DNA of 53,101 bases from Tortispora ganteri. Taxonomy: Eukaryota. Shown one piece after another: positions 1 through 53,101 of this stretch. Numbering within the stretch: the stretch's first letter is position 1; every line of letters begins with the position of its first letter. The position numbers and the translations under genes were made by a program. Below the pieces are notes generated by a model that was given only the letters and a program-made list of their open reading frames with translations, ran no database searches and was not told where the DNA came from. The stretch covers positions 1 through 53,101 of the forward strand of contig PPNB01000039.1 of assembly GCA_003707115.1 (NCBI GenBank), in the 5' to 3' direction.

Positions 1-186
1 TTTTTTTTTTTTCAGTTGCCAATCACTTTTTTTCTTTCTTTTCTTTTTATTTTTCTTTCATAATTTTTTATTTTCTTTTCATAATCGTTAATGAGATTAC
101 TTCTTTTTAAAAATTATTGGTGTCAGTAGCTGCAGCCCTTGTAGACGGATGAAAATAGAGTTTGAGAATGCTGTTGTATATATATG

Positions 187-2040
187 CTAATTAGTGATGA
201 GAGGCTCTAAGAAAGGCAGGTTTAACAGCTCCTCAGCATCTGGACGCTTTGTATGGTCAGAAGCAAACGATAGTTCAAGAAAGGTTTGTGCTTCGGGCGA
301 TATGTCTTCAGGTAAGGCGGGTGACGATGACTGGCCGATCTTGAACAATGCCTGCATCTGCGTGAACTCCGGGAACGGGTGCGTTCCTGTAAACATTTCT
401 ACTACAAGGCACCCAAGTGACCATATATCTGCTTTCTTCGTGTAGCGGGTCTGACGCACGACCTCAGGTGCCATCCAGTAGACGGATCCCTGTAACGATG
501 CACGATTTCTGGTCGTAGAGAGTAGGTCTTTGTCCATTCTTTTCGAAATACCGAAATCGCCAATCTTAACGCCGCCTTTGTTATCAACAAGTATATTTGC
601 GCCTTTTATATCACGGTGAATGATATCACGATTATGCAGGTACGCGAGCCCTAAAAGGATCTGTCGAACGAAATTGCGCACCAAGGGTTCTTCGAATGCT
701 CCGTAGTTATTCAGCAGTAAGGCCACAGATCCGCCAGGCACATATTCAAGGAATATATTAAACACATTCTGGTCCCATGTCGATCCATGGTATTTGACAA
801 TGTTTTCGTGGTCAAGGTCGCGGAGGAGCTCAATCTCGCGGCGGAGCGAGTCAAGCATGTTCTGCCTCCGTTTCTCGCCCTGGACAGATCCAGAGGGTAC
901 TTCTACCTGCTTGACGGCCATAAGAGCACCAGTATTGACGTTCATACCGAGTACAACGGTGCCAAAAGATCCCGAGCCAATAACGCTGCCCTTAATCCAA
1001 CGCAGAGAGGAAGAAGAGTCAGCACTGTCTTCTGCGCCGTCGTCAGGGAATTCTTCGTCAACAAGGTCCAGTGCGCTGATATCACCTTCGAGGCTAAGTG
1101 AAAGTCTATTTATGAGTGTGCTGAATGAGTTGCGGTCGGCTGACTGCGTATCAGGAGGCATATCTGAAGGCGCGTCTGGGATCGCAGGCAACGCAGTTGC
1201 GGTAGCTGCTGAGAAACGTTTGCTGCTAATAACTGAGAGTGGTCTAGAGGCGGCATTGAACCAGTTATCACCGACAGTAGGGTTCGGGCTGGAGAGGAAG
1301 TAGGATGAACCAGGCCCAGCTGTGCTGTCCATAGACGCTCTGCTCATTCGAGAGAGACGAACTGATCGACGAACGGAGTTGATAACTGTGCGTTCAAGAA
1401 CTTTTCTGTTCTGTTCAGGAAAATACTCGCCAAGATTAGAAGATATGAGCTCTGAGGGTGGTCTTTGACCAAAGAATTTACGGATCCCGGTGACAGAAGA
1501 TGAAGAAGAGGAGGAATGTTTGCGTCTGGTAGTGGATTTTGATCGGACCACGGCGTACTGTTTTTCTGTAGGAATGAGGTCAGCAAGACATATTATAAGA
1601 GAGTCACGTTCTTTACGATTAGAATCGTGACAGATAGCGACTAGTTCATGATCGGCGATCATTCTAGGCCCTTGTGTCGATAAGACAAAAACAGAATACA
1701 TATCTGGTTGCTCATGAATGTTATTAGCACGTAAAGCACGTTTTTTAATTGATAATGCATCAAAACAGCCATCAATATCAACATCAACATGACGACCATC
1801 AGGAAATATAAATCCAGCATTCGCAGACCTTCGTTGTGATTCTACAAGTTGTGCTAATGCAGAAATCAGCCGTGCACGGTCTTTCACAGACACTACACCT
1901 ATTTCTTTCAATAGTGCAAGGTTAAGCTGCGCCAAATGCCTACCAGCTACCTTATGTGTCTTGAACTCATCAATATATCCATAATTTTGCGTCCGCAGCC
2001 AATCAGTGACGTCGTCATTAGTCCAAGAATCGAGCTTCAT
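187..2040 (-). CDS. STE11: MAP kinase kinase kinase Ste11 (SAM, Ras-association and kinase domains)
   Basis: N-terminal SAM domain (WTNDDVTDWL), FFGQRPPSELISSNLGEYFP signature, kinase motifs GSGSFG, AVKQV, HRDIKGAN, DFG, GSVYWMAPE. Start placed at the ATG at 2040 (MKLDSW). Confidence 0.95.
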   Translation of the reverse strand: MKLDSWTNDDVTDWLRTQNYGYIDEFKTHKVAGRHLAQLNLALLKEIGVVSVKDRARLISALAQLVESQRRSANAGFIFPDGRHVDVDIDGCFDALSIKKRALRANNIHEQPDMYSVFVLSTQGPRMIADHELVAICHDSNRKERDSLIICLADLIPTEKQYAVVRSKSTTRRKHSSSSSSSVTGIRKFFGQRPPSELISSNLGEYFPEQNRKVLERTVINSVRRSVRLSRMSRASMDSTAGPGSSYFLSSPNPTVGDNWFNAASRPLSVISSKRFSAATATALPAIPDAPSDMPPDTQSADRNSFSTLINRLSLSLEGDISALDLVDEEFPDDGAEDSADSSSSLRWIKGSVIGSGSFGTVVLGMNVNTGALMAVKQVEVPSGSVQGEKRRQNMLDSLRREIELLRDLDHENIVKYHGSTWDQNVFNIFLEYVPGGSVALLLNNYGAFEEPLVRNFVRQILLGLAYLHNRDIIHRDIKGANILVDNKGGVKIGDFGISKRMDKDLLSTTRNRASLQGSVYWMAPEVVRQTRYTKKADIWSLGCLVVEMFTGTHPFPEFTQMQALFKIGQSSSPALPEDISPEAQTFLELSFASDHTKRPDAEELLNLPFLEPLITN

Positions 2041-2158
2041 GATTCCAGCTTGCGTCAATAGAGAGAAATGGGTTTCTCCCACCATCTGCATAAATCCCCA
2101 CGGGGGGCCCACCTGGATCCTTTTTTTTTAATCCACTATTCACTACCAATATTACAAA

Positions 2159-4915
2159 ATGGACTTGTTCACCATCGAACATGTCGCCCTCCAATTCGAT
2201 ATTACAAACCTTCTTCAATTACTTGTCGCTTCGAACATTCTTTGCATGGTATTTCCATCAAAAATTCTCTACATCGATCTTGATCAGCCTCAAACTGTAA
2301 ACCAGATCCATATAAAGGACACAATCCGCCGCGCTTTCCTTGACGTCTCCGGCTGCCATCTCCTGGTTGTCGCCGAATCAGAAACCTACTACATTCACCT
2401 TTCTGATCCGGCTCGTACTCCACGCCCACTTGCCCGTCTTGCTACCCTTGACGTTACTGCTGTCGCATGGAACCCCTTCGCACCTACTGACTCTACCCAC
2501 GAAATTCTCGTTGGAACTGCCAGTGGCGATATCTACGAAACATATATATCAAGCTCACCGGACTACTTCAAAAAAGAAGACCGCTATCTTCGCCATGTGT
2601 TTTCTGCGCCTAATACCGCTGCAAACCCTGCCATTGTCGGTCTCGTCGCTCAAATATCTAACTCTGACTCCTGGAATGCTACTGTCATCGCTTATACTGC
2701 AACATCTATCTACTGCTGGAAGGGACCAGTTCCTAAAGGTAGAATGGAAAATCTTTATGCCTCAATTGCTGAAGGAAACCAGAAACTAATCACCCTATCC
2801 TACCAAGCTCCATATACTCCTTTCTATTCAACAAACATCTCTCCAATAGATCATCACTCCTACTTTGCATACGCTCACGACAAGTCCATCACATATGGAC
2901 CGCTAGACCCTTCACCAAACGGTCAGATATTCCTATCGACGAAATCCCTCCAACACCGCTCGCTCGCCTCTAAAGCACCTTATTCCTCAGCTATCCTTAC
3001 ACAGTACCATCTCATAGCACTTTCAAACAACTCCATAACCGCTACAAATCTCCTCAATGGCCAAACTGTCTACTCGCAAACTTTCCCTGATTCTTCTGAT
3101 CCCATCATTGGAATGTGCGCTGACCAGCGTTCCGGTACTTTCTGGTTCTATTCTGCCCAGAATATATACGAACTCGTTGCATCGAACGAAGATCGCGACA
3201 TATGGCGGGTCTTGCTCGACATGGACAAATTCGATTCTGCGCTTGATTTAGTTGAACAAAAACCTCCAGCAGAAAAAGACGAGGCCGTCGTCGCAATAGG
3301 CGAGAAAATGCTCGCCCGCAAGCTTTATTTGCAAGTCGCCGCTTTGCTTGGCAAATCTTCTAAGCGACTAGCCGAAGTTGCCTCTACTTTCATAGAAAAT
3401 CAACAGTATGATCCTCTAGCTGAGTATCTACATGCTAAAATGTCGACATTCAGTAAGTCTGCAGTGTCGCAACGAATAATTCTTGCAACATGGATCATGG
3501 AACTCTACATAGAACGACTGAACCGTCTCGAAGAACTTTCTTCTAGTACAGATGTACCTGCCAGCTTCAAGTCCGACTCTACAGATACTGACGCTGCCAC
3601 GTACTCTACTCTTTTGGCAGAAACAAGAAAAGAATTTTTCTCTTTCTTGATAGAGAATAAGCCAGTCATCGATAAGCAAACTTCGTACCAACTTCTGGCC
3701 GTTCACGGCCGGCAAGACGAACTTCTGGAATGCGCAAATATCTTCGAAGACCATGACTACATTATTTCCCATTGGGTGCGATTAGGAAACTGGGATAACG
3801 CTTTATCTGTTTTACTGAAACAAGAGGACATGTCTATCATCTACAGATTTGCTACAGTGCTGCTATCCAATGCACCGGAAAAGACGGTGGCTCTCTGGAT
3901 GCGATTTCCTGAACTTGACCCCAGTAGACTCTTGCCGGCTATTATGACGTTGCAAGGTGCTTCAACTATCCCAGTGAACGCTCGAAAACAAGCAATTCGC
4001 TATTTACGTCATGTGACCGAAACTCTTCATAGTACGAGCACAGAGATACACAATGTCCTACTTGGTATGTATGCCTCCGTCGAAGAGGACAATGAGGATG
4101 CACTCCTTGAATACCTTGAATCTCAAGGTAGAGAACCTCATTACGACCCGAATTTCGGTCTGCAGATTACGCTGAAATACCAAAGAATCAAATCATGTGC
4201 CTATATTTACACGTTTCTCGACAAATATGAAGAAGCAGTGGATCTTGCATTGTCACACAATAATCTGGATGTTGCCATTATATCTGCTGAACGTCAGACG
4301 GAAGACTCAGAGCGGAAAAAGCGTACTTGGCTGAAGATTGTGCAGTACATAATTGAGCAGTCGAAGGAATCTGGAAGTGGGATCTCAAAAGTTCTCGCGC
4401 TGATGCACGAATACCAGAGTTTCACGATCGCAGAGTTGCTGCCGCTGATTCCTGGCTGGATCGACATTCGAGAATTCAAGGACGATATTTGCGAGTCTCT
4501 AGAGAAATACAACAAGGAAGTAGAACAGCTTAAATCTGAGATTGAAGAAGTCACTATCAGCGAGAAGCGGGCTATTGATAGTCTGAACGAGCTGTCACAA
4601 CGATACGTGATTGTGGAACCTGGAGAGAGCTGCAGATTATGCCGGTACCCATTGCTATCTGAACAATTCTATGTGTTCCCCTGCCAGCATGCGTTTCACG
4701 TTACGTGCTTGATTGAGCAAGCGATGGACCGGTCCAGTAAAGCGATGCAGCGCAAACTGCAAAGTCTGAGAGTAGAATATCTTCGAGGAAACGAGTCAGA
4801 AGCGCTGGACGCACTAATAGCCTCGGAGTGTGTTCTATGTGGAGACGCCATTATTGACACCATTGACATGCCTTTCTGCACGGAACAAGAAACGAGACAT
4901 TGGGCTATAGCTTAA
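2159..4915 (+). CDS. PEP3: HOPS/CORVET subunit Pep3/Vps18
   Basis: 918 aa with N-terminal beta-propeller-like region, solenoid (LATWIMELY) and C-terminal RING-H2 CRLC..FYVFPCQHAFH..C..CVLC. Confidence 0.93.
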   Translation: MDLFTIEHVALQFDITNLLQLLVASNILCMVFPSKILYIDLDQPQTVNQIHIKDTIRRAFLDVSGCHLLVVAESETYYIHLSDPARTPRPLARLATLDVTAVAWNPFAPTDSTHEILVGTASGDIYETYISSSPDYFKKEDRYLRHVFSAPNTAANPAIVGLVAQISNSDSWNATVIAYTATSIYCWKGPVPKGRMENLYASIAEGNQKLITLSYQAPYTPFYSTNISPIDHHSYFAYAHDKSITYGPLDPSPNGQIFLSTKSLQHRSLASKAPYSSAILTQYHLIALSNNSITATNLLNGQTVYSQTFPDSSDPIIGMCADQRSGTFWFYSAQNIYELVASNEDRDIWRVLLDMDKFDSALDLVEQKPPAEKDEAVVAIGEKMLARKLYLQVAALLGKSSKRLAEVASTFIENQQYDPLAEYLHAKMSTFSKSAVSQRIILATWIMELYIERLNRLEELSSSTDVPASFKSDSTDTDAATYSTLLAETRKEFFSFLIENKPVIDKQTSYQLLAVHGRQDELLECANIFEDHDYIISHWVRLGNWDNALSVLLKQEDMSIIYRFATVLLSNAPEKTVALWMRFPELDPSRLLPAIMTLQGASTIPVNARKQAIRYLRHVTETLHSTSTEIHNVLLGMYASVEEDNEDALLEYLESQGREPHYDPNFGLQITLKYQRIKSCAYIYTFLDKYEEAVDLALSHNNLDVAIISAERQTEDSERKKRTWLKIVQYIIEQSKESGSGISKVLALMHEYQSFTIAELLPLIPGWIDIREFKDDICESLEKYNKEVEQLKSEIEEVTISEKRAIDSLNELSQRYVIVEPGESCRLCRYPLLSEQFYVFPCQHAFHVTCLIEQAMDRSSKAMQRKLQSLRVEYLRGNESEALDALIASECVLCGDAIIDTIDMPFCTEQETRHWAIA

Positions 4916-5504
4916 AATTTGCCGATATTTCCTGTGCCGATCCTTCTTTTCTTACCGCGGAAGAATGAATACTGAATTTTCGACTCAAGCAAGTTTATAG
5001 CTTAGCCTTTTTTGTTTTTTTATTGCACCCACAACCTTATTCCTAAGATGACTCAAATATCTAGACGTTCCATACCAAAAGCTTGACTTTTGCTTGTGTA
5101 TATACTACAATAACGTCTTTTTATAGACAAATAATAATTGGACTACCTAAACCTGCCACAAGTTTAGGTATATATTCCTGAAAGAACAACATTCCATAAA
5201 CAATGCGTAGATTAAAATAAAAAATTAAAGTAAAAATAAAAAGCTTCGCGGGAATGTTGGTAATGAATACCCTAACCTTTATCAGATTAACCTTAATTTC
5301 CCCTGAACCTTACATATAAGCGGGTTATATATAATCTAAAGGACTACTATACAGTTTCGGAAGCAACATTGCTTTTGCATTCTTGTGTGGGTGCGCAGTC
5401 GATTCTGACAGCTGTAATTGCGGTTTGGATTTTGCTGCGATTACTAAGGCAAAGACACGGGATTCCAGCTTTGTTATTGAAGTTGTGGCGGAAACAAAGG
5501 CGTT

Positions 5505-7202
5505 ATGCTCGCGATATTGCCCTTAGAGGTATTGGAGCTGATAGCCGAGTATTGTCAGCAGGCGGACGCGTTCCGGCTTGCTTTGACATGTAGAAGGCTT
5601 GCTCGTGCGTCGATACCACGACTGTATAAGACAATTGTCATTGATTCTAGGGAGAGTTACATTGACAGCGCTGAAATTGGTCATATCACATCCAAGGTCA
5701 CTGATAAGACAATCGAATGTAGCGGACCGGAAACGCTGCATTCTCTTAAAACTGTGGTACGAAACTCACTTGCGCTTAAAAAATGCGTCAGGACGCTTAA
5801 AAATATTGAAAATGGTTCGCATGCCCTTGTTAAACACTTGGAATGTTACAAACTGCCAGATATGACATCACACGAGTTTAAACATTACATGTCGGCAATG
5901 ATACCCCTACTACCTAAACTGCAGTCATTAGTATGGAAATGTTCTCCGCAAGTATCATTGCCGCTTATGGTTACGTGTAATATTGGTCAGTGTATGAATT
6001 CGCTGACTACTATATCTTTAGAGATTCCCGAATCGCTCGAGGTGTGTTTGACAGCTATGGCATCCAGACTGGATTTCCCCAATTTGCTGCATTTCGAGTT
6101 GCGGTCCTTCACCAACCCGGAAAATTTGTCAATAATTGGCCAGCTGCTCGCACGCTCACCTAAACTCACTACACTGAACTTGGGGCGCGATATGGTTGTC
6201 AGCCGCGGCCTCTGTTTTGGTAACATGACGTCGTCAACCCGGATACATGACCACGAATCACAGCGTAAAGGCGCACTAGAGAACTTCATTAATGCTTACC
6301 GCGATTCTGCTGCAGGTAGAAGATTGAGACTTTGTAAATTCGGCATAGATGGCTCCGTTGTCCACCCGAATGACGCAGAGAGGCTCATGGATATTCTCGT
6401 TCTTGAAGCACTCGAAAGCTTGTCGTTCGTCAACATATGTGAGCGTCCTGATAATCCAGACACTCTCGAAATACCACAAGGTGCGTCTTTTCTTGAAAAA
6501 ATGGCAGGAAAAACGCCCAACGTCACCTCTTTGCACATAGACTGGTCAGAGTCGGGTTTACGAGACACCGTTCCGGCATATATTGAGTCGTTCGCACAGC
6601 ACGGTCTAGAGTCTCTCAACGTCAAGATAAGATGGACAGAGTATCGTATTAGAGCCCAAAAAGACGAGGTACATGACACACAAAGCCAAGATACTGCAAT
6701 AACTGTGTCGTGGGAACAGACATGCAAAGCATATCTGGCAGCTATTGACGAGAATGCCTCGTCACTCAGAAAACTGTCTTTAGAGTCCGCCGAGGAGTCT
6801 CGATATGCCGACCGCGCCAAAATCATACCCGCTGATATACTAGCGTGTATTAAAAAATGTAGAAAACTCGAAGGGCTGCGCGTACTGCTCAAGGCAATGC
6901 TCCTTTCTGACCCGAGCATGCTAAAGGATTTATGCGCTCTTCACTACCTTGACCTCTTTTCGGACGGAGGACCATCTTTTCTCGGACAGGGCTCTTTTGT
7001 TGGCGACAAGCGACAGGACTGGCTCAGATACCGCCATTTCGTGTGCGATCTGCTCGACAACCAGCCCTCTTTGAGTTTCATCAAAATCGAAAGCGCCTAC
7101 CTCTTTGATCTGCGTTCTGGCGACACCTGGAGCGTCATAGGTGGCGCAGACAAATGGTTCGCCGACCAGGTCATCGATAGCTGGGACACTGTAACGACTT
7201 GA
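5505..7202 (+). CDS. F-box protein with LRR-like C-terminal region
   Basis: N-terminal F-box pattern LPLEVLELIAEYC...LALTCRRL...PRLY, followed by repeated LxxLxL motifs (LPKLQSLVW, LTTLNLG, LRKLSLE). Confidence 0.75.
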   Translation: MLAILPLEVLELIAEYCQQADAFRLALTCRRLARASIPRLYKTIVIDSRESYIDSAEIGHITSKVTDKTIECSGPETLHSLKTVVRNSLALKKCVRTLKNIENGSHALVKHLECYKLPDMTSHEFKHYMSAMIPLLPKLQSLVWKCSPQVSLPLMVTCNIGQCMNSLTTISLEIPESLEVCLTAMASRLDFPNLLHFELRSFTNPENLSIIGQLLARSPKLTTLNLGRDMVVSRGLCFGNMTSSTRIHDHESQRKGALENFINAYRDSAAGRRLRLCKFGIDGSVVHPNDAERLMDILVLEALESLSFVNICERPDNPDTLEIPQGASFLEKMAGKTPNVTSLHIDWSESGLRDTVPAYIESFAQHGLESLNVKIRWTEYRIRAQKDEVHDTQSQDTAITVSWEQTCKAYLAAIDENASSLRKLSLESAEESRYADRAKIIPADILACIKKCRKLEGLRVLLKAMLLSDPSMLKDLCALHYLDLFSDGGPSFLGQGSFVGDKRQDWLRYRHFVCDLLDNQPSLSFIKIESAYLFDLRSGDTWSVIGGADKWFADQVIDSWDTVTT

Positions 7203-7353
7203 ATGTGTACAGAGAAGTAAGTAAAACAAATAATTAAGCTAATAAATGGGAAATTGTTCATTGCAAACATCAAAGTACATCTCAGTACCTAAATCATTTG
7301 GCAATATCGTGCTCAGTGTCGTTCATTATCATTAAGTATCAACGCAACCGTGC

Positions 7354-9765
7354 CTATATACTGTTCTGTTCTTCAGAAGCTTCAGAAACGTCAATCTCTT
7401 CATGATCCTCCAATGATTCGGCCGGTTCTTCGCTTTCAGGGCTCAATGTCTCAGATAACGCAGCCTCAAAATCAGATGTATCCGACATGATATCGGCATC
7501 ATCCTCTATTATCGTGGAATAAACCTCAAAGCCCTCAGTCACAGTTGTTGGACTAGCAGTTTCGGAAGTGTCAGAGATTTCCGTTTCGGACGTCTCTAAT
7601 GTTGATTCCGTTTCACTTTCTGTGTGTTCTTCAGAACCCTTACTCTCGACATGCTCTTCAACAACATGAACCTCTCCATATGACTCAAATCTATCTTCAG
7701 GCTCAGGTATAGGCTCAGGCTCATCGGCATCAGTTTCACTATAGCCTTCATTTTCGTCAGTCTCTTCATCTTCATCTCGTTTATCTGGAGTTTGGTCGAC
7801 AACTATTTCTTCATACTCCACCGAGGCAAATTTTTGTGGAGTATCTATAGGTTCAAAATCTACCTTCTCTTCCTCGCTCGAACTGGATTCCGGAACTTCA
7901 CTAACGGTAACGGTAACAAACGAATTCATGGTGACAACTTCTGTAACTATACTAGTGGCAGTGGTAGTGTATACCACTGTATCAGCTATATTTTCGGTGC
8001 TCAGAACGGGTTTAAGCTGATCCAACTCCTTGAGAGCAGAACCTGCTACTTCATAGAGCTCTTTTAGTATAGTATCAACGACAACCGGAAGATCGTTGTT
8101 TTTTAGGGCAGCAAGTTCAATAGTTGATTTAGCATCAAAAACTTCCAGTTTGACTTCACGAAGACGTTGCCAATCTGCCCATTCGGCATCAGGATTTTGA
8201 GCAAGGGCCTTCGAGAAGTCACTCAAACCAATTTCTGCAATGTCGTTGAGAGTCTCTGTAGTCAGTTTTTTAATTTCAGCGATCCTAACGTCAAATTTCT
8301 CTAGATAGGATTTGCATATTGAATTCACACGTTGTCCTTCAGAGCGGATATCGGCGGCTATGGCTTTCGTACCGTCAAGTGCAATGTTTCTGTCGGTTGC
8401 AACTATTTCAGACAATTGAGCAATATCTCGCTGAACTCTGACGCGAAGTCTCGAGATGATTGGGGCAACATCATGCTGCAAATTCTGAACCAGGTGGTCA
8501 TGTAGCTTTTGCATTTCCGAGTGAAGAAAAGTATTTGCTTCTTCTATAGCTTCAGTAATCGCACTTGGCCAGTCAACATTGCTAGTAGCATGATTTACTA
8601 CTTCGTTAACAGTAAATGCAGATTGAGTACTAGGCTTAGATGATTGTACAGGTTCGGATGACGTAGTACTTAAAGACTTCGAGGAGGAGCTGTTAGCAGG
8701 TGACGAAACAGGTTTGGGTGCAGATTTAGGCGTGTACTCATTGACTGGTTGGCGCGAGGGTTTAAGAGCAGGTTCCTGTGCAGATGATGTAACAGAATTT
8801 TCAGAAAATTCTGGCATACTAGAGGACCGAGAGGAAGGAACTGATGCAGGTTGAGTTTGTGTATCTGTTGGTATTTCTCGATGTTGCGACGAATCTGTGG
8901 ACTCTGAAACAACGAGCAAAAGGTCAGAAGAATCTGTATACTCAGTATTTTCTGGGGCATCAGTAAGATCTATGGGTTCTGGAATGTCAATGGGGTCCAT
9001 TACCTGGGTACTGTATTCGGATTTCTGATCGCTAGTCAATTCAGTAGAGTGCCGAGCGTCTAGGACAGCCTGTCCAGACTCAGTAGGGGTTGGTGTAGGT
9101 TCGTTCTCTGAAGGAATGTCGATGCTTTCTTCTGTTAGAGACACAGTTTCTACAAAAGACTGTTCGACAGTAGACTGTTCGACAGAAGACTGTTCGACAT
9201 GATTTACGTGTTCGTAGACCCTTGAGACCTGGGGAGCGATGTCGTGGTCGTAGAGGCGACGGACATTATCGAGGACCATCGAGTTAATGAAAGCGAGCGA
9301 GGAGCGGTACCATTTATTAAGCAGAGTCAAAATACCATCATAGAGAATTTGGGCAGGTTCACGGATATAGAACTCGAACTTTTGGGCATAAACCTGTTTT
9401 GCCTGGTCAGAGACCATTTGACTGTACCTCATCTGACAATACTGGTAAGCATAGTCCGTGTATTTTTCAGCGTAGGTTGTAGCTTTATGGGCGTACAAAT
9501 ATATACTATCACCGGCAATGGAAGAGTAGGTGGAGACCTTTTGCACGTAAGGATCGATACGGCCAAGGTATGGCGCCAGTTTCTCCTTGTGCGGTTCAAT
9601 ATAGGGCCAGACATGAGGCTTGACATATGTTTCGTGGTACGAGGATATGTAAGATTCTGACTGAGCCAAATATTTGCATGCAGTCGATTCTGCGTTACGT
9701 GGACATTCGATTAACTTGAGAAACACGAGATAAACTAGCAGAAGTCTGATTATCCATCTAAACAT
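7354..9765 (-). CDS. SHE10-like secreted/membrane coiled-coil protein with acidic C-terminus (possible outer spore wall assembly)
   Basis: ATG at 9765 gives a hydrophobic N-terminus (MFRWIIRLLLVYLVFL) then C-P-x6-C, a YHETYVKPH helical region, a Ser/Thr linker, a coiled coil and an acidic tail. This architecture resembles She10; the assignment is from memory. Confidence 0.6.
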   Translation of the reverse strand: MFRWIIRLLLVYLVFLKLIECPRNAESTACKYLAQSESYISSYHETYVKPHVWPYIEPHKEKLAPYLGRIDPYVQKVSTYSSIAGDSIYLYAHKATTYAEKYTDYAYQYCQMRYSQMVSDQAKQVYAQKFEFYIREPAQILYDGILTLLNKWYRSSLAFINSMVLDNVRRLYDHDIAPQVSRVYEHVNHVEQSSVEQSTVEQSFVETVSLTEESIDIPSENEPTPTPTESGQAVLDARHSTELTSDQKSEYSTQVMDPIDIPEPIDLTDAPENTEYTDSSDLLLVVSESTDSSQHREIPTDTQTQPASVPSSRSSSMPEFSENSVTSSAQEPALKPSRQPVNEYTPKSAPKPVSSPANSSSSKSLSTTSSEPVQSSKPSTQSAFTVNEVVNHATSNVDWPSAITEAIEEANTFLHSEMQKLHDHLVQNLQHDVAPIISRLRVRVQRDIAQLSEIVATDRNIALDGTKAIAADIRSEGQRVNSICKSYLEKFDVRIAEIKKLTTETLNDIAEIGLSDFSKALAQNPDAEWADWQRLREVKLEVFDAKSTIELAALKNNDLPVVVDTILKELYEVAGSALKELDQLKPVLSTENIADTVVYTTTATSIVTEVVTMNSFVTVTVSEVPESSSSEEEKVDFEPIDTPQKFASVEYEEIVVDQTPDKRDEDEETDENEGYSETDADEPEPIPEPEDRFESYGEVHVVEEHVESKGSEEHTESETESTLETSETEISDTSETASPTTVTEGFEVYSTIIEDDADIMSDTSDFEAALSETLSPESEEPAESLEDHEEIDVSEASEEQNSI
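9153..9199 (-). repeat. 15-bp coding tandem repeat (VEQSS/VEQST/VEQSF)
   Basis: About three copies of agactgttcgaca at 15-bp spacing on the + strand. Confidence 0.75.
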
Positions 9766-10022
9766 AGTGTATTTGTTGTGGGTCGGTAAGATGTAAAGTT
9801 TGCAGTCGAAAGGACTGTCGTGGTTAGAGGGTTTAAAGTTGTAGACTTTGAAAGAATTAGTTTTTTCAAAATAAATAGATTGCATAATATTAAAGTAGTA
9901 AAAACTGAATGGCGATGTGGATCAATTAAAATAGTACTGTTAATGATGTTTATAGAGCCATTGAGTCAGTTATCGGTGTTTGCCACTGCGGAGTCGGCTT
10001 TAATAGATGTAAATGTATAAAA

Positions 10023-10394
10023 TCAGTGACGTTTCTTCTTTTTCTTCTTATCGAGCTTTCTCTTCTTATCGTTCATTGCTTTATTAGCAAAATGGATATG
10101 AATTGGGTCAATATCCGAGCAATCTGAGTGGTAGTTGACGCTAGCAGTAGCAGTAGCAGCAGCGCCGCCGCTGCATACAGCAGCCATCTTACTGGTTAAA
10201 ACAGCTGATTCTATATTAATAATATCAAACCCTTCATCTGGAGTGATAGTTACACGTACAGGATCAATTTCCCCAATAACACCGATCTCTTCTACCACGT
10301 GCTGCTCTATACCTCTGCTATCGCATATTTCCTGTTTACTAAGCTCATTGCTTTTTCTCCAGGACAATCCAAACAAATACAATAACGATGACAT
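10023..10394 (-). CDS. Hypothetical 123-aa orphan protein with Lys-rich C-terminus
   Basis: ATG-initiated ORF in its own intergenic slot, (TA)8 about 130 bp upstream, ends in KKRKLDKKKKKKRH. No recognisable domain. Confidence 0.4.
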   Translation of the reverse strand: MSSLLYLFGLSWRKSNELSKQEICDSRGIEQHVVEEIGVIGEIDPVRVTITPDEGFDIINIESAVLTSKMAAVCSGGAAATATASVNYHSDCSDIDPIHIHFANKAMNDKKRKLDKKKKKKRH

Positions 10395-10520
10395 ATTATG
10401 TTAAATTTATTTCAAAATCTGGTCTTAGTTTGTACTACTTTGTCCTTGTCCCTGCTTTGCGTAAAAGCAGATTACAAGGTACAAGTAAACAATACCCCTC
10501 AACGACTTGGTCTAAGTACA

Positions 10521-10536
10521 TATATATATATATATA
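10521..10536. repeat. (TA)8 microsatellite, possibly TATA or 3'-end efficiency element
   Basis: tatatatatatatata, lying downstream of the SST2-like stop and upstream of the orphan ORF. Confidence 0.8.
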
Positions 10537-10634
10537 CAATCCTATAATCTTAGTACACGCTTATTAAACGTGTTTTGGGACCTCTACACTACTCTTGATT
10601 GGCTGATCGTATAATTAATAAAACTTTATTTCTA

Positions 10635-21318: not shown

Positions 21319-22377
21319 ATGAAACTTCACAACGCTATTCTCTTCACAGCTGGTGCTCTTGCAGCACAGAATCCTGTTAATACTAATGTCTGGACGTCTA
21401 CTCTATCAAACGGTCAGAAACAACTCGAAACACCGACTGTAGTTGATGCAGTCGTTATCCATGCTAGTCCTCCTTCGACAACTGACCCAGCTGTTACTAC
21501 ACCTTGGGTTTCAATCGACGGTTCCGGTATTCCGACCTATGTTATTCCTACTATCTACACCACGACTCTATCCGATTCATCGATAGTGTACTCTACCGCC
21601 AGCGCCTCGCCAACTACGCCTTCCGGTTATCCTACGCCTTCTTTTTCTCCTCCTGTTCTCCAATGTTTCCCGGCAAATGTGCCCACCGATATTCGTGGTG
21701 ACCCGTTCTGTGCGCCACTGAACGGCACAGAGATGCTTCTCGGAGAGAGCTACTTCCTCACATGGAACCCTCTCGTTTGGGGTGAAGGCAATGATATCAC
21801 TCGCGTTCGTCTCAGAGGTCGTAGTCTTCCTCTTGATGCCAATGAAGACGAAATCTTCAACACAGGCTGGATAAGCAATAATGATGGATATTACATTTTC
21901 ACTGTCACCAGCGACATGTTCACCCGATCTGATTTCGAAGGATATTTCTTCCTTTCTATAACTCCACAGGTTCCTAGCGATTCTAATGCCTCCAACACCG
22001 CCACTATGTCAGGACCAATTCTTCGTATTATTAAATCAAAGAGTGACGCTATCACTACTATTAACCGTGTGCCTTCTGACAATACTATGCCTTCTGTCTC
22101 TGGTAGCGGCGGGTCGAGCAAGAGTGGCATATCAGGAGGCCAGATCGCTGCTGCTGTTATTGTACCTGTCGTCGTCGTTGCAATGGCTATAGCCGCTTTC
22201 TTCTACCTTCGTAAACATGGTGGACTTAAATCATGTGCCTGCGTCTCTGGCCGCAACGGCAATGGATACATGGGCTCGCGCACTCAAAGAATGTCTGTTG
22301 CTGGAGGTACGCTTCCTGCTTCTGAACTCGAACTCGACAGGTCTGAATCAAGACGATCTGTCGAAAATCCTTTCTGA
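21319..22377 (+). CDS. Second Psg1/Ykl077w-family type I membrane protein
   Basis: Signal peptide MKLHNAILFTAGALA; WTST..TPTVVDAV; PWVSIDGSGIP; PVLQC; PFCAP; YFLTWNP; GPIL; TM helix; tail ending NPF. Motif order matches the 12583-13833 protein. Confidence 0.8.
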   Translation: MKLHNAILFTAGALAAQNPVNTNVWTSTLSNGQKQLETPTVVDAVVIHASPPSTTDPAVTTPWVSIDGSGIPTYVIPTIYTTTLSDSSIVYSTASASPTTPSGYPTPSFSPPVLQCFPANVPTDIRGDPFCAPLNGTEMLLGESYFLTWNPLVWGEGNDITRVRLRGRSLPLDANEDEIFNTGWISNNDGYYIFTVTSDMFTRSDFEGYFFLSITPQVPSDSNASNTATMSGPILRIIKSKSDAITTINRVPSDNTMPSVSGSGGSSKSGISGGQIAAAVIVPVVVVAMAIAAFFYLRKHGGLKSCACVSGRNGNGYMGSRTQRMSVAGGTLPASELELDRSESRRSVENPF

Positions 22378-22458
22378 TTTGTTTAAGTATATAGCAACCG
22401 ATCTTTTTCGTTAGCTTCATTTCATTCGTATAACTAGTCATATAGTTTTGTTTAAAAT

Positions 22459-24456
22459 CTACTCCAATTTCCGTCTGTCAGCCGCATCGTACAACCACCC
22501 GAGCAAAATCTCACCGCGTTGTCGTCTCTGTTCCTTCTCTGCGATACTTTGTGCCCACAGACCAGCAAACTTGAAGTAAAATCCAGATTTAAACGATTTC
22601 GCAGTTAGCATAGCCTGCAACAGGCCCTTCGGCCGTGCCTTGTAGCTGGTATTCGTCTTAATTAGCTGCGCATACACCTGGTGTGCGTGGTCGTACTCGC
22701 CAGATGCAGCTAAAGCATTAGCAGCAATCATATATACATAGTGCACCTCGTCTTCGCCCACGTTTTTCATATATTTGGGAATAATGTCGCAAAAATCGCG
22801 TAGCAGTGACCGCAGACCCAATGCTTTTAAAACTTCGATAATGCGTCCCACTTGTCCAGCAGTCAACCGTTTAGTATTGTCGAGGTAGCTAGAGATCCGT
22901 TCATTTGCGTATTCGGAGAATGAGTGGGGAGAAGTAGTGGCTTTGTATGCTTCCAAATCGCTCACAATCTGGTGCCAGTGCACTATATCGGTGAATCGTG
23001 CAAGCTGGTTACGATTGACAAGAGAGTCACATTCCTCAATAAAATTGAGTGCATCAGCATACAGTTTGTTGTCGCAGTAACCGCGGACCATTGCTCCAGC
23101 GAAGCTGTGATCTATGTTAGCACTGACAAGTTGGCGTCGGATATCTGTGAAATGCTGCTCAGCATCCGCAACAAGCCCGCGAGACATCATCAAGTTGATC
23201 GTGTTGATGCGAGTCTGCTTGTCATTGTCCTGGAAGACACTAGAACCGTTGAGTAGATAGAGCCGACCGTCTTGGTATGTCCAATGTCTTAGCAAAGCGG
23301 TCAGCTCGTAGTTTATAAGGTATGCATTACGCTCATGGATATATGCGCAGCATGCTTCTAAAGATTTGGCAGACATATTTGCGTAAGTTCGGGCAAATAT
23401 AAAAAGGCGCGTGACTAGGTTCGCATCAAGAATTTTGATGTTGTACAGTGCTTTGAGCGGGTCAGAGGAGTGATCGGAGAGCGATAGGAATAAAAGCTGT
23501 GCGGCGATTTGTGGTGACTGAACATCCTCTAAAGACATTACAGAAAGAACATCTTGTACGGAGTATGTTTGGTTGAGGTTTTGTCTATGTGTGAGCAAGG
23601 CTGCAGCGAGGTCTGGAGTGACTTTCGTGCCGAGATTGGATATAGAGTCTCTAACAGACTCGAATGCAGGCTGATTGCGGGTGCGACCATAAAAGTTAAG
23701 TTGGTAGGTAGCAATTAAAGGGTGTAGAAGTAGGCGTGATTGTTTGAGGTATGAGAGAATAGATTTGAGATGTTTTGTATTACGAGACTCGAGACAGGCC
23801 TGGAGTACAGCGGCAGATGTGAAGACATCAGGTTTGATGAGTTTAAGTTGCATATCATAGAATAAATGCATGACCTGTTCGATATCCTTTGAAGCGTTCC
23901 AGTAACCTTTAATGATTGTGTTATATGAGATGACGTCCGGCGTAGCGAGACCAAGTTGCATCTGCGAGAAGAATTCTTTAGCCATTAGCATTGAACCTTG
24001 TTCGATGCAAGACTGGAGAAGCAAGTTGCATATTTGTGTAGATACGCAGTCATTTTCTACGGCCTGAACGAATATCTCATTAGCGAATTCCCAGTCTCTT
24101 GAACGGACTGCATTGTATAGTACATGTTGGAGTGGAATTTGATTAAGGTCCGAGAGTGGAAGGTACTTTCCAATTTCGGTGGCGTGAAAGAAGAAACCCA
24201 AAGATTCACAATGTGCCAGAAGTGCCGTAAGAGGTGCACCATTAAGATTAAATTGTCTGTTTTCGAGCTCTTTGAGTGTTCTGAGCAATTCATTTGGCTG
24301 ATTTGATCGTGCAAGGAAAAGCAGTCGTGGAACGCCGTCAGGTGGCAGAGGTCGACGTTGAGGGGCAGGTGATCGTTTAAGTGATTCTGACAGACCGTAA
24401 TAACTAAACAGCCGTCGACCCTTCGTATATAAAGGCTTCCTAAAGCCATTTAACAT
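22459..24456 (-). CDS. Mitochondrial pentatricopeptide-repeat (PPR) protein
   Basis: Basic presequence; PPR motifs PDVISYNTIIKGY...F.DM...IKPDVFTSAAVLQAC and SFAGAMVRGYCDN. Confidence 0.85.
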   Translation of the reverse strand: MLNGFRKPLYTKGRRLFSYYGLSESLKRSPAPQRRPLPPDGVPRLLFLARSNQPNELLRTLKELENRQFNLNGAPLTALLAHCESLGFFFHATEIGKYLPLSDLNQIPLQHVLYNAVRSRDWEFANEIFVQAVENDCVSTQICNLLLQSCIEQGSMLMAKEFFSQMQLGLATPDVISYNTIIKGYWNASKDIEQVMHLFYDMQLKLIKPDVFTSAAVLQACLESRNTKHLKSILSYLKQSRLLLHPLIATYQLNFYGRTRNQPAFESVRDSISNLGTKVTPDLAAALLTHRQNLNQTYSVQDVLSVMSLEDVQSPQIAAQLLFLSLSDHSSDPLKALYNIKILDANLVTRLFIFARTYANMSAKSLEACCAYIHERNAYLINYELTALLRHWTYQDGRLYLLNGSSVFQDNDKQTRINTINLMMSRGLVADAEQHFTDIRRQLVSANIDHSFAGAMVRGYCDNKLYADALNFIEECDSLVNRNQLARFTDIVHWHQIVSDLEAYKATTSPHSFSEYANERISSYLDNTKRLTAGQVGRIIEVLKALGLRSLLRDFCDIIPKYMKNVGEDEVHYVYMIAANALAASGEYDHAHQVYAQLIKTNTSYKARPKGLLQAMLTAKSFKSGFYFKFAGLWAQSIAEKEQRRQRGEILLGWLYDAADRRKLE

Positions 24457-24568
24457 GTGAAAAGGCCAATATTGTAATGTAGTGAGCGGTCAGAGTGTAG
24501 TTAGGGTGGGGGGCTGATTTTGAGTTACAATAAGTAATACACTCAGATTTCGACTTTTTCGCTTAAAA

Positions 24569-26167
24569 ATGGCGAAAAAACCGCCATTGCCCGTTTACAA
24601 AGATCATAATTTTGCTGCTAAAAAGAAAATACGGTTTAATAGAAGATATATAATTATTTTTATTGTCTTCATATTCCTATTGTACCTGTTGTGGCCAGCG
24701 CAGTCCACTTCTCGAGTAAGACGCGAAGGTGCTAAAGGGTCGACGGACCTTGCTCTCGTTAAATCGACATCGTTACGCCAGGAAACTGTTCGTGATGTCT
24801 TCAGACAGTCATGGGAAGCCTATTATAAACAAGCATTTGGATATGATGAATATATGCCTCTTACTCATTCTGGTGCAGGCGGTCTCGACAAATCAGCAGT
24901 AGGCTCTATTATTGTCGATGCGCTGGACACTATGATCATCATGGATTTGCCACAAGAAAGTAGCCAGGCGCGCGAATGGGTCTCGAGCAATTTGAAATAT
25001 GATCATGATATTCAACTTAATACTTTCGACACAACTACTCGTCTTTTAGGCGGCCTTCTATCCGCTTATTATCTGTCCAAAGAAGACTTGTACCTGGACC
25101 GCGCCGTACAACTCGGAAACCGGCTTTTGACCGCGTTCAAGTCAACTTCTGCGCTACCCAGCGTTGAATTTAACTTGAAATCAGGAGCTGAGTCTGCAGA
25201 ATCTGCCGCCATAAGCTTAACAACGTCTATAGGTGCCGCCTCACTACAACTAGAGCTCAACTACTTGTCTTATATAGTCGGTGAGTCGCTCTACAAAGAC
25301 AAGGCTGATGCACTGAACAAATTATTTGCATCATACCATGTGGATGCTGCTCTATTGCAAAATACTCTCAATGTCTACGATAACACCGTCATGGGCTCTG
25401 CTATTAGTCTAGGGTCGGGCGCCGTTGTCCACTACTCAGGTCTCTTAAAACAGTACTTACAATCGAATGGTGCTGAAAAGGAGCTCAAACGGTTTTACAA
25501 CAATGCTACTGCATCAATAAGGGAACGACTTGTACAGAAATCGCCGACAAAGGGCTATACGTACATTGCAGAGCTGCCTTTTGGGCTTGATGGAGAGATC
25601 ATCCCAAAAATGGACCATTCTGTTTGCTCGTTTTCCGGTACACTGGCTTTAGGAGCTGCTAAAGCGAATTCTAAAGACAACAGTGACCTACGTTTAGCTT
25701 TTGAGCTTGCACGTACATGCATGGCAATGTATACGAATGCGGCCTCAGGACTGGCTCCTGCGGTGATTTTCTTTAATAATACGCAGTCCGACGACGCAGA
25801 TGACATGCTTATTAAACCAGCATACGCACAAAATCTACAGAGTGCTGACACTGTGGAGTCATTATTTATTCTATGGCGGATAACAGGAGATACTGTATAC
25901 CGAGAGTGGGGTTGGCGAATATTTGTGAACTTCGTGGAACAGACGCGTGTGCCTGGAGGCAGCTCTGCGCGAGGGTTTTGTGCAGTTGAAGATGTGACAA
26001 AGAATCCAGCAAAACTACAGAACCGAATGGACCCAGCATGGATGGCCAAGACGCTAAAGTTCCTTTACCTGCTTTTTGACGACGAAGACACGCTGCCTTT
26101 AGATGAAGTCGTATTCAGCGCGGGTGGACACCCATTCCCACGATTCACAACAGACACTACAAATTAA
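24569..26167 (+). CDS. GH47 alpha-1,2-mannosidase-like (Mns1-like) type II membrane protein, predicted catalytically inactive
   Basis: SWEAY...AFGYDEY.P; IIVDALDTM; RLLGGLLSAY; KMDH.VC; TVESLF..WR.TGD..YREWGW; TLK.LYLLF. The acidic active-site residues are substituted (see findings). Confidence 0.88.
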   Translation: MAKKPPLPVYKDHNFAAKKKIRFNRRYIIIFIVFIFLLYLLWPAQSTSRVRREGAKGSTDLALVKSTSLRQETVRDVFRQSWEAYYKQAFGYDEYMPLTHSGAGGLDKSAVGSIIVDALDTMIIMDLPQESSQAREWVSSNLKYDHDIQLNTFDTTTRLLGGLLSAYYLSKEDLYLDRAVQLGNRLLTAFKSTSALPSVEFNLKSGAESAESAAISLTTSIGAASLQLELNYLSYIVGESLYKDKADALNKLFASYHVDAALLQNTLNVYDNTVMGSAISLGSGAVVHYSGLLKQYLQSNGAEKELKRFYNNATASIRERLVQKSPTKGYTYIAELPFGLDGEIIPKMDHSVCSFSGTLALGAAKANSKDNSDLRLAFELARTCMAMYTNAASGLAPAVIFFNNTQSDDADDMLIKPAYAQNLQSADTVESLFILWRITGDTVYREWGWRIFVNFVEQTRVPGGSSARGFCAVEDVTKNPAKLQNRMDPAWMAKTLKFLYLLFDDEDTLPLDEVVFSAGGHPFPRFTTDTTN

Positions 26168-26336
26168 TCTACAAATACTATATATTCATGTTTCTTTTTA
26201 TTGTGATCGTCTCAAGGAGGATCTTTCTGGATGTTTGAATCATTTCATTTAGTAGTGGCTAATGCACGTCGTCATTGGACACAGATGATCAATAAACGTT
26301 TCGTAACATTATAAGACGTAAATCATATTTAGTAGT

Positions 26337-26540
26337 TTATCGGAGACGACGAGCTTCACGCTCAGATTCAAGAAGACACAGGATATCGTTCTCGCGGACT
26401 GGTCCCTTTACGTTGCGGATAATGGATCTGGAGGTATCGTCCATGAATTCAACACGAACTTGGGTAACTCCACCACGGGAACCAGTACGTCCCAATACTT
26501 TGACAACGCGAGCAAGTTTGACTGGAGTTTTAGCATCCAT
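26337..26540 (-). CDS. RPS28: 40S ribosomal protein S28 (eS28)
   Basis: [32 protein letters not shown]...[25 protein letters not shown]. Confidence 0.99.
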
Positions 26541-26615
26541 TATGAAGTAGAGAAAATGTGTGGTAGTGATTAATAAGTGTCAACGGGTGCTTGGTGTTGG
26601 GAGTAGTTAGAAAAG

Positions 26616-26641
26616 CAGTCACAATAATGAGGGTTAACCCT
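26616..26641 (-). promoter_or_regulatory. Homol-D box (CAGTCACA) and adjacent AGGGTTAACCCT palindrome in the RPS28 promoter
   Basis: Exact CAGTCACA at 26616-26623, 76 bp upstream of the ATG; 12-bp palindrome at 26630-26641. Confidence 0.75.
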
Positions 26642-26865
26642 ATAATTAAGGTTTTAGATGACCAGTAACATTAATGTAGTTCATGTAGAAATATTTCAAT
26701 AGTTAGTTGAATTTTTTATTAATTAATTGTTTAACTATCTGTATTAGTTCTTATGCAAACAGTATATTAGTTAGAAACTGTCATTGGCAGCGATAATCGG
26801 TTATTCGAATGTGCGATCAACACAACCAGACAACCACACAGACGACAATTCACCGTTTAGAACAT

Positions 26866-27435
26866 TCAGAGCTCGTCATTGGGCGGGGTAAGCAGACCAG
26901 AGTCGACAATAACAACTTTTTTGACAGGTTTGTCGCGTGAAGTCTTAGAGTTCTGGATTTGGTCAACAACCTCGTAGCCGCTGATGACCTCACCAAAGAC
27001 AACATGACGGTTGTCGAGCCAAGGAGTGGCAACAGTGGTAATAAAGAACTGCGATCCGTTGGTATCTTTACCTGCGTTGGCCATTGATAGAAGACCCTTG
27101 CGATCGTGAGGGATTTCAAAGCTCTCGTCAGCAAACTTACCACCCCAGATTGACTTGCCTCCAGTGCCGTCGCCGCGAGTAAAATCGCCACCTTGGATCA
27201 TGAAATCCTTTATAACGCGGTGAAACGAGGATCCCTTGTAACCAAAGCCTTCACTGCCAGTAGCTAAACCGACAAAGTTCTCTACGGTCTTAGGTACCAC
27301 GTCACCGTATAATCCCATCACAATGCGACCTAAACGCTCGCCACCCTGCTCGATATCGAAATAGACCTTTTGAGTAATCTCACGTGCATACACAGTTACA
27401 GCAAAAAGGGTAAAAATCAGTCCTAGCAGTCTCAT
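26866..27435 (-). CDS. CPR5: ER-luminal cyclophilin B (Cpr5/Cpr2-like peptidyl-prolyl isomerase)
   Basis: Signal peptide [50 protein letters not shown]-terminal NDEL. Confidence 0.88.
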
Positions 27436-27610
27436 TTTTCTATAGTAGTTTTCGGCGAAAGAAAAGTGTGTGGTTTTGACGATGCATCCCTTAAGTGTTC
27501 GGGAGAAACTAAGGTTAGGGTTAATAAACAAACTGCTTTTTCCTCCCCCAGGTAGAAAAAAAATGCTAGTAAGAGACGGGTTTTAGGACGGATATAAAAA
27601 CGTAGAATAA

Positions 27611-28993
27611 ATGCCAGACAAATTTTTCTCTGGTGGTAAAAAGCGGCGGCGAGATGATGATGAGGAGATTACTAGCGGATCAGACAGCGACAGCGCATTG
27701 GCGGCTGAAATAGAGGAAGAATCGTCTTCTTCGGAAGAAGAACAGGAATCGCCAGCAGATCGACGACGACGGCTCGCACAGGAGTACTTGAACACACTGA
27801 AAAATGAGATTCCTAGCGGATTTGATGCTAAAGAGATCGATGAGGATTTACTGGCGTCGCGGCTGCAACAGGACGTGTCACAGGACAAAGGACGAGTGTT
27901 TAAGAACATCGACGATAGCCTTGATTTTAGCAAATCTGACCGGTACGAAGTTGAGATGTTGGATCAGTTGAATGGAGTGTCTAATGTTGTTAATAATGTG
28001 TTTTATACGTGTTCAAAGACACGGATTGTGCGTAAATGGAGTATAGCCGGTACAGAACTGAAATGCATTAAAACGAAGCGACTAGTACGTGGGAATGCTC
28101 ATAAGAATTACATACTGTGTATTGCACAGAGTTGGAATGGCAAATTTTTAGTGACAGGTGGGGACGACGGACATATTGTTGTGTATGATCCTGATCTGAA
28201 TGTGAAAAAAGTGTTCACACAGCACAGAGATGCTGTTCTAGGTCTGGCGTTCCGTATATCGAAAGATCAAAGTCAGCTGTATTCTGCATCTGCGGATAGA
28301 TCCGTTAAAACATGGCTGCTTGACCAGCTGACATACGTTGAGACGCTATTTGGTCATCAAGATGCGGCTATCGATATCGATGCCCTCGGAGGCGAGCGAT
28401 GCTTGACTGTGGGCGCACGGGACAAGTCGGCTAGGCTCTGGAAGATAATAGAGGAGAGCCAGTTAATATTTAATGAACCAAGGAAATCAGAAGGAAGCTT
28501 AGACTGTGTGTGCATGTTAGATAATCAGATATTCGTTACAGGATCAGAAACAGGTACAATCACTCTTTGGTCGACGCAGAAGAAAAAATCGTTGTTTTCT
28601 CTTGAACAACAACATGGCCTACAGAGCGCTCTTGAATACGCTTCTGCTGAATTGAAGGTGTTGGAATCAAGACATTCAACAGGTGAACGACCACCGCGCT
28701 GGATCACAGCGCTAGGGGGCCTTAAGTTTGGTAACGTCTTTGCTTCTGGTTCATGGGATGGAAAATTGAACCTGTATAAACTCACATCTAACCACCGTTC
28801 GTTTGAACTTCTACAAAGTATAGAAATACCAAAAGGAGTCGTCAATGGCATATCGATGTCCCTCGAGAACGATGTCACGCCGTTCAAACAACTACGAATT
28901 GAAGTCGCTGTAGGCAAGACACCCCGGCTAGGACGATGGATCGATTTCGATAAGTCATGCCTTGTACATCTGTCTATACCGATAAACGGATAG
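27611..28993 (+). CDS. RRP9: U3 snoRNP WD40 protein Rrp9
   Basis: ESPADRRRRLAQEYL; QLYSASADR; YVETLFGHQD; TVGARD..ARLWKIIEESQL; PRWITAL; RLGRW. Confidence 0.93.
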   Translation: MPDKFFSGGKKRRRDDDEEITSGSDSDSALAAEIEEESSSSEEEQESPADRRRRLAQEYLNTLKNEIPSGFDAKEIDEDLLASRLQQDVSQDKGRVFKNIDDSLDFSKSDRYEVEMLDQLNGVSNVVNNVFYTCSKTRIVRKWSIAGTELKCIKTKRLVRGNAHKNYILCIAQSWNGKFLVTGGDDGHIVVYDPDLNVKKVFTQHRDAVLGLAFRISKDQSQLYSASADRSVKTWLLDQLTYVETLFGHQDAAIDIDALGGERCLTVGARDKSARLWKIIEESQLIFNEPRKSEGSLDCVCMLDNQIFVTGSETGTITLWSTQKKKSLFSLEQQHGLQSALEYASAELKVLESRHSTGERPPRWITALGGLKFGNVFASGSWDGKLNLYKLTSNHRSFELLQSIEIPKGVVNGISMSLENDVTPFKQLRIEVAVGKTPRLGRWIDFDKSCLVHLSIPING

Positions 28994-29027
28994 CCAATTA
29001 TATATCTTAGATGACCTAACACTGATA

Positions 29028-29037
29028 ATCACGTGAT
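29028..29037. promoter_or_regulatory. Palindromic E-box ATCACGTGAT (Cbf1/Tye7-type bHLH site)
   Basis: Perfect 10-bp palindrome about 50 bp upstream of the 29089 ATG. Confidence 0.55.
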
Positions 29038-29088
29038 GTCAATGTATACTCCCAAACTCGTCAAACACGCGCACACTTCTCAACTTAC

Positions 29089-29370
29089 ATGGACACCACC
29101 AAATATAGCAAACTCACGCAACAGCTGCTTCAGCCATTGCAAGAGGAGACTGACGTTCAAGGTTACATTCTGTGCGACGCTTATGGCCAAGTGATGGTAT
29201 CAGAGCTCACCGAAGACCATAGTGCCGCCGATATCGCTGCACTCGTCAAAGCGGCGCAGACTGTTATGGGCCACGACCAGCTTGAGCTTCTGCGACTCCG
29301 GTCAGCAGATCGCGAATGGGTTATACGTACGCACAACGGTCTGATATTTGCCGCGCTACGAGCGTTGTGA
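29089..29370 (+). CDS. Small roadblock-fold protein, LAMTOR5/Ego2-like (possible Ragulator subunit)
   Basis: 93 aa: helix, GYILCDAYGQVM strand pair, helix (AADIAALVKAA), then strands LLRLRS, WVIRTHNG, LIFAALR. This is the topology of a helix-truncated roadblock domain. Confidence 0.65.
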   Translation: MDTTKYSKLTQQLLQPLQEETDVQGYILCDAYGQVMVSELTEDHSAADIAALVKAAQTVMGHDQLELLRLRSADREWVIRTHNGLIFAALRAL

Positions 29371-29425
29371 GTGTAATGATCTACAAACAAATGAAGTGTA
29401 TCAAATAGTATAGCAATTACCTTGT

Positions 29426-30658
29426 TTAAACGTATCCAGCAAGTCGCTCCATGAGGTCAGCGACTGTCATGCACGGTGTGAAGTAGTCGACAGCTCCACC
29501 AGGAAGGGTACGGGGAGGAATGAGGACCTTGCCGAGTGACTGAATGACACCGTCATCGGCGATCCAGTCGGTAGTGCTGACGGGATTGATGATGTTCACT
29601 GTGAAGTGAGCAACGGGACCCCAGGCAGTGATAGAAAGACGAAGGGACTGCGTGGGCAGAGCGCCAGCAGATGTGAGCAGCGTCTCAACACCAAGAATGT
29701 ACTTTCCTTTAGGGATCGGACCTTCAAGAGCGACATCAGAGTAGATGTAGTCGCTGTAGACAATGGTGTCAGGAACTAAGTGGAATTTCAAAATGGCTTC
29801 CAAGTATGGAGCACCGTCAGGTCCTTGGAGGAAAGCCTGAATAGGAGCGGCAAGCTTGGTGAAAGCAAGATCAGTGGGCGCAAATACAGTTCCTTTGAAG
29901 TCTTTGACCTTGGAGAGAAGACCAGTGCTGTTAAGGGCGGTAGAGAACCAAGTGAAGTCGCTAGTGGTGTCGAGGAGAGTGTCAACAATCTTGGAAGGAA
30001 CCTTTAAGAAGCTGTCGACAGAATGGAATATGCCGTTGACAGAGAACGACTTGGACAAAGAAGTAATGTTGACTGCGCCGTGGTTGATAGAGAAACCTTC
30101 TTTAATCGAAATAGCCAAACGCTGAGGGCGTCCACCAAGGGTAGGGTCTAAGAACATGGAGCCTAAAGTCTGCGAAAGAACAACAGCACCAGAAGAGCTG
30201 TTTCCGGGAACCAATTGGTACAAGAGAGAGTCATGAATTTCAGACTTAGTTAGGTTCAATGGTGTTTCGAATGCCTTGTTGGTTGGAGCAAAGAATGTAA
30301 TGTTGGAGGTGGTGTCGTTGAGGAGTTCGACAATGTCAGAGAAATTGCTAAGTAAGACAACCAACTCGGTGTGGTTGGGAGAGGCAACCAAGTTTTCGTA
30401 AATAGTGAGAGATGAGTTCTGGATGGGACCAGCGGCTTTAGGAACATATGAATCGCTGTCAGCAACCCACTCGACATCGGACTTGCTGCTACCGACAAGA
30501 TGCTCAATCAACTCTTCCATTTCTCCTTGGAGATAAGAAATCTGCTTTTCGAGACCTTCAATAGATTGACCCAATGACTCAGATAAGGGCTTATCTTGGA
30601 GAGTAAGTTGGAGAGGCATGGCCGCGGCCATCGAAGCTAAAATGAATGATGCCTTCAT
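29426..30658 (-). CDS. Secreted fasciclin (2x FAS1) protein
   Basis: Signal peptide; H1 motifs TFFAPTNKAF and TVFAPTDLAF; H2 motifs NGIFHSVDSFL and DGVIQSLGKVLIPP. Confidence 0.9.
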   Translation of the reverse strand: MKASFILASMAAAMPLQLTLQDKPLSESLGQSIEGLEKQISYLQGEMEELIEHLVGSSKSDVEWVADSDSYVPKAAGPIQNSSLTIYENLVASPNHTELVVLLSNFSDIVELLNDTTSNITFFAPTNKAFETPLNLTKSEIHDSLLYQLVPGNSSSGAVVLSQTLGSMFLDPTLGGRPQRLAISIKEGFSINHGAVNITSLSKSFSVNGIFHSVDSFLKVPSKIVDTLLDTTSDFTWFSTALNSTGLLSKVKDFKGTVFAPTDLAFTKLAAPIQAFLQGPDGAPYLEAILKFHLVPDTIVYSDYIYSDVALEGPIPKGKYILGVETLLTSAGALPTQSLRLSITAWGPVAHFTVNIINPVSTTDWIADDGVIQSLGKVLIPPRTLPGGAVDYFTPCMTVADLMERLAGYV

Positions 30659-31518
30659 TAAGATTGTTCTAGTTGTTGTTATGAGGATGCACAATAGCAA
30701 AAGCTTCAATCAAGGATAAACGTCTAGTGACTCTTTAACTGGATAGCTGGTTATTAAGATCTCAATGGAAAATCGGAAAATGCTATCGATTTCTCATGAG
30801 CTTATATATGTGCCAGATCGCTCTTCCTTCGACTAAGTTTTTCTCGCACGAAAATTACTATTTCCTAATTTGGTTCGGACATCTCCGCAGACGGACAAGC
30901 CCAGCCAATCATCACCTCGCAAACGCGATCGCCCAATTAAAGTCTTTCTACTTTTATTGATTGGCCCTAACCTTAAGACAAAAAGCTGGATAACAGTTGA
31001 AATGTCCTGCGTACGACTTATTGATAATGCTTGCACGGCAATCGCAGGCCAAAGCTCTGCAGAGTGATTATGTGATCATGAAAAATGTTTTGCGCACAAT
31101 CCATTGTACTGCACATTCTGACGCAGCTGTGTGATACCAATTAACAATGGGTTTAGCTATTTCTTCTGATCGACTGGGAATCGCATTACTAGTCGGCCGT
31201 CTATTAGAGTTTCCCCATAGAGATTCCTTTTTAGATAGCTTCAGCCAGTAAAATGTGCCGACCTGGTACTTTCCTAAGCGCCTACTTGCGCTGGCAGGCC
31301 CGCGCCAGCCCGTGTCAGCGAAATACCAGTGGTCTTGGGCATAATGGGCATAGGAGTAGGTTTTCTCGCGCTATCTTTTGATTCATTGCTCAGCCTAATG
31401 TTATTTCCGATATTTCCTAACATATCAATCGTCGGATATAACGGACTTTACAGTTCACACTTGGTTTCTGGTTGTTATTTTACATGTGATTGCAGTGTAA
31501 TAAAGCTAGTTAGTAGCT

Positions 31519-32832
31519 CTATACAACCGGGAAATGCCTATACTGCAAATTCACAGTACCATCTTTTACTTGGACAGTCACTATATCTGAGTTTGACAAA
31601 TTTTCGAGCGAGTTTTTAGATGCACTGGAACGGTAGTAGATCACAGTTGCCTTCGTTTTTGAGAACCCGCTCTGATGCATACTAAGTCTGATATTAGTCT
31701 TTTCAGCAATTTTGTCAGCTAGTTTCCGGCTATATGTTCGAAATTGATTCTTTTGCGCCATGCTCCAAAGATACACAGGCAGCTTCGGGTAAAATTTCCA
31801 CAAACTCTCCGCGGACAGTTTCCAAGAGCCGTGAATTTCGTACTCCTGATTCTCTTGTTGATCAGCAATGGCTTTCAGTAGTTCGTCTATATTGCCGACC
31901 CGAAGAGCAACGTTTTGGTCAGCAACTTGCAAGCACTCCTCGCAAAGTTTCTTCTGAATACCGCCAGGAACATTGGCAGCGAATGACTTGTGACACTTCT
32001 TGCAGACCTTCTCATATATTTGCCTAGATTTTGGTCGCGTTGGCGTGTAAGGATACGCGTCGGAATCTTTCCTTAAATCGAGACCGGAATCCGAATCTTG
32101 CTCTATATGTGGATATATGACAGTTTCTTTTATAGGCGTCTCATTTGGGGGCTCGCTGGGAAAGTCATCTGCAATGATTTGGGAATCAATTGGAGACTGA
32201 GGTTCGTCGATGTTGTTGATTTCAATAGCACCATGCTGTTCCTTCTGTTCATGCGTATTACCTGCGTGCTGTAAAACATTATCACTTGGGAACTCTAGGT
32301 CCTGTGCACGAGGCGTAGCGGCAGAGTATGCGATTTCATCAGAGCTTGTGTCGTCACCTTTATTCTGATTTAGCATCCTCGGCATCTTGTAAGCGATAAC
32401 AGGCTCCTTTTCAGTATTGAATTTTACAGAAGGAAGACTAGCTGGAGTTTCGAGCTGCGTGTTTGTGGCGGTGTTGGAGGGTGTTGCCTTAATTTCATTA
32501 AACAGGAGTTGAATATCTTTATCGTACAGATCGATGAGCTCTGTAGTGAGGAAATGCATTATATGGGCGAGCTCTGCTTTTGTATGTTCAAGCTCCTTGA
32601 GGATATTCCAGACGGCATACTGCAATACCGACCTCACTTCTGGGGATTTCAAGAGAGATTTCATATCTGAGCTTGATATTTCGGACTCCAGATTGTTGAG
32701 GAAACTGTTTGTGGAAAAGATGAAACTACGCGTTTCTTCATTAACACGAAGGTTACGCGTCGCTTCGAGTTCGCGTGCAAGCCCATCGCAGAGTTTGAGC
32801 TGCGATCGCAAAAGATTCAAAGTTTCTGTCAT
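31519..32832 (-). CDS. Hypothetical protein with CxxC..CxxC zinc-ribbon motif
   Basis: 437-aa ORF from the ATG at 32832: helical N-terminus, disordered middle, CKKC-x14-CEEC, folded C-terminal domain. Confidence 0.7.
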   Translation of the reverse strand: MTETLNLLRSQLKLCDGLARELEATRNLRVNEETRSFIFSTNSFLNNLESEISSSDMKSLLKSPEVRSVLQYAVWNILKELEHTKAELAHIMHFLTTELIDLYDKDIQLLFNEIKATPSNTATNTQLETPASLPSVKFNTEKEPVIAYKMPRMLNQNKGDDTSSDEIAYSAATPRAQDLEFPSDNVLQHAGNTHEQKEQHGAIEINNIDEPQSPIDSQIIADDFPSEPPNETPIKETVIYPHIEQDSDSGLDLRKDSDAYPYTPTRPKSRQIYEKVCKKCHKSFAANVPGGIQKKLCEECLQVADQNVALRVGNIDELLKAIADQQENQEYEIHGSWKLSAESLWKFYPKLPVYLWSMAQKNQFRTYSRKLADKIAEKTNIRLSMHQSGFSKTKATVIYYRSSASKNSLENLSNSDIVTVQVKDGTVNLQYRHFPVV

Positions 32833-33644
32833 GTGCCCGCTGAATTTATATTGCCTTCTCAATAACGGCGAAAACAGAACGAATAGGCGAGGATACCTCG
32901 GTCCTAGATGCACGGTTTGCAGTGGAATGTGGCTTGTATATTCCGCTGGACGACATCCTTGGTGGAGGTCACTAAGCGGAAAAAAAACTCTAAATTTCTC
33001 CCTTGTGGGAGATTGGATTTTCCGGGGCCCAGATTGCCTTCCTTTGCACGATTTAGCAGCCTTTGACGTCACTATCAGAGAAAAAAGAACACAAGTCGTT
33101 CAGAGTCAATTGTACTCGGGGGAACTAATTGTTCGGGTTTTTGCTCATTAAGCTAAAGAGCAAACACATGAGCGGTACTTTAGATTTATGCGGCAGTTTG
33201 GGCATTCTGCGAGCATCAATTCAAGTGCTGGTGTGGTGATTTTATTATTAGCTTATTTCGCTGGTTCGTTCGATGATTGTCATTGGTTTAATGAAAACAA
33301 AGTTCATGCTGCTCAAAATGCCACAGCTCCATCGAAACGTTGCAATATTTAGTTTGGATTTGCTGTGCGGCAGCTACAAGCAGACTTATGGACGTTGCTT
33401 CTGGTCAATAATTACTGCGATTGCTCAGAGTTGCTTGTTTTATATCCGACTGTCTTGTTGAATCCTGCACAGAGTTGTCTGATCTTTACAAATTTACGTT
33501 TTACCAGTTCTTGCGTATTGAGTTTAGGTTTAATGAAGCCTAAATAGAGTTACGAACACAGCAGCCAACATTAAGGAAAATAGCATTAGCTATAAAAGGC
33601 TGCCGGTCCGTGTCTTAACCACCTATCGTTATTGACATTTCACA

Positions 33645-35258
33645 ATGTTGCACAAAGGAGTTGACCCCAATGAATTGATCAAGCAATTAAGCGACGAGGA
33701 AAAAAAGAATGCCTTAGGCGAAGTGGATAGACTTTTGAATCACAACATTCAAAGTCCCTACCGATCCGCATATCAGACTTCTGTTACGATTCCCCGCTAT
33801 GTCGTTCCGGAGGAAGGCGTCGAACCACAAGTCGCATACCGTTTCATTTCGTCTGATTTGGATCTCGATGGTAAGCCTGGACTCAACTTTGCCAGTTTTG
33901 TGAATACTTACTGCGACGATAACATGCGCCAGCTCACATTGGACAATCTGACCAAAAATCTCTCTGACGTAGATGAGTATCCTGCAATGATGGACATCCA
34001 CGCACGCTGTATTTCGTTCTTGTCGAACCTGTGGAACGCACCCGCTGGTAACTCGCCTATAGGCAGTGCTACAACTGGTTCTTCAGAAGCTATTCACCTT
34101 GGTGGTCTTGCAATGAAACAACGCTGGCGAGAGCGACGCCAGGCCGCTGGAAAGGATGTCTCTAAACCCAACATCATCATGGGAGCTAATGCCCAAGTTG
34201 CTTTGGAGAAATTTGCTCGCTACTTTGACGTTGAGGCTCGTATAGTCCCTGTATGCGAGGAGAGTCACCACTGCCTCGATCTCACTAAAGTCAAGGATCT
34301 GCTAGACGAGAACACTATCGGTATCTTCTGCATTCTTGGCTCCACGTACACTGGTCATTTTGAACCTGTCGAGGAGCTTGCTAAATTACTTGATGAGTAT
34401 GAAGCTGAGACAGGTATTGATATTCCTATCCACGTAGACGGAGCAAGTGGTGCCTTCATTGCACCATTTGTTTTCCCTGATCTGAAATGGGATTTCACAA
34501 TCCCTCGTGTTGTCAGTATCAATACCTCTGGACATAAGTTTGGTTTGGCCACTGCTGGCCTTGGCTGGATTGTCTGGCGTGACGAAAGCTTTTTGCCTAA
34601 GTATTTGGTATTCGAATTGAAGTATCTAGGTGGCGTTGAACAGTCGTTCACTCTCAACTTTTCTCGCCCTGGATTTGAAGTGATCCAGCAGTACTATTTA
34701 TTTTTGACGCTTGGTCGTGAAGGATTCAAGTACACACATAGTAGCTCTATGGCTAATGCTCGTCTTCTTTCACGACTTCTCGAGCTTTCGGGCTATTTCG
34801 AAGTTGTTTCAGATATACACCGCAAGAAGGGAGACTTCGATACTGACCCTAATAAGTCCTTCACCTCTGGGGAAGCCACTGACTTCAATTATGGCTTACC
34901 GGTTGTGGCTTTCAAGCTTTCGAAGAAGCTGAAAGCAGAAGCGCCGTATTTGCAGCAGGAGATGGTCTCGCAACTTCTCCGTTCTAAAGGTTACATTATT
35001 CCCAACTATCCCTTGCCACCATCTCAAGGTGATATTGAGATACTAAGAGTGGTCGTTAGACAAAATATGAGTGCTGATTTGCTAGCTTCACTTGTTCGTG
35101 ACGCTATTCATGTTGTCGAGTACCTATACTCACAGAACCAGAGCCTGACTCATGCGCTCAATTCTACCAGACACATGCAGCAGAATAAGCATCACAAGTT
35201 GGAACCTATTGTCCATCCTAAGGGACATCGTCATGGTAGCTATAGGGGAACTTGTTGA
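33645..35258 (+). CDS. GAD1: Glutamate decarboxylase
   Basis: LDGKPGLNFASFV; DEYPAM; TTGSSEAI.LGGLAMK; IHVDGASG; PLP motif SINTSGHKFG; FTLNFSRPG; TATAAA at 33591. Confidence 0.96.
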   Translation: MLHKGVDPNELIKQLSDEEKKNALGEVDRLLNHNIQSPYRSAYQTSVTIPRYVVPEEGVEPQVAYRFISSDLDLDGKPGLNFASFVNTYCDDNMRQLTLDNLTKNLSDVDEYPAMMDIHARCISFLSNLWNAPAGNSPIGSATTGSSEAIHLGGLAMKQRWRERRQAAGKDVSKPNIIMGANAQVALEKFARYFDVEARIVPVCEESHHCLDLTKVKDLLDENTIGIFCILGSTYTGHFEPVEELAKLLDEYEAETGIDIPIHVDGASGAFIAPFVFPDLKWDFTIPRVVSINTSGHKFGLATAGLGWIVWRDESFLPKYLVFELKYLGGVEQSFTLNFSRPGFEVIQQYYLFLTLGREGFKYTHSSSMANARLLSRLLELSGYFEVVSDIHRKKGDFDTDPNKSFTSGEATDFNYGLPVVAFKLSKKLKAEAPYLQQEMVSQLLRSKGYIIPNYPLPPSQGDIEILRVVVRQNMSADLLASLVRDAIHVVEYLYSQNQSLTHALNSTRHMQQNKHHKLEPIVHPKGHRHGSYRGTC

Positions 35259-36041
35259 ATTAGTGTTGTATATTTTATTATTGCTCTGTACTAGCCTATC
35301 ACGAATATGTACAGTTTTGCGATGCCACCCTGCAGCCGTGTTATACTTCAATGTAAATTATGTCTAGTTGTCTTAATACTAAAAATGAGACAATAGAAAC
35401 GATAATATTGTATTATTGTTCATCGTTCATGAACCAATATCGGCTTGATAACGTACTATTGATTTATATTGTACATACAGTGACTTCTTCAGACCGTTCT
35501 AACTGTATTAAGGCTTTTAAGGTTTAATAGAGTAAATTAAACCTTATAGACTGCGCACGTGTATTACATAGATGTACATTCGACATCTGTTGGCCTTTTA
35601 GTAGGCCACTAATGGATACGAATTATACATAAAAGTTTTATAGGGTATTAGAAATGCATTGTAAAAAACTGAGAAAAGTTTGTGGACGTATCAGGTGACA
35701 TATATGAGATTAGGTAATTTCCAGATCGGCTGCTTATCATAGGCATTTTGTATTCAAAGTGTATGTGCTCAACATATTAGTATTGATCAACCATTGTTGC
35801 TAATTAATCAATGAGAATATAAGAGTGACTACATAAAGCGTATGTAAGTCTAAAGACTAGTAAGAACTTGGAGAACTTGGTGGAGTGCTTTAGTGTAGGA
35901 ACTATGAGATATAGGCCAATCATAAAACTTACATATTTACACAATATATAGATACACCAAGCGTCAAGTTGATTGAGAAGAGAGAACTGTAATATAATCC
36001 AGCTTGCGTTCTTCTGTTGAGTGACCTCTATTCGGCGACGA

Positions 36042-36872
36042 CTATGTGTCAGGAGCGGCTCTGAAGATATCTGCATGTACGAGTGCTTCGCGTTGGATTG
36101 TTTTCATATCGCCAGAGTATATTTCCTTGAGCGGTTTCGGTTTGACTGTTAGCGGTGTTTCGAACAGAGAACCGATCAAGAACGGTCTTGGGGGAGATAT
36201 GGAAGTGTCGAAGACAAAACCCGGGTACTGCACAAGGTCTGTTTCTGTGACTTGAGGCTCTTGTCCAGGCTTTTCTACTGTAAGGCGCTGCCTAGAGTCG
36301 ATTCTGTACACTGCCTGGAGGGCGCTAGGAGCGTTGGGGATTTCGATAGGTTGGAGAAGGACGATTCTAGGTTTGCGGTTGTAGCGGAGCAGTTCCCAAG
36401 ACATTTTAATAGTCGGATCGACATGTTTGAGTCTTTCCTTGAGCGCATGGTTCGTGAGTATGCTGCAGTTATCAGCGATTTGTGGTTCTCTCTTCTTTGC
36501 GAAGGCGGTATTGACGGCAATGAAATTTTCTAATGCCAGCTGTTTCATTTGGACGAAGTTGACGCGGCCGCCACCTTTTGCCCAGAATACAGACAGGTAC
36601 ATTGTATTAAGACTGAACACTTTAAATCGGCGCCAGACGTTTTTTAGGCGAAGAATTGGGTGTGCGAATATGCTGGGCAGGTTTGCGCCTGAGGCCGGGA
36701 CGAGCAAGTCGCCAGGAAAGCCCATGGACCTGAGGTTGTCCTGATAGGTGGTTTCTCTAGGTGGTTTAGGGACAGTCATAGAAGTCTTGAATCGCGGACC
36801 GGGAACTATAAAGGCGCGTAGCCGGGGTCTGAGAGCTAGTTTTGCTATCGCGCCATTATGCAAGTTCACCAT
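36042..36872 (-). CDS. MBA1: Mitochondrial ribosome receptor Mba1 (Tim44-like)
   Basis: NLPSIFAHP...RRFKVFSLN; VNTAFA; W.LLRYN..P; QPIEIP; VYRIDSRQRL; GSLFE. Confidence 0.88.
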   Translation of the reverse strand: MVNLHNGAIAKLALRPRLRAFIVPGPRFKTSMTVPKPPRETTYQDNLRSMGFPGDLLVPASGANLPSIFAHPILRLKNVWRRFKVFSLNTMYLSVFWAKGGGRVNFVQMKQLALENFIAVNTAFAKKREPQIADNCSILTNHALKERLKHVDPTIKMSWELLRYNRKPRIVLLQPIEIPNAPSALQAVYRIDSRQRLTVEKPGQEPQVTETDLVQYPGFVFDTSISPPRPFLIGSLFETPLTVKPKPLKEIYSGDMKTIQREALVHADIFRAAPDT

Positions 36873-36976
36873 GGGTGTGGTTGTCGAGGTAGAAGTTTCC
36901 GCAGCAATAAAGTTAAGTGTAGAATAGCGAAGTATCGCAGCGGCAAGGCAAAAATTGCAAAAGTTGCTAGAAAATA

Positions 36977-37561
36977 TTATAGTGAATAAATTCTTTTTAT
37001 TTTCAGACCTTCTAGCTTATAAAAGCACGGATCAAGTCGAGTCAGGGATCCCGGAGACCAGTGTGGTCCGCGTTCGTGACGGATCCGGCCTGTGACATCT
37101 TTTGCTTTGCCAGTCTTGAGAGGTCTGACTATCAAAATATCATTAGCTTTGTTGAATATAGATGCCCTAAATCGATTTTCTTCTTCTAGAATTGCCGGCT
37201 GAGTGGCTACAACGAGATGCGATCCTTTGATTCTAAATGCATCAAGAGTCGCCACAAGGTCATTCGACGTCACCGTTCCAGCCGCTATCACTGCTTCAGG
37301 AAACACTGCAACAACTAGATCTGTTAAAGGTATATTATTTAGCTTGGTTTTAGTAGTAATCCACGGTTCGGTGGCGTTAATGGCAGTCCAGTAAACTTTG
37401 ACACCCTTTGGTTCTATCTGCGTCCAGGGGAACTCTGCGTCTGGCAAAAAATTGATTATAGCAATTTTTTCTTTATTCAATTCTTCACAATACGTTGACA
37501 GTAAAGCGCGTGGTGAAGTTGCAATTGTACCATCAATAATACTTAGAAGTCCAAGTGCCAT
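36977..37561 (-). CDS. ELP6: Elongator subunit Elp6 (short, divergent)
   Basis: C-terminal LIVRPLKTGKAKDVTGRI matches the Elp6 motif RPL.TG.AKDVTG. Confidence 0.72.
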   Translation of the reverse strand: MALGLLSIIDGTIATSPRALLSTYCEELNKEKIAIINFLPDAEFPWTQIEPKGVKVYWTAINATEPWITTKTKLNNIPLTDLVVAVFPEAVIAAGTVTSNDLVATLDAFRIKGSHLVVATQPAILEEENRFRASIFNKANDILIVRPLKTGKAKDVTGRIRHERGPHWSPGSLTRLDPCFYKLEGLKIKRIYSL

Positions 37562-37626
37562 AATGACTGTCTCTTTCTACGTTTAAAAGTTACTTGTAAT
37601 ACACACTTATGAATTGTTTTATTTTT

Positions 37627-38217
37627 CTACATAAATTTTAGACTGTTTTCAAATGCGACTTCAATTACCCGGTTAATAATCGCTTCATTCTGTCCATGAG
37701 ATACACTGATCTTGTGACATTCGTTCATGAACATTGACAATGGATCCATTAAGTCCGCATAGTCATCTGAATCTAAGATCATGTCTTGGTACTTTGCTTT
37801 CGTTTCGCCAACAAGCGAGTAGTACCGCTGACACGCTTCTAGATCTAAATCACCTTTCAAGGTCCTACCGAACTCCTTAATTGTCGAATTCCCCAATTGA
37901 GCAGCCTTAGATCGATGTCGTCGACGTGAACCGCCAATGTCAACTGCGTCAATGACGTTCAAATCACCATCTACCATCTCAATGCCATCAGCATATGCCG
38001 CTACTGCTTGCACAGCATCAATTCCAATACTCGTTTTGTCCACAAACGCAAATGCGGCACTATTCAGTAAAATAACTGCAATCTTCATTCTGCTGACAGA
38101 CATTCTGTTCCGTGATCCGTCAATATATAGTTCTCCACTACACCGGTAATTAGGTTTCGCTTTGCATTGCCAAACGGTACGGCTGCAATCAGAATATCCC
38201 CTTACAATGTCAATCAC
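37627..38217 (-). CDS. Hypothetical protein, 5' end unresolved
   Basis: 196-codon ORF from GTG; the frame stays open upstream to 38295 without an ATG, and the first in-frame ATG is at 38103. Contains WQC-x7-CSGEL. Confidence 0.45.
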   Translation of the reverse strand: MIDIVRGYSDCSRTVWQCKAKPNYRCSGELYIDGSRNRMSVSRMKIAVILLNSAAFAFVDKTSIGIDAVQAVAAYADGIEMVDGDLNVIDAVDIGGSRRRHRSKAAQLGNSTIKEFGRTLKGDLDLEACQRYYSLVGETKAKYQDMILDSDDYADLMDPLSMFMNECHKISVSHGQNEAIINRVIEVAFENSLKFM

Positions 38218-38976
38218 AATATTCAGAATATAACTGTGATATTGATACCACTTATCTAACCAGTGCCGTGCAATCTGATCGAACTTGCAAATTCTTTATC
38301 GGAGATAACCCACTCTGAACCGTCACACACCGATCTGAATGTGACAAAATTACCATTGACTTTATCTGAATAAATGTGACAGGCTTCCCAATTTTTTTTT
38401 GATTAACCAACTTAAGACCTCTCCGGCCCTCCAAAATACTCATACATTCACTACACAGAACATAAATGACACTGCAGTGGACAAACAGCGAACAATAGCA
38501 GCTCCATCGAGTTAAGAACAGAAACAGAAACAGAAAGAGGAATAGAAAAAGACAAAACAAACAGCACAGGAAAAAAAAATCTAATAAACTCAAATGTAAA
38601 GTGCAGTCTGTAATCACTTGGCATCGCAAAGTTTGTCAATTCTTTCCGTTCTCAGATCCTTTCAGTACCACCAAAAGAGAAACATTGCCGAATCTAAAAC
38701 ATAACAAAAACACACAAAAAAAACATCACACTCCAAAAACTATCAACACAGAGCTACGCAGAGCCGCAGATACTCATTTAAACTCCTCGCAATTATGCAA
38801 AACGTATCCTGCAAATATCTATTATACGCTATCCTAAGACACGTCAATTGATATTCGGCTCTCGCATGCATTTCACATTTCTTACAAGAGACAAACAAAA
38901 GAAAACAAACAGTATCGCTTAGTTTCGACCTTAGAAGCAAAATACGCCAATCAACAATCACACACATCCCTGAGCT

Positions 38977-40398
38977 TTAAAAATAAGACGGCTTCTTTAT
39001 CATAGAGTAATTATGATCTAAAGAAGGATCAATATGTATGTGATCTTCGCTCAATGGCAGGAAAGGAGCAGACGCATTATTCGCGCTGTTGTCTTCGCCG
39101 GCCCTTATATCTTCACGGTTGTGTGACCGCGTCTGGTTGTCCGTAGGAAGCGCAGCAGCAGCAGTAGCGACAGCTGCAGCAACAGAAGCATCAGCACTTA
39201 AATGTGCAGTGTTAGCATTGTTACCCGAACCATCAGCCATCGGGTGTGATCCGTCTAGACCTGACACATCGAGTTGGTCCATACCTTGAGTCATAATATA
39301 CGGTTGTGCAGGAGCATTATGCATGCCTTGAGTCTGAGTTCGTTTTGGAAGAGAATTAAGATTAGTAGCAAGATGAGTATGCGCAACATCATTACGTGCT
39401 TCTGGCATGTTCCATGCAAACGAGTTAGCAGACGTATTTGGCGCATATTCTTCATTTTGAAGAATTGGCGGAGTACGGTGTTCGACCGTTCTCACTGAAT
39501 GTACTTTAGGTTTGAATCCAGCAGCAGTATATCTTTCAGGGAATGCAATTCTAAACCTATCACGCAGATCAGTGCCACGTCTGTGCCCTAGATTCAAACT
39601 ACGATCCTTCTGAATCTTTGACCAGTGAGCTCCATGCTTGAGAAATCCCTGAAGCAGTAACGCATCTTCTTCGCTCGTAAAAGCATGTCGCTCTTTGCGG
39701 TTTAATTTCACAAATCCGTGATGTGTGCGCGGCTTCTGTTGACCGTCGATGTGAGTACTGGCATTAGGATACAATCTTCTGTATTCATCAGGAAAATAAG
39801 TTCGGAATCTATCCTTTAAGTCAACGGCAGAACGGTTGTTGAATCTCAGTTCAGGGTCAACAAGAATTTTCTTCCAGTTTCCCACACCGTGAACCGTACA
39901 TCCTCGCAAGAGATCGCTAGTTTCCTGTTCAGACCACTTGACACGTGCTTTCCGAACTCTAGGTGTTACCATAGGGCCAGAAGAAGAGCCAGTGGAAACA
40001 GCTGCAGCGGCAAACGCATTTCCAGGAGCGCCAGAAGTCGCGTTTCTTCCCACTGACGCAGACATCGCACCAGATGAAGCGTCGCCAGCGCTATGCGACA
40101 CACCTGAAAGGTTACCTGCGTCCATTGAATTAGAGTTACCCTGGAGCGCGTCAGTTGCTGAAGGAGTTTGCTGAGGATTCATATTCGGTATCTGTGGGTG
40201 GGGCAGGATCGGCATAGAATTCTCCGACTGTATTCGAGAGATCATGCTAGAGGATTCAAAAGGCATGTAGGCATTAGATTGCACAGAAGGATAGTATAGA
40301 TCTTGATTGCTTTGAGATTGCATATGTAGGGCGTTGTCCATTGGACCTTGTTCGGGTTTAACACCGTTTTTCTGTTGGTTTTTGTTCGACGACGACAT
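38977..40398 (-). CDS. TAY1: Double-Myb (telobox) telomere-repeat-binding protein, Tay1/Teb1 family
   Basis: Two telobox Myb domains: KWSEQET..L..G...HGVGNWKKIL...RSAVDLKDRFRT and FTSEED..LLQGF.KHG.HWSKI...RRGTDLRDRFR. Confidence 0.9.
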   Translation of the reverse strand: MSSSNKNQQKNGVKPEQGPMDNALHMQSQSNQDLYYPSVQSNAYMPFESSSMISRIQSENSMPILPHPQIPNMNPQQTPSATDALQGNSNSMDAGNLSGVSHSAGDASSGAMSASVGRNATSGAPGNAFAAAAVSTGSSSGPMVTPRVRKARVKWSEQETSDLLRGCTVHGVGNWKKILVDPELRFNNRSAVDLKDRFRTYFPDEYRRLYPNASTHIDGQQKPRTHHGFVKLNRKERHAFTSEEDALLLQGFLKHGAHWSKIQKDRSLNLGHRRGTDLRDRFRIAFPERYTAAGFKPKVHSVRTVEHRTPPILQNEEYAPNTSANSFAWNMPEARNDVAHTHLATNLNSLPKRTQTQGMHNAPAQPYIMTQGMDQLDVSGLDGSHPMADGSGNNANTAHLSADASVAAAVATAAAALPTDNQTRSHNREDIRAGEDNSANNASAPFLPLSEDHIHIDPSLDHNYSMIKKPSYF

Positions 40399-40726
40399 GT
40401 TCGTGGAGTATTATGTCGCAAGATGTTATTAGTGGTGCAAGTTTGAAAGACTTGAGACAATTATGCCGGCTGTCAGGGCGTGGCAAGACGATAAGCGATA
40501 TAAAGAATTAGCGAGATACAGGAAGTGCAATAGGGACTAGCCGGTATCTGTTTATTCTTGTTTACTGATTCAACAATCAATCGATCTTAGGAAACCTAAA
40601 CTACAGTGTTCGAAGATCGAGGGTGATGGGTTATATATCGCAACAAGATGGATTAGGGGGAAAGGGGAGGTGGTGAATGTTGTGTTTTTTTCTTCTTGCA
40701 TCCTCTATGTAGAAAGTTTGGTGGAT

Positions 40727-40760
40727 GTTGCCATAGCAACAGTGAACTTGCTATGGTAAC
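40727..40760. promoter_or_regulatory. Two adjacent RFX X-boxes in inverted arrangement
   Basis: GTTGCCATAGCAAC (40727-40740) and CTTGCTATGGTAAC (40747-40760), 330-360 bp upstream of TAY1. Confidence 0.7.
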
Positions 40761-40899
40761 AATGTAAAAAAACCTGTTACCAGAAGAATGTGAGAGGTCT
40801 AAAAAACTAAGAGCTGGTAGGTCAGAGTGTCATAGCATAGTGTTGATAGAATAAGCCGTAAATAATGAGAGAGGGATATAAGATACAGTTATTATGAGA

Positions 40900-42201
40900 T
40901 TAGGAGAAAGAGTTCCGTCGGCCCCAGCCCTGCGGTTGTCTTCGGAGGAATGCACCGACTGCACCAAGGTAGCCTTCATGGCGCAGAAAGTAAGCCTTCA
41001 TGTCTCCTTTGGACCAGAAACTTATGGCAAAAGAAAGTGTGTTCATTGTCTGAGCATGTCCTCTAATAAAAGAGCCTCCAAAATAGATGGTGTTGAGACC
41101 ATGTCGTTGTGCCTGTAAGTATGCGATCTGACCTATGTTGTTCGAGACAGCATAGAGCAGAGACCTTGCTATATCTTCTTGCTTGAAATTTTTCCTTCTT
41201 TCTTCAGAGGGTCGTTCAGCTGTAGGTGCTGGGTCAGCTTTGAACACTTTGCCGAAGCTAGAAGCGATCCAGGTAGATTTGAGGCCTATAGATGAGTAAT
41301 CGCGGCCGTATATGTCGCCGACGAGCATATCCACAGCGGTATTATCGCCAGATTCAGCCATAGATAGCATATCGTCAAACGATCTAGAGTCAGTTAGAAG
41401 TGACAAAAGACCCCATAGAGTTCCACCACCTAGTGAAGATCCCCCTATACGTGTGAATTGGTTAGGTCCGTCTACTTTAATCATCGAGACGCCGGAGCCG
41501 ATATTGACCAGCATGTATGGGTAAACTGCGTGGCTAGAGTCAGTGAACTGCATTGTCGGAAAGTCGTCTGCAGAATAAGTGAATACTTCTTCTGGGATTT
41601 CATTAATGAAAAAGTCGAGTCCGACGATCAGACACCGCATTTCCTCTTCTTGGTAGATTTCGACGCCGAGTTCATCGCGCATTCGATCGTAAAACTTGTA
41701 TGCACCGCCACCAGTAGCCATTACAACCATTTCTGCATGTTGTGAATCGTTTTGGTGTGCATTGCGGTTAACGCGTTTGTTGTGCTTCTGTAGTAGCTTC
41801 TTCATGAAAGCAATGCAATCATCTATTTTTGAAGTTTCGAACAAGGTGAAATTGAGCTTTCCGCCGGGAAGCTCATCTGATTTTTCATTCATACTGTCGT
41901 CCAACGCGCGTCCGCGTTCCCATTTGTCATTGCGGGTGAAAAAGACTACTTTTGCCAGCGTGCCGCCAATATCGACCGCAATATGCGACACTTCCTGGGT
42001 GTGGTGTGGCAAGGCAATTTCTCTAGGGGAATCCGGCCCTGAACCTGAAGAGCTGCTACTAGACGATGGAGATGGCGAAACATCATCTTTATCATTCACA
42101 ATATACGCTCCTTCAACGTTGATCTTGATAGAACCCGGGTAGGGTATCGCATCGTGCCCTCTAACTTCTGGCTGGGCTGTCTGCTGGCTGTCCATCCTCA
42201 T
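40900..42201 (-). CDS. CAB1: Pantothenate kinase (type II)
   Basis: IAVDIGGTLAKVV; ATGGGAYKF; YPYMLVNIGSGVS; GGSSLGGGT; DMLVGDIYG; ASSFGK; FLRHEGYLGAVG. Confidence 0.96.
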   Translation of the reverse strand: MRMDSQQTAQPEVRGHDAIPYPGSIKINVEGAYIVNDKDDVSPSPSSSSSSSGSGPDSPREIALPHHTQEVSHIAVDIGGTLAKVVFFTRNDKWERGRALDDSMNEKSDELPGGKLNFTLFETSKIDDCIAFMKKLLQKHNKRVNRNAHQNDSQHAEMVVMATGGGAYKFYDRMRDELGVEIYQEEEMRCLIVGLDFFINEIPEEVFTYSADDFPTMQFTDSSHAVYPYMLVNIGSGVSMIKVDGPNQFTRIGGSSLGGGTLWGLLSLLTDSRSFDDMLSMAESGDNTAVDMLVGDIYGRDYSSIGLKSTWIASSFGKVFKADPAPTAERPSEERRKNFKQEDIARSLLYAVSNNIGQIAYLQAQRHGLNTIYFGGSFIRGHAQTMNTLSFAISFWSKGDMKAYFLRHEGYLGAVGAFLRRQPQGWGRRNSFS

Positions 42202-43028
42202 TGGCGGCAAATACTGTTTACTTTATAGAAATATGTAAACTAATTGTACCAGCAACGAGCAATAATCCTACTTGTCTTTTGACCTTTGGCAACTTGTCTT
42301 GGTGGTTTAACTTAGTCTTTTTTTTCGCTATTTTTTTCTTTACTACAAAACACACACTGCCGTCCGCGGTTGCGAATAACTAATTCGCGTAAAAAAAAAG
42401 ACTACGGCAATCTGATGCAATGTAGGCAAGAACACACACACTGCGCTCAAACAATGCCGACAAAAAGAGTCGATCGCTGTAATCAACAACTATTCAGTGT
42501 GTCAATTACTTGGACCTGTTTCCCCAGATTTCTCACTGTTCCTCGGGTGTGGTTAGGGTACAACTTCTTGCGGGGGTATATAGTATCTGGAAACCCTCTG
42601 TAGGATCCTTCCGAGTAGCTAGGATATTGCATATTTATTTAAGTCTGAGAGATGTCTGTGAACGTTACAGTGTTATTCGTACGGTGACTCTGAACCGCTA
42701 AGCAACGCAGGAGTGTATCATAGTCCGCAGGTGTCAGAGTGGGTTGCTGCTACTACCAGAGGTACCTGCGGTCTCGTAAAACAGTGCAGTAGACTGATCA
42801 AATATCATAGCATATATGTGTATAATATGAAATATACCAAGTATAAAGATAAACAAATGCCGGTTTAGTGGCTGTATTACAGCACATATTTTTTATTGTG
42901 GATATTGTGAATAATTCCTTTGCACTGATTGGACAGAATGTATCACGTGACAAGCTAAGTCCCATATAATTTGTAGTAGCCAGTTCACACCTCTATTGCA
43001 AAACACTTTCTCACTGTACTCGGCCACG

Positions 43029-43373
43029 ATGAAGTTGCCTGGAATGAGTAAAATGGCGTTGCCGGGTTCATTTTTGAACAAGCACGTAATTAAAGATAAT
43101 TATAAACGACAAAAATTTGCCGAAGCGGAGGTTGAAAGGTTAGCGTTGAGGTATATTGTTCGGAGCACAGAGCTTCCGAGCAAGACAAGACTTATGGCAC
43201 AGATTAAACTTGCAAATATGCCAAAATATACGTCTATAACTCAAGTACATAACCGATGTATTACTTCCGGGTACGGTCGAAATGTCGACACGAAAACGCG
43301 ACTGTGTCATAAGCAGTTCCGGACGAAAGCGATCGAAGGATACTTGACAGGTATCAAGAAGGCGTCCTGGTAG
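43029..43373 (+). CDS. MRP2: Mitochondrial ribosomal protein uS14m
   Basis: IKDNYKR..FAE.E.ER.ALRYI; QVHNRCITSG; RLCH..FR; G.L.G.KKASW. Confidence 0.92.
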   Translation: MKLPGMSKMALPGSFLNKHVIKDNYKRQKFAEAEVERLALRYIVRSTELPSKTRLMAQIKLANMPKYTSITQVHNRCITSGYGRNVDTKTRLCHKQFRTKAIEGYLTGIKKASW

Positions 43374-43382
43374 ATTCTGGTG

Positions 43383-44555
43383 TTAGTGCTGTTGGCGCTG
43401 TAATAATGATAATGATTGACTTGATCTTGATTTCAATGGTACGTAAACTTTTCTAGCAGATGCTTCAAGCGTTTCTGCCTCTTGTAAGTTGCCTAGTTTC
43501 TTGTGCATTGCAGCTGCCGTGAAGAGTGCGCTTTTCTGGCACAAAGCGCAGTCATGCGAGTTAGCAGCGCTTAATCCAGCAGAAGTGGCAGCTTTTGTAG
43601 CTAAGCTCAGTGCGTAGTCATGTTCTTTCTTATTAGTAGCCCATATGCATTCAGCGATATAGAGCTGGAGAAGATATTGGTCACAATCCTCAATGCCTAT
43701 AGGCGAAGGGACATTTAGTTGAGGTTTAGCAAAAGGCATGGAGAGAGTTTCGTTTTTCGAGTCGCGTATAGCTTCAAAAGCAGATACAAAATAAGGAAGT
43801 GCATCTTTAGGGTGTTTATTACGGGCATAAAAGATGCCTGTTGCTTGCAAAGCAGCGACAAGTCTAGGCGAAGTTTCAGTATCGGTAGAGTCAACGTACA
43901 GAGTGCCTTTCTGGTTCATTTTTGATGTTGCGACAAGCGCAATACTTTTTTTGTACATTTTTTCGAGTGTTTTAAATTGAGACTTGGAGAGAGATTTCGA
44001 ATGTGAGTTAATTTGTTGATATTCGATGTCGGCGGATCTCTGAAGGACAAGACTTTTGAGAGTTGGAGATTTTAGACCGAGGTTGAGCGCCTGTTCGAAA
44101 TCTAATTTTGCTTGATCAAATTCTGAATTAACATACTCATATCCACCAAGTTGTGCATGTAATTCTGCAAGTTTTGGTTTTAACGATTCGTCGAACCCTA
44201 GAGGTAGGTCATTATAGCTGTCAAGTTGACCTTTAGCGATAAGTACAGCAGTAGCATTGCCTTGTTTGATATCTTTAGGATCATCGCCGCGAATCAAAGA
44301 GATAGCACCACGTAAAGCACTTGCTGAACGTCGGTCATTACCATCCCAGTAATCTGCAAGTCGCGCTGTCCGGATCATTGTTCTCGCAATTGAAGGAAAC
44401 TCTGGTGGAGTTTGGATCTTCTTCTCAAGGTACATATCAAGTGCAGCGTACCAACATATACCTGTAGCAGTAATTGCACTAATAGAAATAACAACATGTT
44501 TTAATATTTTTGAAGCATTTCTTTTGTAACTGCGACCTTTTAGTGAACGCCACAT
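43383..44555 (-). CDS. Putative mitochondrial inner-membrane TPR-like protein
   Basis: Basic presequence, one TM helix, TPR-like helices (LAELHAQLG...A...FEQAL; TGIFYA...ALPYF..A). Confidence 0.65.
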   Translation of the reverse strand: MWRSLKGRSYKRNASKILKHVVISISAITATGICWYAALDMYLEKKIQTPPEFPSIARTMIRTARLADYWDGNDRRSASALRGAISLIRGDDPKDIKQGNATAVLIAKGQLDSYNDLPLGFDESLKPKLAELHAQLGGYEYVNSEFDQAKLDFEQALNLGLKSPTLKSLVLQRSADIEYQQINSHSKSLSKSQFKTLEKMYKKSIALVATSKMNQKGTLYVDSTDTETSPRLVAALQATGIFYARNKHPKDALPYFVSAFEAIRDSKNETLSMPFAKPQLNVPSPIGIEDCDQYLLQLYIAECIWATNKKEHDYALSLATKAATSAGLSAANSHDCALCQKSALFTAAAMHKKLGNLQEAETLEASARKVYVPLKSRSSQSLSLLQRQQH

Positions 44556-44616
44556 TTGTAGTAGATATTGGAAAAGTGTGAAACCTAGCTTTGTAGCACT
44601 TGACTACACTTATACT

Positions 44617-46185
44617 ATGGATAACCAAACGTCGCAATCTACTCCAATACGACGTCAAAGCCTCTCTATACCATCAAGTACAGGTCTTTGGGATATTCTT
44701 AAACGTGAAATATACGCTGATACTTTTGAACCTGTCTTTCCAGGTAGATCAGATTTATTACACAATTTCGTACTGATCCCAGTAGCTCTCGAGAGTGTGC
44801 TCACATACGGCTCGCTATGTTCGCTAGATGCATGCTTGTATATTTGCACAATAATGCCATTACGTATACTTGCAGCTTTATGGTCACGTACTCGACGAGT
44901 TGCAACTGCGACTGTAGCTACGACTGTGCCACTTCCTCTGCCTCTTGTCGAACTGATCCGATTACTGCTCATGTCTACATCACTTGTCGTCCTCTACACA
45001 CTTGACGCTTCCTGGATCTATCATTCTATTCGTCGACAAGCTCTTGTAAAACTATATGTTATATTCAATATGTTTGAGGTCGCAGATAGGCTCCTATCTG
45101 CGCTAGGTCAAGATATCTTTGCATTCATCCTCGTCAGCTCAAACCTCATGTCACTTCCACCTGGTAAACGCGCATTATTTATTATTGCTGGCGTAGTTTA
45201 CAACGCTATGCATTCTATATTGCTTTTCTACATGATGCTAACCCTCAATGTTGCCGCTAACTCTTACGACAACGCTCTTCTAACCTTGCTACTCTCAAAC
45301 CAGTTCAGCGAAATCAAAGGATCAGTGTTTAAACGTTTCGATCGTGAAAATCTCTTCCAACTGACTTGTGCAGATATTACTGAACGTTTTCAAATGTACA
45401 TCCTTCTATTTACAGTCGTCATACGCAATAGCGCAGATTTCGTCCTTCTTGCTGCAGACGCAAGCTCTATGGGCATACTTAGCTTATTCACCACTACTGC
45501 CGTCTGGCTCTTGTCTGTTGCTGGCCCTGGATTTATTGTCGTCATGTCTGAGATTTTTGTGGATTGGCTTAAACACACATATATAGCAAAATTCAATGAT
45601 TTCAGACCTTATGTCTACCACCGCTTCCTCGACGTTCTATGCATGGACTATATCCGTCAATCGTTTTCCAACAAACTCGTCAGCAATCGACTAGGGCTCT
45701 CTGTAATGCCACTCATGTGCGTACTCATACGTACTGCAATACCTGTGTACAGGAGCATTATTCTTGCGGCATTTAATGACGAACCAGCTGTGAACGACAC
45801 TTTAATAGGTTCATACTTTTACTCATGGTTCAGATGGTCTACACTAGGATTGATAGTGATTCTGGCTTTGAGTTTTTTCGTTACGTTACTTGCTAAATTG
45901 ATTTTGAGTACTATGTTACAGAGCTTTTCGCGCACCAGGTACGAAATAATAAAGGTGCACAGAAAGGCATCAATAAACGCAGGACGCAGTCCGATTATTA
46001 AACAAGAGGAAACAGCAATTGATTCTGCTGTAGGCAACGACTCATTGGATGCATTGACCGACGAAATGCGGTCTAGATTGTATGACGAAAATGATCTCGT
46101 GCCAAAACCAGAGAAACGGACCAAACGTGTGGTCGATCTAGATACAGTGCATAGGTACAAAATGGTAGCCAAACGGATATGGTGA
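44617..46185 (+). CDS. EMP65: ER membrane protein Emp65/TAPT1 (DUF747)
   Basis: VKLYVIFNMFEVADRL; LNVAANSYDNALLTLLLSNQFSEIKGSVFKRF; LFQLTCADITERF; VDWLKH.YI.KFN; C-terminal RYKMVAKRIW. Confidence 0.93.
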   Translation: MDNQTSQSTPIRRQSLSIPSSTGLWDILKREIYADTFEPVFPGRSDLLHNFVLIPVALESVLTYGSLCSLDACLYICTIMPLRILAALWSRTRRVATATVATTVPLPLPLVELIRLLLMSTSLVVLYTLDASWIYHSIRRQALVKLYVIFNMFEVADRLLSALGQDIFAFILVSSNLMSLPPGKRALFIIAGVVYNAMHSILLFYMMLTLNVAANSYDNALLTLLLSNQFSEIKGSVFKRFDRENLFQLTCADITERFQMYILLFTVVIRNSADFVLLAADASSMGILSLFTTTAVWLLSVAGPGFIVVMSEIFVDWLKHTYIAKFNDFRPYVYHRFLDVLCMDYIRQSFSNKLVSNRLGLSVMPLMCVLIRTAIPVYRSIILAAFNDEPAVNDTLIGSYFYSWFRWSTLGLIVILALSFFVTLLAKLILSTMLQSFSRTRYEIIKVHRKASINAGRSPIIKQEETAIDSAVGNDSLDALTDEMRSRLYDENDLVPKPEKRTKRVVDLDTVHRYKMVAKRIW

Positions 46186-46197
46186 GATTTCACACTC

Positions 46198-47079
46198 CTA
46201 GGGCAACATTTGTACGACTTTTTCGTATATTGTGAAAATGATTCCGCCAGAGAGAATTAGCCTGCCTAGACGCGGAGTAGTGCCTTTCCAGAAGGTCAAT
46301 ATGCCTTCTTCTTTGAATATGCGCGATGCACAGTGCAGAGTGTTTCTGTACTCATTTTTGGCGTCCAGACTCTGCATTCTTGTTTTGATTGTGTCGAGAG
46401 GCATTGTGGTGTACACAGTTATGACACCAGCAATAGCGCCGGCGAGGAATGTTGTGCTGCTGGAAAGGGGAGCCTGTGGGTCTGCAGACCGCTGCTGGAG
46501 CATTACTTTTATCTTGTTATATGAACCCATACGGACAGCAGAGTTGCCTGCCTGACGCAGCGTCACGGGTAACAGGCCTCTATACACACCTGCGAAACCC
46601 TTGTCCTTGATGAGCTGCCGCGAGCCATGAAGGAAGCCCTTGTACCGTGGATTTGGCGACTGTGCGTCGTCTATGAGCGCAGTTTTGATAGTTTCAAAAG
46701 GCGTGACGGCGAACACGGATTCAAGAACACCGGCACCTAGGCCGGCAAGGACACCTCTGCCGCCGGACAGTTTTCCGTTCTCATCGGCTAGTGCCTTCTT
46801 GATGGTGTCGAAGCCTAGAAATCGCACAGCAGCCTTGAATCCACATCCTATTACGAGTGTTGAACATCCTGCGTATATAGCAGAAATGCCTTCCTGGCGT
46901 GCGACCTGTGCAATGAGTTTTATAGGGTTTGTAGTGGCAGATTTGGTCTTGTCGACGAGTTGAAGCCGCGTCTTTGCGAATTCGAACGGATAAGTCGCAC
47001 CAGCTTCAAATGATCCGGCTATACCTCCGGCAATAAGACTTTTCCATGCTGCCGGTTTTGTGTCTTCTTTTTGAGCCAT
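46198..47079 (-). CDS. CTP1: Mitochondrial tricarboxylate (citrate) carrier
   Basis: Three carrier motifs (YPFEFAKTRLQL, TPFETIKTALID, MPLDTIKTRMQ); KAAVRF; RQAGNSAVR; PRLGRLILSGGIIF. Confidence 0.93.
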   Translation of the reverse strand: MAQKEDTKPAAWKSLIAGGIAGSFEAGATYPFEFAKTRLQLVDKTKSATTNPIKLIAQVARQEGISAIYAGCSTLVIGCGFKAAVRFLGFDTIKKALADENGKLSGGRGVLAGLGAGVLESVFAVTPFETIKTALIDDAQSPNPRYKGFLHGSRQLIKDKGFAGVYRGLLPVTLRQAGNSAVRMGSYNKIKVMLQQRSADPQAPLSSSTTFLAGAIAGVITVYTTMPLDTIKTRMQSLDAKNEYRNTLHCASRIFKEEGILTFWKGTTPRLGRLILSGGIIFTIYEKVVQMLP

Positions 47080-47245
47080 TTTTTAGCGTTTGTGCTGTTT
47101 GATGGATATACTGTCAGAAGAGTGTGGTGTTGTGGGGAAGAAGGGACTTTATAGGTCGCTACCCGGACCTTAGATTTCGACTACAACAAAAAACTATCAA
47201 AAAAAAAAAAAAGGTCAGCTAATTGATCACTTTTTGGTCTCCCGA

Positions 47246-48613
47246 ATGGTCGTTGTTTCGTGGTCAGACGACCAAACTTTTGCTCGCGATGCAAAAACCG
47301 AACAGTATTCTGCGCTTTTTGAGCTGAAAAATGTTGAACAACGTAAAGTCTCATATCATTTCAATGATTTGGCCTCACACTACCATTTCGGCGCAATGCA
47401 CCCCATGAAACCGTTCCGCTTAATGTTGACAGACCATCTAGTACTCGGGTACAAAATGCACGAAAAACTCGATTGGTATCGTCCGAGAAGGGCAACAGAA
47501 GAAGAGGTCTTAGAGTTCCACGCCTCTGAGTATGTCGACTTCCTGAAGAATGTCACACCACACAACGCAGACAAGTTTAAAGACCTGTTCGAAAAGTTCA
47601 ATATCGGCGGTGATTGCCCGATTTTTGACGGTATGTATGACTATGCTCGACTTACCGCGGGCGCCTCTATTGATGCTTCTCGGAAACTCATATCTGGTGT
47701 CTCTGATATTGCTATTAACTGGTCTGGTGGTTTGCACCATGCGAAGAAGTTCGAGCCATCCGGATTCTGTTACGTTAACGATATAGTTCTTGCGATTTTG
47801 AACCTTTTGCGCGTGCATCCCCGCGTACTGTATATTGACATCGACGTACACCATGGCGACGGTGTGCAAGAAGCCTTCTACGCGACTGACAGGGTAATGA
47901 CACTTTCATTTCATAAGTATGACGGCGAATATTTCCCTGCTACGGGAAACTTCGACGAAGTGGGCGTCGGTATGGGCATCCACCACGCGTTGAACGTGCC
48001 GATACGTGATGGGATCGACGACGAGTCATACATCCGCTTGTTCCGCGCTATTGTTGAGCCGGTACTGTTGTCGTACCAGCCATCAGTTGTTGTTTTGCAA
48101 TGCGGCGCTGACTCGCTGGGTGGCGATCGACTCGGTGTATTTAACCTGAACATTCGCGCGCACGGACGCTGTGTCAAATTTGTGCGCGAACTCGGATTCC
48201 CTATGATTGTGCTGGGTGGCGGCGGGTACACACCCAGGAACGTGTCTAGACTTTGGTGCTACGAGACTTCAGTGTGTTTAGGTGTTGATTTAGATCCCAA
48301 ATTACCGAGCAATATCCCGTTCATGAAGTACTTTGAACCGGACTACTCGCTGCACCCGATACTCAGCGGGCGAGTCGAGAATAAAAATTCGCGGAAGTAC
48401 CTCGAGATGGTCCGCGCGCGAATCTTAGAAGAGCTGCGGTATCTGAACCATGCACCGAGCGTGCAGATGCAAGTAGTGCCGCCTGATATTGCTGGGTTCC
48501 TCGAGGAAGAGGAGAAACGGCTGCAGGAGGAGAAAGAGGCAGCACACGAACGAGAGTACCGCGCATCGCAAGAACAAAAAGACGCGGCAAGGGTTGGTGA
48601 AATGACTGATTAG
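47246..48613 (+). CDS. HOS2: Class I histone deacetylase Hos2
   Basis: [15 protein letters not shown] (Hos2-type), [61 protein letters not shown]. Confidence 0.93.
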
Positions 48614-48753
48614 GAGGAGATGGGAAATCTGATTTATGAATAGGGATTTGAAAATGGTCAGCCCGTGCAAGCGAGCGTACACATATACGTTTGCGCAAGT
48701 GCGAATTGGCTGATCTGATAGTGTATTATAGCATAATATTTGACGTGAAGGTC

Positions 48754-49551
48754 TTACAGACCTGTAAGCTTACGTTTGGCGAGCCTTTGTTGTGTGTAAT
48801 ATCTGACGGCGTCATCCATGACTTGTCGTACAAGCTGAGTGCCAGAGAGCGCCATGTCCATGACCACCGGGAGGTGATCTGCGGGTATTTTGTTTTCTAA
48901 GAGCAGCATGAGGACCTCCGAGTCGTTACCAAGCGCTCCAATTGTCAGAAAACTCAGATCTGTTTCTTCTGCATTGTTGAGATCGAGAAACGGCGTCGTG
49001 TCATAGATACCTGCACTGCAGGCACATATGTAGTCCTTCATGGGTATACCTGCATCAATTAGAGCAAGGGTAGCGGCATTGGTACACGCAGACACCAACC
49101 CACCATCTTGAGAGAGAACCTGTATTCGGACATCAATAGTTCCTGGTAGTTCTGCAGTAGCGCAAGCAGAAGTGAAAGAAGTGACTAATAAGGATTGTAG
49201 TTCCTGCAGTCGTTTCTCGTTTTTCCGTGCTTGTCGCTCAAATGTGCTGAAGGGTGTCACATCAATCGAGAAGTTGAGCCGGGGAGGGCCGTTGTAGGGT
49301 CCTACAACCATACAATTGACTTTTGTAGCGCCTAGTTTGATAGATGAAGACCCATCGAGGTTCGGATGATCTCCTATTTTGCAAGTGAAATTTCTTAGTT
49401 CATCAAACCTGCGTCCATCTACAAGAGTTAGCGGCAGATTTTTACAATAGAAAAAATATACTTACCGTGTCGAAATCCTTCGGAACTAAATATTTCTATA
49501 CGCGACTGTTGTTAGTGTTGCTACAAAGCAAATCGAGTGTATACGTACCAT
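48754..49551 (-). CDS. SKI6: Exosome RNase PH-like subunit Rrp41/Ski6; spliced, exons 49549-49551, 49466-49505 and 48754-49418 (235 aa)
   Basis: Splicing gives MSRIEIFSSEGFRHDGRRFDELR, the Rrp41 N-terminus. Also QVLSQDGG, NAATLALIDAGIPM and LDLNNAEE. Confidence 0.94.
49419..49465 (-). other. Spliceosomal intron 2 of SKI6 (47 nt)
   Basis: GTAAGT donor, GCTAAC branch point, TAG acceptor. Confidence 0.92.
49506..49548 (-). other. Spliceosomal intron 1 of SKI6 (43 nt), directly after the ATG
   Basis: ATG|GTACGT donor, ACTAAC branch point, CAG acceptor 3 nt after the branch hexamer. Confidence 0.9.
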
Positions 49552-49750
49552 TTGGTGCAAAGTTTGGATGGGGGCGTGTGCTGGGAGCACCCTCATCAGT
49601 AGGTGGTGTAGTAGGCAAAAGGGAAAAACACCGCCATATGACTGAAATGTGGCATTGGGGCAAATAAATTGCATAATTTGATTCCTTATAAATGGATCTG
49701 CTTGTAGATTGATTGGATGAAGTACCGATACGGCTAGCTGTCAGCGGCAG

Positions 49751-50227
49751 TTATCGCGTACCTATTAGGGTCAAAATCAGAGCGGCGATTATAGCACTCA
49801 GGCTCGCCAATGTAATAAACAATATGGGACCGCGAGCAGCAGGAAACACGCCGTCTAAAAGTCGATTCTGACATTCAAAATACCTGTATGATCCCATAAG
49901 TAATACCAGAGTACCGAGTGCCACAAGACAACCGCCTAGTGGGGCACCAGATTTGGCGATCAGCGGTCTATCCTTGCCAACAATTTGAAACAATTGTACA
50001 ACAGCGACTCCAATTGATACAAATGCCATAGAAGTCCGTAGCCATGCAAGAAACGTCCGTTCGTTCGCTAGATGATCTCGCGCTGTGCTACTGGTGTTCG
50101 CAAGCACTAGCGACCCCATGTTTTTCCACGTGACGTACATCCGACTACTGTCACTGTTGCCGCTATCATCAGCCGTATCCGTTGTCGGTATAGCAGAGCT
50201 TCCAGTGGCTCGCAATCGTGGCTGCAT
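49751..50227 (-). CDS. DUF202 (YidH/Vtc1-like) three-TM membrane protein
   Basis: ARDHLANERTFLAWLRTS followed by three hydrophobic helices. Confidence 0.88.
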   Translation of the reverse strand: MQPRLRATGSSAIPTTDTADDSGNSDSSRMYVTWKNMGSLVLANTSSTARDHLANERTFLAWLRTSMAFVSIGVAVVQLFQIVGKDRPLIAKSGAPLGGCLVALGTLVLLMGSYRYFECQNRLLDGVFPAARGPILFITLASLSAIIAALILTLIGTR

Positions 50228-50853
50228 TGTTCACTTTCTGTCGCTGATCTGTGTCGGACTATGCTGAAAGAATGACTTGTTCCGACTGCCCAATTGCGAC
50301 TTAGTTACCCTACCTAGTTTGCTTCCTTTAAGCTGAGCATAAATAGACTACGCACAGTATAAAGATGGCCGCTGAAACCATGCCACAATAACTCTAATTC
50401 CGTATGACACATGGTTGGCCGTTTGCCGATACTTTGTGGACATTTAAGTTGGCCATTAGCTTGCGTTAAAGAATACTTGGACCAATACGAAGTTATACTT
50501 TGACCACGTCAGAGACGCCCGTAAGGTGTTACACCTAGCAGCCGTTCCCTGTCAGATCAGTTCGACTAGAGTACTAATCAATGTCTTTGGCCTCTTCAGA
50601 GGACCTGTAGCATAGCCTCCAATATAATCAACGCGTATGCGAGCTGCTATTCCTTTTCTTCAGATGTCTCCTCTACTGAAGACTTGATACCGTTAGGGAC
50701 TGAATATAATTAAAGTTTAGTTCGCAGAGATAGCTGTCAAAAAGCTCAGGCCTAGCGTCGGTAAGGAATCTAAAATCTTAGATTCCTGTTTTGTTATATA
50801 TAGATAACAATGTTGCTTTTTAGCCCCTGCCTTTATTTCTTTCAATATACAGT

Positions 50854-52713
50854 ATGCATACTGTAACTGATATCAAGACATTTCTCTGTGAACCTCCGGT
50901 AGAAACAACTACCGTTTACGGTCGCGTTTATTCAACCAGTTCGGGTGTCGTGACAGCTTACGACGCTAATTGTGATAAGGAAGTCATATCAACTGATGGC
51001 TGGTATTGTTGTCAATGTGTACCCACTGTTATCAGCTATGTCCCCTGTCCTGACGACTACAGTCATTATGTATGGGGATTTTACGAGAGAATCGACATTT
51101 CTGTGAGTGTGAATATTGATATCAGTATAGAAGTCCCTGTAGTAGTGACCGTCGTCACTTCTACAATTGGTTCAACTGATACAATTGTGCCCCCTAGTAC
51201 TACAACTAGTACTACAACTAGTGTACCCACTAGTACTACAACAAGTACTACAAGTACAACACAATCATTTGATTCAGACCTGTGTGTTTCTATTCCACCA
51301 TACACTGCTGGTGTGGTATATGCTGCTGCATATTATACCGATTATAGAGATTTTGAATATATCGCTAATGGTGAGTATCGAGCAGTTGAATCTACCCCTA
51401 TTGATACATCAATCGAAAGTTTTGGAATACTTGTCGAACAAATGCTTTATCAACCTTTAATCGAAGTAATGTTTTATGCGAGTGGTACATTTGAGATTTC
51501 ACAGCTTCTTTCCACTGTTGAAACCTCATATGGATATATATTTATTGGCCAATCTGCAATGTCATGCAATGATATAAAAGAGATTGGTTCTGGAGGGCAA
51601 GTATATCAAGGAAACTTGAACGGCGGTTGGAATATTACCCTGAATTTCACCGGTCAATGGTATCCGATAAGAATAGTTGTTGTACATCCTATTGAGGCTG
51701 GTAGAAAACGGCAAGCTGGACAACTGTTTGTTGACATGACTGGCCAATATGATATCGTTGGTGAATTAGCACAGAGTTCTACAGGCTCAGTTAGCTCAGT
51801 GAATCCTAAACCTTCATTTAGCTCCTTTAGTCATGTTAGTTCTCATTCTATATCAAGTTCAACGGACTCATCTATCTATGTGAACTCGGCTAAATCAAGC
51901 AGCTTGGTTACTCATACTACTTCGCTTAGTCTTACAAGTTCTGTTAGCTCAGAGGTATTGAGTTCTTCTTATTCTGAGATCTCATCTAGCTCTGAAAGTT
52001 CAGATGTTTCTAGTACTGCTAGCTCTGATATATCTAGCATTTCTAGCCCTATTACATCTAGCATCCCTAGCTCTGAAAGCTCTGCTGTCTCTAGCTCTGA
52101 AAGTTCTGCTGTCTCTAGTTCTGAAAGTTCTGCTGTCTCTAGTTCGGAAAGCTCATCTAGCATCACTAGTGTTTTTAGCTCTTTTGAAACTGTTGATGTC
52201 TATTGCACTTCACAACCATCAGGAATTCTCGAGAGTTATCGTGCTGATATATATACAGACGTGAAGATCAGCTCATATTCAGCAGAAGAGATTGCAAACG
52301 GAATCTACAGAGAGAACAAGAGAACTATACGAAGGACTTCGCTGGTCATGTCCGATGAATTAGAGGTAACGTACGACGCTCCAAGTTTGATAGAGTTGAC
52401 AGTTTACGTGAAAGGCCAGAACGTGTTGTCGCATATAACTGAAGATTCTGGCTATATGCTGCCTGATTCGTACTACCTCTTTGTCGGAACTAATGCTATG
52501 ACATGTACAAACATGCAAAGTATTGGCACTGAAGGGTACAATGCGTCTAATCCTGGCCGTAGCGATACCTGGTCTCTTAACCTCGCTCTTGTTCAAGCGG
52601 ATGGGTGGTATCCGATACGTGTTGTAGCCTCTCCGCAGATTTCTACTCTCGGTAATGTAGCGTTCTCTGTGAAGTTTGACTCGAAAATCTATGCGATGAT
52701 TATTCCTGTCTAG
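50854..52713 (+). CDS. Adhesin-like Ser/Thr-rich protein with two PA14/GLEYA-like domains; N-terminus uncertain
   Basis: Internal duplication (IANG.YR, LIE, YxFxG..AM.C, W, G.WYPIR.V), Thr-rich and Ser-rich linkers, Cys-rich N-terminal segment. Confidence 0.7.
   Translation: MHTVTDIKTFLCEPPVETTTVYGRVYSTSSGVVTAYDANCDKEVISTDGWYCCQCVPTVISYVPCPDDYSHYVWGFYERIDISVSVNIDISIEVPVVVTVVTSTIGSTDTIVPPSTTTSTTTSVPTSTTTSTTSTTQSFDSDLCVSIPPYTAGVVYAAAYYTDYRDFEYIANGEYRAVESTPIDTSIESFGILVEQMLYQPLIEVMFYASGTFEISQLLSTVETSYGYIFIGQSAMSCNDIKEIGSGGQVYQGNLNGGWNITLNFTGQWYPIRIVVVHPIEAGRKRQAGQLFVDMTGQYDIVGELAQSSTGSVSSVNPKPSFSSFSHVSSHSISSSTDSSIYVNSAKSSSLVTHTTSLSLTSSVSSEVLSSSYSEISSSSESSDVSSTASSDISSISSPITSSIPSSESSAVSSSESSAVSSSESSAVSSSESSSSITSVFSSFETVDVYCTSQPSGILESYRADIYTDVKISSYSAEEIANGIYRENKRTIRRTSLVMSDELEVTYDAPSLIELTVYVKGQNVLSHITEDSGYMLPDSYYLFVGTNAMTCTNMQSIGTEGYNASNPGRSDTWSLNLALVQADGWYPIRVVASPQISTLGNVAFSVKFDSKIYAMIIPV
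51194..51260 (+). repeat. Degenerate 12-bp coding repeats (STTT)
   Basis: Repeated ctagtactacaa units. Confidence 0.75.
52067..52154 (+). repeat. 24-bp coding minisatellite (SSSESSAV), about 3.7 copies
   Basis: ctag(c/t)tctgaaag(c/t)tctgctgtct units starting at 52067, 52091 and 52115, with a partial unit at 52139. Confidence 0.9.
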
Positions 52714-52996
52714 AGCAAAGGTATTTTAGTAGTTGGTGGATTATTGTGTCGGAATATGTCCCCATAGTACGTTAAGAAGTATATTATAGTTATATTATAT
52801 AGTATTGATTCAGTAAAATCGGACTTTTGCGTAGCTCGTCAAATTGTACCATACGGCCAATCATATATAATTAGTGTATTTCTTGTACAGCTTTTATCGC
52901 TTTTCCGCGTAATGAACTAGATAAATTGCAATCTTTTGGTGTTTTATTAGTTAATAGTTAGGATCTTTACAATTTGGGAACCTTCTTGTGATTACC

Positions 52997-53101
52997 ATGA
53001 ACGGTCAAAAAGACGAACTTTTTCGTTCTGTTGAGGATCCCGAGAAGAAAATACTATTACACCAAAGCCTTCAAGATGAATTATCTGAAGAATTATTAAA
53101 G
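52997..53101 (+). CDS. Possible 5' part of a gene running off the window end
   Basis: ATG at 52997 opens MNGQKDELFRSVEDPEKKILLHQSLQDELSEELLK with no stop before the edge. Confidence 0.4.
   Translation, partial: MNGQKDELFRSVEDPEKKILLHQSLQDELSEELLK

Follow-up and report, generated by a model that had tools for sequence, protein, structure and literature searches.

It has long been asked whether ER mannosidase I, represented by Mns1 of Saccharomyces cerevisiae and MAN1B1 (ERManI) of humans, is a timer enzyme only or also serves quality control without catalysis, and most studies have relied on overexpressed point mutants. The Mns1 of Schizosaccharomyces pombe reportedly shows very weak activity and is yet needed for ERAD, and is said to have been proposed as a lectin. 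Among the more distant GH47 proteins, inactive EDEM1 mutants still promote ERAD. A non-enzymatic role in Golgi-based quality control has been proposed for human MAN1B1 and was mapped to its tail and stem (PMC7835635). S. cerevisiae Mnl2 (YLR057W) is a mannosidase-like ERAD protein for which no in vitro activity was seen (PMC9547274), and trimming of mannose i in the ER still takes place in S. pombe (PMC3103398).

The chemistry of the active enzymes provides the reference for what follows. The roles of ten residues (E330, R334, D463, E570, H593, R597, E599, E663, T688 and E689, human numbering) are given in four papers (bioRxiv 10.1101/2025.01.29.635535, PMC12550843, PMC12904022 and PMC7835635). 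There, R597, E599, E663, T688 and E689 appear as the canonical mannose contacts, and the salt bridge between R597 and E570 is described as orienting the glycan. The window analysed here is a stretch of 53,101 nucleotides from Tortispora ganteri, and it carries a member of the same subfamily in which most of these residues have been replaced.

Locus, predicted fold and altered pocket

The gene occupies positions 24569..26167 of the forward strand, on which all features below lie unless otherwise stated, within a compact, yeast-like region. It consists of a single intronless frame running from ATG to TAA with no internal stop, and encodes 532 aa, a putative GH47 pseudoenzyme derived from Mns1/ERManI. 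The GH47 profile PF01532 matched residues 78-525, the (alpha/alpha)7 barrel domain (24800..26143), with 399 bits (E 3.8e-119) over positions 2-455 of its 455, and among solved structures those of yeast Mns1 and human ERManI matched best (E 1e-83 to 1e-70). A single hydrophobic segment at residues ~27-44 (24647..24700), preceded by a basic stretch, reads as a type II membrane anchor by hydropathy (Kyte-Doolittle 19-mer maximum of 2.3 at residue 28) and by the model, which places a helix at 26-46. The full-length 532-aa type II membrane ORF with GH47 scaffold described in the first-pass annotation is thus borne out by the frame, the Pfam match and the hydrophobic segment. On the other side of a 112-bp head-to-head gap (24457..24568), which is A-rich ahead of the ATG and likely functions as a divergent promoter, lies a PPR gene on the minus strand (22459-24456).

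The closest protein among the best 120 of ~1,500 matches was P0002 of Tortispora caseinolytica, which is 90% identical and N-terminally partial; canonical fungal Mns1 proteins came next, at 41-44% identity. Orthologues with the same substitutions had been named as a check on the proposal, and P0002 shares 19 of the 20 pocket residues considered below, which also provides an independent check on the ORF. An assembly error or frameshift was ruled out by the one open frame and by these matching pocket states in the second species. Logan contigs from runs X1 and X2 cover the ORF with 0 differing letters, and may be the window's own source. No further orthologue of the Tortispora lineage appeared in the matches listed: 75 pattern matches in metagenome contigs gave 0 confirmed cases, runs X3 and X5 yielded short chance pieces only, and the ESM Atlas returned generic GH47 clusters only.

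In a quick tree of 53 rows, the 532-aa protein fell inside the ascomycete Mns1 group with a support of 99. A more careful tree of 34 rows, from which the pocket columns had been removed, gave the same placement (94/97) on a long branch with no firm sister, the stem measuring 1.39 per site even without those columns; neither tree included Golgi-type fungal GH47 proteins or Mnl2. Judged on sequence, the protein is by descent an Mns1/ERManI and by its catalytic features falls outside the active GH47 enzymes.

The barrel fold is predicted to be kept. An AlphaFold2 model built on a 15-sequence alignment reached a mean pLDDT of 79.6 and a pTM of 0.81, figures to be read with the reservation that such models may mirror the alignment over the protein. 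Foldseek superposed the predicted model on human ERManI (1fo2) with an rmsd of 1.8 A and a TM score of 0.93 by target length, the range across 1fo2 and 1dl2 being 1.8-2.5 A. The conserved Cys pair, C353 and its partner C384 (25718-25720), is retained and presumably forms the disulfide known from yeast Mns1, and the C-terminal TGWxR motif, present in 104/119 relatives, has been lost.

The cytosolic tail also keeps a family feature. Residues 7-12 (24587..24604) read LPVYKD, in the context LPVYKDHN, a form of the fungal Mns1 motif LP[LM]YKDKP that is found in 104/119 canonical relatives. By our own observation, this motif resembles in sequence LPYS, a Golgi signal in plant MNS3 that PMC6697737 and PMC12331695 describe as unrelated to known yeast signals. 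By analogy with the plant signal the LPVYKD tail may have a sorting role, and anchor and tail together would be consistent with residence in the ER or cis-Golgi.

The pocket was compared through an alignment to the human ERManI and yeast Mns1 structures, with human residue numbers hand-mapped on PDB 1fo2. The general-acid position E330 is shortened to Asp (D154) beside a kept R334 (R158; 25028..25042). In G284-A-V286-V287-H-Y-S290 (25418..25438), R461, catalytic D463, S464 and E467 are all lost (R461>G284, D463>V286, S464>V287, E467>S290), whereas H350-S351-V-C353-S354 (25616..25630) keeps H524 as H350, together with C353, and carries L525>S351 and F528>S354. E570 has become A398 (25760..25762). 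The stretch S425-A-D427-T-V-E430 (25841..25858) has lost R597 (S425), has the base E599 shortened to Asp (D427) and keeps E602 (E430). In A490...K494 (26036..26050), F659 is replaced by Ala and E663 is reversed to Lys, and in S517-A518-G519 (26117..26125) both the direct Ca2+ ligand T688 (A518) and E689 (G519) are gone. With R597, E663 and E689, three residues of the -1 subsite are therefore replaced.

The six motif changes on which an erased active site had originally been proposed are all present at the places given for them. Nine further pocket changes lie beyond that list: E397>G222, D591>Y419 and H593>Q421, in addition to those already mentioned at R461, S464, E467, L525, F528 and F659. 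In total, 17 of 20 pocket sites are altered relative to canonical Mns1/ERManI, the exceptions being R334, H524 and E602, and the catalytic acids E, D and E (E330, D463, E599) are invariant in 119/119 relatives. Among the pocket residues outside the ten named in the literature, R461 is taken to be a B-branch specificity residue. On this reading the determinants of B-branch specificity are absent, the R597:E570 salt bridge having become S425/A398 and R461 having become G284.

Both catalytic Glu positions are still acidic, as Asp, and this leaves room for a residual or altered hydrolase in which Asp154, Asp427 and Glu430 would support a weak, metal-free cleavage, with the kept R334 in its favour. 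Against it count the loss of D463 and of the Ca2+ ligand T688, and the fact that none of the 119 + 79 canonical-type relatives has Asp at E330 or E599. Moreover, single changes at the equivalents of D463 or E330 abolish the activity of Mnl1/EDEM proteins. Such an activity is highly improbable, and the protein is very probably dead as a mannosidase.

Concentration of the losses and signs of selection

Conserved columns were defined as those at least 95% identical in the 119 canonical relatives drawn from the best 120 of ~1,500 matches, which gave 136 columns. The 532-aa protein differs at 47 of them and retains 89; in the relatives the number of altered columns has a median of 0.5 and reaches 14 at most, counts that are biased low because these relatives themselves defined the columns. 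Within the domain (131 columns), 9 of the 10 literature-named residues are altered, compared with 38 of the 121 others (Fisher p=4e-4). A wider pocket list, partly based on general GH47 background and not drawn up blind, gave 18/21 against 29/110 (p=4e-7), and a proxy free of any residue list that opposed polar to non-polar conserved columns gave 24/52 against 23/79 (p=0.06).

Neutral decay was simulated by placing substitutions on the present-day frame, without indels and with a transition bias of 3, until 29 of the 110 scaffold columns had changed. The simulated genes acquired a mean of 7 stops and kept the frame open in 1 of 2000 runs, while changing about 5.5 of the 21 pocket columns and 13 at most; the real gene shows 0 stops and 18 pocket changes. 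With one open frame in 2000 runs and no run above 13/21, plain decay is rejected for the stem branch, over which the gene was very probably kept by selection.

The more recent record is less clear-cut. When the split of the two Tortispora species alone was modelled as neutral, 9% of 300 runs ended with an open frame. Between T. ganteri and T. caseinolytica, the domain differs at 44/454 positions, compared with 21/433 for the domain of Htm1, the active paralogue (p=0.0065), and the changes are harsher (mean BLOSUM62 of 0.11 versus 0.90 in Htm1), with only a slight tendency to spare family-conserved columns (p=0.19 and 0.08). Distances of the 532-aa protein to the Mns1 proteins of Lipomyces, Trichomonascus and Mucorales are ~1.0, against ~0.6 among those groups, whereas for Htm1 the corresponding values are ~0.7 and 0.6-0.7. 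The rate increase is gene-specific, and the constraint on the protein, as read from its substitutions, is looser than that on Htm1.

It could be argued from these figures that the gene is a relic on its way out, catalysis having become dispensable as Htm1 acts on Man9 and constraint having since relaxed. Besides the doubled rate, the radical changes between the two species and the 9% fit to neutrality, such slow decay would agree with the long branch outside the pocket, with the loss of TGWxR and with the shortened Htm1 described below, which suggests that the whole glycan timer is being simplified. However, the stem simulation predicts far more stops and far fewer pocket changes than are found, the gene has retained its tail motif, its anchor, its Cys pair and 89 of the 136 conserved columns, and neither species has a broken domain frame. 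Slow decay is for these reasons considered unlikely, and the gene is probably still under selection today. The first-pass annotation had favoured a pseudoenzyme over pseudogene decay. That view stands as regards the pocket-concentrated losses, the intact predicted fold, the sharing by a second species and the rejection of neutral stem decay, and has to be qualified in that the protein evolves at about twice the rate of Htm1.

The remaining glycan-processing genes

A separate canonical MNS1 was sought in the fragmented assembly (9.63 Mb in 1044 contigs). A search with the PF01532 profile, in which the best candidates were scored, returned two loci, the 532-aa ORF and an Htm1 gene, and two canonical GH47 protein queries returned the same two. 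The DNA pattern for RPET[VI]ES, a motif present in 107/119 relatives, had 0 matches assembly-wide, and that for TE[AG]HP had 4, of which only the one at the Htm1 locus belongs to a GH47 gene. Neither profile, protein nor DNA-pattern searches thus found a canonical MNS1 in this fragmented assembly, nor did a second Mns1-type protein of T. caseinolytica appear in the best 120 of ~1,500 matches. Within the limits set by the fragmentation, the protein is not a spare copy, and the case for a pseudoenzyme becomes stronger than first proposed. An ordinary dead duplicate, with the active MNS1 hidden in a gap between contigs, could be defended on the grounds that the assembly is fragmented and carries no completeness figure, and that the genome search scores best candidates only. 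The failure of all three kinds of search to find a third GH47 gene, the single Mns1-type protein among the T. caseinolytica matches and the recovery of ten out of ten other pathway genes sought make it the least probable of the explanations considered here.

These other genes also bear on the cause of the loss. ALG3 and four PF03901 genes, including ALG9 and an ALG12-like gene, are present, and the ALG3, ALG9 and ALG12-like frames are long and open, so that loss of the substrate through a truncated lipid-linked precursor is ruled out at the level of gene presence. Also found were UGGT with its catalytic motifs and HDEL, a Yos9-like MRH protein, a glucosidase II beta-like protein and two PF04488 (OCH1-family) genes.

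The second PF01532 locus is Htm1/Mnl1 (571 aa; G000:C679, L002:1399-3114). Its equivalents of E330, D463, E599 and T688 are intact, and it ends 12 residues past the second loop Cys, with a convergent gene ending 30 bp beyond its stop. It lacks the C-terminal domain found in the Htm1 proteins of Lipomyces and Sugiyamaella (736-800 aa), and both GH47 genes of T. ganteri have been remodelled. The 532-aa protein shares the GH47 barrel with Htm1/Mnl1/EDEM, but it ends 7 residues past the domain without the Cys-bearing loop that binds Pdi1, and lies far away in the tree.

In S. cerevisiae, misfolded clients are bound by the domain missing here, and ERAD is inactive without it (PMC12170172). This would agree with a division of labour in which the dead barrel replaces that domain in trans and tethers Htm1-Pdi1 to the membrane. 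Short Htm1 forms are nevertheless common (the 10th percentile of 119 matched lengths is 571 aa), so that the truncation may have nothing to do with Mns1, and no known hydrophobic client groove was identified on GH47 barrels. A complex prediction for the dead barrel and the Htm1 barrel scored 0.00 in two runs in which alignments were not used, and counts neither for nor against it. We regard this arrangement as very unlikely.

Recurrent dead relatives and the proposed role

A search among 50%-identity representatives (best 150 of 7328 matches, 149 non-Tortispora rows scored) revealed other Mns1-like proteins with comparable losses. At least 8 of 12 core residues were altered in 2 of the 149 rows, P0211, from a cluster that includes Gomphillus americanus, and P0238; a partly erased pocket was seen in P0125 of Bogoriella megaspora. 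Counted over the 20 pocket sites, P0211 has 16 alterations, P0238 13 and P0125 11, whereas 78 of 79 new relatives from another search have none. Two weaker cases are noted separately: P0170 has 4/12 core changes along with a repeated internal stretch and was set aside, and P0128 (Limtongia) shows a mild 3/20 pocket changes.

P0211 and P0125 are nested within Pezizomycotina. A single ancient dead paralogue common to Tortispora and these lichen fungi was rejected as a clade (p-AU 0.002), a test to which the caveat of long branches applies. As far as the sequences indicate, P0211, P0125 and P0238 are undescribed dead Mns1-like proteins that arose separately from that of Tortispora. The dead lineages lose overlapping columns (p 3e-4 to 3e-6; for example 30 shared against 19 expected, p=5e-5). 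F528S occurs in all four forms examined, E663K in three (Tortispora, P0211 and P0238), and D485N (window numbering) and L525S in three each, while E602 and R/K334 are kept in all four. The replacements differ at other sites, D463 being changed to V, V/I, K and N and T688 to A, P and G. One transition is enough for each of F>S, L>S and E>K, and mutation bias can therefore contribute to the convergence; that the changes have persisted along long branches suggests a structural cause.

The recurrence of identical new residues in separate lineages, the kept R/K334 and E602 and the agreement of the two Tortispora species at 19/20 pocket residues are what would be expected of a remodelled pocket, that is, a Ca2+-free cavity that binds another ligand (a glycan epitope, a peptide or a small molecule) and acts as a lectin or receptor of new specificity. 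Most of the changes, however, lead to Gly, Ala, Ser or Val and so remove side chains, the replacements of D463 and T688 vary among the dead lineages, and the sharing between the two species does not exceed their overall 90% identity. The canonical mannose contacts R597, E599, E663, T688 and E689 are all gone or altered. A new binding specificity is quite unlikely, and a canonical lectin function is unlikely: the lectin role listed among the first suggestions has little to support it, since the residues that bind mannose and Ca2+ were lost together with the catalytic ones.

With a probability of roughly 0.5, the explanation preferred here is that the lineage's own Mns1 has turned into a pseudoenzyme with a Ca2+-free, glycan-independent role in ER/cis-Golgi quality control. 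From GH47 chemistry, the protein would bind neither Ca2+ nor terminal mannose and would not trim Man9 to Man8B. Lys494, together with the kept Glu430 and with Asp427, may stand in for the Ca2+ ion by providing its positive charge, and so keep the barrel folded. Glycoproteins would then exit the ER carrying Man9, and Yos9 would recognize an ERAD signal made by Htm1-Pdi1 through direct cleavage of the C branch of Man9. The S. cerevisiae Htm1-Pdi1 can indeed cut Man9 without Mns1, at lower efficiency, according to bioRxiv 10.1101/049825 and PMC9547274.

The least certain step is the last one, in which the protein would have been kept for an older, glycan-free second job of Mns1. By analogy it might work as a tail-sorted membrane factor or scaffold that holds or retrieves misfolded clients or partner proteins in the ER/cis-Golgi; a membrane-tethered, glycan-independent factor of this kind has about an even chance of being the right sort of role. 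The role proposed for human MAN1B1 is not enough on its own to account for the retained barrel, since it was mapped to tail and stem and not to the barrel. A bolder reading, offered only tentatively, is that Mns1/ERManI has a barrel-borne, glycan-independent second function to which several eukaryote lineages have been stripped independently, with Lys at E663 in place of Ca2+, F528S and a kept E602 as its marks. In Tortispora, where the dead protein would be the sole copy and the client-binding domain of Htm1 is lost, no mannose timer would then remain.

The described precedents are partial. With S. cerevisiae Mns1 and human MAN1B1 the protein has in common the (here predicted) fold, the type II anchor, the scaffold motifs and the phylogenetic branch, and it differs from them in its 17 changed pocket sites, in the lost TGWxR and in that no active Mns1 copy was found alongside it. 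The non-enzymatic role of MAN1B1 concerns the same subfamily, a tail with a kept motif and a function predicted to be free of catalysis, but there it is the side role of an active enzyme, whereas in Tortispora catalysis is erased and the barrel retained. Likened by description, S. pombe Mns1 also belongs to a UGGT-containing yeast and is reportedly weak though not dead, and the Tortispora pocket is without the sugar-binding residues that a lectin needs. Mnl2, again compared by description, is a third gene beside an active Mns1, whereas the Tortispora protein groups with Mns1 itself. A literature search that covered few subscription papers and no supplements turned up no account of this protein, nor of any sole Mns1 that is dead. 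The one paper found on both Tortispora and mannosidases, PMC11449361, deals with selection in Tortispora and names only DCW1, and its supplementary selection tables may bear on the gene.

If the pseudoenzyme reading holds, dead GH47 proteins would form a recurring class concealed by database labels such as "alpha-1,2-mannosidase", and the Tortispora case would also draw attention to a fungal tail motif that is conserved and looks like a Golgi-retention signal of plants. The reading makes one sharp prediction, namely that the N-glycans of the yeast contain no Man8B. A yeast whose sole Mns1 copy is naturally dead yet retained would offer a ready separation-of-function allele for the question of what ER mannosidase I does besides trimming.

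Pocket loss in other lineages

Mns1-like proteins that are dead or half-dead, with active-site residues erased as judged by sequence, were also found in a Gomphillus americanus cluster (P0211, P0389, P0391 and P0392), in Bogoriella megaspora (P0125) and in a eukaryote-type protein (P0238/P0394). They are independent of the Tortispora protein, and E663K and F528S (human ERManI numbering) are convergent; P0389 is still annotated as an alpha-1,2-mannosidase. P0211 and P0125 form one group in the tree (support 100/98), which contrasts with the placement of their fungi in different classes. The Limtongia smithiae Mns1-like protein P0128 sits on a long branch. It carries E689Q and D591E and may show this kind of loss at its beginning.

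Tail motif and gene neighbourhood

The cytosolic tail motif LP[LM]YKDKP, whose T. ganteri counterpart LPVYKD lies at window 24587-24604, is conserved at the N-termini of 104 of the 119 fungal Mns1 relatives (P0003-P0121). It resembles the Golgi-retention motif LPYS of plant MNS3 and could possibly constitute a hitherto undescribed fungal sorting signal.

Downstream of the GH47 gene lie a 67-aa ORF (26337-26540, minus strand), which we take to be ribosomal protein S28-like, and a cyclophilin (26866-27435, minus strand) that is probably ER-resident, given its signal-like N-terminus and C-terminal NDEL. The window also holds two Psg1/Ykl077w-family genes for Golgi membrane proteins (12583-13833, minus; 21319-22377, plus), less than 9 kb apart, and an adhesin-like 619-aa ORF (50854-52713, plus) with skewed codon composition and a C-terminal GLEYA domain.

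Htm1 and UGGT

The 571-aa Htm1/Mnl1 (L002:1399-3114, contig G000:C679) has intact catalytic residues by sequence and two loop cysteines, C501 and C559, and lacks the C-terminal client-binding domain. A convergent gene, presumably APT1-like, terminates 30 bp beyond the Htm1 stop. The T. caseinolytica Htm1 record is likewise short (512 aa), with a different end. Elsewhere in the assembly, a UGGT-type gene (L013:487-3303, 1444-aa frame) presents the motifs DADQ, DQDLPN and IDLCNNP together with HDEL, and the reglucosylation cycle has therefore probably been retained in Tortispora ganteri.
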